Part shown: positions 1 through 32,000 of the stretch, in pieces
How the letters are laid out: each line of letters starts with the position of its first letter
How positions within the stretch are numbered: the first letter of the stretch is position 1
From: Nitrosarchaeum sp.
Lineage (GTDB): Archaea; Thermoproteota; Nitrososphaeria; Nitrososphaerales; Nitrosopumilaceae
Reading direction: 5' to 3'
Assembly (NCBI GenBank): GCA_018334095.1
Contig: JAGXTE010000001.1
Coordinates: 1-32,000 of the forward strand
DNA length: 32,000 bases
Notes under the pieces: model-generated
Told to the model about the DNA's origin: nothing
What the model saw: the letters and a program-made list of their open reading frames with translations, nothing else
The model's database searches: none
Translations under genes and position numbers: made by a program

Positions 1-158
1 CCAGTTACAAAGAGACTTTGTTTGTCAATAATTGGGTCCACATAGAGACTGTATTCTTGGGTGGATATTGACAGTTTTCCAATATCTAGTCCAAAGATTA
101 TTGCCATGATTCCAATCGAGCCGCCAATTATGGCAATTAGAATAGTGTATGATTTCAC
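1..158 (-). CDS. Partial ORF (first 52 codons; continues past the window start): small hydrophobic membrane protein
   Basis: The reverse frame is open from the window edge to a GTG at 158, with an in-frame stop at 177-179. It encodes VKSYTILIAIIGGSIGIMAIIFGL..., one TM helix. A TATA-like ATTCTTAATTAT has its CTTAAT core ending 24 nt before the GTG. Confidence 0.3.
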   Translation of the reverse strand, partial: MKSYTILIAIIGGSIGIMAIIFGLDIGKLSISTQEYSLYVDPIIDKQSLFVT

Positions 159-252
159 TGAAGATAGATTGGTTTTCTAATAATTAAGAATAGAGATTAG
201 ATCACATAATTATGCAAAAGATGTTTTTATTTAGTAACACAAATGTTGAATT

Positions 253-1563
253 TTATGGACCATGAGGATCTCCGTCAAGAGCCATACCGTTGATCGAAGT
301 TGGCCTTTGATCAGCGTCATCATCAAAATCACTGGTAAAACCATATCCATCTCCATCAGCATCATTATCGACGGCATTTAGAATACCATCACCGTCAATA
401 TCAAAATCAAAAGTATTTACTAACCCATCTCCGTCAACGTCGTTGTCAATACCATTTGGAATGCCGTCACCGTCAACGTCAGGATCGTGAAAATTAGATA
501 TTGGATCTCCGTTTAGAAATCCATCACCGTCAACGTCAGGATCAGAACCATTTGGAATGCCGTCACCGTCAACGTCAGGATCAGCTCTATTTGGAACATT
601 GTCGCCATCAACGTCAGGATCAATGCCATTTGGAATGCCGTCACCGTCAATATCGGTTTCAGAAGGATTACTATTTAGAAATCCGTCACCGTCAACGTCA
701 GGATCAGAACCATTTGGAATGCCGTCACCGTCAATATCGGTTTCAAAAGGATTACTATTTAGAAATCCGTCACCGTCAATATTAAGATCAAAGCCATTTG
801 GAATGCCGTCACCGTCAACGTCAGGATCAGAACCATTTGGAATGCCGTCACCGTCAACGTCAGGATCAGAACCATTGAATATACTATCTCCGTCAACGTC
901 AGGATCAGAACCATTTGGAATGCCGTCACCGTCAGTGTCAAAAAATGAAATTAGAGATAAAATATTTGCAGATAGTGAACCTGAGCCAGAGATACCATTA
1001 CAAACATAATTGGTAGAATCTACCTCAGATGGAATTGATAATGAATTATTATTGTCATCATCAATCCCCATCATTATTTTCACACCGCCGTTAGGACAGT
1101 TTACTCCTGTGGGTTCAAGTAAAGTAACAATTAATGTTGTAAATCCATTATTTCCAGGCATACCCTGTGCTCCATCAGGACCGGTTTCACCTTGTGGACC
1201 TGCTGGACCGGTTTCACCTTGTGGACCTGCTGGACCGGTTTCACCTTGTGGACCTGCTGGACCGGTTTCACCTTGTGGACCAGAAGTACCAGCACCTTGT
1301 ATATTTGGCACATCAGTCCAAGTATTTTTTCCAGTCTTTTTGTAAATATTGTAAGTGTCATTATGATTATCGATGTACAAATCACCTACTTTGCCAAGCT
1401 TTGGTAATGGAGGACCATCCCCAGTCCAGACGCGATTTTTTTTGTTGACTTTGCCATCATGTTGGTCATCATCAGAATCTGCAAATGCAGGAATTGATGA
1501 CATTGCTCCACTTGATAGTAATGAGAATACTGCTAAAAACAAAAATAATTTTTTAATTTGCAT
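253..1563 (-). CDS. Secreted collagen-like / thrombospondin-type-3-like calcium-binding repeat protein
   Basis: N-terminal signal peptide ([28 protein letters not shown]). 16 uninterrupted G-X-Y triplets (GPQGETGPA x4). A Cys-containing middle domain (GVNCPNGG...YVCNG). About 15 DxDxDG loops ([13 protein letters not shown]). Confidence 0.85.
311..939 (-). repeat. Coding tandem repeats (39-nt and longer units) encoding DxDxDG calcium-binding loops
   Basis: gtcaacgtcaggatcagaaccatttggaatgccgtcaccgtca recurs at least five times almost exactly (around 541, 691, 811, 850 and 891). Confidence 0.9.
1144..1290 (-). repeat. Collagen G-X-Y coding repeat with perfect 27-nt tandem units
   Basis: ggaccggtttcaccttgtggacctgct is repeated three times perfectly, plus one partial copy (1188-1290). 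Confidence 0.9.
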
Positions 1564-1637
1564 AAATTATGTTCAAAATTATCCAACATATGAGATAATT
1601 AAAGATGATCAAGTGTCAGAATTTCAACAGACAGCAG

Positions 1638-1919
1638 TTACGATACTACTGAAACACCGTTCCAAAATGCAACCATTCCTTTGATCTTTTTGGCAGCATC
1701 GTTTGGTTCAGCATAGTACCATGCACAGTCTTTGTTGGTTTTTCCGTTAATTGTCACAGAATAGTAATTTGCCATTCCCTTCCATCCACAAAAAGTGGTC
1801 AAATCAGTTTTTTTAAAATATTCAGATTTTATCGAATTGATTGGAAAGTAATGATTTCCCTCAACTATTACAGTATCATCGCTTTCTGCAATTACAACAT
1901 CATTCCAAATTGCTTTCAT
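1638..1919 (-). CDS. DUF427-family protein
   Basis: 93 aa. The pattern IAESDDTVIVEGNHYFP...CGWKGMANYYSV...NKDCAWYYAEP...FWNGV is typical of DUF427. Confidence 0.7.
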   Translation of the reverse strand: MKAIWNDVVIAESDDTVIVEGNHYFPINSIKSEYFKKTDLTTFCGWKGMANYYSVTINGKTNKDCAWYYAEPNDAAKKIKGMVAFWNGVSVVS

Positions 1920-1951
1920 GTTAAAATTTTGTAAAAAACAATATTTAAAAT

Positions 1952-2197
1952 CTAGTTTTTGTCTTGTTCTGGGATTACTGATAAAGTTGTAGTAGAAATT
2001 ACGTATTTTACTTTTCTAATATTTTTTGTAATTGTGTCTTCTAGTTCTTTTGAAGAATTTGCCTCCACTTTGACAAAAATATCAAAAACGCCAAATGTTC
2101 CCCTTGCCTCTTTTACATTATCAATTTTTAGCAATTCGCCCATTACATCCATTTCATGTGCCACTTGGCTTTTTACCAGAACATATGCAGTTTCCAT
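1952..2197 (-). CDS. Stand-alone Lrp/AsnC ligand-binding (RAM) domain protein
   Basis: 81 aa with no HTH. The motif G.FDIFVKVEA is shared with its paralogue at 7450-7698. Its start lies 1 nt after the purF stop, so it appears operon-coupled. Confidence 0.7.
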   Translation of the reverse strand: METAYVLVKSQVAHEMDVMGELLKIDNVKEARGTFGVFDIFVKVEANSSKELEDTITKNIRKVKYVISTTTLSVIPEQDKN

Positions 2198-2198
2198 C

Positions 2199-3632
2199 TT
2201 ATTCTCCCTTCATCTCAAGACGTGTTTTAAACTCTGGGGTAATTCCTAGGGAATCATAGTTTCCAGACGAACATGTAAAACACATTGAATCCTTAGGGAT
2301 TCCAACTGCTGCTGCCAAATTTTCAGCATCGTTATATCCCAAAAAGTCAGCGCCAATGCTCTTTCTTACCATTTCAGTCAATTCAACCTCATTGAGTTCC
2401 TTACCATCAGAAAATGTTGCAAGTTCATCTTGAGATGGAAAATCAATTCCGGCATAGCATGGGAATTTGATTGGAGGATATGTTATTACCATGCTGATTT
2501 TTTTAGCGCCTGCCCTTCTTAGTGCTTGAATAATTGCCTTTGAGCTAGTTCCCCTAACTAGACTGTCATCAATTACTACGACATGTTTTCCTGAAATGAT
2601 TTCTTTGATTGGGATAATCCATCGATTGATCTCAATTCTGTCGCTTTGGTGGGGCTCAATAAAACTACGTAATGGCCCTTTCTTGCTGTATCTGTCTTTG
2701 AGTAACCCCTCATCAAAAGTAATTCCAAGCTCTTGTGCATATCCCAAGGCTGCAGGTCTTGCAGAATCTGGAACTGGAATTACAAGGTCAGCATCTCTTA
2801 TTGGAAATTTCTTTGCCAAAAATCGCCCAATGTTTTTTCTTGAAATGTAGATGTTTGCGCCCTCCATGTTACTTGACGGATGTGCAAAATATGTAAATTC
2901 AAAAGAGCAATGAGCCCTTGATGTGTCTTCAGAGAATCTTTCAGTCTCTAATCCATTTTTGCTTAGTTTGATAAGCTCACCAGGTTTTACATCGCGTTGC
3001 AGTTTTGCGCCAACTGCTGAAACTGCAGAAGATTCGGATGCCACAATGTATGTGTCATCTGATTCCTTGTAACCCAAGACCATCGGTCTGAATCCTTTTG
3101 GATCCCTTGCAGCAAATACGGAATTATCGTCAGAGATAAATGTAAAACAATAAGAACCAACCATCTCATTTTTTAAAATCGATAATGCTTTTCCCATCTG
3201 ACCATTCTCAGAAATTAGCGACACCAATCTTTGTGCAGCAACCAGAGTATCACTTGCATTTTGCGGAGTAAAAGAACAGCCACCTACCAGATTTGATAAC
3301 TCTTGGACATTTGCAATTGTTCCATTATGAGCAATGCATAAGTCCTTTACTTTGAGTGGTTGTGCATTTTCCAAAGTACTTCGTCCCATTGTAGAATAAC
3401 GAACATGTCCGATTACTGCGGGGGATGCATATTCCTCACAGATTTTCTTAAACTCTGAAGATGCTCCTGAAACAAGGCCCAATCTTTTTAGCGGTTCTTT
3501 GTTTGGGATTGCAACACCCCAGGCTTCTTGTCCTCTATGTTGTAAAGCCCTTAGTGCATCAATTGCCATCGGAACGACATTAGTTCCACTAAGACTGAAA
3601 ATTCCAACTACGCCACAATTCTCCTTAACCAT
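2199..3632 (-). CDS. purF: Amidophosphoribosyltransferase
   Basis: N-terminal nucleophile context NCGVVGI. Ntn glutamine amidotransferase region followed by a PRTase motif (VVVIDDSLVRGTS). Overlaps purL by 8 nt. Confidence 0.96.
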   Translation of the reverse strand: MVKENCGVVGIFSLSGTNVVPMAIDALRALQHRGQEAWGVAIPNKEPLKRLGLVSGASSEFKKICEEYASPAVIGHVRYSTMGRSTLENAQPLKVKDLCIAHNGTIANVQELSNLVGGCSFTPQNASDTLVAAQRLVSLISENGQMGKALSILKNEMVGSYCFTFISDDNSVFAARDPKGFRPMVLGYKESDDTYIVASESSAVSAVGAKLQRDVKPGELIKLSKNGLETERFSEDTSRAHCSFEFTYFAHPSSNMEGANIYISRKNIGRFLAKKFPIRDADLVIPVPDSARPAALGYAQELGITFDEGLLKDRYSKKGPLRSFIEPHQSDRIEINRWIIPIKEIISGKHVVVIDDSLVRGTSSKAIIQALRRAGAKKISMVITYPPIKFPCYAGIDFPSQDELATFSDGKELNEVELTEMVRKSIGADFLGYNDAENLAAAVGIPKDSMCFTCSSGNYDSLGITPEFKTRLEMKGE

Positions 3633-5790
3633 GAACTACCAACTCCCTTAACGAATTAAACCAAGTTTTTTGAGCCTTATCAACTCTTAGATCTATGATC
3701 GGTTTGTTTTCTTTGTTTAGTCGGATGTTTTCACCGCCAAATGTTCCAATCATTTTGTAAGATACTTTGCTCTTTTTGAGAAGACCATCTAGTTTTTGGA
3801 GATTTTTCTTGTCTACAACCAGCAAATATCTGGAATGAGTTTCAGAAAACAATGTTCTGTCAACGTCAAGTTTGGGACCTGGAATTTTTTCAAGAGATAC
3901 GTTGCATCCAATTTGATATGTCATGCAAAGCTCTGAAACTGCAACTGCCAGACCGCCTTTGGAGCAATCATGTGCTGCTTTTACCAGTCCTTTGCCAATC
4001 ACATCAAGTACTGTATTCATGTGTGATTTTGATTCTGCAAAATTTACAACGGGGCATTTTCCGCCAACAAACTTGTGAATGTATTCAAAATATTCAGAGC
4101 CACCCATCTCATCTTTTGTGTCACCAATTATCACAATTGTATCACCGGCATCTATCTTATGAGAAAATAATGGGGCCTTGTCAATCAAGCCCAAGATTCC
4201 AATTATAGGGGTTGGTTTTATCGGACCGGTTGGAGTCTCATTGTATAGACTGACCTTTCCGCCAACACATGGAATTTCAAAATATTTTGCAAAATCAGTG
4301 ATTCCTTTTAGAGACTCTAAAAATGTCCAAAAGATTTCAGGATCTTCTGGATTTCCAAACTGCAAATGATCAAGCATTCCAATTGGTTTTGCACCAGTAC
4401 AGACAACATTTCTGCATGCTTCCTCAAAGCAACCAATTGCACCTTCCCTTGGATTGATGTAGCAGTGTTTTGGATTGCCGTCAATTTTTGCAGATAAAAA
4501 TTTGCCATTATCTAATCGAAGCACAGATGCGTCTTTGCCAGGTTTTACTACCGTCCTAATTCCTACCTCATGATCATACTGGCCATACACCCAGATTTTG
4601 CTTGCAATGTTTGGCGCTGCAAGAAATTTCATCATCATTTTTGAATAATCAGAAATTGGTTTGAGTTTCTTTTCTTTTTCGATATTTTCTAGATATGCAG
4701 GTTTTTTTGATGGTCTGTCCAAAAGTTTGGCGTTTGCAACAACGTCAGTTGGAAGATTTGCACAAGTCTTGCTTCCCTGCTTTACATGCATCATGTTATC
4801 AAAAGTAACATGGCCAATAACAGAACAGGATATGCGGAATTTCTTACAGATTTCTTCTAGTTTTTTTAATTTCTCAGTATTTGTAACAATTAGCATTCTC
4901 TCCTGAGATTCAGATACCATTATCTCATCTGGGTTCATGTCAGATTCTCTCGTGTGAACCTTGTTTACATCCATCTCAATTCCAATGGATAAGGCATCGG
5001 CAGTTTCAGAAACAGCACAGGACAGTCCACCGCCGCCAAGGTCCTTCATTGCATGAATTAGTTTCTGATTTCTTGCCTCAAGAATTGCCTCGATGATTAA
5101 TTTTTCAATAAATGGATCTGGGATTTGGACTGCTGATCTGTTTTCAGACTCTAATGAATCAGATGCAAACTGAGAGCCGCCTATGCCGTCTCTTCCAGTA
5201 GAGCCGCCAAGCAATACTACAATGTCTCCTTTTTTTGCATGATTTTTTATCAAACTTGATTTCTTGCCAAATCCAATTGCTGCAACATCAACTAGAGCAT
5301 AATTTGTATAACATTCATCAAATTCAACCTCACCGCCAATTGTAGGAATTCCTAAACAGTTTCCATAATCTGCAATTCCGGTAACTGCATTTTTAAAAAG
5401 CCATCTTGCTTGCAAGTCTTTTTCAATGTCTCCAAATCTCAGACCATCAAAGATTGCAATTGGTCTGGTTCCAGCAGACAAGATATCTCGGATAACACCG
5501 CCAACCCCAGTTGCAGCCCCACCATATGGCTCAACTGCAGACGGATGATTATGACTTTCAATGTGAGCTGTAATTACATAACCATCTCCGATATCAAGTA
5601 CGCCAGAATCATATCCCTTTTCAGAAATTACCAGAGGCCCTTTCATCGGTAACATTTTGAGATGTTTCTTTGATGACTTGTATGAGCAATGCTCTGACCA
5701 TTCAGCAGCTACAATTTGTAATTCGGTAGATGTTGGTTTTCGTCCAATCTTTGATGTAAGGTCATCTAGTTCTTGGGGTTCTAGACTCAA
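3625..5790 (-). CDS. purL: Phosphoribosylformylglycinamidine synthase subunit II
   Basis: 721 aa. Typical PurL motifs are present (EHCSYKSS, IESHNHPSAVEPYGGAATGVGGVIRD, duplicated AIR-synthase-like domains). Confidence 0.96.
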   Translation of the reverse strand: MSLEPQELDDLTSKIGRKPTSTELQIVAAEWSEHCSYKSSKKHLKMLPMKGPLVISEKGYDSGVLDIGDGYVITAHIESHNHPSAVEPYGGAATGVGGVIRDILSAGTRPIAIFDGLRFGDIEKDLQARWLFKNAVTGIADYGNCLGIPTIGGEVEFDECYTNYALVDVAAIGFGKKSSLIKNHAKKGDIVVLLGGSTGRDGIGGSQFASDSLESENRSAVQIPDPFIEKLIIEAILEARNQKLIHAMKDLGGGGLSCAVSETADALSIGIEMDVNKVHTRESDMNPDEIMVSESQERMLIVTNTEKLKKLEEICKKFRISCSVIGHVTFDNMMHVKQGSKTCANLPTDVVANAKLLDRPSKKPAYLENIEKEKKLKPISDYSKMMMKFLAAPNIASKIWVYGQYDHEVGIRTVVKPGKDASVLRLDNGKFLSAKIDGNPKHCYINPREGAIGCFEEACRNVVCTGAKPIGMLDHLQFGNPEDPEIFWTFLESLKGITDFAKYFEIPCVGGKVSLYNETPTGPIKPTPIIGILGLIDKAPLFSHKIDAGDTIVIIGDTKDEMGGSEYFEYIHKFVGGKCPVVNFAESKSHMNTVLDVIGKGLVKAAHDCSKGGLAVAVSELCMTYQIGCNVSLEKIPGPKLDVDRTLFSETHSRYLLVVDKKNLQKLDGLLKKSKVSYKMIGTFGGENIRLNKENKPIIDLRVDKAQKTWFNSLRELVVHG

Positions 5791-6467
5791 TTTTTAACAC
5801 CAATTGTTTTAATCAGTGATTCAAAAATTAGAGAAGACGGTTTATTGTCAATTGGGTTAATCGCAGACTCGGCTGCTCTTTCTGGATGAGGCATCATTCC
5901 AACAACATTTCCATCCTCGTTGCAAACACCGGCTATCCTGTCAGTAGAACCGTTTATCACTTCCTCGTATCTAAAAACAATTTGATTATTTTTCTTTAAT
6001 TTTTTTAGCGTATCATTATCGACATAATATCTGCCCTCACCATTTGCAATTGGGATGGGAATCTTTTGATTTAATTTCAGTTTGTTTGTAAATGGAGTCT
6101 TGTTATTTTCAACTATCAAATTAGTCCAGCCACACATAAAATTCAGCGATGTATTTTTGAGCAATGCCCCTGGCAGTAAACCCGCCTCAACTAGAATCTG
6201 GAATCCGTTGCATACCCCCAAAATAGGAATTCCTTTGTCTGCCATCTTTCTTACATCGTTAATTATTGGGCTATGAGCTGCAATTGCCCCAGACCTTAGT
6301 CTGTCACCATAAGAAAATCCACCCGGAAGGATAACAGCATCGATGTTTTTTGGTAGTCCTTTTTCATGCCAAAAATACTGGGCATCTAGATTAAAGACAT
6401 CAGTTAGAACGTGATACATGTCACGATCGCAGTTACTGCCTGGAAAAACTATTACCCCTACCTTCAC
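5787..6467 (-). CDS. purQ: Phosphoribosylformylglycinamidine synthase glutaminase subunit
   Basis: Class-I glutamine amidotransferase. MKVGVIVFPGSNCDRD, catalytic GVCNGFQIL, and HPER near the C-terminus. 4-nt overlap with purL. Confidence 0.95.
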   Translation of the reverse strand: MKVGVIVFPGSNCDRDMYHVLTDVFNLDAQYFWHEKGLPKNIDAVILPGGFSYGDRLRSGAIAAHSPIINDVRKMADKGIPILGVCNGFQILVEAGLLPGALLKNTSLNFMCGWTNLIVENNKTPFTNKLKLNQKIPIPIANGEGRYYVDNDTLKKLKKNNQIVFRYEEVINGSTDRIAGVCNEDGNVVGMMPHPERAAESAINPIDNKPSSLIFESLIKTIGVKN

Positions 6468-6560
6468 ACTTTGATTTATCGACAGAGATATTTAATTTGA
6501 GTCTAGTCAAAAACTCCAAAAATAAACAATTAGTTGATCGCTATTTGCAACTAGAATAGT

Positions 6561-6827
6561 TTAGGATGCATCAAAGACATCAATTGTGACTTTGCTTACC
6601 ATTGGATTGTAGATTCTTAATTCATCACATATTTTCTGTACCTTTGCTTGCGCAGATTTTTTGTCTTTTTCTTTGATTGTAAATTTTAGCATCTTTGCGG
6701 TCTTTATTTTAGATATTGAAGAGTCTCCGCCTTTCAACACCAAGTCATTAAGAATTGTTTCCCCTTCAGGATCGCTGATGCCAGGTTTGTTTTCAATTGT
6801 TACATGAACGTTAAAGACGGCCAACAA
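6561..6827 (-). CDS. purS: Phosphoribosylformylglycinamidine synthase subunit PurS
   Basis: 88 aa. V.V..KPGISDPEG..I...L matches the PurS fold signature. TTG start. Lies upstream of purQ. Confidence 0.88.
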   Translation of the reverse strand: MLAVFNVHVTIENKPGISDPEGETILNDLVLKGGDSSISKIKTAKMLKFTIKEKDKKSAQAKVQKICDELRIYNPMVSKVTIDVFDAS

Positions 6828-6881
6828 GTTGGAAAATCAAAAAGAGGTTAATCTATCTTCCTACAAGATTTTAAGAATAAA

Positions 6882-7088
6882 TCATTTTTCTGTTTCTGCA
6901 ACTGTCTTGTTTTCTAATACTGGTTTTGGGGGCGGTTGTGCTTTTATGATATCTGATGACTTTTGTTTTGATTCAAAATCCTCAAATGCAATTTCAGCTT
7001 GATATGTTACAATTTGGTGCAGTCCTGCCAACACTCCCAAAATAGCAACTGCTCCAAGTACATACACAATAACTGTGGCTGGTTTCAA
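6882..7088 (-). CDS. Small single-pass membrane protein
   Basis: 68 aa with an N-terminal TM helix (ATVIVYVLGAVAILGVLAGL). TTG start exactly 23 nt downstream of the CTTAAG promoter-cassette core. Confidence 0.55.
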   Translation of the reverse strand: MKPATVIVYVLGAVAILGVLAGLHQIVTYQAEIAFEDFESKQKSSDIIKAQPPPKPVLENKTVAETEK

Positions 7089-7109
7089 TAATTTTAAAAA
7101 ATGTGTATG

Positions 7110-7123
7110 AACTTAAGGGTTTA
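7110..7123 (-). promoter_or_regulatory. Promoter cassette copy 1 (gene-sense TAAACCCTTAAGTT)
   Basis: Putative BRE/TATA-like element. The CTTAAG core at 7112-7117 ends 23 nt before the TTG at 7088. Confidence 0.5.
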
Positions 7124-7145
7124 TGAATGATGATCGAATGTAAAA

Positions 7146-7167
7146 AAATTCCCAATTACGGGAATTT
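7146..7167. promoter_or_regulatory. Perfect 8-bp inverted repeat AAATTCCC-N6-GGGAATTT between divergent promoters
   Basis: Read directly from the sequence. It lies between the promoter of 6882-7088 (-) and that of 7233-7418 (+). Confidence 0.35.
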
Positions 7168-7232
7168 CTAAAATCGTCTGTGACTATAGAAAATGACATC
7201 TAGTTAAATCCTGATATGTTTCATACTAGATA

Positions 7233-7418
7233 ATGAATTATTCATTTGAAAACGATTCATTGAGAAATGAGGAATTATCAAGATCACTTGATTCCATTGT
7301 AAAGTGTTACCAATGCTTGTCAAATGAGAATCTATGCTGGTTTCATTCAGAATCTGTAAAGACAGTTCTAATTGGAGAAACAAAATCAACAATCTTCAAA
7401 TTAAAAAATAACAGATAG
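7233..7418 (+). CDS. Small hypothetical protein (61 aa) with CYQC...CWFH
   Basis: Preferred over the antisense ORF 7204-7392 because the TTAAAT of a TATA-like TTAAATCC ends 23 nt before this ATG. A possible Zn-binding Cys/His set is present. Confidence 0.45.
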   Translation: MNYSFENDSLRNEELSRSLDSIVKCYQCLSNENLCWFHSESVKTVLIGETKSTIFKLKNNR

Positions 7419-7449
7419 GTTATATCGCCGAAATAACACTACTAGTGTA

Positions 7450-7698
7450 TTGCAGACATACATTTTACTTACTTGTAATCCAGGACATGAAAAGGAGGTA
7501 ATAACTCATCTAAGAAGCATAAAGGGAGTAATGGAGGTAAATGGCATTTGGGGCAAATACGATATTTTTGTCAAAGTAGAACATGATGCAGAATATGGAT
7601 TAGACAAGTTTGTAGAGATTTTAAGAAAGATTGAAAACATCACCAGTACATACACCATGCCAGTCTTGTTTGGACAAGGCGGAAGCATAGACGATTAA
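7450..7698 (+). CDS. Stand-alone Lrp/AsnC ligand-binding (RAM) domain protein, second paralogue
   Basis: 82 aa. GKYDIFVKVEH motif. TTG start with TTATAT centred about 27 nt upstream. Confidence 0.7.
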   Translation: MQTYILLTCNPGHEKEVITHLRSIKGVMEVNGIWGKYDIFVKVEHDAEYGLDKFVEILRKIENITSTYTMPVLFGQGGSIDD

Positions 7699-7712
7699 AA
7701 AAAAGAAAAAAG

Positions 7713-8495
7713 CTAGTTGCTTCCAATTAGGAAGACAACGTTTACACTTGTATTGACATCTTGGTCAGATGAAAATATCGGTGTTGGGGCTGATGACTTT
7801 GCAATTCCATCATATGCCATTTCATACATTGGCATTGGGTATGGCATTGAAAATTCAGATAGTGAAACTGCTTTTACTCCAATTATCTTGTAATTGAGTG
7901 GAGCTAATGCAAGTTCAGCTTTTGACTTTGCATTGAGAACTGCTTCTGCTAAAAGTTCATCTTTTAGTTTTGATGCAGATTCAGGAGATAGTGAAAAGTA
8001 TACGCTATCTACTCTGTTTACTCCTGCCTCAACTGCGCCGTCAATTATGGCAGCTAAACTGTTAAGCTTTGAAGTTTCAACATGAATGATGTTGCTTACT
8101 CTATATCCAATTAGTTCTTGGGTATATCTTCCAGTTTTCTCATCCTGATAACTATCATACACAGGATAGATGTTAAACTGGGATGTACTGATCTCAGAAT
8201 CAGTGATTCCTACTTGCTTTATTGCAGCAATCACTTTGTTCATCAATTCAGAGTTTGAAGCCAATGCATCTTTTGCAGTTTTTTCTTGAATTTCAACACC
8301 AAAACTAATGTTTGCAAGGTTTGGCTTTACACTTGAGATTGCGTTACCGGTAACTGAGATCACTTTTTCCCGTGATGGAAAAGGAGTGACTTCTTCTTGA
8401 GCTACTGCATTTGGGGTAACAGAGATTGCACCCACAGTTACAGAGACTACCAGTACAGCAATCATTGCTGTAAAGATTTGTTTTGAATGTTTCAT
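7713..8495 (-). CDS. SIMPL/DUF541-family secreted protein
   Basis: N-terminal signal or anchor. VISVTGNA...VKPNLANISFGVE...AKDA...N...M..VI..IK..GI....I.T..FNIYPVY is typical of DUF541. Confidence 0.75.
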   Translation of the reverse strand: MKHSKQIFTAMIAVLVVSVTVGAISVTPNAVAQEEVTPFPSREKVISVTGNAISSVKPNLANISFGVEIQEKTAKDALASNSELMNKVIAAIKQVGITDSEISTSQFNIYPVYDSYQDEKTGRYTQELIGYRVSNIIHVETSKLNSLAAIIDGAVEAGVNRVDSVYFSLSPESASKLKDELLAEAVLNAKSKAELALAPLNYKIIGVKAVSLSEFSMPYPMPMYEMAYDGIAKSSAPTPIFSSDQDVNTSVNVVFLIGSN

Positions 8496-8587
8496 GATTA
8501 TACAATGAATAATTTTGTAGATAAGGTTTGATTAAATTTCAATTTAACAACAAGCATTATTAAGAGATTCAAAATTTTACTCCTTCG

Positions 8588-9382
8588 ATGAAAGACGAGA
8601 TTGGGGATACTGTAAAAGACACCGAGGGAGATACAATAGGTATAGCAGACAGAGTCGAAATTCTATCCACTGAGGATTCAAAGCTAAAATCAATTGGCGA
8701 GATACTTAGCTCAGATTCAAGCAGAGCAATTTTAAAAATTCTATTTAATGATTCTCTAACTGCAAATCAAATATCTCAAAAGACAGAAATATCATTGCCG
8801 TTAGTAATTTATCATTTAAAAAAGATGCAGGATGCAGGAGTTGTAAAAATTACTAACATTGGAAAAAATACAAAGTCTCATGACATGAAGTTTTACACCG
8901 TAGACAAGCTTGCAATAGTAATATTGCCTGCGATGATGTCAGAGCCTGCAAAAAAGAGCAAATCATTATTTAATTCATTTACTAGAATTCACAGACTTGC
9001 AACACTTGGTGGCGCATCAATTGCTGCATGGTTTTCATCTCAACTGATTCAAAAAGGAAATGTAATGCCAGATGGGGGAATGTCTGCAACCAGTCCAATT
9101 CCACCAGATGCTCCAGAGATGGCACTCAAGTCAATGCCAGAAGAGTCTGCAGATGTAGCAATGGAGTCATTGCCAGTTGATGAGATGGCAAGAATGACAG
9201 GAGAATCTGCAGATACGATGATGCAGTCTGCACCAATTATGGATACTGCACCTATGGCTCAGACATTTGATCCAATAGTCCAGATACTTTGGTCTGCAGT
9301 TTCAGTTCTGATGGTAGTTGTTGCAGGACTAGTCATAGAAGTTGTAATTACCAAACGACGTAAAAACATCGCCAAACATTGA
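8588..9382 (+). CDS. ArsR-type winged-helix regulator fused to two TM helices and a Met-rich loop
   Basis: wHTH (RAILKILFNDSLTANQISQKTEISLPLVIYHLKKMQDAGVV). TM helices at about residues 138-156 and 223-245. The loop between them is rich in M/P/A/E/S/D. A/T-rich ATTATTAA is centred about 28 nt before the ATG. Confidence 0.7.
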   Translation: MKDEIGDTVKDTEGDTIGIADRVEILSTEDSKLKSIGEILSSDSSRAILKILFNDSLTANQISQKTEISLPLVIYHLKKMQDAGVVKITNIGKNTKSHDMKFYTVDKLAIVILPAMMSEPAKKSKSLFNSFTRIHRLATLGGASIAAWFSSQLIQKGNVMPDGGMSATSPIPPDAPEMALKSMPEESADVAMESLPVDEMARMTGESADTMMQSAPIMDTAPMAQTFDPIVQILWSAVSVLMVVVAGLVIEVVITKRRKNIAKH

Positions 9383-9415
9383 AATTTATATCAGATTAGA
9401 AAAGAATACCACAGA

Positions 9416-9880
9416 TTGTCAAGATCAAGATATTGGAAGATTACTCCAGACGAGATGGAGAAATTTGTGTACAATGAAGAGAAACTGCTAAACTGGGAGA
9501 TAAAGTGTGTAAGAGAACCAGAAGTGCAAGCAATCTTCATAGGTCTTTTCATGTATAGAAACGGCACACCATATGACTATGAATCAGTCAAGGGAATCAC
9601 ATATTATTACAACAACATTCCAAGAAAAGAGTTACCATCAATTACCAGTTTTCTGCAAGAGAAATTTGGAGGAAAAGAGATGGAAAAAGGGGAGAGGATA
9701 TTTCTTAAAGATTCAAAGGAAATCTATTCCAGCAGAGACATTGCAGCTTTGGCAAAAAGCATGGAACAGAAATTTAAGACAAAGGCAATCATATCTTTAG
9801 AGTTCCAAGACTTGAGTCTAGAGGAGCTCAAAAACGCTGGATTGCCTGAAGCAAAACTACTTCCAATTCCAGGCAAATAG
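9416..9880 (+). CDS. Hypothetical protein (154 aa)
   Basis: ORF only. The TTG start is supported by ATTTATAT ending 24 nt upstream. No family recognised. Confidence 0.5.
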   Translation: MSRSRYWKITPDEMEKFVYNEEKLLNWEIKCVREPEVQAIFIGLFMYRNGTPYDYESVKGITYYYNNIPRKELPSITSFLQEKFGGKEMEKGERIFLKDSKEIYSSRDIAALAKSMEQKFKTKAIISLEFQDLSLEELKNAGLPEAKLLPIPGK

Positions 9881-9908
9881 ATACATGCCAGTTTAGACGA
9901 AGACGGGT

Positions 9909-10700
9909 ATGTCAGACATTCAAGAGATTAATGAACATCTAAAACAACTAAGAAAGATAGTCATACGAATTGCAATATCGGTGGGAGTAATCACAATGTT
10001 TCTGATATCATTTCATGCAGAGCCAATTCAAATTAACGGGATTCAATTATACTATCCAACTCCAGACCCACTAAACAACATTGCAGCACAGATAACAAAT
10101 CACATGAGAGAAACTTTGGTTCCAGCAGATGTGCAGTTAATTCAAACAGCACCGGGCCAAGCATTCTTTGCTCAGATATACGTTGCAGCACTTACAGGAA
10201 TTGCATTAAGCATGCCAATTATCATCAGAGAGTTTGTTGTATTTATCACGCCGGCACTAAAAGAAAAAGAAATCAAGATAGCTAGAAACATCTCGTTGCC
10301 TGCTTTGCTGTTATTTGTTACAGGATGTATATTTTCATATATTTTTGTAATCCCATACATCTTAGATTTTCTTTACACATACGGAGAGTCTGCAGGACTA
10401 GTTACGTTTCTAAATGTAATTGATTTTGTTACATTTGTTTTACAGTTTCTGTTGGCATTTGGCATATCATTTCAGCTTCCACTTGTGATGTATGCAGTAT
10501 CACGAATTGGAATAGTTGATTCAAAATTTTGGCGAAGCAACATAAGATATGCGATTGTGGCAATTGTCATATTTGGAGCAGTCATCACTCCAGATGGAAG
10601 CGGTGTTACAATGTGGTTTATTGCAGGACCAATGATCGCACTATACCTCATAGGCATGGTAGCAATTGAGCGCAGTGAGCGCAAAATGTCGAACATTTAA
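9909..10700 (+). CDS. tatC: Twin-arginine translocase subunit TatC
   Basis: 263 aa and about 6 TM helices. Typical TatC layout (HL.ELR-like N-terminus, FGISFQLPLV, TPDGSG). Confidence 0.9.
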   Translation: MSDIQEINEHLKQLRKIVIRIAISVGVITMFLISFHAEPIQINGIQLYYPTPDPLNNIAAQITNHMRETLVPADVQLIQTAPGQAFFAQIYVAALTGIALSMPIIIREFVVFITPALKEKEIKIARNISLPALLLFVTGCIFSYIFVIPYILDFLYTYGESAGLVTFLNVIDFVTFVLQFLLAFGISFQLPLVMYAVSRIGIVDSKFWRSNIRYAIVAIVIFGAVITPDGSGVTMWFIAGPMIALYLIGMVAIERSERKMSNI

Positions 10701-10727
10701 ATCCAAAATCAACAATAAAGAATCAGA

Positions 10728-10928
10728 ATGTTTGAAGGAGTTTCAAATTTCATCCAAGGTCAAGAATGGATATTTATCATAATTATTGCAGTGGTGTTTA
10801 TTTTCGGTGCCAAAAAAATCCCCGAACTTGCAAAGACTTTGGGAAAAGCAAAAGGCGAGTTTGAGAAAGGAAAGATAGAGGGCGAAAAAGAACTAAAAGA
10901 CCTCAAAGATAAAGAAAAAACAGATTAA
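10728..10928 (+). CDS. tatA: Twin-arginine translocase subunit TatA/E
   Basis: 66 aa. One TM helix followed by FGAKKIPELAKTLGKAKGEFEKG, an amphipathic helix with the TatA signature. Confidence 0.85.
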   Translation: MFEGVSNFIQGQEWIFIIIIAVVFIFGAKKIPELAKTLGKAKGEFEKGKIEGEKELKDLKDKEKTD

Positions 10929-11344
10929 TTTTCAGCGATAATAGCAAATTCATCAATCATTTTAGAATATTCATTTGGAATCTTGTCTTTGCCAAAACTC
11001 AGTTTTTTTAGTCCTTTAAACTTCCAATCAATCTCTAAAATTAGTTTTGTCCCGTTTGGAAGCTGCTCATATCTTGTTGTGATATGAGTGCCCTTTGCAT
11101 CGCCGCCAACAATGAATAGTTCATGCAATATTGGTTCGTCAGTTACATGCTTTGCCATGATTACAAATTCCTGTCCTCCAAGCATCAGGTGCTCTTCTAC
11201 AAGTGAATGGTTTCCCCTAACTGAGATTGTTCTAGTTGAGGGATAGTATTGCGGAAGAATTTTTTGAAAATTTTCATAGTTTGTTGTAATGTCAAAAACT
11301 TTTTTTCTGTCAGCCTTTATGATCTTTTCAAAAACAATAGCCAA
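10925..11344 (-). CDS. SRPBCC (polyketide cyclase/START-like) family protein
   Basis: 139 aa. The N-terminus I.ADRKKVFDITTNYENF..ILP is typical of SRPBCC proteins. The stop abuts the ubiX start region. Confidence 0.6.
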   Translation of the reverse strand: MAIVFEKIIKADRKKVFDITTNYENFQKILPQYYPSTRTISVRGNHSLVEEHLMLGGQEFVIMAKHVTDEPILHELFIVGGDAKGTHITTRYEQLPNGTKLILEIDWKFKGLKKLSFGKDKIPNEYSKMIDEFAIIAEN

Positions 11345-11908
11345 TTATAATTTGAAAGTACCCCAACGAGGGTATAAACCGTGCTCCAGATCAAACTGGT
11401 CCAAACACTTTCCAACTCCGTGATTTACAATGTCATCAATGGTTTTTGGTTTTGTATAAAATTCTGTAACTGGCGGCAGTATTACAATTCCAAGTCGTGA
11501 TAGTTTCAACATGTTTTCAAGATGGATTGCAGAAAGTGGAGTTTCTCGAACCATCAAAATTAATTTTCTTGATTCCTTAATTGTGACACCTGCTGCTCTT
11601 GCAACCAAAGTATCATCGTATCCATTTGCAATTGCTGACAATGTTTTCATGCTGCATGGCGCTACAATCATTCCATCAACCTTGTGAGTTCCACTAGAAA
11701 CACTTGCTGCCATGTTTGATTCATCAGAGGTTGTAGTTGCAAGCGACTTTACATAGCCTATCTGAAATTCTGTCTCCATTGCAAGGCATTTGATTGCCCA
11801 CTCTGACATTATCAGGTGAGTCTCTACTCCCAATTTTTTCAATACTTCTAGCAAGCGAACCCCATAGATTACACCCGTACTGCCAGTAATGCCAACTATC
11901 AGTCTCAT
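11345..11908 (-). CDS. ubiX: Flavin prenyltransferase UbiX
   Basis: MRLIVGITGSTGVIYGVRLLEVL..., followed by PCSMKTLSAIANG and RETPLS motifs. Confidence 0.92.
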   Translation of the reverse strand: MRLIVGITGSTGVIYGVRLLEVLKKLGVETHLIMSEWAIKCLAMETEFQIGYVKSLATTTSDESNMAASVSSGTHKVDGMIVAPCSMKTLSAIANGYDDTLVARAAGVTIKESRKLILMVRETPLSAIHLENMLKLSRLGIVILPPVTEFYTKPKTIDDIVNHGVGKCLDQFDLEHGLYPRWGTFKL

Positions 11909-11965
11909 TGTAGTGTCTAATCATTCATGGTATTTTATCTATTAGATAGTATGATGGTTTTAGCA

Positions 11966-12103
11966 CTAGCTAGCTTGTGCCGCATCTGCAGCATCTAGTT
12001 TTTGCTGCTCTCGTCTTCGTTTAATCCACAAAGAAACTCCACCTGCTGCCATGGCAGTAAGCAAGATGACTCCTGCCATCTGCAGCTCAAAGGAATAAAA
12101 CAT
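11966..12103 (-). CDS. Possible 45-aa single-pass membrane micro-protein
   Basis: Hand-translated: MFYSFELQMAGVILLTAMAAGGVSLWIKRRREQQKLDAADAAQAS. Below the ORF-track cutoff, and no convincing promoter was seen. Confidence 0.25.
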   Translation of the reverse strand: MFYSFELQMAGVILLTAMAAGGVSLWIKRRREQQKLDAADAAQAS

Positions 12104-12172
12104 ATCATTACTGGAATGACTATCAAGAAAAATCTTGTGATTGGATAATTAGGTAATAATTTGAAAATTAGC

Positions 12173-12179
12173 TATATTA
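12173..12179 (+). promoter_or_regulatory. TATA-like box (TATATTA) for purP
   Basis: Centred about 26 nt upstream of the purP ATG at 12202, consistent with a leaderless or very short-leader mRNA. Confidence 0.35.
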
Positions 12180-12201
12180 GTTCCCGTATTCTAGTTATCT
12201 T

Positions 12202-13293
12202 ATGATTAGTTCTTCTGAGATTAAAAAAATTGTAAACGGATATTCTGATGTAAAGATTGGCGTAATGGGAAGCCACTCTGCACTTGAAGTGATGGATGGG
12301 GCAAAAGATGAAAACTTTCAGACTCGGGTATATTGTCAAAAAGGAAGAGAGGAGCCATACCAGAGATTTGGAAGAATAGCAGATGAGATTGTTGTTTTAA
12401 ATAAATTCAAGGACATGGCGTCTGCTAAAAATCAAAAAGATATGCGAGACTCTAATGTCATAATAGTTCCTCACAGATCCCTAACTGTATACCTTGGATA
12501 CAAAACATTGGAAAATTCATTTAAGGTTCCAATATTTGGAAACAGAAAACTATTCCAAGCAGAAGAGAGAACCGCAAAAAGAAACCAGTATTTTTTGCTA
12601 GAGAAGGCAAGAATAAAATTTCCAAAGTTGTTCAAAGACCCAAAAAATATCAACAAGCCATGCATCGTAAAGGTCCAGGAACTAAAAAGACCATTAGAGC
12701 GGGCATTTTTCACAGTATCATCTTACAAAGACTATAAAGAAAAATCTGAAGCAAAAATAAAACAGGGACTAATCTCAAGAAAGGACCTAGAAAAAGCAAG
12801 CATTGAAGAACTTGCAATTGGCACATACATGAATTTTAATTTCTTTCACACTCCAATGTCAAAACAAGTTGATTTTATTGGAATTGAGCGAAGACTGCAG
12901 ACAAACGTCCATGACTTTAATGCACTTCCTGCAAAACAGCAGCTAGACATCAACATTGATTTGCAAAACATTGAGGTAGGCCACACACCAGCTAGCATCA
13001 GAGAGTCGTTGCTTGAAAAAGTAATCAAGATGGGTGACAAGTTTGTAGCTGCAGTCAAAAAGGAATATGCCCCGGGAATCATTGGGCCATTTTCTTTGCA
13101 GAGTGTAATTACAAAGGATTTGGAGCTTGTAGTGTATGATGTGTCACTACGAGTCCCTGGAAACCCAATTGTTGCAACTACTAGCCCGTACACAAAATAT
13201 CAGTACGGCAAAACATTTGGAATTGGAAAAAGAATAGCCATGGAAATAAGACAGGCCCAAGAAGAAGGGCGTCTAGATGAGATTGTTACCTAA
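12202..13293 (+). CDS. purP: 5-formaminoimidazole-4-carboxamide ribonucleotide (FAICAR) synthetase, archaeal PurP
   Basis: 363 aa. The N-terminus I.VMGSHSALEVMDGAKDENF.T and an ATP-grasp C-terminal half are typical of PurP. Confidence 0.88.
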   Translation: MISSSEIKKIVNGYSDVKIGVMGSHSALEVMDGAKDENFQTRVYCQKGREEPYQRFGRIADEIVVLNKFKDMASAKNQKDMRDSNVIIVPHRSLTVYLGYKTLENSFKVPIFGNRKLFQAEERTAKRNQYFLLEKARIKFPKLFKDPKNINKPCIVKVQELKRPLERAFFTVSSYKDYKEKSEAKIKQGLISRKDLEKASIEELAIGTYMNFNFFHTPMSKQVDFIGIERRLQTNVHDFNALPAKQQLDINIDLQNIEVGHTPASIRESLLEKVIKMGDKFVAAVKKEYAPGIIGPFSLQSVITKDLELVVYDVSLRVPGNPIVATTSPYTKYQYGKTFGIGKRIAMEIRQAQEEGRLDEIVT

Positions 13294-13553
13294 GCAATTA
13301 CAGTAATTTCTGGAATCGAAGAACCGCCATAACCAGGATCAATTCTTTGTTTTGGATTTAGAGAAGTATCATGATGACATGCCTTGTTGCAAACAGGACA
13401 AAACTTTCTGTCAAGTACAATGCATTGGCAGATATGGTTTTTGACATATGCTTGTGCTGCCTGGTTCCATTCCCCAGTGCCATTGCAATAAACACAATCA
13501 TGTGAAGATATTGAGCCTAAGCCTTTGCAAAAATCACAAATGTCTTCAGTCAT
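13290..13553 (-). CDS. Cys-rich zinc-finger protein (DnaJ-type CxxCxGxG motifs)
   Basis: 87 aa. CDFCKGLG, CVYCNGTG, CQC and CPVCNKACHH. TTTAAAAA lies about 24-25 nt upstream of the ATG. Confidence 0.6.
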   Translation of the reverse strand: MTEDICDFCKGLGSISSHDCVYCNGTGEWNQAAQAYVKNHICQCIVLDRKFCPVCNKACHHDTSLNPKQRIDPGYGGSSIPEITVIA

Positions 13554-13781
13554 ATCTATATCTAATAACTAAACTAATTTTTAAATCAATATAATTGAAA
13601 TGCCCAAAGACATATTTCAACGAAGATGCAAAAAATATTGTTGATTGGCTAGATTGAGAAATATATCGAATACTCAACGGTTTTGGTTCAAATAATTTTA
13701 GAACGGTTTTATTTGGACCAGAATTGCTGGATGCCAATTAACAAAATCCAAACTCTTTTCTGTCAGGGAATAACAAAATGA

Positions 13782-14045
13782 TTGATGCCAAGAACCATCT
13801 ACATAAAAGAGATAATCACAATTCTAAAAGAGCCAAAGCTTTGTCCCAGATGTCAAAAAGACGATAGATTAGAAAAAAATATTGTCTTTGAGCGAAGATC
13901 AGATGGCCAGACAATTTTATGTTCAAGATGTGAGGCACTAACTGTAATTACAAATCACAATCTCAAGGAAGTTGAATTGTCAGCTGCAAAAGACTGTCAA
14001 GTAATGCTAAAAGAGCCACACTTGATTCGCAAAGTTACATACTAG
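13782..14045 (+). CDS. Hypothetical zinc-ribbon protein (CPRC...CSRC)
   Basis: 87 aa ORF. The start may be TTG 13782 or ATG 13785. Confidence 0.5.
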   Translation: MMPRTIYIKEIITILKEPKLCPRCQKDDRLEKNIVFERRSDGQTILCSRCEALTVITNHNLKEVELSAAKDCQVMLKEPHLIRKVTY

Positions 14046-14046
14046 A

Positions 14047-14283
14047 TTATTCTAGTAATTGCTGAATGACATAGGTTCTGACATGTGCAAACTCCCATTC
14101 CTTTAGGTCTGCGTTTTTGCATTCCTCTTTGATTATTAGTCCTGCCAATCCCTTGCTCCAGATGTGTCTGTTTACATCGTATACTTCGATTATTTTGCCA
14201 TGCTTTGTTATTTTGATGCTGCCATGGCATCTTTGGATAATTTTTGATGCAACGCTTTTGTACAGTTTATCCATGTTTGCCAT
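14047..14283 (-). CDS. Hypothetical protein (78 aa)
   Basis: ORF with protein-like composition. No family recognised. Confidence 0.45.
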   Translation of the reverse strand: MANMDKLYKSVASKIIQRCHGSIKITKHGKIIEVYDVNRHIWSKGLAGLIIKEECKNADLKEWEFAHVRTYVIQQLLE

Positions 14284-14356
14284 AAATGGTGGATAATTTT
14301 TGGGATATCAAAAAGTTATGTTTTGCAGCAAAAATACCAATATATCATAGAATGAA

Positions 14357-14433
14357 AATCATCAATTGCTGATGATTAAGAAAGCTATGTCTGATCTCTG
14401 ATGAGTTTGCCGAATTATGAAGCGTTTATGATT
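14357..14433 (+). ncRNA. Candidate C/D-box sRNA (weak)
   Basis: Intergenic. C box cTGATGA (14369-14375), D' CTGA (14391-14394), C' TGATGA (14399-14404), then 12 nt followed by ATGA (14417-14420, non-canonical D). The termini AATCAT/ATGATT can pair. The C-D' spacer is 15 nt, which is atypical. Confidence 0.2.
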
Positions 14434-14525
14434 TAAAATAGCCTCAAATAACTATGCTAAACTATGCCAAATTTTTTATCAGATAATTTTACTCTGAGAT
14501 CAAAGTTTTATGTTAAAATAACTAG

Positions 14526-15365
14526 TCATTTCTCACAGCCAATCCCATCTTTGTCCCCATCAAATCTATGAGGATCACTTCCCATTACTCTAAAGTTCTT
14601 GTATGATATATCGCCACAATCTAAATCCGGTGGATATGGCAGGATACAAACATCAGGATATGATGGGTCACAATTTTCTTTAGAATCTAGAGTCTCTTTT
14701 GGAATCACTTTAGGAGTTTCTTCGGGACTAGTTTTTAGAGTCTCTTTAGGAATAATTACAGGAGTAACTATCAGAGTCTCTTCTTTACATCCATATTTTT
14801 GAGCCCAAGATTCCCCTGAAAACTCACTTGTATCACAATATTGAGTCAAGATGTTAGCATGGCCATTTGATAGCAGCATTTCATTTATCACGCCACCTTC
14901 GCAGTAAACTTTGCCAAGCATTCTACCATACTGATCAAAAGGTTGCAAGTCATCTTGATCAACCGTAATCATGCTGTCCACAGGGCAATGCATTACAGTA
15001 AACAGAGTTGCTTCTTGGAATCCTAGTTTGTCTTTTTCGGGAGTGTTAGTCAATGACAAACGAATTTTATGATTTGCAGTATAAATTGTATCTCCATCAA
15101 CTATCCTGGTTACTTTTTCTGTGATACAATTTCCTGTGCAGTTGATAACTGTAGGTTCTGCAAAATCTGGAATGCTACAACTGTTTCCAGTCCACAGTCC
15201 TCCCTTTGAGAGACAATCAATTTTTTCTTTATTCTCGTCAGGTCTTGTATCTCCTTGAAATGTTGGTCTGTTGTCTTGCCACGTAGTAGGTGAGATAGCT
15301 GCAAAGACTGCAACTGCACCAATAACTCCTACAACAATAATTGCGATGATGATTAGTGATTTCAT
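14526..15365 (-). CDS. Secreted staphylococcal-nuclease (SNase/thermonuclease) homologue with C-terminal Excalibur Ca-binding domain
   Basis: N-terminal TM/signal. SNase motifs are present (VTRIVDGDTIY..KIRL...NTPE, DQYGRMLGKVY, INEMLLSNGHA). The C-terminal DCGDISYKNFRVMGSDPHRFDGDKDGIGCE (14529-14621) matches Excalibur. 4-nt overlap with the upstream gene. Confidence 0.85.
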   Translation of the reverse strand: MKSLIIIAIIVVGVIGAVAVFAAISPTTWQDNRPTFQGDTRPDENKEKIDCLSKGGLWTGNSCSIPDFAEPTVINCTGNCITEKVTRIVDGDTIYTANHKIRLSLTNTPEKDKLGFQEATLFTVMHCPVDSMITVDQDDLQPFDQYGRMLGKVYCEGGVINEMLLSNGHANILTQYCDTSEFSGESWAQKYGCKEETLIVTPVIIPKETLKTSPEETPKVIPKETLDSKENCDPSYPDVCILPYPPDLDCGDISYKNFRVMGSDPHRFDGDKDGIGCEK

Positions 15366-15844
15366 TTATTTTTTCTCCAAATCATAAAAATTACAATACC
15401 ACAAATTGAAACTATAGTCACTACCAAAATTAACGGAACATAGTAAATAAAATCAGATGTTGTTATCTGAGATTCATCTAGTAATACGGGAGGAGTACAT
15501 ATACTGACACTTCGTTTATCTCCAAATGCATAAACAAGATATGATTTTCCAATTTCAAAATCACTATACTGGATTGAATTATGACCTGAAGTTACAGTTC
15601 CATCATCTGCATCCCCTTTTAGAATACGAGTAACATCAAAGGTAATTGTATCGTATTCCTCAGTTCCAGGATGGATTTCTGGATGTGGATTGTAAATGTC
15701 AATGACAGTTCCAACAAATACCACATCTGCCTGCTGAAAATTGTAATACTCTGCACCTAATGGAGGTGGGGCTCCACATGATGCGTGTGCAGAAATGGGT
15801 AGAAATACAATTCCAATAATAATTATCAAAAGTATAGTTTTCAT
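15362..15844 (-). CDS. Secreted, C-terminally membrane-anchored protein; possible OB/NTR (TIMP-like) module
   Basis: Signal peptide ending ISAHA|SCG. ADVVFVGTV, F.V.RILKG, GKSYLVYAF and S.C in the same order as prokaryotic TIMP/NTR-like proteins. C-terminal TM helix followed by RKNK. Confidence 0.6.
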   Translation of the reverse strand: MKTILLIIIIGIVFLPISAHASCGAPPPLGAEYYNFQQADVVFVGTVIDIYNPHPEIHPGTEEYDTITFDVTRILKGDADDGTVTSGHNSIQYSDFEIGKSYLVYAFGDKRSVSICTPPVLLDESQITTSDFIYYVPLILVVTIVSICGIVIFMIWRKNK

Positions 15845-15850
15845 TTTCTC

Positions 15851-16588
15851 CTAGTTACAAAAGCCTATACATGATTCTAGTGTATCAAATGGAACAGAAC
15901 CACCACATCCTCCCCATGTAAAAGATTTGCAAGAACGAGATTCCCAATCAAAATAATATTTTTCTATCGATGCTTTGCAGACCCCAGTTTCAGGTACTTG
16001 ATAGCAATGCCTAGAACTTTCAGATTGATTTACCATTAATGCCCATCCCCTTTCAAATAATTTTAAAACAGAATCAGGTTTTACACATGTAAAATGACCA
16101 TTAGTCGATTTTACAACTAGTACTAATTCATCTCTACACTCAATGTCACTGTATAGAACTCCCAACTTGAATTGCTTTAGTGGTGAGACAACAAAGGTTT
16201 CACAGTTATCAGTTCTTTCTGTTGCTTCAGGCCAGTGAGCAAAAATAATTTCTATCTTTTCAGGACTCTTTGACTCAAATGATGCATAGTAAAAACAATC
16301 ATCAGTTGTTGCATTCGCATCTACCTCTTCTCCATTAATTAAAACAAATAGTTGACCACCTATCGGGTATACTATTGGGGCCTTGAGATCAAGGGTTGCA
16401 TTTTCTCCCAGATCAAAAATCACAGAGGCAGAAGCGTGATCAAAAGATGCAGAGTTTATGTTTTCTCCAGTATAGTAAACTTTTCTCACATCTTTTTCAA
16501 GATACATGAATATTTCTTCGGCATGAGATGTTTGAATTATGCTTGCAAATGCGATTATTCCAAGTCCTATAATGATTAACGATTTCAC
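15851..16588 (-). CDS. Secreted protein with C-terminal Kunitz/BPTI serine-protease-inhibitor domain
   Basis: Signal peptide; GTG start. The C-terminal 50 aa are CYQVPETGVCKASIEKYYFDWESRSCKSFTWGGCGGSVPFDTLESCIGFC, with Cys spacing 8-15-7-11-3 (BPTI is 8-15-7-12-3). GxCKA (P1 Lys), YYF and WGGC are conserved. Confidence 0.85.
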   Translation of the reverse strand: MKSLIIIGLGIIAFASIIQTSHAEEIFMYLEKDVRKVYYTGENINSASFDHASASVIFDLGENATLDLKAPIVYPIGGQLFVLINGEEVDANATTDDCFYYASFESKSPEKIEIIFAHWPEATERTDNCETFVVSPLKQFKLGVLYSDIECRDELVLVVKSTNGHFTCVKPDSVLKLFERGWALMVNQSESSRHCYQVPETGVCKASIEKYYFDWESRSCKSFTWGGCGGSVPFDTLESCIGFCN

Positions 16589-16609
16589 ATAAAATTTAAC
16601 AAAAGTATG

Positions 16610-16623
16610 AACTTAAAGATTTA
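16610..16623 (-). promoter_or_regulatory. Promoter cassette copy 2 (gene-sense TAAATCTTTAAGTT)
   Basis: The core ends 23 nt before the GTG at 16588. It presumably drives the three-gene operon 16588->14526. Confidence 0.5.
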
Positions 16624-16866
16624 CAAAAAGAGTTTTCCATTTCTCATCTTTGCCCTATTACGATATGTAATGATGTGATAGCGAATGATATTTTTTAGCT
16701 TGTCCTCTACCGTAGTCTCCTCATCTAAACAAACAGATAGAAAGTCAAGATAGTCCTTGTCTTTTACATCAATCTCTATCTTTCTCAATTTAACACCTGA
16801 ACCCTTGTAGTCACATCGTCTTGTGAAATCATCTTTGCGTGAATTATGCAAAACCGTATGATACAT
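16621..16866 (-). CDS. Hypothetical protein (81 aa)
   Basis: Charged, protein-like ORF with no family recognised. A 53-codon alternative-frame ORF overlaps its 5' end. Confidence 0.45.
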   Translation of the reverse strand: MYHTVLHNSRKDDFTRRCDYKGSGVKLRKIEIDVKDKDYLDFLSVCLDEETTVEDKLKNIIRYHIITYRNRAKMRNGKLFL

Positions 16867-17012
16867 TTTGCAAAAGGTCTTCTAATCCCCTCCTCAAAGT
16901 AATAGTGCATCACCTGTGCATATGCCTCGCTATTGCATCCTAACATGTTACAAATCAGAGACAAGCTAGGGATTTTTGAGCCTAAAAGGGCAGGTTATTG
17001 TAATAATAGAAT

Positions 17013-17177
17013 CTAATGTTTGGGTTTTGCTTTATGTTTGGCTAGTTCATCTTTTAATGCATTGATTCTTTTTTCTAATTTATCCACTCTTCGATCATCT
17101 GCATCTGCTCTTTTTTCTAATTTTGCCAATCTTCGTTCTTGTTGTTGTTCATGTTGTTTATTGGTTAATTTTGCCAT
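17013..17177 (-). CDS. 54-aa coiled-coil micro-protein (below the ORF-track cutoff)
   Basis: Hand-translated: MAKLTNKQHEQQQERRLAKLEKRADADDRRVDKLEKRINALKDELAKHKAKPKH. The ATG lies 24 nt downstream of promoter cassette copy 3. Confidence 0.5.
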   Translation of the reverse strand: MAKLTNKQHEQQQERRLAKLEKRADADDRRVDKLEKRINALKDELAKHKAKPKH

Positions 17178-17199
17178 GGGTTAGATAGAATTTTTTATG

Positions 17200-17213
17200 A
17201 ACTTAAGGATTTA
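17200..17213 (-). promoter_or_regulatory. Promoter cassette copy 3 (gene-sense TAAATCCTTAAGTT)
   Basis: Exact 14-mer. The CTTAAG core at 17202-17207 ends 24 nt before the ATG at 17177. Confidence 0.5.
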
Positions 17214-17284
17214 GGAAATAAAAAATCAAATTCGCTTTTAGATGTTTTAATTATTTAAAAAAATCTGAAAATAGAAGAGAAAAA

Positions 17285-18127
17285 TTAAGGTTCAATTCTT
17301 GCACATTCTGCTAATGCAGTAATAGAGCCTTCTCCAGATGGAGAATATGCATTAACAGACCAAGCAGGTAATCCTTCAAAGATAGTGCTTGATTCACCAG
17401 ATATGTTAACTCTGGGATCTGTTGTTCTATATCCTCCACCAACAACCATTTCACCTGATAGACATGGTGCATAGGATGATCTAAATGGGGTTTCAGCAGA
17501 AAAATCTGTTGTTTGACCAGATCGTTCTACTACTATCAATCTTCCGCCAGAACCGGTACCGACATCATCAGGTTCACATAATACACTTCCATCAGAATTG
17601 ATTTGTCTAATTGAAGAACCTACAGGACAGTTTTCATTCACGCGTGTCTGTAGTAGAGCATCAGCTGTTGCTCTTGATGTTGCTTCGTTGTCGATGTTGG
17701 ATTGTAGTTGTGTATCAGCTGCTTGTAGTTCTGTGAAAATATCAAAGAAAGAGTCAATCTGAGATTGCTGAGACTCATCACTTGCTTGTAGTTCTGTGAA
17801 AATATCAAAGAAAGAGTCAATCTGAGATTGCTGTGCATCATTGGTTGTCTGCAATTCTGTGAAAATATCAAAAAATGAATCTACTGTAAACACATCAAAG
17901 AACACATCAAAGAAACTGTCAGCTTGTGGATTTGGCTGATTTTCATTAATCAGAGAAAGTAATTCACATTCTTTTGAATACTTTAGTGGGTCTTTTTTTT
18001 CAAACTCTTTGGTACACTCTTTTTGGAGTTTAGTTGGCTTGTCTGCTGCAAATGCATTGCCAATAAGTGGACTGGAAATCAGAATAGTAGAAATTGCCAA
18101 AAATAACAAAAGACTGGATTTATTCAA
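17285..18127 (-). CDS. Secreted protein with DSFFDIFTELQ tandem repeats and a Cys-containing C-terminal globular domain
   Basis: Signal peptide (LISSPLIGNAFA|A). Three 21-aa repeats plus degenerate copies. C-terminal CPVGSSIRQINSDGSVLC...VVGGGY...AECA. The TTG start is supported by CTTTAATT ending 24 nt upstream. Confidence 0.7.
   Translation of the reverse strand: MNKSSLLLFLAISTILISSPLIGNAFAADKPTKLQKECTKEFEKKDPLKYSKECELLSLINENQPNPQADSFFDVFFDVFTVDSFFDIFTELQTTNDAQQSQIDSFFDIFTELQASDESQQSQIDSFFDIFTELQAADTQLQSNIDNEATSRATADALLQTRVNENCPVGSSIRQINSDGSVLCEPDDVGTGSGGRLIVVERSGQTTDFSAETPFRSSYAPCLSGEMVVGGGYRTTDPRVNISGESSTIFEGLPAWSVNAYSPSGEGSITALAECARIEP
17723..17920 (-). repeat. 63-bp coding tandem repeat (3 units plus degenerate flanking copies)
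   Basis: cttgtagttctgtgaaaatatcaaagaaagagtcaatctgagattgctg recurs with a 63-nt period (17722, 17785, about 17848). Confidence 0.85.
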
Positions 18128-18193
18128 CAGAAACGTAGAGTCTAAACTAATAATTAAAGAGGATCGTGTGTAATGCGATCAATATTACAGAAT

Positions 18194-18322
18194 CTAATCT
18201 TTCTCTGGCTCTTTAACTACACTTTCAAAAGTCATTTTCTTTTTTTGACATGACTCACATTTTTCCATTATGCCAAACTCATTTCGGAGCTTACCTTTTC
18301 CATCACATCTAAAACAAACCAT
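18194..18322 (-). CDS. 42-aa zinc-ribbon micro-protein (below the ORF-track cutoff)
   Basis: Hand-translated: MVCFRCDGKGKLRNEFGIMEKCESCQKKKMTFESVVKEPEKD (CxxC...CxxC). The ATG lies 23 nt downstream of promoter cassette copy 4. Confidence 0.5.
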   Translation of the reverse strand: MVCFRCDGKGKLRNEFGIMEKCESCQKKKMTFESVVKEPEKD

Positions 18323-18343
18323 AAAGTTTCTACAAGAATTTTA

Positions 18344-18357
18344 AACTTAAGGATTTA
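18344..18357 (-). promoter_or_regulatory. Promoter cassette copy 4 (gene-sense TAAATCCTTAAGTT)
   Basis: Exact 14-mer. The CTTAAG core at 18346-18351 ends 23 nt before the ATG at 18322. Confidence 0.5.
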
Positions 18358-18377
18358 TGAAAACACAAAGTTTGGAA

Positions 18378-19304
18378 TTATTTTAATCCCTTGTTTGTAC
18401 CAATGATTTCATGATTGGTTAAATCGTATGAAAGCTTGTAGACTTCTTGGTATCCATCAGATGAAAATCCACCGACATAAAGTATTTTGTTTTGGGAATC
18501 AAAAGCAATGCTAGTAATTGTTAGATCAATGTTTGCCAAGTCTTCCCAAGTTACTCCAAGATCATCTGAACGAACCAAGCCAAATGAATTTACGGATGCA
18601 AAAAGAATTCCATCATCATCAAAATTCAAAGCATATACTGCTAATCCTTGATATGCAACATGATTCCATGTTATACCACCATTATTTGATTTGTAAATTC
18701 CATTTCCTGTTCCTGCAAATATTAGTTGAGAGTCAGTTGGAGAAATCGCTAATGCCGAAATATATTCAGGATACTCTAGAGTTTCCCAAGTTTTTCCAGC
18801 ATCTGTAGTTTTGAACAAGCCTCTTGCACCACTGTCAAAACCTAAAATCAAGTTTGGGTCACTTTTGCTTAAGGTCATTGCGTGAAAATCAACTGGAGGA
18901 TCTAATACTTTGGAAACTGATTGCCAAGTTATTCCACCATCTACACTTTTGATTAGTCCTGTGTTTCCGCCAGTTGATGGATGTCCACTTGCATACAAAG
19001 GAGAGTCTTTGTCGTGTGGTGCATTAAATGCCATATAGTCTGCTCTTACTTGGTCTACTTTTATTGGAGGCGCACCGTTTCTACTTTGGTAAAAATCTCC
19101 ATGTGTTGCAATATACAAAATGCCAGAATCTGCAGCATCTACACCTAATCCATGAACATGACGCCAATCAACTATTCTAGTTTCAGTCATGGTATCATTT
19201 GAGATAGATTTTTGATCATTAGAATTAAAGCTAAGAGATACTGCAATCCCAATTATTACAATACCTATTATAATGAGAAATTTCTTTGGAACTTTGCTTT
19301 TCAA
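18378..19304 (-). CDS. Membrane-anchored BNR/Asp-box beta-propeller protein (Ycf48/sialidase-like fold)
   Basis: N-terminal TM helix. Four clear Asp-boxes (SVDGGITW, TTDAGKTW, SNNGGITW, SDDLGVTW). TTG start. Confidence 0.75.
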   Translation of the reverse strand: MKSKVPKKFLIIIGIVIIGIAVSLSFNSNDQKSISNDTMTETRIVDWRHVHGLGVDAADSGILYIATHGDFYQSRNGAPPIKVDQVRADYMAFNAPHDKDSPLYASGHPSTGGNTGLIKSVDGGITWQSVSKVLDPPVDFHAMTLSKSDPNLILGFDSGARGLFKTTDAGKTWETLEYPEYISALAISPTDSQLIFAGTGNGIYKSNNGGITWNHVAYQGLAVYALNFDDDGILFASVNSFGLVRSDDLGVTWEDLANIDLTITSIAFDSQNKILYVGGFSSDGYQEVYKLSYDLTNHEIIGTNKGLK

Positions 19305-19397
19305 AATGTATCGTCAATACCACTTTGAATATTAGATATAAAAAACAAGTACATTACATTTGTAAAATGGTTTGTTTCAAAATATCTGCGAGATCAT

Positions 19398-19432
19398 AAA
19401 AAAATTTTTAAAATTTAAAAATAAAAAGAAAA
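19398..19432 (-). terminator. Oligo-T tract downstream of the Hcp-like gene
   Basis: The minus-strand sequence after the stop reads CCTTTTCTTTTTATTTTTAAATTTTAAAAATTTTTTT. Oligo-T runs are the usual archaeal termination signal. Confidence 0.35.
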
Positions 19433-19436
19433 GGTT

Positions 19437-19982
19437 CTAGACCTTTACGTTCTTTTTCAGATCATAACCTGCCTTTACTGGTGCTTCACTAGAGCCAATT
19501 GGCTGGTACTTGAACTCTATCTTTGAAAAGTTCAAAGATAATTGTTCTGTTGGTTGTTCCCCAGAGCTGCCTTGTGACTGATAGCTTGAAACTAGGACAT
19601 CGCTCAACACTATGTCGAGATAGCATTGTGATTCTCGTCCTTCACCTGCAACACATAGTTGTAAAGTTACGTCTTTGATGTGTTTGCCAGTAACTACATG
19701 CTCAAACAATTTTGGTGATGCCTTGCTGGCAGATGAAGTAAAACTAAAGTCACTAATTGAGACCTTACCTGCACCGCCTCCACCAGAAGTTGCGGATGAT
19801 TGTGATGCACCCCAGCTAAACGATTCGATTTCTATCCATCCTTTGTGTTTGTCATCTGTCGACTCGCCCGGAACACCGTCGATCTTTAAGAAATAGTCAA
19901 CACTTGCTGCAGATGCACTTTGAGTTAGAAGTCCAATTGCAAAAACAGCCGTGATTCCTAAAAGAAGTATGTTCTTAATCAT
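19437..19982 (-). CDS. Hcp (type VI secretion tube protein, T6SS_HCP family) homologue with N-terminal Sec signal peptide
   Basis: The mature part shows full-length Hcp1-type similarity: VDYFLKIDGVPGESTDDKHKGWIEIESFSWGASQ...GGGGAGKVSISDFSFT...ASPKLFEHVVTGKHI...DVLVSSYQSQGSSGEQPTEQLSLNFSKIEFKYQP...GYDLKKNVKV. The start is revised from 20033 to ATG 19982 (MIKNILLLGITAVFAIGLLTQSASA|AS) because ATCCTTAAT ends 24 nt upstream. Confidence 0.85.
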   Translation of the reverse strand: MIKNILLLGITAVFAIGLLTQSASAASVDYFLKIDGVPGESTDDKHKGWIEIESFSWGASQSSATSGGGGAGKVSISDFSFTSSASKASPKLFEHVVTGKHIKDVTLQLCVAGEGRESQCYLDIVLSDVLVSSYQSQGSSGEQPTEQLSLNFSKIEFKYQPIGSSEAPVKAGYDLKKNVKV

Positions 19983-20004
19983 TGAGCCATGATACCTTTC
20001 GGAA

Positions 20005-20018
20005 TTATTAAGGATATC
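20005..20018 (-). promoter_or_regulatory. Promoter cassette variant (gene-sense GATATCCTTAATAA) for the Hcp-like gene
   Basis: The CTTAAT core at 20007-20012 ends 24 nt before ATG 19982. Confidence 0.4.
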
Positions 20019-20158
20019 CATAAAGTGTAACAAAAATTACGTTACAAGAATCTCCAGTAATCCTATTTTTGGAAATGTATTGAAATTCCTATGTCAATTG
20101 TTACTATGATTTTTTAAATTCATTAAACTAGAGAATGTAATATTCCATTTTGGAAAAA

Positions 20159-20827
20159 TTAGTACAGTCGGTCTAGTTTTTTATCCAATAATTCGACTTG
20201 TCTTTTCATATCATCTACCAGGGAATAAAGCGCATTGGTAGAATTGTCAGTTGATTTTTTTCCGCCATTTGACCAGTCAATCATCGCCTCAAGCATACTC
20301 ATTACCTGCAACGAGTAATCTGTAAGATCTTTTATGCTAAAATGTTTTTTCAGGTTCTCGTCATTTGGGAAAATTACAAGGTCGTCATTTTGATATATTC
20401 TGTATTGTTGATCAAGTATTGCATTTCTAAAGCCTAGAAGAAACATTCCACGTATCGAGTTTTTTAGCTTTTCAGAATATTGCATCTTGTTGCAAATTTT
20501 AGTAATCATCTGATAAAGCGAAGTGTTCTCATCAAATCCGCCCTTTAGTTTTCCAGGGTTGACGATAATTTTGAGAAACTTGTTTATCACATCAAGATGT
20601 GACATGATAAAGGACATCTCCGAATAAATCGCAAAGACCATTGTCTCGTGGTTTTGAGAGTTAAGACTGCGTGCCACATTATGAAACGAATTTGAAAATG
20701 ATTTTTCAAACTCTAAAAAGTTTTTAAAAAATTCCTCGTCACAGTACTGCTCATTAAACTGTACCAGTCCATGCGATTCAATATCATTTAGAATTACCAA
20801 AGTGGCTCGATAGTTTGCGTCACTCAC
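20159..20827 (-). CDS. Hypothetical protein (about 222 aa), helical, no family recognised
   Basis: The ORF track starts at TTG 20842. I prefer GTG 20827 because the CTTAAG core (20851-20856) ends exactly 23 nt before it. Confidence 0.5.
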   Translation of the reverse strand: MSDANYRATLVILNDIESHGLVQFNEQYCDEEFFKNFLEFEKSFSNSFHNVARSLNSQNHETMVFAIYSEMSFIMSHLDVINKFLKIIVNPGKLKGGFDENTSLYQMITKICNKMQYSEKLKNSIRGMFLLGFRNAILDQQYRIYQNDDLVIFPNDENLKKHFSIKDLTDYSLQVMSMLEAMIDWSNGGKKSTDNSTNALYSLVDDMKRQVELLDKKLDRLY

Positions 20828-20907
20828 AGTCAATAGGCACAAATATCAAACTTAAGCATATCTTCACTGAATAAACCTCTACATACAGGGGATAAAACCA
20901 AAACCGC

Positions 20908-21471
20908 ATGGAAGACAGTGCAGACATTGTACTAAAGGCAAAAAAACTTGCACATGAGAAACACAAAAATCAAAAACGAAAAGACGGTGTCACTCCATAC
21001 TCTGATCACTTGGAAGGAGTTGTAAACAGACTCAAAAATTTGGGAGTTACTGACAAAAATGTACTTGCAGCTGCATGGATGCATGATATCATTGAAGATA
21101 CAGATGTTACTTTTGATCAGATAAATGAAAAGTTTGGCAGAGAGATTGCAGTAATTATTTTATCTTTATCAAAAGACAAGAGCGTTGCAAAAAAAGACAT
21201 TGAGCAGCAGTATGTCACGCAACTAAAAAATGCGTCAATTGATGCAAAATTAATCAAGCTTTGCGACATCTCTGCAAACCTAAAAGATTTGTCAACTGCA
21301 CCTATATCAAAGAATCAGAAAAACAAGCAGGTAAAAAAAATCATCCATTACATGAGAATTATAAAAAATGATATTTCAGAAAAGCAGCCAGAGTATCCAA
21401 AGATTATAGAAATAATTGAAGGCATCAACACCATCTGTATCAAGTTTCATCAAAAGCCGTTTACAGTTTGA
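20908..21471 (+). CDS. Stand-alone RelA/SpoT-type HD hydrolase (small alarmone hydrolase-like)
   Basis: AHEKHKNQKRKDGVTPYSDHLEGV...AAAWMHDIIEDT...FG.EIA.II..LSKDK...KLIKLCDISANLKDL matches the (p)ppGpp-hydrolase HD domain. No synthetase domain is present. Confidence 0.8.
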   Translation: MEDSADIVLKAKKLAHEKHKNQKRKDGVTPYSDHLEGVVNRLKNLGVTDKNVLAAAWMHDIIEDTDVTFDQINEKFGREIAVIILSLSKDKSVAKKDIEQQYVTQLKNASIDAKLIKLCDISANLKDLSTAPISKNQKNKQVKKIIHYMRIIKNDISEKQPEYPKIIEIIEGINTICIKFHQKPFTV

Positions 21472-21840
21472 TCACGTCTTTGGATCAACGACATTTACTT
21501 TCATAAGCAATGGAGATGACAACGCTTCAGGATTATCGATGCTCTTCCAGACAAATACCTCAATTGTATACAAACCGATTTCAGTTGATGTCCACGATTG
21601 CGCAGGTGAAAATGACTGGCGTGGTGAAAGTGAACCGGTAAGCCAAGATAAAGACATGACAGTATTATCTGAATTTTTTACCTGGGTGATGTACACAAAT
21701 GGCTGCTGAGTGTTGAGGCTGTTTGTAACATCGGCGGTAATCATTATTTGGTTTCCAACTATCAAAGTACGGATATCACTTTCTGCAAATGCAAGCCCGG
21801 TAAATGAAAACAGTATCAGAAACAGTATTAAAAATTTCAT
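21472..21840 (-). CDS. Small secreted beta-sandwich-like protein
   Basis: Signal peptide MKFLILFLILFSFTGLAFA|E. The start is set at ATG 21840 (GATTAAATA ends about 22 nt upstream) rather than 21855. Confidence 0.55.
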   Translation of the reverse strand: MKFLILFLILFSFTGLAFAESDIRTLIVGNQIMITADVTNSLNTQQPFVYITQVKNSDNTVMSLSWLTGSLSPRQSFSPAQSWTSTEIGLYTIEVFVWKSIDNPEALSSPLLMKVNVVDPKT

Positions 21841-21879
21841 AAATATTACCAGCATTCATCATTATTTAATCCATTTAAA

Positions 21880-22062
21880 ATGACAGAACTTCCAAAAAAA
21901 TTTCCAGAGTATCTTATTTTGTACAAGACGCTTACAAAGAAGATTGCAGAGCTTGACTCAGAAACAGACAAGGATAAGATAAAAAGATATGAAGACGAGA
22001 GAAACAAAATAAGAGACATGTTTCCAGAGAACTTTTTTGATAATTCAGAGGAATCATTATAA
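21880..22062 (+). CDS. Hypothetical charged helical protein (60 aa)
   Basis: Protein-like composition. Preferred over the S/L-rich antisense ORF 21846-22079. Confidence 0.4.
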   Translation: MTELPKKFPEYLILYKTLTKKIAELDSETDKDKIKRYEDERNKIRDMFPENFFDNSEESL

Positions 22063-22189
22063 TAAGTGAGAAATTTCAATTACTCTTGACTGGAGAGTGT
22101 TCGAAAGAGCAGCTACTTTTTAGTCCAAGCAGTGATTATTTAGTAGAGGATCACTCCAGTCACTTTAAAAAATAAGAGTTAGAGATTTA

Positions 22190-22402
22190 CTATTCGTGCT
22201 GATGACCGCAACCACATTCGTGATCATCACCTTTTAATGACATTAATTTTTCAACCATATCATCACGGAGTTTTAGCAAATCACCGACTTGTTGTTTCAG
22301 ATTACCTGAATCCCAGTTAGCTTCCTGAAGTGCCCTAACACAATCAATTATCTCAAGATCTACATTGAGTAGATTATCCATAATTTTTTCTTGTTCACTC
22401 AT
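22190..22402 (-). CDS. Hypothetical protein (70 aa) with C-terminal HECGCGHQHE metal-binding-like tail
   Basis: ORF. GTATTAAA ends 23 nt upstream of the ATG. Confidence 0.5.
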   Translation of the reverse strand: MSEQEKIMDNLLNVDLEIIDCVRALQEANWDSGNLKQQVGDLLKLRDDMVEKLMSLKGDDHECGCGHQHE

Positions 22403-22445
22403 GTATAAGATACGAAAAGATGCCGTTTAATACTTTATCAGCAAT

Positions 22446-22574
22446 TTAACTTGGTTTTTTCTTTGTATGTGCCTTTATCATGTGGCGCAGCATTCTTTCA
22501 GTTTCGGAGAATTCCATGCCGCATTCTCTGCATTTTGTGTCAAGTATGACTTTTTCTTTTCTGAAAAATCCCAT
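22446..22574 (-). CDS. 42-aa single C2H2 zinc-finger micro-protein (below the ORF-track cutoff)
   Basis: Hand-translated: MGFFRKEKVILDTKCRECGMEFSETERMLRHMIKAHTKKKPS, which fits C-x2-C-x12-H-x4-H. TATTTAAT ends 22 nt upstream of the ATG. Confidence 0.5.
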   Translation of the reverse strand: MGFFRKEKVILDTKCRECGMEFSETERMLRHMIKAHTKKKPS

Positions 22575-22645
22575 ATTTTGCAATTTTTGATTTGACATTA
22601 AATACGTTTAGCAAAAATAAAACTGACAATATTATTCCATTCTAC

Positions 22646-22659
22646 TAAATCCTTAAGTT
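22646..22659 (+). promoter_or_regulatory. Promoter cassette copy 5 (TAAATCCTTAAGTT)
   Basis: Exact 14-mer. The CTTAAG core at 22652-22657 ends 23 nt before the TTG at 22681. Confidence 0.5.
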
Positions 22660-22680
22660 TTTAGAAAATTAAGAAAAATA

Positions 22681-23763
22681 TTGAAAATCATAATCATACT
22701 GCTTGCAATAGGCTTTCTTCTGAGCATAAATTTTGTAAATGATTCGTTTGGATATAATGTTGAATACAAAATATTTGGCAGGCAGTTCTTTGACACTCCG
22801 CTTGTCTGCACATACAAGCCAACACTGGAACAGGATCCATATCTAAAACAGTGGGGAGTTGACAGACTAGAAGAGTCTGCAAGGCTTGCAGTACAGGATT
22901 GGCAATCTGCATTACAGATACATGAAGGAAAAAGCACAAAGGACAACTGGAAGATAAACTACAAACTGCTAACAGAAAAAGATGTGCAAAACAATCTTCA
23001 AAAAGATTGCAATGTCATAATTGAATTTCATCCAATGCCAACAGAGAAAAACGAGATGTATCGTGTACTTGGAGTAACATATTCAGATGATTCTGGTTTT
23101 AAATTAATTAAAATCTATTACAGAGACATACAAATCTGCAAAACAAGTGATGAGAAATACATCTACTATAGTGCATGTTATGGAGAAGACATGCTAATGT
23201 CAGAAAAACTTCGAACCACAATAACTCACGAGATGGGACATGCATTAGGATTGGGTCACTATCAAGCAGATGATCCTGAGGTAAATTCAGTCTGGGCAAA
23301 AGGACTAGTTGATGCAGAGTCAATAATGGCAGTATTCTCACATGAGAACTCAAAACTAATGAAGATAAAACCAATCGATATACAAAAGATAAAATCATTA
23401 TACACACCAAACGGATTCAAACCAATCAATACTGCAGTTTTAGAGACACCTCAACCAATCTTTGAGCCAATATCAGAAAAGCCAGCAGAGCAAGTCATAC
23501 CTTCATGGATAAAACAAAACGCAAAGTGGTGGTCAGATGAAACGATTACTGACAGAGATTTTGTAATTGGAATCCAATATCTGGTTCAAAAAGACATCAT
23601 CAAGGTTAGCGAAGTCAGAGAATCCACAGGAATATTCACCCAAGAGATACCATCGTGGGTCAGAAACAATGCAAAATGGTGGTCTGAAGACAAGATTACA
23701 GAGACTGACTTTATCAAGGGGATAGAACATCTAGTCAAAATTGGAATCATCAAGATAAACTAG
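22681..23763 (+). CDS. Secreted matrixin-like (M10/metzincin) zinc metalloprotease with two C-terminal 37-aa IPSW...WW repeats
   Basis: Signal peptide. HEMGHALGLGH at 23227-23259 (HExxHxxGxxH), with a downstream candidate Met-turn (SIMAV). C-terminal repeats at 23497-23607 and 23647-23757. Confidence 0.8.
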   Translation: MKIIIILLAIGFLLSINFVNDSFGYNVEYKIFGRQFFDTPLVCTYKPTLEQDPYLKQWGVDRLEESARLAVQDWQSALQIHEGKSTKDNWKINYKLLTEKDVQNNLQKDCNVIIEFHPMPTEKNEMYRVLGVTYSDDSGFKLIKIYYRDIQICKTSDEKYIYYSACYGEDMLMSEKLRTTITHEMGHALGLGHYQADDPEVNSVWAKGLVDAESIMAVFSHENSKLMKIKPIDIQKIKSLYTPNGFKPINTAVLETPQPIFEPISEKPAEQVIPSWIKQNAKWWSDETITDRDFVIGIQYLVQKDIIKVSEVRESTGIFTQEIPSWVRNNAKWWSEDKITETDFIKGIEHLVKIGIIKIN

Positions 23764-23970
23764 TTATTCGTTAGATTCTAGTTTGCGAATTATCTCCTCA
23801 ATTACGTAGATTCTGCTTATCTCCATGTCCAAATACACTTCATAGGTTCTTTTGATCTCACCATCGTCTTTGTTTGCTATTTGCTTTTCAAGTTCAGAAA
23901 CAGTAGAACGAATCGTATCTGCAAAAATGTTTAACATGTCTAATGCATCCTGTATTTTTTTCTCAGTCAC
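23764..23970 (-). CDS. Hypothetical helical protein (68 aa)
   Basis: ORF with a GTG start. No family recognised. Confidence 0.4.
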   Translation of the reverse strand: MTEKKIQDALDMLNIFADTIRSTVSELEKQIANKDDGEIKRTYEVYLDMEISRIYVIEEIIRKLESNE

Positions 23971-24027
23971 TTGGTTTGGATAGTTTGCACTAGTAGATTA
24001 ATTTTATTTTAAAGTGATCAAATGGAT

Positions 24028-24453
24028 TTATGCTTCCATGTGTTCTTTTAGAAGATTTTTACGTACTAGAATTGGAATGTTATACAAAGCCCCCAAAGCC
24101 ATGGCATCAGATGCTCTATAATTTCGCAGTACAAGATCCTTTTTTCCAGTAAAATAGAGATTTGCGCGCAGCACTTCGCCGCTTTCGTAAATCTTGACCT
24201 TGACTAGTATCAGCTCGTTTACTTCACAAATTTCTTCTACCATCTTGTAAACTGATGGCACTGATTCAGCAGTGCTGTCAACAAAACTGGATATGTGTCT
24301 TGCAACTTCGCCAGAAAATGCCCTCATGTGAAACTCTTTGTCATCATCACCTTTGAGGACAAGCATTCCTTCAACTGCATAAGGATCTACAAATCCCACA
24401 TAGTCGATTTTCACTGATTCATAATCTGGTTCTTGTGCTTGATCAATCTCCAT
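24028..24453 (-). CDS. Bifunctional-nuclease (BFN/DUF151) family protein
   Basis: LVLKGDDDKEFHMRAFSGEVARHI...VYKMV...YFTGKK..LRNYRASDAMALGALYNIPILV fits the DUF151 layout. The start is set at ATG 24453 (CTTTATAAG at 24483-24491) rather than GTG 24480. Confidence 0.6.
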   Translation of the reverse strand: MEIDQAQEPDYESVKIDYVGFVDPYAVEGMLVLKGDDDKEFHMRAFSGEVARHISSFVDSTAESVPSVYKMVEEICEVNELILVKVKIYESGEVLRANLYFTGKKDLVLRNYRASDAMALGALYNIPILVRKNLLKEHMEA

Positions 24454-24705
24454 TGTAATGCAATTTACATTTCGGTTCACTGCTTATAAAGATACTAAGA
24501 ATAATCATTTTAACTTGTGACAGTTTTTCAGAACTTTATAAAAATTAAAAACATAAAATAATTTTTCTTAGATCTAGATCACATACAATCAAAACCAATT
24601 TCAAATAATTATAATTTCAACTATAATGGATTTATGCGTAAATTATAGCCAAAATCAATGCAAACAAGAGAATAGAATTAATTCATAAACAAATTACAAA
24701 AAAAC

Positions 24706-25524
24706 ATGGAAAAGAATCCCAGTAGTGGAAAAAAGCTAATTGTTTTAGGATTTGCAGTTATTGCATTCATATTTGTAATTTATTCAAGATACCAAAATCC
24801 AGAGATATTCACACCAGATGCAATAGATACAATTCAAAGAATCGCATATGGATTTTACATCATACTGCTTGCAGCGTTTGGAGCAATAGCTTACGGGCTT
24901 TACATGTATCATAAAGAGAAAGTACGAAAAAAAGGAACTGACATTTTATCAATAATTGCAATTACCACGTGGAATGCAAAATCAAGAAAAATCTTTCTAG
25001 TTACATTTATCGTGTATGGTATTTTCTTTTCTTTGATATCTGGAACACTAGTGTATCAGCCAGAAGTAAATTTTATCACACATTATGGTGCAACCATACC
25101 TTCTGGATTTGTTGCTCCTTGTTGTGATCAGCTTGGTTACATGCCCAAAGTCATAATATATCTAACAGAGCATGTTGGATTGCAAATCTTACCAATCAAT
25201 CTAGTACTTCAGATAGTAGTGTCATATTTGGTCGGATTAAACATGGCAATTGCAGTTAGCGCATACACCATATCAAAAAAAGGAAGAGGTGCAAGCACAG
25301 TAGGAGCAGCTGCAGGATTGTTCATAGCATGCCCAACATGTGCAGGTACGTTTCTATCAGTATTTGTTGGAACTGCTAGCGGCATTGCACTGTCCATTGC
25401 ATTGTCACAGCTGCAAACATTTTTCATTGCAATATCAATTCCAGTGTTATTTGTAACTCCAATAATAATGGCAAGAAAACTCAGAAATCCTGACGGCAGC
25501 TGCAAGATAGATTCTATGAAATAA
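24706..25524 (+). CDS. Six-TM membrane protein with CC and CPTC cysteine pairs
   Basis: 272 aa with about 6 hydrophobic helices. VAPCCDQLG lies before TM4 and FIACPTCAGTF within TM5. No family recognised. Confidence 0.6.
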   Translation: MEKNPSSGKKLIVLGFAVIAFIFVIYSRYQNPEIFTPDAIDTIQRIAYGFYIILLAAFGAIAYGLYMYHKEKVRKKGTDILSIIAITTWNAKSRKIFLVTFIVYGIFFSLISGTLVYQPEVNFITHYGATIPSGFVAPCCDQLGYMPKVIIYLTEHVGLQILPINLVLQIVVSYLVGLNMAIAVSAYTISKKGRGASTVGAAAGLFIACPTCAGTFLSVFVGTASGIALSIALSQLQTFFIAISIPVLFVTPIIMARKLRNPDGSCKIDSMK

Positions 25525-25768
25525 ATTTCTTGACTTCTGGAATCTTATGATTTCCAATGTCATATCCGTCTCGTCTAAGATACTTTAATGTCAATTTGTA
25601 AATTAGTTCGTCATGATCAACTTTTTCTAAAATTTCAGTCCACAAAACTTTTCCATTTTTTTCAATGTATTCTTTAAATGAAGGGTTCATAGATTCTGCA
25701 ATTTCTCTGCACTCTGCAAAAGTTTTTCCATTTTTGTATGCACGAGTCCTGACATCACATGCGTCCAT
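25514..25768 (-). CDS. Hypothetical protein (84 aa)
   Basis: ORF. TTTATTTA ends 21 nt upstream of the ATG. Confidence 0.45.
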   Translation of the reverse strand: MDACDVRTRAYKNGKTFAECREIAESMNPSFKEYIEKNGKVLWTEILEKVDHDELIYKLTLKYLRRDGYDIGNHKIPEVKKFIS

Positions 25769-25853
25769 AATACATCATATGTGAAATTGTAAATAAACCT
25801 GTCACATTGTTGCAAGATTTGACGCATGAAAAATAAATAAAGAAAACAGATGA

Positions 25854-26060
25854 CTATTTGGTAATTTTTTCATTTAGGTAATTTAGTCGCTCATTAAGAT
25901 TACCTATGTACATGTGCAAATCTTCGATTCTCTTTTCTAGTCTTTCAATTTTTCTGTCAGTTGATTCCCTTAGGGAGTTTTCAACGTCATATTCCAATTC
26001 GGACATAATAGTAAGAAGTATTTCATAAAGATAAGATTCTGTGTGTTTTTCATAGTACAC
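25854..26060 (-). CDS. Hypothetical coiled-coil protein (68 aa)
   Basis: ORF with heptad-like composition. GTG start; the promoter is unclear. Confidence 0.4.
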   Translation of the reverse strand: MYYEKHTESYLYEILLTIMSELEYDVENSLRESTDRKIERLEKRIEDLHMYIGNLNERLNYLNEKITK

Positions 26061-26128
26061 ATAGCCATACTATCATTAATCTCAAGATTAGAACAATAAA
26101 TCAAATAGTAGAAAAAATCATCAAAAAC

Positions 26129-26362
26129 ATGGGCATAAAGACTACGAGCGATTATGTAAAATTTTTCATTAACTTGGACATACAAGGCAGGGTCAGTCTT
26201 TTGAGTTTCATACACAATGAAAAGATGGTGCTAAAGCAAAAGCTAGAAAGCAAAAAACTAGACAAAGAGCAGATCATAAACGGAATTAAAATTTTAGAAG
26301 ATCTTATCGAAGAGCTAAAAAAAGACGGCGAGTCCAAGGTTTTAGAAAAGTACAGCAAGTGA
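26129..26362 (+). CDS. Hypothetical helical protein (77 aa)
   Basis: Protein-like composition. Preferred over the antisense ORFs 25970-26215 and 26152-26421. Confidence 0.45.
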   Translation: MGIKTTSDYVKFFINLDIQGRVSLLSFIHNEKMVLKQKLESKKLDKEQIINGIKILEDLIEELKKDGESKVLEKYSK

Positions 26363-26408
26363 TCCCAATGTACCACCAAATAGCCACAAAAGATACTTGT
26401 ACGTTTAA

Positions 26409-26993
26409 GTGATGAATTCAATACGAGAAAACATGGACTCGGACATTATTAGAACAGAAATTTTACGTGTACTAAATGAGAGCGGAAAAATTCGCGGAAA
26501 CGAGCTTACAAGCAGAGTGATAACAAGGGTGGGAAATGAAAAGATGGTTCACCGAGAAATCAGTTTGCTTGTAGAATCAGGCGAAGTTGAAAAAAAGATG
26601 TACAGCAAATCCCACATCGAGTATCAAATAGTCAACATATCAGAGACTGTAAACAATCAGCTCAAAGGAGTGCATAAAGAGATTGAAGTTATCTTTGAGG
26701 ACATAAAAGAGTTCAAAGTAATCATTGAGCAAAACAAACTAGAGTTTCAAGAAAGACTGCGAACAACAATTCATCTTATCCACATTGTACAGTCAATTGA
26801 CGGAGTAATGAAACTATTGGCACATTATCCCACATTTAAAAAAGACAGAATGTTCTCGCAGATTACAAGAAAGATTAGTGATTGCTGGGAGGGTTTGATG
26901 GAGATAATTGTGCATCAACCAGAAGAAGAGTTTCTAAATGAGGTAATAGGAAATCTAAGAATATCTCAGATAGGAACAGAGAGCGTAAACTAG
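26409..26993 (+). CDS. Putative winged-helix transcriptional regulator (194 aa)
   Basis: The N-terminal IIRTEILRVLNESGKIRGNELTSRV...VHREISLLVESGEVEKK resembles a wHTH. The likely true start is ATG 26412. Confidence 0.5.
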   Translation: MMNSIRENMDSDIIRTEILRVLNESGKIRGNELTSRVITRVGNEKMVHREISLLVESGEVEKKMYSKSHIEYQIVNISETVNNQLKGVHKEIEVIFEDIKEFKVIIEQNKLEFQERLRTTIHLIHIVQSIDGVMKLLAHYPTFKKDRMFSQITRKISDCWEGLMEIIVHQPEEEFLNEVIGNLRISQIGTESVN

Positions 26994-27274
26994 ATATTTT
27001 TTAATTTGTCAACTACTATCTTGAAAATCTCTTCATTGTCAAGCAAAATGAATGGAAGATTATTTTCTTCACAGGCCTGACCGCTTTCAGTATCACGTGT
27101 AACTAGGATCATGTCGTTTTCTTTTGCATAGTTTATCACAGAATAATCAGTACGCAGTTTTAGACCGTCATTGCGAAGTTTCTTTACGCTGTATGCATCA
27201 TAGCCCATCTTGCGAAGCTTGTCATCCCAGCCATCATCCATCTCGTCAATTAAAATTTTAATTGGTTTTGACAT
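26990..27274 (-). CDS. PIN-like Mut7-C/DUF5615-family small protein
   Basis: KILIDEMDDGWDDKLRKMGYDAYSV...DYSVINYAKENDMILVTRD fits the short Mut7-C/DUF5615 pattern. Confidence 0.5.
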   Translation of the reverse strand: MSKPIKILIDEMDDGWDDKLRKMGYDAYSVKKLRNDGLKLRTDYSVINYAKENDMILVTRDTESGQACEENNLPFILLDNEEIFKIVVDKLKNI

Positions 27275-27313
27275 GAGTTACTGCTATTAAATTTCAATAT
27301 TAGTGTAAATAAT

Positions 27314-27667
27314 CTAACCGTGATAATTCTGAGATATCTCGTATAGTTTTTCACAAAATAAAACCAACCTGTCAGGCAAGACACCGTCAAACCAAGACAG
27401 TTCTTTATTGATGCTGCTGCCACTAAACGAATTTTTTGGATATGATTTTAGAAACAAAACCTCATCGTCAAATAGTTTCTTTAGTTGTTTTTCCCCGTCA
27501 ACTGTAAACTCGTAATCACATGGCATCATGTCAATTTGGACATGATAATTTCCATTTATTGGATTTATTTTGCCCTTGATAAACGGCTGGTTGCTCTGCT
27601 GGCACTCTCTATAATGACGGTCATATTCAAACATCTTTGAATCTATGATGTATTTTTTGAGAGTCAT
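27314..27667 (-). CDS. Hypothetical protein (117 aa)
   Basis: ORF only. Confidence 0.45.
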   Translation of the reverse strand: MTLKKYIIDSKMFEYDRHYRECQQSNQPFIKGKINPINGNYHVQIDMMPCDYEFTVDGEKQLKKLFDDEVLFLKSYPKNSFSGSSINKELSWFDGVLPDRLVLFCEKLYEISQNYHG

Positions 27668-27684
27668 TTAGTAAAATTTGAAAG

Positions 27685-28065
27685 TTAAAGATTAGCTGTG
27701 ATTTTTTTGATTTTTGTAATGATTCTGATTTTAGTGTTAGTTGGCATTTCAGGCTCCATTGTAAAATATACGATATTTCTTCTAGTATAGGTTACCATCT
27801 GGGTTACTTTTTCTCTTTCAACATGTACGTATCTAACCTTTCCCAAAGTTCGATTAAATTCTTGTCTCATCTTTCTTCTTTGAGCAACTTGCTTGCAAAA
27901 ATGCTCTTCTTCTTTTTGAGTTTTTAGTGATGTCTTTCCACTCTTCATGATTGCTTCTCGAATGTTCCCCTTTTGATCAATGATTGCAGCAAATCTCATT
28001 TTTGGATCCAAGTTAATCATGGATTCAACGATTTTTAGTAGATTTGGTTTTTTAGCAACCATCAT
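27685..28065 (-). CDS. Hypothetical protein, possibly Roadblock/LC7-like fold
   Basis: The pattern ...AAIIDQKGNI.EAI... then V.VEREK..Q.V... is reminiscent of Roadblock. ATG 28065 is preferred over TTG 28086 (GCTTATAT ends about 21 nt upstream). Confidence 0.4.
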   Translation of the reverse strand: MMVAKKPNLLKIVESMINLDPKMRFAAIIDQKGNIREAIMKSGKTSLKTQKEEEHFCKQVAQRRKMRQEFNRTLGKVRYVHVEREKVTQMVTYTRRNIVYFTMEPEMPTNTKIRIITKIKKITANL

Positions 28066-28106
28066 GATGCCAAGCAAGTTTGGCAAATATAAGCTATTGA
28101 AGTGTT

Positions 28107-29336
28107 TTAGATTTTGATAATACCTGAAGTTACTAGAAATGCGATGCTCTTTGCAAATTCTTGATCTGTGATTTCACCTGCTACCCAGAATTTTGCATTA
28201 TTTTTGATCCATCCTGGAATTTCAGTCATAGATGAATCAGAATTAGGCAAAACAGGAATTACGATAATATTTTTTCGTATCATGTACTGCAAGGCATTTT
28301 TAAAATCATTATCCGTGATTTGGTTTTTAGACCACCAATCAGCATTGTTTCTGATCCATTGAGGAATTGCAATATCATCTTCAATATTTTTAGATTTGTA
28401 AATCGGTTTTTCAAGTGTTTCTGCAAGTACATCAAATGTTTTTGTTGCAATATTTGGGCCATATACAAACTTGGCAGTAAAAGTTCCAATCTCAGAGGTT
28501 GTAACGTCTTCAAATTTTATTCGGTTCAATGGTGTAACTGGAGAAATAGTTGTAGTGTTTGTCTTTCCAGATGGGTATGTAATTGTCAAAACTCCGGAAT
28601 TTAGTGAAATCTCAGGCACAACTATGTTGATTTCAACTGGATCCCCAGGATCATAGAGATTTTTGTCACTTCCCATGAAGATGTTGGTCTTTGCGTTTAC
28701 ACTTGATGCAGTAAATGGAACGTCAACTTCTACTGAATAATATTTTGCAACAATGTGATAAGTTCCAGAAGGATTGTGTTTTAACAAGTTATCCATTGAA
28801 AAATTTTCTACGATATTTGCTTGTGATACTTTGGTTTTATATTCCTCAACTAGTTTTGCAGGAGAGCCATTATCATCTAAAATTTTTACATGTAAAGTTT
28901 CAGCTTTTGCTGCACTTGGCTCGTAATAGTTTGTAGAGAAAGTTATGATTGCTTTATCAAATTTACCGTACGTATCTTTGTCAGTGGTAATTTTCACTTC
29001 CAACGGTTCAACAAAAACGCCAACTGTTTTTTGAATGTCTTTGTAATTGTACTGTATTGTCCAATTACCAAACTGATTATCAAATGCCGTTCGAATAATG
29101 TTGTGTGTTGCCTTTGAAGCTTGTAAGCTTGGAAGAGAGCCAGTAATTATTTTGCCATCAGGTTGAGTTGCATTCCATTCAACTGTACCGCCTACATATC
29201 TGTCAACAACTACAAAAACAGTAATCCAATCATTAGGACCAAACACCTCCATTTTAGGAGTTGCTATAATTTCAGCGCCATATGCAACAGGAATTAGACT
29301 AAATGAGAAAAATACCAATGCGATAAATAACTTCAT
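28107..29336 (-). CDS. Secreted multi-beta-sandwich protein with two C-terminal 37-aa IP.W...W repeats
   Basis: Signal peptide (SLIPVAYG|A). Two DK(D/N)xY...D...I signatures typical of Ig/MG-like sandwiches. C-terminal repeats at 28257-28367 and 28110-28220 are homologous to those of the metzincin. GAATTAAA ends 23 nt before the ATG. Confidence 0.7.
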   Translation of the reverse strand: MKLFIALVFFSFSLIPVAYGAEIIATPKMEVFGPNDWITVFVVVDRYVGGTVEWNATQPDGKIITGSLPSLQASKATHNIIRTAFDNQFGNWTIQYNYKDIQKTVGVFVEPLEVKITTDKDTYGKFDKAIITFSTNYYEPSAAKAETLHVKILDDNGSPAKLVEEYKTKVSQANIVENFSMDNLLKHNPSGTYHIVAKYYSVEVDVPFTASSVNAKTNIFMGSDKNLYDPGDPVEINIVVPEISLNSGVLTITYPSGKTNTTTISPVTPLNRIKFEDVTTSEIGTFTAKFVYGPNIATKTFDVLAETLEKPIYKSKNIEDDIAIPQWIRNNADWWSKNQITDNDFKNALQYMIRKNIIVIPVLPNSDSSMTEIPGWIKNNAKFWVAGEITDQEFAKSIAFLVTSGIIKI

Positions 29337-29427
29337 TTACAAAAGCAATTCAAAATTAGTTTAATTCAAAGGAGTGATTAACAATGAGCGACATGATTGT
29401 GAATCTTCTTGATGAGATTCAAATAAT

Positions 29428-30870
29428 CTAGACCGAGTCAGTATTTTCGGTGGGTTTTGGTGCTATTTTAGGCTCAGAATTGGCAGGTTTTGCATTTGTT
29501 TTCTTACTGAATGCCCTTGTTTTCTTTTGGGTTTTTGATTTTTTGATCTTTTCTTCAACTTTTTTGCGTTTCAGTTTTATTGTTTCCAGTTTCTTTTTTT
29601 CAGATGCTAGTTGTTTTGCAAGGACGCTTTGCTGTTTTAGTTTTTCTTGTTCTTCTTTTGTCTTTTTGGCAATGTTTTCTTTTTCTTTAGATATTATCTG
29701 GTTTATCTTTAGCCGTTCTTTTTGGGCTTTTAGCAGACCTTTTTCCTGAGAGGCGATTAATTTTTTTAGTTTTTCACATTCAACTAGTTTGCTTTTTTCA
29801 AGGTTTACCTGAGATACAATATCTTCGTATTCTTTTTTGGTTTTTTCCAAATATCCTTGCTTTTCATTTATTTCACGAGCTATTTTTGATTGTTTGAGCA
29901 AATTGGCCTTTTGTTCTTCGGCCATTTTAGCAAGCTGAATCTGTTCATCTTTTATCTGCTTTTCAATTTCTTCTTGCTCTAGTTTTGTCTGGAGAAGTTG
30001 CTTTTTTTGAAACTCTAAATCTTTTGCTATCTTTTCTTTATCAGATGATATTTTTTTCATCAGTTCATTTCTTTCAGACTTTACCTGTTCTAGTTCTGCT
30101 TTTTGTGAAATAATTTGCTCAGATAGTTTTGTCTGATTTTGAATGCTGAGATGTTCTTCTTTTATTTGAGATTCAAGCAGAGTTTTTTCAAGTGAGACTT
30201 GTTTTTCATAGTCTTTTCTGTTTAAGATAAGCTGAGATAGTTTTGAGCGTTGCAGTTGGAGTTGGTCATGTTCTTTTTTCTTTTCTGCAAGTAGTTCTTC
30301 TTCGGTTTTTATTTTTTCATATATTCCGGTCAGCTCGTTTGAGTTATTTTCAGGAGGTGACCAGTCCTTTGGCATTGAGCCTCGCAGTTTTTGAACTTCA
30401 GGCTTTGGAGGAGGTTTTTCCTCAAAGACGGTCTCTTTTTTTGGAGCAGAATAACGGTTTTTAGAATACTCTGATTTTGTAACCAGATTATTTTCAGGTG
30501 GCGTATCTTGCACATTGAGTTTGCTTTCAAGATATACTTGGTCAGAATGATAAAGCGGTTTGTTTTGATATATCATGTCATAGATGTGCTGCAATCTTCC
30601 GGGGTCGCCTGTCTCAGCGTTTATCAGCGATTGAATCTTTGCAAGTACGGGATTGTCGTTTGGTTTTTTCTCATCAATTATTTCAAATGATACGTTGAGC
30701 TTGCTTTCCAAATAATTTTTGTCAGATTGGTAGAGCGGTTTGTTTTGTTTGAAATGTTCTAAAATGTGATAAAGCCTCCCCACATCGCCTTTATTGGTGT
30801 CTATAAAATATTGAATTTTTTCAATGATTTGTGAATTTGTGAATTGTTGGATATTACCAGTGCTTTCCAA
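29428..30870 (-). CDS. Long coiled-coil protein with a duplicated about 46-aa N-terminal domain
   Basis: No signal peptide or TM helix. N-terminal duplication with a 60-aa period (30511-30828). About 250 aa of K/E/Q-rich heptads, then a basic tail. The TTG start is supported by TTTTATAC ending 24 nt upstream. Confidence 0.7.
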   Translation of the reverse strand: MESTGNIQQFTNSQIIEKIQYFIDTNKGDVGRLYHILEHFKQNKPLYQSDKNYLESKLNVSFEIIDEKKPNDNPVLAKIQSLINAETGDPGRLQHIYDMIYQNKPLYHSDQVYLESKLNVQDTPPENNLVTKSEYSKNRYSAPKKETVFEEKPPPKPEVQKLRGSMPKDWSPPENNSNELTGIYEKIKTEEELLAEKKKEHDQLQLQRSKLSQLILNRKDYEKQVSLEKTLLESQIKEEHLSIQNQTKLSEQIISQKAELEQVKSERNELMKKISSDKEKIAKDLEFQKKQLLQTKLEQEEIEKQIKDEQIQLAKMAEEQKANLLKQSKIAREINEKQGYLEKTKKEYEDIVSQVNLEKSKLVECEKLKKLIASQEKGLLKAQKERLKINQIISKEKENIAKKTKEEQEKLKQQSVLAKQLASEKKKLETIKLKRKKVEEKIKKSKTQKKTRAFSKKTNAKPANSEPKIAPKPTENTDSV

Positions 30871-30950
30871 TCACTTTTGAGATAGTTTGCTAAAGTATAA
30901 AAAAACAGGTAAACAAATTTCACATTTTCATAAATTTAAAATGATTCCGA

Positions 30951-31763
30951 TCAGAGTTTTATTTTAAATCCAGATTTTTGGCTTGCAAGCATAATACTCA
31001 TGGTAGCAACTGCAAGTATCACAATTGACATGACTCCAAATTCGGGCACGATAGACGTTCCAATTATTGTAAGCAGTTTTGCATCATTTGGCAATACAAC
31101 AGTTACAGTAGAGATGTCATTTTCATTTGTCTCATCAAAGTCGGTGATCTTTTTTCCATCAATAAAAATTACAAACGGACCGTCAATTAGATCAGATGGC
31201 AATTTAATTTTCAGTGTTCCATCGTCGGATTTAGCATTTCCAACTATCTCAAACGTGATTGATTTTTGGCCCTCATCAATTGTGCTCACAGCAAGAAGTC
31301 TATCAGAAAGATATTCCACGTTAAAGGTTGTAGTGCCATCACCTATTGTCTTTCCAACTTGATTGATTGTTTTTGTTCCATCTGTAACAAAGACGGTTCC
31401 AACCATCCAAGGGTGAATTAGGCAATAGTACGGGAATTGACCAGTTTGGGTAAAAGTAAATTTGTATGATTGCCCAGGAGAGATAAAATTTGAACCGCCA
31501 AAAATACCATCAGGTCCATCCTCGACAGTTCCCGATGTAATGGTATGTTTTGCAGTATCTGCGTTTTGCCATACAACAGTATCACCAACAGAGATATCAA
31601 TGTCACCAGATGCTAATCCAGATTTTTCATTTTGCCAAAAATATGGAGCGTCAGGACTTGCAGAGCCAGTCGGCATGTTGATGTCATAACTTGTCGCAAA
31701 AGCTACACTACTAAAGGATACAGAAGATATTATTAAAACAAAGATCAAAAAAAGAATATTCAT
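30951..31763 (-). CDS. Blue (type-1) copper cupredoxin with PEFG-type C-terminal sorting signal
   Basis: Signal peptide MNILFLIFVLIISSVSFSSVAFA. Candidate copper ligands are H (AKHTITSG) and C-x2-H-x2-M (YYCLIHPWM, amicyanin-like). The C-terminus is PEFG + TM helix + basic tail (30954-31046). The start is set at ATG 31763 (CTTTAA ends 22 nt upstream) rather than 31817. Confidence 0.8.
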   Translation of the reverse strand: MNILFLIFVLIISSVSFSSVAFATSYDINMPTGSASPDAPYFWQNEKSGLASGDIDISVGDTVVWQNADTAKHTITSGTVEDGPDGIFGGSNFISPGQSYKFTFTQTGQFPYYCLIHPWMVGTVFVTDGTKTINQVGKTIGDGTTTFNVEYLSDRLLAVSTIDEGQKSITFEIVGNAKSDDGTLKIKLPSDLIDGPFVIFIDGKKITDFDETNENDISTVTVVLPNDAKLLTIIGTSIVPEFGVMSIVILAVATMSIMLASQKSGFKIKL

Positions 31764-31879
31764 ACTAGACAAAAGTTGTTTTAAGTTAAAGAGATTACGG
31801 TGTATAAAATCAATCACATTTTTTCAATTTGAAATAAAAAATATCGATATTTATTAGATTGAATAAGGTTTAAAATTTA

Positions 31880-32000
31880 ATGAAAAGCGGAACAATAATC
31901 ATTATTGCTGGTGGAGTTATGATTTTGTTTGGGCTGATATTGTTTTATGGAATGCAAGGGGTAACATCCGCAGATCCTGATGAGAAAAAATTCTTTTCTG
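31880..32000 (+). CDS. Partial ORF (N-terminus; runs off the window end): membrane protein
   Basis: ATG at 31880, then MKSGTIIIIAGGVMILFGLILFYGMQG..., one TM helix. Confidence 0.3.
   Translation, partial: MKSGTIIIIAGGVMILFGLILFYGMQGVTSADPDEKKFFS

Follow-up and report, generated by a model that had tools for sequence, protein, structure and literature searches.

In the 32,000-nt stretch of Nitrosarchaeum sp. DNA that was analysed (contig JAGXTE010000001.1; hereafter, the window), three adjacent genes, here named KUN, MID and NUC, are laid out as a compact, probable operon. The reading favoured here, with a probability of about 0.6, is that the operon encodes three Sec-exported proteins, that each gene is an independently shuffled cassette of larger gene arrays, and that the products share a role in accessory protection or conditioning of the cell envelope. 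From the genes we infer both the biochemical activities of KUN, MID and NUC and their ecological role, which would most likely be accessory protection and conditioning of the envelope in protease-rich, DNA-rich sediment habitats. The positions of the genes, domains and motifs are collected in Table 1.

Table 1. Positions of the features discussed (window coordinates).
Feature	Position	Strand	Description	Basis
KUN ORF	15851..16588	-	245 aa, GTG start	ORF reading
MID ORF	15362..15844	-	160 aa	ORF reading
NUC ORF	14526..15365	-	279 aa	ORF reading
Promoter-like motif TAAATCTTTAAGTTCATA	16606..16623	-	18 nt, BRE/TATA-like	recurring 11-nt core
WING-49 domain of KUN	16040..16183	-	small alpha/beta, two Cys	NF058652, E = 4.5e-20
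Kunitz/BPTI domain of KUN	15857..16006	-		PF00014 match
SNase catalytic core of NUC	14832..15116	-		phmmer alignment and conservation in 120 homologues
Excalibur-like C-terminal module of NUC	14532..14672	-	four conserved Cys	ends DGDKDGIGCE
Secreted metzincin, outside the operon	22681..23763	+	HEMGHALGLGH	Peptidase_M10, 23.3 bits (cut-off 24)

All three genes are encoded on the minus strand. When the coordinates were recomputed, KUN and MID were separated by 6 nt and MID and NUC overlapped by 4 nt (ATGA); the ORF reading thereby bore out the gene coordinates, co-orientation, gap and overlap given in a first-pass annotation of the same DNA. The gene beyond NUC is convergent and 480 nt distant. 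Each of the three proteins has a 100% identical counterpart in a Nitrosarchaeum sp. MAG, and further homologues were found for KUN (26), MID (23) and NUC (>2,000), so all three are real genes.

Within the operon, the promoter-like motif TAAATCTTTAAGTTCATA was found only upstream of KUN, and the single promoter cassette previously placed at 16610-16623, ahead of the first gene, falls inside it. The motif has its TTAAG core centred approximately 26 nt before the start codon (GTG) of KUN, a distance that implies leaderless transcription. Three exact copies of the 11-mer core occur in the window, each on the minus strand; two of them end 18-19 nt ahead of start codons, and the core likewise lies 18 nt ahead of a start codon in a related contig (L018). 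TAAATCTTTAAGTTCATA is thus a predicted promoter. The operon is probably driven by this promoter alone and its transcript is probably leaderless, and the gene spacing together with the one motif suggests that KUN, MID and NUC would be co-transcribed. Scans for sigma-70 promoters and intrinsic terminators gave no signal above shuffled controls, these models being uninformative for an archaeon, and no RNA family was found in the window with Rfam.

Signal peptides were assigned by eye. They had been claimed for all three products, and those of KUN and MID are of the classical AxA type; the corresponding segment of NUC may either be cleaved as a signal peptide or remain as an anchor. Export of all three proteins is plausible.

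KUN begins with a signal peptide (residues 1-23), which is followed by a beta-sandwich (approximately 24-120), the WING-49 domain (136-183) and, finally, the Kunitz/BPTI domain (195-244). The last of these, already named in the first-pass annotation, matched Kunitz_BPTI (PF00014) with 44.9 bits, above the cut-off of 21 (E = 1.4e-11, profile positions 2-52 of 53). As in BPTI, there is a six-Cys framework and a C-K-A loop with Lys at P1 (reactive site GVC-K-A), and the CKA site was kept in nine of the ten inspected homologues carrying a Kunitz domain. The cysteine spacing is 8/15/7/11/3, compared to 8/15/7/12/3 in the BPTI/Kunitz framework, so that C4 and C5 are closer by one residue. KUN also differs from BPTI/Kunitz proteins in its archaeal host and in the position of the domain at the extreme C-terminus, behind the beta-sandwich and WING-49. 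The fold search with the N-terminal part of KUN returned generic beta-sandwich matches only, none at E ≤ 1e-3. WING-49, which corresponds to BLAST family FAM0, recurs among the array proteins (10 of 82; see below), and among the relatives of KUN the WING-49 and Kunitz pair is grafted onto differing N-terminal domains. No paper naming WING-49 was found in the literature search, and the search combining Kunitz with Nitrosopumilus or Thaumarchaeota gave nothing relevant. KUN would be a soluble protein, the Kunitz domain of which would inhibit serine proteases of the trypsin type in the standard substrate-like manner.

MID has a signal peptide (predicted cleavage between AHA and SC), a TIMP/NTR-type beta-barrel (approximately residues 22-125), and a C-terminal transmembrane helix followed by RKNK. 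No direct match to MID was obtained in Pfam (E ≤ 1), NCBIfam, or a PDB sequence profile search. When its AF2 model (pLDDT 75) was compared to the PDB with Foldseek, the top 50 matches were all TIMP-1/2/3 or NTR modules (best E = 7.5e-5; TM at most 0.57, normalised on N-TIMP), and a five-stranded OB-type barrel like that of the TIMP N-domain is predicted for MID from the model and these matches. The MID profile search yielded 710 relatives, and 30 of the 67 that were scanned matched PF00965 (TIMP), with a best E of 1.3e-9. By hhalign, MID was linked to distant relatives at 99.9% probability (E = 2.8e-34) and the distant relatives to human N-TIMP-1 at 91.6% probability, with Cys1, Cys3, Cys70 and Cys99 aligned. 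The earlier description of an anchored OB/TIMP-like protein holds up on the model, the PF00965 matches of the relatives and the 99.9% alignment, and the assignment of MID as a divergent prokaryotic TIMP/NTR homologue is supported by fold search and transitive sequence homology.

The wider prokaryotic family shares with metazoan TIMPs (PF00965) the C-x-C-x-x-P-P start directly after the signal peptide and the VWKG, SCGY and LC motifs. MID differs from metazoan TIMPs in that it has no C-terminal TIMP subdomain and carries a transmembrane anchor and a subfamily-specific His-rich loop. In a 2012 survey, the TIMP/netrin domain was listed as absent from Archaea (PMC3516229), so the sequence-linked TIMP family in these archaea was unreported there. 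Archaeal TIMP homologues appear to be undescribed in the literature searched.

The free alpha-amine of Cys1 in TIMPs chelates the catalytic zinc of the protease, and the TIMP disulfides join Cys1 to Cys70 and Cys3 to Cys99. The Cys3 and Cys99 equivalents (C23 and C116) are invariant in the MID subfamily. The Cys1 equivalent is missing in 24 of its 24 members: distant relatives read C-S-C after AxA, and MID reads S-C, so that its predicted mature N-terminus is Ser, as opposed to the Cys1-x-Cys3 mature start of metazoan TIMPs. The Cys70 equivalent is missing as well (SGGY replaces SCGY), and both partners of one disulfide are thus gone together. These losses make canonical TIMP-style zinc chelation by MID doubtful. 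MID would still bind a partner at the cell surface, possibly a nearby metzincin, in a mode that would differ from zinc chelation via the Cys1 alpha-amine.

MID may also be no inhibitor, since it lacks the N-terminal Cys essential to TIMP inhibition and a direct Pfam match. It would then be a surface NTR-type binding or metal-binding module, using the NPHPEIHxGxEEYD loop and H88. No variation was seen among 24 sequences at H54, H58, H88, E63, D65 and D70, the His-rich loop sets the MID subfamily apart from the canonical CSC relatives, which lack it, and many of the eukaryotic NTR matches in Foldseek are non-inhibitory (complement C3/C5, PCOLCE, agrin NtA, meteorin). However, metal binding by MID has no positive evidence behind it, the loop was modelled at low confidence (block pLDDT 65), and MID neighbourhoods appear enriched in bona fide inhibitors (counted over 12 loci). 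This reading is considered unlikely.

In the window, the secreted metzincin, encoded approximately 7 kb from the operon (Table 1), is the only candidate for an endogenous target on which a TIMP-like protein might act. MID could regulate or inhibit this enzyme, in which case its place between KUN and NUC would be incidental. The metzincin gene belongs to the same secretome-rich region, and its product has a C-terminal twin repeat in common with P0190, a canonical CSC-type TIMP-like protein of the Nitrosopumilaceae type, which suggests a common location. The gene is, however, on the opposite strand and not adjacent to MID, the zinc-chelating Cys1 equivalent is lost from MID, and no HExxHxxGxxH protein was found within approximately 5 kb of MID in the 11 other MID loci. 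Other inhibitor-metzincin pairs to which such an arrangement can be likened are TIMP-MMP and Pseudomonas AprA-AprI. A precedent for a prokaryotic pair is Mtz-Tim of Listeria monocytogenes, a secreted metzincin and a TIMP-like lipoprotein (PMC8235301, where AprI is also cited). Both Tim and MID are prokaryotic membrane-tethered proteins of TIMP-type fold made beside a secreted enzyme, and both genes follow a partner gene and have no promoter of their own. Tim is TIMP-like by predicted structure only, whereas MID is tied to Pfam TIMP by sequence via intermediates; Tim has an N-terminal lipid anchor and MID a C-terminal transmembrane helix. The phage-associated tim gene invariably comes with a metzincin partner, unlike MID, which lies 7 kb from the nearest metzincin, has no phage link and is flanked by Kunitz and nuclease genes. 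Control of the metzincin by MID is regarded as a doubtful explanation.

NUC has an N-terminal hydrophobic signal or anchor segment (22 residues), a Cys-rich stretch, the SNase core (residues 84-178), a linker of PKETL repeats and an Excalibur-type C-terminus (232-278). Both domains had been assigned in the first-pass annotation. The SNase profile (PF00565) scored above its threshold (29.6 bits, cut-off 21), and phmmer matched NUC to staphylococcal thermonuclease structures at E = 7e-8. NUC has equivalents of D21, R35, T41, E43, Y85 and R87, and at the position of D40 it carries Asn, as is typical of the family (91 of 120 homologues). The SNase catalytic residues were kept in 114-120 of the 120 homologues. 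The Excalibur profile (PF05901) scored just under its cut-off (19.6 bits, cut-off 22), covering only the last 14 of 36 profile positions; the proposed DxDxDGxxCE motif is exact and was kept in 104-113 of the 120 homologues, many of which carry PF05901.

NUC thus shares with the staphylococcal nuclease/thermonuclease family with Excalibur (PF00565, PF05901) the catalytic Arg/Glu/Arg/Tyr set, the Ca ligands, the DxDxDGxxCE motif and the predicted extracellular location. It differs from the family in the Asn at the D40 equivalent, at least ten conserved Cys and the PKETL-repeat linker, and its scores for EcnA and NucI fall far short of the equivalog cut-offs. The disulfide-rich NUC would be a nuclease that requires Ca2+ and acts on nucleic acids outside the cell. 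Two other proteins of the window (22681-23763 and 28107-29336) were considered as NUC paralogues and rejected, as the BLAST link was indirect, via the N-terminal part of a protein from locus L008.

The three genes had also been proposed to make up a dedicated functional trio, either a self-shielding nuclease or an anti-viral surface module. This proposal failed the synteny test: the KUN-MID-NUC trio was present in none of the 11 other non-redundant MID loci, among which contigs are short in several relatives, so that trios could be missed. A Kunitz gene was near MID in one of these loci (L014), in convergent orientation, and a NUC homologue in one (L008), 3 kb away and on the opposite strand. 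The protein most similar to NUC (82% identity) is encoded downstream of an unrelated gene of 186 aa, again with a 4-nt overlap, and the Kunitz homologues of KUN occupy other gene contexts. The scans of a genome collection and of metagenomes for MID used two peptide patterns only and yielded 1 and 3 true loci, a weak census. Judged by these neighbourhoods, KUN, MID and NUC are not an obligate functional trio.

As a dedicated module for scavenging extracellular DNA or remodelling its matrix, the trio would have both inhibitors shield the co-expressed nuclease from environmental proteases. The tight packing of the genes behind one promoter-like motif, the predicted export of all three products and the recurrence of inhibitors and nucleases within the same arrays are consistent with such shielding. 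It is nevertheless very unlikely: besides the absence of the trio from the other MID loci, the closest NUC homologues occur without either partner, NUC has >2,000 relatives and MID approximately 24, so the nuclease family works without MID, and the conserved Cys of NUC suggest intrinsic stabilisation. The notion that the inhibitors of the operon shield its nuclease is best abandoned.

Least probable of the explanations weighed here is that the trio defends the cell against viruses or predators, or that it is a cassette for a secreted toxin whose effector is the nuclease. A secreted nuclease is predicted, the arrays are variable and island-like, an Hcp-like gene is located 4 kb upstream, and a solo Cas1 is found near the array in L007. 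Against these observations, no PADLOC defence family was matched by the trio (best E = 1.3e-3, to a generic SNase model), and the IMG/VR scans for MID, NUC and KUN returned no relatives. Furthermore, an immunity-like gene is missing after the nuclease, and the nuclease belongs to a widespread family whose members carry the ordinary annotation 'thermonuclease family protein'.

The MID genes are located in mosaic arrays of exported-protein genes, which share a conserved "MKTR" leader and were found in a subclade of Nitrosopumilaceae. The arrays repeatedly hold inhibitors of three mechanistic classes (Kunitz, serpin and TIMP-like) as well as nucleases. A serpin gene adjoins MID in two loci (L009 and L013), a Kunitz gene is placed between two serpins in L021, extra TIMP-like paralogues are present in L008, L010, L011 and L013, and nucleases are near MID in L008 and L014. 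This class-level association is an apparent one, a plain count over 12 loci picked for longer contigs.

The leader at the gene starts, approximately 30 nt long (gaaaATGAAAACTAGAnTTTTGATAATT), is conserved across unrelated families at synonymous positions, and L004 and L005 differ by a one-gene indel with breakpoints at gene starts. The trio might be a short instance of an undescribed Nitrosopumilaceae system, in which long exported-gene arrays would acquire, drop and exchange single-gene cassettes, the exchange proceeding by recombination at gaaaATGAAAACTAGAnTTTTGATAATT. The surface and secreted repertoire would thereby vary combinatorially, and it would take in nucleases, Kunitz and serpin inhibitors, and TIMP homologues that would be the first from archaea. 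This extension is offered tentatively, as a possibility. Leader-bounded cassette arrays appear to be undescribed in the searched literature.

Returning to the favoured reading, most array genes are without recognisable function, so the term 'envelope protection' extrapolates from a minority of them. Ecotin, bacterial and archaeal serpins, and Pseudomonas AprI are periplasmic or surface inhibitors that guard the envelope from foreign proteases. The working proposed for the present locus is the same, i.e., exported inhibitors would guard the cell's own surface proteins. The protein families differ from those of ecotin, serpins and AprI, the genes here lie in mosaic multi-gene arrays, and the protective role is a predicted one.

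Few microbes on Earth are as abundant as the ammonia-oxidising archaea, and to our knowledge the extracellular proteins of this group are almost unstudied. The locus indicates that these archaea encode 'animal' inhibitor folds (Kunitz and TIMP/NTR, and serpin in relatives) beside secreted nucleases. Having lost the Cys1-Cys70 pair, MID offers a natural test of a TIMP barrel without the zinc-chelating N-terminus. Should the leader-bounded cassette arrays prove to be true units of recombination, archaea would have a new route to the diversification of their surface and secretome.

The open reading frames (ORFs) of the Kunitz protein (KUN), the anchored TIMP-like middle protein (MID), and the SNase-Excalibur nuclease (NUC) agreed with the gene calls made on the source contig. 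The first-pass annotation had claimed three co-oriented ORFs, and the ORF coordinates confirmed this, with a 6-nt gap between KUN and MID and a 4-nt overlap (ATGA) between MID and NUC. The three were regarded as real genes, because each had a 100% identical entry in a Nitrosarchaeum sp. MAG as well as further homologues (26 for KUN, 23 for MID, and >2,000 for NUC). The GC content of the operon was ~36%, the same as in the flanks. In the source-contig gene calls, the next gene past NUC was convergent and 480 nt away, so the unit ends at NUC. The gene at 17285-18127 (minus strand), two genes upstream of the operon, encodes a secreted 280-aa protein in which the repeat DSFFDIFTELQ occurs three times; a family match was sought for it, and none was found.

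Table. Location of the operon genes, the promoter-like motif, and selected features of loci in relatives (L005-L013)
Feature	Location	Strand	Remarks
KUN	15851-16588	minus	245 aa, GTG start
MID	15362-15844	minus	160 aa
NUC	14526-15365	minus	279 aa
Promoter-like motif	16606-16623	minus	18 nt, TAAATCTTTAAGTTCATA; overlaps stop codon of upstream 81-aa ORF
Example array	L008:1597-8255		
Example array	L011:67-6902		
Example array	L007:496-7217		
CDC48 N-terminal domain gene	L012:2742-4646		
CDC48 N-terminal domain gene	L013:2814-3488		
CDC48 N-terminal domain gene	L005:4992-6203		

The 11-nt core of the promoter-like motif had three exact copies in the window, all on the minus strand (7106-7116, 16606-16616, and 17196-17206). 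Two of them end 18-19 nt ahead of a start codon, that of KUN and that of a 54-aa ORF (17013-17177), and another Nitrosarchaeum contig likewise has the core 18 nt ahead of a start codon (L018:1216-1227). Including this one, the exact motif, (C/T)TTAAGTTCATA inside TAAATCnTTAAGTTCATA, has four copies, three of which are followed by a start codon 18-19 nt past their end; in Nitrosarchaeum it is a candidate for a strong promoter of leaderless transcripts. Its TTAAG core is centered ~26 nt from the KUN GTG, the spacing usually seen between TATA box and transcription start in archaea, and the KUN mRNA would therefore be leaderless. No copy of the motif was found upstream of MID or NUC, and both genes have GGAG a few nt ahead of the start codon. 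The placement of the motif would fit a single KUN-MID-NUC transcript, short of proof.

The Kunitz call for the first gene was borne out by a Kunitz_BPTI match at KUN residues 195-244, which scored 44.9 bits (cut-off, 21). Six cysteines with 8/15/7/11/3 spacing were read from the sequence, and the reactive loop GVC-K-A gives a P1 Lys, as in BPTI. The Kunitz domain is preceded by a WING-49 domain (residues 136-183, E = 4.5e-20, NCBIfam). Residues 24-190 were modeled with AF2 (pLDDT 81) as a beta-sandwich with a small alpha/beta unit after it, and this model had no PDB fold match at E <= 1e-3. KUN homologues keep the C-terminal WING-49 and Kunitz pair while their N-terminal domains differ, and two homologues carry the KUN N-terminus with no Kunitz domain, a pattern that indicates domain shuffling. 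A beta-sandwich segment common to KUN-family proteins also occurs in the product of 30951-31817 (minus strand), which ends in a PEFG-plus-TM sorting signal; collagen triple-helix repeats and DUF7151 are found in a separate protein (253-1563, minus strand).

For NUC, the SNase match was above the cut-off (29.6 vs 21 bits) and the Excalibur match below it (19.6 vs 22 bits). The DxDxDGxxCE motif is kept in 104-113 of 120 homologues. Compared with staphylococcal nuclease structures, equivalents of D21, R35, T41, E43, Y85, and R87 are present and D40 is replaced by Asn, the residue found at this position in 91 of the homologues. The SNase catalytic residues are conserved in 114-120 of the 120, and ten cysteines are almost invariant. 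NCBI already names the family 'thermonuclease family protein'. The SNase part is joined to the Excalibur part by a PKETL-rich linker, encoded by short tandem-like repeats (14681-14765).

MID had no match in Pfam, NCBIfam, or PDB-sequence searches. An AF2 model was built from 24 homologues (pLDDT 75), and its top 50 Foldseek entries were all TIMP-1/2/3 or NTR modules (best E = 7.5e-5), the latter including those of PCOLCE, complement C3/C5, agrin NtA, and meteorin. When 1.84 billion representative proteins were searched with a profile, 710 relatives were obtained at E <= 1e-3, among them a Paenibacillus protein and canonical CSC-type Nitrosopumilaceae proteins. In the distant relatives, the signal peptide ends AxA|C-S-C-x-x-P-P, a TM helix lies at the C-terminus, and the motifs AVFxGxV, VTFxVxxVWKG, SASCGY, YLVYA, and LCxRT are present; Pfam TIMP (PF00965) was matched by 30 of the 67 relatives scanned (best E = 1.3e-9). 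The MID alignment matched the distant relatives in hhalign with 99.9% probability (E = 2.8e-34), and these relatives matched human N-TIMP-1 with 91.6% probability (a lead only), with Cys1, Cys3, Cys70, and Cys99 in register. From the fold search, the profile relatives matching PF00965, and hhalign, it follows that MID is a divergent prokaryotic TIMP/NTR homologue, as the TIMP-like call had rightly proposed.

MID lacks a defining feature of inhibitory TIMPs: the Cys1 equivalent is absent in all 24 members of its subfamily, which start AxA|S-C. The Cys70 equivalent is gone too (SGGY vs SCGY in the relatives), and C23 and C116, equivalent to Cys3 and Cys99, are invariant. Because both partners of one disulfide were lost jointly, the pattern would support the TIMP disulfide topology in MID; it would also argue against canonical zinc chelation via the Cys1 alpha-amine. 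A His/acid-rich loop, NPHPEIHxGxEEYDTITFD (residues 50-80, window 15603-15697), and H88 are invariant in the subfamily. The loop is a gain of the subfamily, absent from canonical CSC TIMP-like relatives, and may serve to bind a metal or a partner.

The proposal that the trio is a dedicated module, with the nuclease shielded by its own inhibitors, was compared with 11 other non-redundant MID loci: L001 (same contig as L006), L004, L005, and L007-L014. The trio was found in none of them. A Kunitz gene was near MID only in L014, in convergent orientation, and a NUC homologue only in L008, 3 kb off and on the opposite strand. Directly upstream of the nearest NUC homologue (82% identity, L018/L019) is a gene for an unrelated 186-aa membrane protein, with an equal 4-nt overlap, and the Kunitz homologues P0027 and P0035 have contexts different from that in the window. 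P0035 (313 aa) has a serpin gene on either side (413 and 510 aa), and the three form a protease-inhibitor cluster of less than 7 kb on a Nitrosopumilus contig (L021:1886-8602). By the gene-order criterion of the first-pass annotation itself, a dedicated functional trio is not supported. The operon proteins had no defense-system match in PADLOC and no relatives in IMG/VR.

In every locus, MID is part of an array of 5-10 genes that all point the same way and overlap, or are spaced, by a few nt. Array content varies between loci and comprises WING-49 proteins, MID, longer TIMP-like paralogues (two or more TIMP-like paralogues in some arrays), and about a dozen unnamed families, with serpin genes in L009 and L013 and Kunitz genes in the window and L014. 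The gene downstream of MID usually has a 4-nt overlap, and its family changes from almost every locus to the next. Three arrays contain, or have at their edge, genes for cytoplasmic CDC48 N-terminal domain proteins (224 and 378-403 aa). A solo Cas1 gene (L007:9300-10349), ~3 kb downstream of an array on a 2-Mb contig, could represent a casposon or a coincidence.

An MKTR-type leader (MKTR-x-L-I-I, signal peptide or anchor) starts 47 of 85 array products. Between unrelated families, leader DNA identity is 80% at nt 1-12, 48% at nt 13-30, and 35% at nt 31-60, vs 28% further in; at third codon positions it falls from 49% over the first 30 nt to 30% later. TTG makes up 52% of Leu codons in the leader vs 24% elsewhere (p = 7e-6), and ACT 68% vs 34% of Thr codons (p = 3e-5). 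A single 139-aa gene distinguishes the related arrays of L004 and L005 (L004:2491-2510 vs L005:3197-3632); it is inserted between the stop codon of MID and the start of the gene that follows, with indel breakpoints at gene boundaries. Together with the leader DNA conservation, this indel is a lead, short of proof, to cassette exchange at gene boundaries; shuffling at the conserved leader itself is considered rather unlikely.

The operon would encode a secreted serine-protease inhibitor (KUN), a surface-anchored TIMP-fold binding protein (MID), and an extracellular Ca-type nuclease (NUC). A Kunitz or serpin gene is present within 5 kb in four of 12 loci and a nuclease in three, a rough guide to enrichment. 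The recurrence in these arrays of nucleases and of inhibitors from three classes suggests an accessory set of exported proteins that varies between strains. Such a set could protect or condition the envelope where foreign proteases and DNA abound; several MID relatives derive from estuarine sediment metagenomes. These archaea may plausibly have a TIMP-metzincin relationship, since a secreted metzincin gene (22681-23763, plus strand; zinc motif HEMGHALGLGH; Peptidase_M10 23.3 bits, below the cut-off of 24) lies 7 kb from the operon and its two C-terminal repeats, IPSW(I/V)(K/R)xNAKWWS...ITDxDF, are shared with the canonical TIMP-like relative P0190, as well as with the 28107-29336 protein; however, no metzincin was found near MID at the 11 other loci. 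The window also encodes an Hcp-like protein (19437-20033, minus strand; T6SS_HCP, E = 4e-40), here in an archaeon, with an apparent signal-peptide-like segment before the Hcp part.

The closest prokaryotic case described is the Listeria Mtz-Tim pair; its authors had come across no previous report of TIMP-like proteins in bacteria (PMC8235301). A 2012 survey placed the TIMP/netrin domain in some Eubacteria and reported it absent in Archaea (PMC3516229), and a Kazal-type inhibitor was noted in a sponge-associated thaumarchaeon (PMC6697440). No paper was found on Kunitz domains or WING-49 in ammonia-oxidizing archaea. The domain calls were confirmed, even the less obvious TIMP-like call, and KUN, MID, and NUC each belong to a known family or are a variant of one. 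What is new is an archaeal TIMP subfamily that has lost Cys1, together with mosaic arrays bounded by a shared leader.

What the first reader, a model, noticed from the sequence alone, without database searches (positions are those of the whole stretch)
19437..20033. Orphan Hcp (T6SS tube protein) homologue carrying a Sec signal peptide, in an archaeal genome context
After a canonical n-h-c signal peptide (MIKNILLLGITAVFAIGLLTQSASA|AS), the protein aligns end to end with Hcp1-type T6SS tube proteins. From memory, Pseudomonas Hcp1 has AVDMFIKIGDVKGESKDKTH..IDVLAWSWGMSQ, GGGGGAGKVNVQDLSFTK, STPNLMMACSSGKH, VLVSSVSTGGSGGEDRLTENVTLNFAQVQVDYQPQ and GWNIRQNVQA. Here the equivalent blocks are VDYFLKIDGVPGESTDDKHKGWIEIESFSWGASQ, GGGGAGKVSISDFSFTS, ASPKLFEHVVTGKH, VLVSSYQSQGSSGEQPTEQLSLNFSKIEFKYQP and GYDLKKNVKV. 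Canonical Hcp has no signal peptide and is exported through the sheath/baseplate machine. T6SS is not an established archaeal system, and this window has no TssB/C, VgrG, PAAR or baseplate genes. The signal peptide is grafted exactly onto the usual Hcp N-terminus. This suggests an Hcp ring repurposed as a Sec-exported extracellular or pseudo-periplasmic ring, tube or carrier.
Basis: partly seen in the sequence, partly recalled or inferred. Interest (0 to 1): 0.85.

Follow-up and report, generated by a model that had tools for sequence, protein, structure and literature searches.

The report
Signal-peptide Hcp ring protein in an archaeon
An ammonia-oxidising archaeon encodes a close copy of the bacterial type VI secretion "tube" protein Hcp that carries an ordinary export signal and has no secretion machine nearby. 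It belongs to a large group of exported Hcp proteins for which I found no published description, so the Hcp ring appears to have been reused outside the cell membrane.

Summary
A 181-aa gene on the minus strand (19982→19437) matches Pfam T6SS_HCP over the whole profile (E 3e-40). It models as an Hcp fold (TM 0.87-0.92 to solved Hcp structures). It starts with a 25-residue n-h-c signal ending ASA|AS, joined exactly where canonical Hcp begins. The window is archaeal (the identical protein is in a Nitrosarchaeum MAG) and holds no T6SS, eCIS or phage-tail genes.

The gene is not a one-off. About 69 of its 120 closest homologues carry an N-terminal signal or membrane segment. These include Nitrososphaera viennensis and N. 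evergladensis, and proteins labelled SAR202 and Patescibacteria. At least 44 distinct 50%-identity clusters do the same. None of 19 unique signal-bearing loci has a T6SS core gene nearby, against 59 of 78 canonical loci (p = 5e-10). The nearest signal-less relatives (57-61% identical) sit inside complete T6SS loci.

This clade has gained an invariant cysteine pair across a β-hairpin. The N. viennensis orthologue is transcribed.

Best reading: a Sec-exported, T6SS-independent Hcp ring in the pseudo-periplasm or on the cell surface. Its job there is unknown. I found no paper describing this. I rate it a new variant of a known kind.

The parts
19437..19982 (-). Coding sequence of the signal-peptide Hcp (181 aa plus stop; identical to NCBI MBS3925092.1, Nitrosarchaeum sp. 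MAG)
   Evidence: ORF list and translation; Pfam PF05638 E = 3.3e-40 over the full profile; exact match P0001
19908..19982 (-). Predicted Sec (class I) signal peptide, residues 1-25, MIKNILLLGITAVFAIGLLTQSASA, with predicted cleavage ASA|AS
   Evidence: n-h-c features and Ala at -3/-1, invariant in 10 orthologues. pLDDT below 50 for residues 1-24. The Hcp1 alignment starts at residue 24. Other exported proteins in the window have the same c-region style. Cleavage is inferred, not shown.
19440..19907 (-). Mature Hcp domain, residues 26-181
   Evidence: Pfam and TIGR03344 matches; AF2 model and Foldseek hits to Hcp crystal structures, target TM 0.87-0.92
19623..19655 (-). Cys110...Cys120 hairpin-tip loop (CVAGEGRESQC), a putative disulfide-stapled loop specific to this clade
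   Evidence: Both Cys are invariant in 10 of 10 Nitrosopumilaceae-type sequences while the loop length varies. Among the 120 closest homologues compared, only this clade has Cys at both positions. Residues 110 and 120 are cross-strand partners of the modelled hairpin E102-111/E119-137. In T6SS-embedded relatives the same segment is the strictly conserved RKAGG(D/E)QQE; it is the most relaxed segment in exported forms.
20004..20011 (-). TATA-box-like TTAATAAT about 26 nt upstream of the ATG at 19982. This fits a leaderless or near-leaderless archaeal transcript and supports this start codon.
   Evidence: Direct reading of the sequence. The function is inferred from general archaeal promoter geometry.
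19394..19432 (-). T-rich tract directly after the stop codon, a likely archaeal terminator. The gene looks monocistronic.
   Evidence: Direct reading of the sequence; inference
17285..18127 (-). Context: a 280-aa exported protein with SFFD(I/V)FTEL repeats, two genes downstream. In other Nitrososphaeria-like contigs the same repeat 'stalk' is fused directly in front of an Hcp domain.
   Evidence: BLASTP to the Hcp fusion P0226, E = 1e-12. phmmer hits to the stalk-Hcp fusions in L051 and L078.

Best explanation
The gene encodes a genuine Hcp-family protein that has been disconnected from type VI secretion and turned into an ordinary Sec substrate.

Proposed sequence of events:
1. The pre-protein crosses the archaeal membrane unfolded through SecYEG.
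2. Signal peptidase I cuts after Ala-25. This leaves an N-terminus equivalent to that of canonical Hcp.
3. The domain folds outside the cytoplasm. In this Nitrosopumilaceae clade the Cys110-Cys120 disulfide would staple the β-hairpin tip.
4. The protein assembles into the usual six-membered Hcp ring in the pseudo-periplasm between membrane and S-layer, or on the cell surface.
5. There the ring acts as a free-standing scaffold. Most probably it is a lumen-binding carrier, holdase or 'sponge', or an envelope building block. It is not the inner tube of a contractile sheath.

What is shown: the Hcp family match and fold; the signal-type N-terminus and its conservation; the absence of T6SS genes around this and every other signal-bearing homologue examined; transcription of the N. 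viennensis orthologue.

What is inferred: cleavage, the disulfide, ring assembly, location, and above all the biological role.
For: Family and fold.

Signal peptide:
- Conserved A-x-A|A junction.
- About 69 of the 120 best homologues carry a hydrophobic N-terminal extension that ends exactly at the Hcp start.
- 44 of 58 single-domain representatives of 50%-identity clusters do the same.

Independence from T6SS:
- 0 of 19 unique signal/TM-type loci have any of TssA/B/C/E/F/G/K/L/M nearby, against 59 of 78 canonical loci (Fisher p = 5e-10). With at least 5 kb of flank the counts are 0/12 against 39/50 (p = 6e-7).
- The closest signal-less relatives, P0036 (60% identical) and P0103 (57%), lie inside T6SS loci: a complete one for P0036, and TssB/C/E next to P0103 at a contig end.
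- Loci in the complete N. viennensis and N. evergladensis genomes, and contigs labelled SAR202 and Patescibacteria, show only housekeeping neighbours.

Extracytoplasmic adaptation:
- The invariant, clade-specific Cys pair sits at cross-strand positions.
- Relatives fuse Hcp behind signal peptides to coiled-coil, collagen or SFFDVFTEL stalks.
- Other relatives fuse it to C-terminal Ig-like domains plus PxW[IV][KR]NNAKWW repeats. These repeats also end other exported proteins of this window.

The ring as the selected unit outside T6SS:
- 50 of the 150 best representatives are single polypeptides with exactly six Hcp domains; 18 have two and 6 have three.
- One six-domain protein models with pTM 0.77 and has no T6SS neighbours.

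Not a relic:
- 57-65% identity is maintained across archaeal and bacterial lineages.
- GC3 is host-like at 0.35.
- NVIE_026580 is transcribed at log2 RPKM of about 7.8-8.2 (PMC7785015 supplement).
Against: - No signal-peptide predictor, multimer model or experiment was available. Cleavage, disulfide, hexamer and localisation are all unproven.
- I could not scan the rest of this MAG, or any whole archaeal genome, for contractile-system genes.
- No conserved partner or cargo gene was found next to the signal-bearing forms. The carrier/holdase idea therefore has no direct support.
- Membrane proteomics of N. viennensis lists the orthologue with a single low-scoring peptide and zero intensity (PMC10030591 supplement). 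Protein-level evidence is weak.
- Many homologues, including the Nitrososphaera ones, have a longer N-terminus: a hydrophobic segment, a linker of about 20 residues, then ADA|A. This may be a membrane anchor rather than a cleaved signal.
- The hairpin tip is the least conserved segment in exported forms. From memory of Ballister et al. 2008, this is the site used to cross-link stacked Hcp1 rings. Its divergence argues against T6SS-style tube stacking but says nothing positive about function.
Confidence: 0.6

Rival explanations
1. Extracellular self-polymerising tube or fibre. After export the rings stack head-to-tail into a filament outside the cell, acting as a pilus-like or matrix structure, rather than serving as separate rings.
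For: The GGGGAGK extended loop and the C-terminal DLKxNKKV are as conserved in exported forms as in T6SS forms. From general knowledge, Hcp rings stack into tubes in crystals. Fusions to trimeric stalks (collagen, coiled coil) suggest higher-order surface assemblies.
Against: The hairpin-tip loop is the most diverged segment in exported forms. From my memory of Hcp1 engineering studies it lies at the ring-ring interface. In this clade it is enlarged and Cys-stapled. From general knowledge, natural Hcp tubes need a baseplate and sheath as template. Single-chain six-domain proteins with long tails fit closed rings better than filaments.
Confidence: 0.15
2. Defensive decoy against bacterial T6SS attack. 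A resident ring in the pseudo-periplasm, about 60% identical to the attackers' Hcp, recaptures Hcp-loaded effectors delivered by T6SS-armed neighbours.
For: The protein is very similar to Hcp proteins embedded in real T6SS loci. Signal-bearing forms occur in lineages that apparently lack T6SS: ammonia-oxidising archaea and contigs labelled SAR202 and Patescibacteria. The predicted location is where many T6SS effectors act. From general knowledge, the Hcp lumen binds effectors.
Against: This is purely inferential, with no linked immunity-like genes. PADLOC has no match, although it covers anti-phage systems only. Archaea lack peptidoglycan, the target of many effectors. Planctomycete multi-domain forms do not fit easily.
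Confidence: 0.1
3. Membrane-tethered Hcp. The N-terminal hydrophobic segment is an uncleaved signal-anchor, so the ring, or a monomer, stays attached to the outer face of the membrane.
For: Most homologues have a 36-72-residue N-terminus with a TM-length hydrophobic stretch followed by a linker. Stalk-bearing fusions suggest display on a tether.
Against: In the window protein and its clade the hydrophobic core is short (about 16 residues). It is followed directly by an invariant A-x-A|A site, the classic signal peptidase I pattern. The same junction (ADA|A) is conserved at the end of the long forms too.
Confidence: 0.12
4. An ordinary tube subunit of a contractile machine encoded elsewhere in the genome. 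On this reading the hydrophobic N-terminus is an annotation artefact or is irrelevant.
For: Only 32 kb of the genome could be inspected. Orphan hcp genes far from their T6SS are common in bacteria; for example, the Massilia loci have no neighbouring T6SS genes.
Against: There is no in-frame start between the hydrophobic segment and the Hcp domain, and the N-terminus is conserved in orthologues. The separation between signal-bearing and T6SS-linked forms is complete. A Sec signal is incompatible with cytoplasmic loading into a sheath. The N. viennensis transcriptome table (stored truncated) carries only this one 'type VI secretion' annotation. No relatives were found in viral collections.
Confidence: 0.04
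5. A non-functional relic of horizontal transfer from a T6SS-bearing bacterium.
For: The distribution among Nitrosopumilaceae is patchy: only a few metagenomic relatives and no named cultured Nitrosopumilus among the hits.
Against: The ORF is intact with a host-like GC3. Conservation is strong across many lineages, including the signal-peptide cleavage motif and the Cys pair. The N. viennensis orthologue is transcribed. There are at least 44 divergent clusters of signal-bearing forms.
Confidence: 0.03

Closest known systems
Hcp1 / TssD, the T6SS inner-tube protein (P. aeruginosa PA0085, PDB 1Y12; Pfam PF05638, TIGR03344)
   Same: Clear homologue: about 41% identity to 1Y12 and 57-61% to Hcp proteins inside T6SS loci. 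The Pfam profile is fully covered. It has the same β-barrel plus single helix fold and the conserved GGGGAGK extended loop.
   Different: It carries a cleavable-type Sec signal peptide and lies in an archaeal genome with no sheath, baseplate, spike or ClpV genes nearby. The hairpin-tip loop, strictly conserved in T6SS forms, is replaced by a longer Cys-bracketed loop. Canonical Hcp has no signal and is assembled in the cytoplasm.
Specialised or 'evolved' Hcp proteins with C-terminal toxin extensions (Hcp-ET type); from general knowledge
   Same: They show that the Hcp domain tolerates fusion to other modules. Relatives of the window protein are likewise fused, to stalks, Ig-like domains and surface-anchor repeats.
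   Different: Hcp-ET proteins are cytoplasmic T6SS cargo carriers without signal peptides. The fusions seen here sit behind signal peptides and carry structural or anchoring modules, not toxins.
Haloarchaeal T6SS-like contractile injection system (Halogeometricum borinquense; PMC11566945)
   Same: It is an archaeal use of phage-tail-derived secretion hardware.
   Different: From my own knowledge it is a complete sheath-tube-baseplate machine of the CIS lineage, with a different tube family and no signal peptide. That paper mentions neither Hcp nor Thaumarchaeota. Nothing of that kind is in this window.
Pseudo-hexameric tube modules made from tandem domains (VgrG/gp27 hub, phage T5 tail tube pb6); from general knowledge
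   Same: They are precedent for building a six-fold tube ring from fewer chains that each carry several tube domains. This is relevant to the 2-, 3- and 6-domain Hcp proteins found among the relatives.
   Different: Those proteins are parts of tails or T6SS spikes. The six-domain Hcp proteins examined here are stand-alone, often have planctomycete-type N-termini, and the one locus inspected has no T6SS genes. The window protein itself has a single domain.

Membership tests
Hcp protein family (Pfam PF05638 / NCBIfam TIGR03344), membership by homology | Significant full-length match to the family profiles above the curated cut-offs | tested here: met
   PF05638: 137.8 bits against 23.5, profile 1-129 of 129. 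TIGR03344: 62.4 bits against 58.9.
Hcp protein family (Pfam PF05638 / NCBIfam TIGR03344), membership by homology | Hcp fold (β-barrel with one helix and an extended loop) | tested here: met
   AF2 pLDDT is at least 90 for 105 residues. Foldseek top hits are all Hcp structures, target TM 0.87-0.92.
Functional T6SS tube subunit (TssD) | No signal peptide; cytoplasmic assembly inside the TssB/C sheath | tested here: not met
   A 25-residue n-h-c N-terminus with a conserved A-x-A|A site precedes the Hcp domain, and no alternative start exists.
Functional T6SS tube subunit (TssD) | Genomic association with T6SS core genes (TssA-M, VgrG, PAAR, ClpV) | tested here: not met
   None found in the 32-kb window. 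0 of 19 signal-type loci against 59 of 78 canonical loci have T6SS genes nearby. The whole genome could not be scanned.
Functional T6SS tube subunit (TssD) | Hexameric ring that stacks into a tube | not testable with these tools
   Only monomer prediction was available. Indirect evidence: a six-domain relative models with pTM 0.77, and the ring-face hairpin loop is diverged.
Functional T6SS tube subunit (TssD) | Release from cells depends on a working T6SS | not testable with these tools
   Requires experiment.
Sec (class I) signal-peptide substrates | Tripartite n-h-c region with small residues at -3 and -1; no twin-arginine, lipobox or pilin-type motif | tested here: met
   MIK / NILLLGITAVFAIGLL / TQSASA|AS. 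Ala-23 and Ala-25 are invariant. There is no RR, no Cys at +1, and no [KR][GA] prepilin site. This is feature-based only; SignalP was not available.
Sec (class I) signal-peptide substrates | Demonstrated cleavage and export | not testable with these tools
   Transcription of the N. viennensis orthologue is the only solid expression evidence. Membrane proteomics lists it with one weak peptide.
Extracellular contractile injection system or phage tail | Neighbouring sheath, baseplate, spike and tape-measure genes, or a viral context | tested here: not met
   No such Pfam families in the window. No relatives in IMG/VR or GenBank phages. The only PHROG match is to a family of unknown function.

The most novel reading that the evidence does not exclude
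Signal-peptide Hcp proteins form a widespread, so far undescribed class of T6SS-independent, exported ring proteins. The class would cover ammonia-oxidising archaea and T6SS-less bacteria. Its variants would include stalk-mounted, surface-anchored and single-chain six-domain forms. On this reading the phage-tail/T6SS tube ring has been reused as an extracytoplasmic scaffold, chaperone or effector-sponge. The window gene would be the Nitrosopumilaceae version, stabilised by a disulfide.
Probability: 0.45. Interest if true: 0.85.

Novelty: new variant of a known kind. Interest (0 to 1): 0.7.

Why it matters
- Hcp is treated as the hallmark of type VI secretion and is used as a marker gene (KEGG K11903, 'T6SS tube protein') in genome and metagenome annotation. 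These results show a large set of Hcp genes that cannot work that way, including genes in abundant soil and aquatic ammonia oxidisers. Counts of 'T6SS' from Hcp hits in environmental data are therefore partly wrong.
- Biologically, this would be a clear case of a contractile-machine part being reused as a Sec-exported protein, in a domain of life without canonical T6SS.
- It offers a handle on the poorly known pseudo-periplasm and surface of ammonia-oxidising archaea. N. viennensis is cultivable and transcribes the orthologue.
- The six-domain 'single-chain ring' relatives may also interest protein engineers, who already use Hcp rings as building blocks.

Tried and rejected
- **Literature.** All ten full-text searches found no paper describing a signal-peptide Hcp or discussing the archaeal genes. 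Terms included Hcp with Nitrososphaera, Thaumarchaeota, ammonia-oxidizing archaea, signal peptide, Hcp-like, polymorphic toxins and NVIE_026580. The library is limited to open-access papers, and the N. viennensis proteome paper (PNAS 2016) is not held.
- **Viral origin.** No relatives in IMG/VR or GenBank phages.
- **Known defence system.** No meaningful PADLOC match.
- **Conserved partner or cargo gene.** phmmer of 21 window proteins against all ORFs of the fetched loci found only shared modules (anchor repeats, SFFD repeats, an SNase-like neighbour) and no constant partner. The 754-783-aa protein upstream of Hcp in both Nitrososphaera genomes has no Pfam match and no counterpart in the window.
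- **Provirus link in N. viennensis.** A Portal_Mu gene lies about 9 kb away, but cellular genes (DUF72) intervene and the arrangement is absent in N. evergladensis. I judged it coincidental.
- **Single or multiple origin of the signal.** NJ trees with 100 bootstraps support the window's clade (67%) and the Nitrososphaera clade (72%). They never recover all signal-bearing forms, or all canonical forms, as one group (0 of 100). Deep branching is unresolved on 157 columns.
- **Donor lineage.** The closest T6SS-embedded relatives come from unnamed metagenomic contigs.
- **Type IV pilin-like (class III) signal.** Considered for the long N-termini (conserved K-x-Q before the hydrophobic stretch). 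The required [KR][GA] cleavage motif is absent, so this is not supported.
- **Upstream starts.** The TTG at 20033 and the ATG at 20021 (the 194-aa gene call P0271) would place the TATA-like box inside the coding region, and orthologues do not conserve them. Either start would still include the signal.
Full report
**1. What is in the sequence**

The finding's coordinates hold one ORF on the minus strand. It runs 19437..20033 if read from an upstream TTG (198 aa).

That start is the most plausible one. A TATA-like TTAATAAT lies about 26 nt upstream (20011-20004). The orthologues begin at the equivalent position (MTNKTIL...). A T-rich tract follows the stop codon. An alternative ATG at 20021 gives the 194-aa gene call P0271. 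It would add 13 residues in front of the same hydrophobic segment and change nothing essential. No in-frame start codon lies close to the Hcp domain, so the hydrophobic N-terminus must be translated.

**2. It is an Hcp**

- Pfam T6SS_HCP matches with E = 3.3e-40 over the entire profile (1-129 of 129) on residues 31-159.
- NCBIfam TIGR03344 (TssD) passes its cut-off, 62.4 against 58.9 bits.
- The best solved relative by sequence is P. aeruginosa Hcp1 (1y12), E = 2.3e-30. Query residues 24-180 align to chain residues 2-164. The Hcp body therefore starts exactly after the N-terminal extension.
- An AlphaFold2 model built from 69 homologues has mean pLDDT 81.7. Residues 1-24 are below 50, and 105 residues are at 90 or above.
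- Foldseek against the PDB returns only Hcp structures at the top (E ~1e-15, target TM-scores 0.87-0.92, rmsd ~2 Å).

**3. The N-terminus is a Sec-type signal peptide, judged by features**

No dedicated predictor was available. The sequence MIK / NILLLGITAVFAIGLL / TQSASA|AS has a basic n-region, a 16-residue hydrophobic core and a polar c-region with Ala at -3 and -1. It has no twin arginine, no lipobox cysteine and no prepilin-type [KR][GA] site.

In ten orthologues of 57-95% identity the residues G17, L19, T20, A23, A25, A26 and S27 are invariant. At least twelve of the 29 larger ORFs of this window also have hydrophobic N-termini. Many of these end in the same style: NAFA|AD, GLAFA|ES, PAFA|DS, VAFA|TS. 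Cleavage itself is inferred.

**4. Context**

The identical protein is NCBI MBS3925092.1 from a Nitrosarchaeum sp. MAG. The window has the expected character:
- about 36% GC;
- purF/purL/purQ and the PurP-type DUF1246/DUF1297 enzyme, which I know as archaea-specific;
- TatC and plastocyanin-like copper proteins.

Pfam scans of 28 ORFs and phmmer searches with nine T6SS core proteins found no sheath, baseplate, spike, ClpV, eCIS or phage-tail gene.

The gene is the first of six consecutive minus-strand genes (14.5-20.0 kb) that all encode proteins with N-terminal export signals. The other five are:
- a BNR propeller;
- an SFFDIFTEL-repeat protein;
- a Kunitz-domain protein;
- a 160-aa protein;
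- an SNase-Excalibur nuclease.

The gene's GC3 (0.35) equals that of its host, so it is not a recent import.

**5. It belongs to a large family of signal-bearing Hcp proteins**

Among the 120 best homologues, 51 are canonical: about 160 aa, starting MA(A)VDYF. About 69 carry an N-terminal extension with a hydrophobic segment that ends A-x-A|A immediately before VDYFLKIDG. For SAR202 the deposited gene call was truncated, and the full ORF also has the hydrophobic segment.

Two designs occur:
- Short classic signals of 19-32 residues. These include the window's Nitrosopumilaceae-type clade, P0001-P0009.
- Longer N-termini of 36-72 residues: a hydrophobic stretch, a linker of about 20 residues, then ADA|A.

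The longer design is found in:
- Nitrososphaera viennensis, N. evergladensis and Nitrososphaera sp. FF02;
- many soil MAGs;
- a SAR202 Chloroflexota MAG;
- a contig labelled Patescibacteria;
- an SLH-protein-bearing bacterium.

A filter-free search of 1.84 billion cluster representatives found 12,637 Hcp relatives. Among the best 150, 44 of the 58 single-domain proteins have such an N-terminus. The phenomenon is therefore diverse and old, not a one-off.

**6. Signal-bearing and T6SS-linked forms are mutually exclusive**

The closest signal-less relatives lie in T6SS loci. P0036 (60% identical) sits in a complete locus with TssA, B, C, E, F, G, K, L, M and ClpV. P0103 (57%) lies at a contig end next to TssB, C and E.

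I extracted all ORFs from the 123 sequences held (122 fetched loci plus the window). I classified each Hcp N-terminus and searched for nine T6SS core proteins. After removing duplicates:
- 0 of 19 signal/TM-type loci have any T6SS core gene nearby.
- 59 of 78 canonical loci do (Fisher p = 5e-10).
- With at least 5 kb of flank the counts are 0/12 against 39/50 (p = 6e-7).

In the complete genomes of N. viennensis and N. evergladensis the gene sits between DUF72, a conserved 754-783-aa protein of unknown family, and phosphate-transport genes.

**7. Signs of adaptation to life outside the cytoplasm**

*(a) A cysteine pair.* All ten sequences of the window's clade have exactly two cysteines, C110 and C120. 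They bracket a loop of variable length. In the model they are cross-strand partners of the hairpin E102-111/E119-137. Among the 120 closest homologues compared, only this clade has Cys at both positions. A stabilising disulfide is the obvious reading, but it is inferred.

*(b) Relaxed constraint on that loop.* In T6SS-embedded relatives the same hairpin tip is the strictly conserved RKAGG(D/E)QQE (75-100% per column). In exported forms it falls to 30-50%, far more than the overall drop from 0.83 to 0.73. From memory, G90 of P. aeruginosa Hcp1 lies in this loop and was used with R157 to cross-link stacked rings (Ballister et al. 2008). I could not retrieve that paper. If I recall it correctly, the constraint lost is the one on ring-ring stacking.

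*(c) Fusions to extracellular modules.* Relatives place the Hcp domain behind a signal peptide and one of three kinds of stalk:
- coiled-coil stalks (P0223, P0188, P0200);
- collagen Gly-X-Y stalks (P0189, P0202, P0219);
- SFFDVFTEL-repeat stalks (P0226; L051, a Nitrososphaeria-like contig that, by my reading, encodes a eukaryote-type topoisomerase IB; L078).

The SFFD repeat also makes up the 280-aa exported protein two genes downstream in this window (BLASTP E = 1e-12).

In L031 and L096 a signal-Hcp is followed by a second signal-Hcp. The second one is extended by an Ig-like domain and two PxW[IV][KR]NNAKWW...GII repeats. The same repeats end the M10-like protease and another exported protein of this window. 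They are probably a lineage-specific surface-anchoring module.

**8. The ring seems to be the unit under selection**

Fifty of the 150 best representatives are single polypeptides with exactly six Hcp domains. Eighteen have two domains and six have three. Many begin with the R..L.LE.LE.R.LLA-type N-terminus that I know from planctomycete exported proteins.

One of them (P0124, 1066 aa) models with pLDDT 78.5 and pTM 0.77 from only 16 sequences. That implies a fixed inter-domain arrangement rather than beads on a string. A closed pseudo-hexamer is the natural interpretation, but I could not inspect the coordinates. The locus of another (P0123, L123) has no T6SS genes.

**9. Expression**

- It is transcribed at log2 RPKM of about 7.8-8.2, with log2 fold-change 0.64 (adjusted p = 2e-13) between the copper-limited and control conditions (PMC7785015, supplementary dataset).
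- It is the only 'type VI secretion' annotation in that table, which was stored truncated.
- A membrane-fraction proteome lists it with one low-scoring peptide and zero intensity (PMC10030591 supplement). This is not convincing protein-level evidence.
- No paper in the searchable library mentions the gene.

**10. Interpretation**

I consider it well supported (about 0.85) that this is a T6SS-independent Hcp-fold protein exported by the Sec pathway. Ring assembly outside the membrane is likely but unproven. The actual role is open. The candidates I considered are a carrier or holdase, an envelope building block, an extracellular fibre, or a sponge for incoming T6SS effectors. No conserved partner gene was found.

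The overall confidence of 0.6 refers to the exported, free-standing ring scenario as a whole. Rivals are listed separately. The 'ordinary tube subunit with its machine elsewhere' reading is hard to reconcile with a translated, conserved signal peptide and with the complete separation seen in section 6. It could not be excluded by a whole-genome scan.

**11. Novelty**

The fold and family are known, and databases already label the archaeal genes as Hcp. Three things appear undescribed in the literature I could search:
- the export signal;
- the systematic uncoupling from T6SS;
- the extracellular fusion architectures.

I rate it a new variant of a known kind. It also has a practical consequence: Hcp hits (KEGG K11903) from ammonia-oxidising archaea, SAR202 and planctomycete-like organisms should not be counted as evidence of type VI secretion.

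Noticed in passing
P0121-P0160 (representative search); locus L123 10001-13207: Giant proteins made of exactly six tandem Hcp domains ('single-chain hexamers', 900-2100 aa), plus 2- and 3-domain forms. Many have planctomycete-type LExRxLL N-termini. P0124 models with pTM 0.77. The P0123 locus has no T6SS genes. P0142 consists of six nearly identical repeats and has no signal.
   Followed up: partly
L031 10001-11746 and 19063-20085; L096 7989-9761: Nitrosopumilales-like contigs carry a signal-Hcp directly followed by a signal-Hcp fused to an Ig-like (MG2/filamin-like) domain and two surface-anchor repeats. About 9 kb away in L031 lies a 340-aa exported protein with a fragment matching Phage_GPD/VgrG (E = 4e-13) and a weak, sub-threshold match (E 0.03) to the eCIS-core family around an HELTHTQQQ motif.
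   Followed up: partly
window 15851-16588 (-): An exported 245-aa protein ends in a textbook Kunitz/BPTI domain (C-8-C-15-C-7-C-11-C-3-C; Pfam E = 1.4e-11). This is unusual for an archaeon.
   Followed up: no
window 14526-19982 (-): A run of six co-directional genes all encode proteins with N-terminal signals or anchors: SNase+Excalibur nuclease, a 160-aa protein, the Kunitz protein, the SFFDIFTEL-repeat protein, a BNR/Ycf48-like propeller, and Hcp. It looks like an island of exported proteins.
   Followed up: partly
window 23500-23760 (+) and 28107-28400 (-); L031, L096 fusions: A repeated C-terminal motif, PxW[IV][KR]NNAKWW..I.D.DF...I..L[IV]..GII, usually in pairs, ends several unrelated exported proteins (an M10-like zinc protease, a 409-aa protein, Hcp fusions). 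It is probably a lineage-specific cell-surface or S-layer anchoring module. No Pfam family matched it.
   Followed up: partly
window 17285-18127 (-); L051 7593-8483; L078; P0226: SFFD(I/V)FTEL repeat 'stalk' shared between a window protein and proteins in which it is fused upstream of an Hcp domain. L051 and L096 also share a 114-aa Zn-ribbon-like gene beside their different Hcp genes, which suggests one syntenic locus with remodelled Hcp architectures.
   Followed up: partly
L033 3159-3599; window 14526-15365 (-): In another short-signal Hcp locus the gene right after Hcp is a membrane-anchored SNase-like protein. It is 44% identical (E = 2e-16) to the window's SNase ORF, which lies 4 kb from Hcp. 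This is a loose, possibly syntenic association.
   Followed up: no
L030 7559-9910 and L040 7646-9910; L030 1-1260: In both complete Nitrososphaera genomes Hcp is preceded by a conserved 754-783-aa Cys-rich protein with no Pfam match and no signal, and followed by a small conserved Cys-rich ORF. In N. viennensis a Mu-type portal gene (provirus) lies about 9 kb away.
   Followed up: partly
window 253-1563 (-): An exported protein with collagen triple-helix repeats and DUF7151, which also hits many phage tail-fibre PHROGs through the collagen region. Collagen stalks also occur in some signal-Hcp fusions (P0189, P0202, P0219).
   Followed up: no
window 19437-19982 (-), database annotation: NCBI and JGI label this gene and the Nitrososphaera genes 'type VI secretion system tube protein Hcp' (KEGG K11903 type). 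Environmental surveys that count Hcp as a T6SS marker will pick up these archaeal genes as false positives.
   Followed up: no
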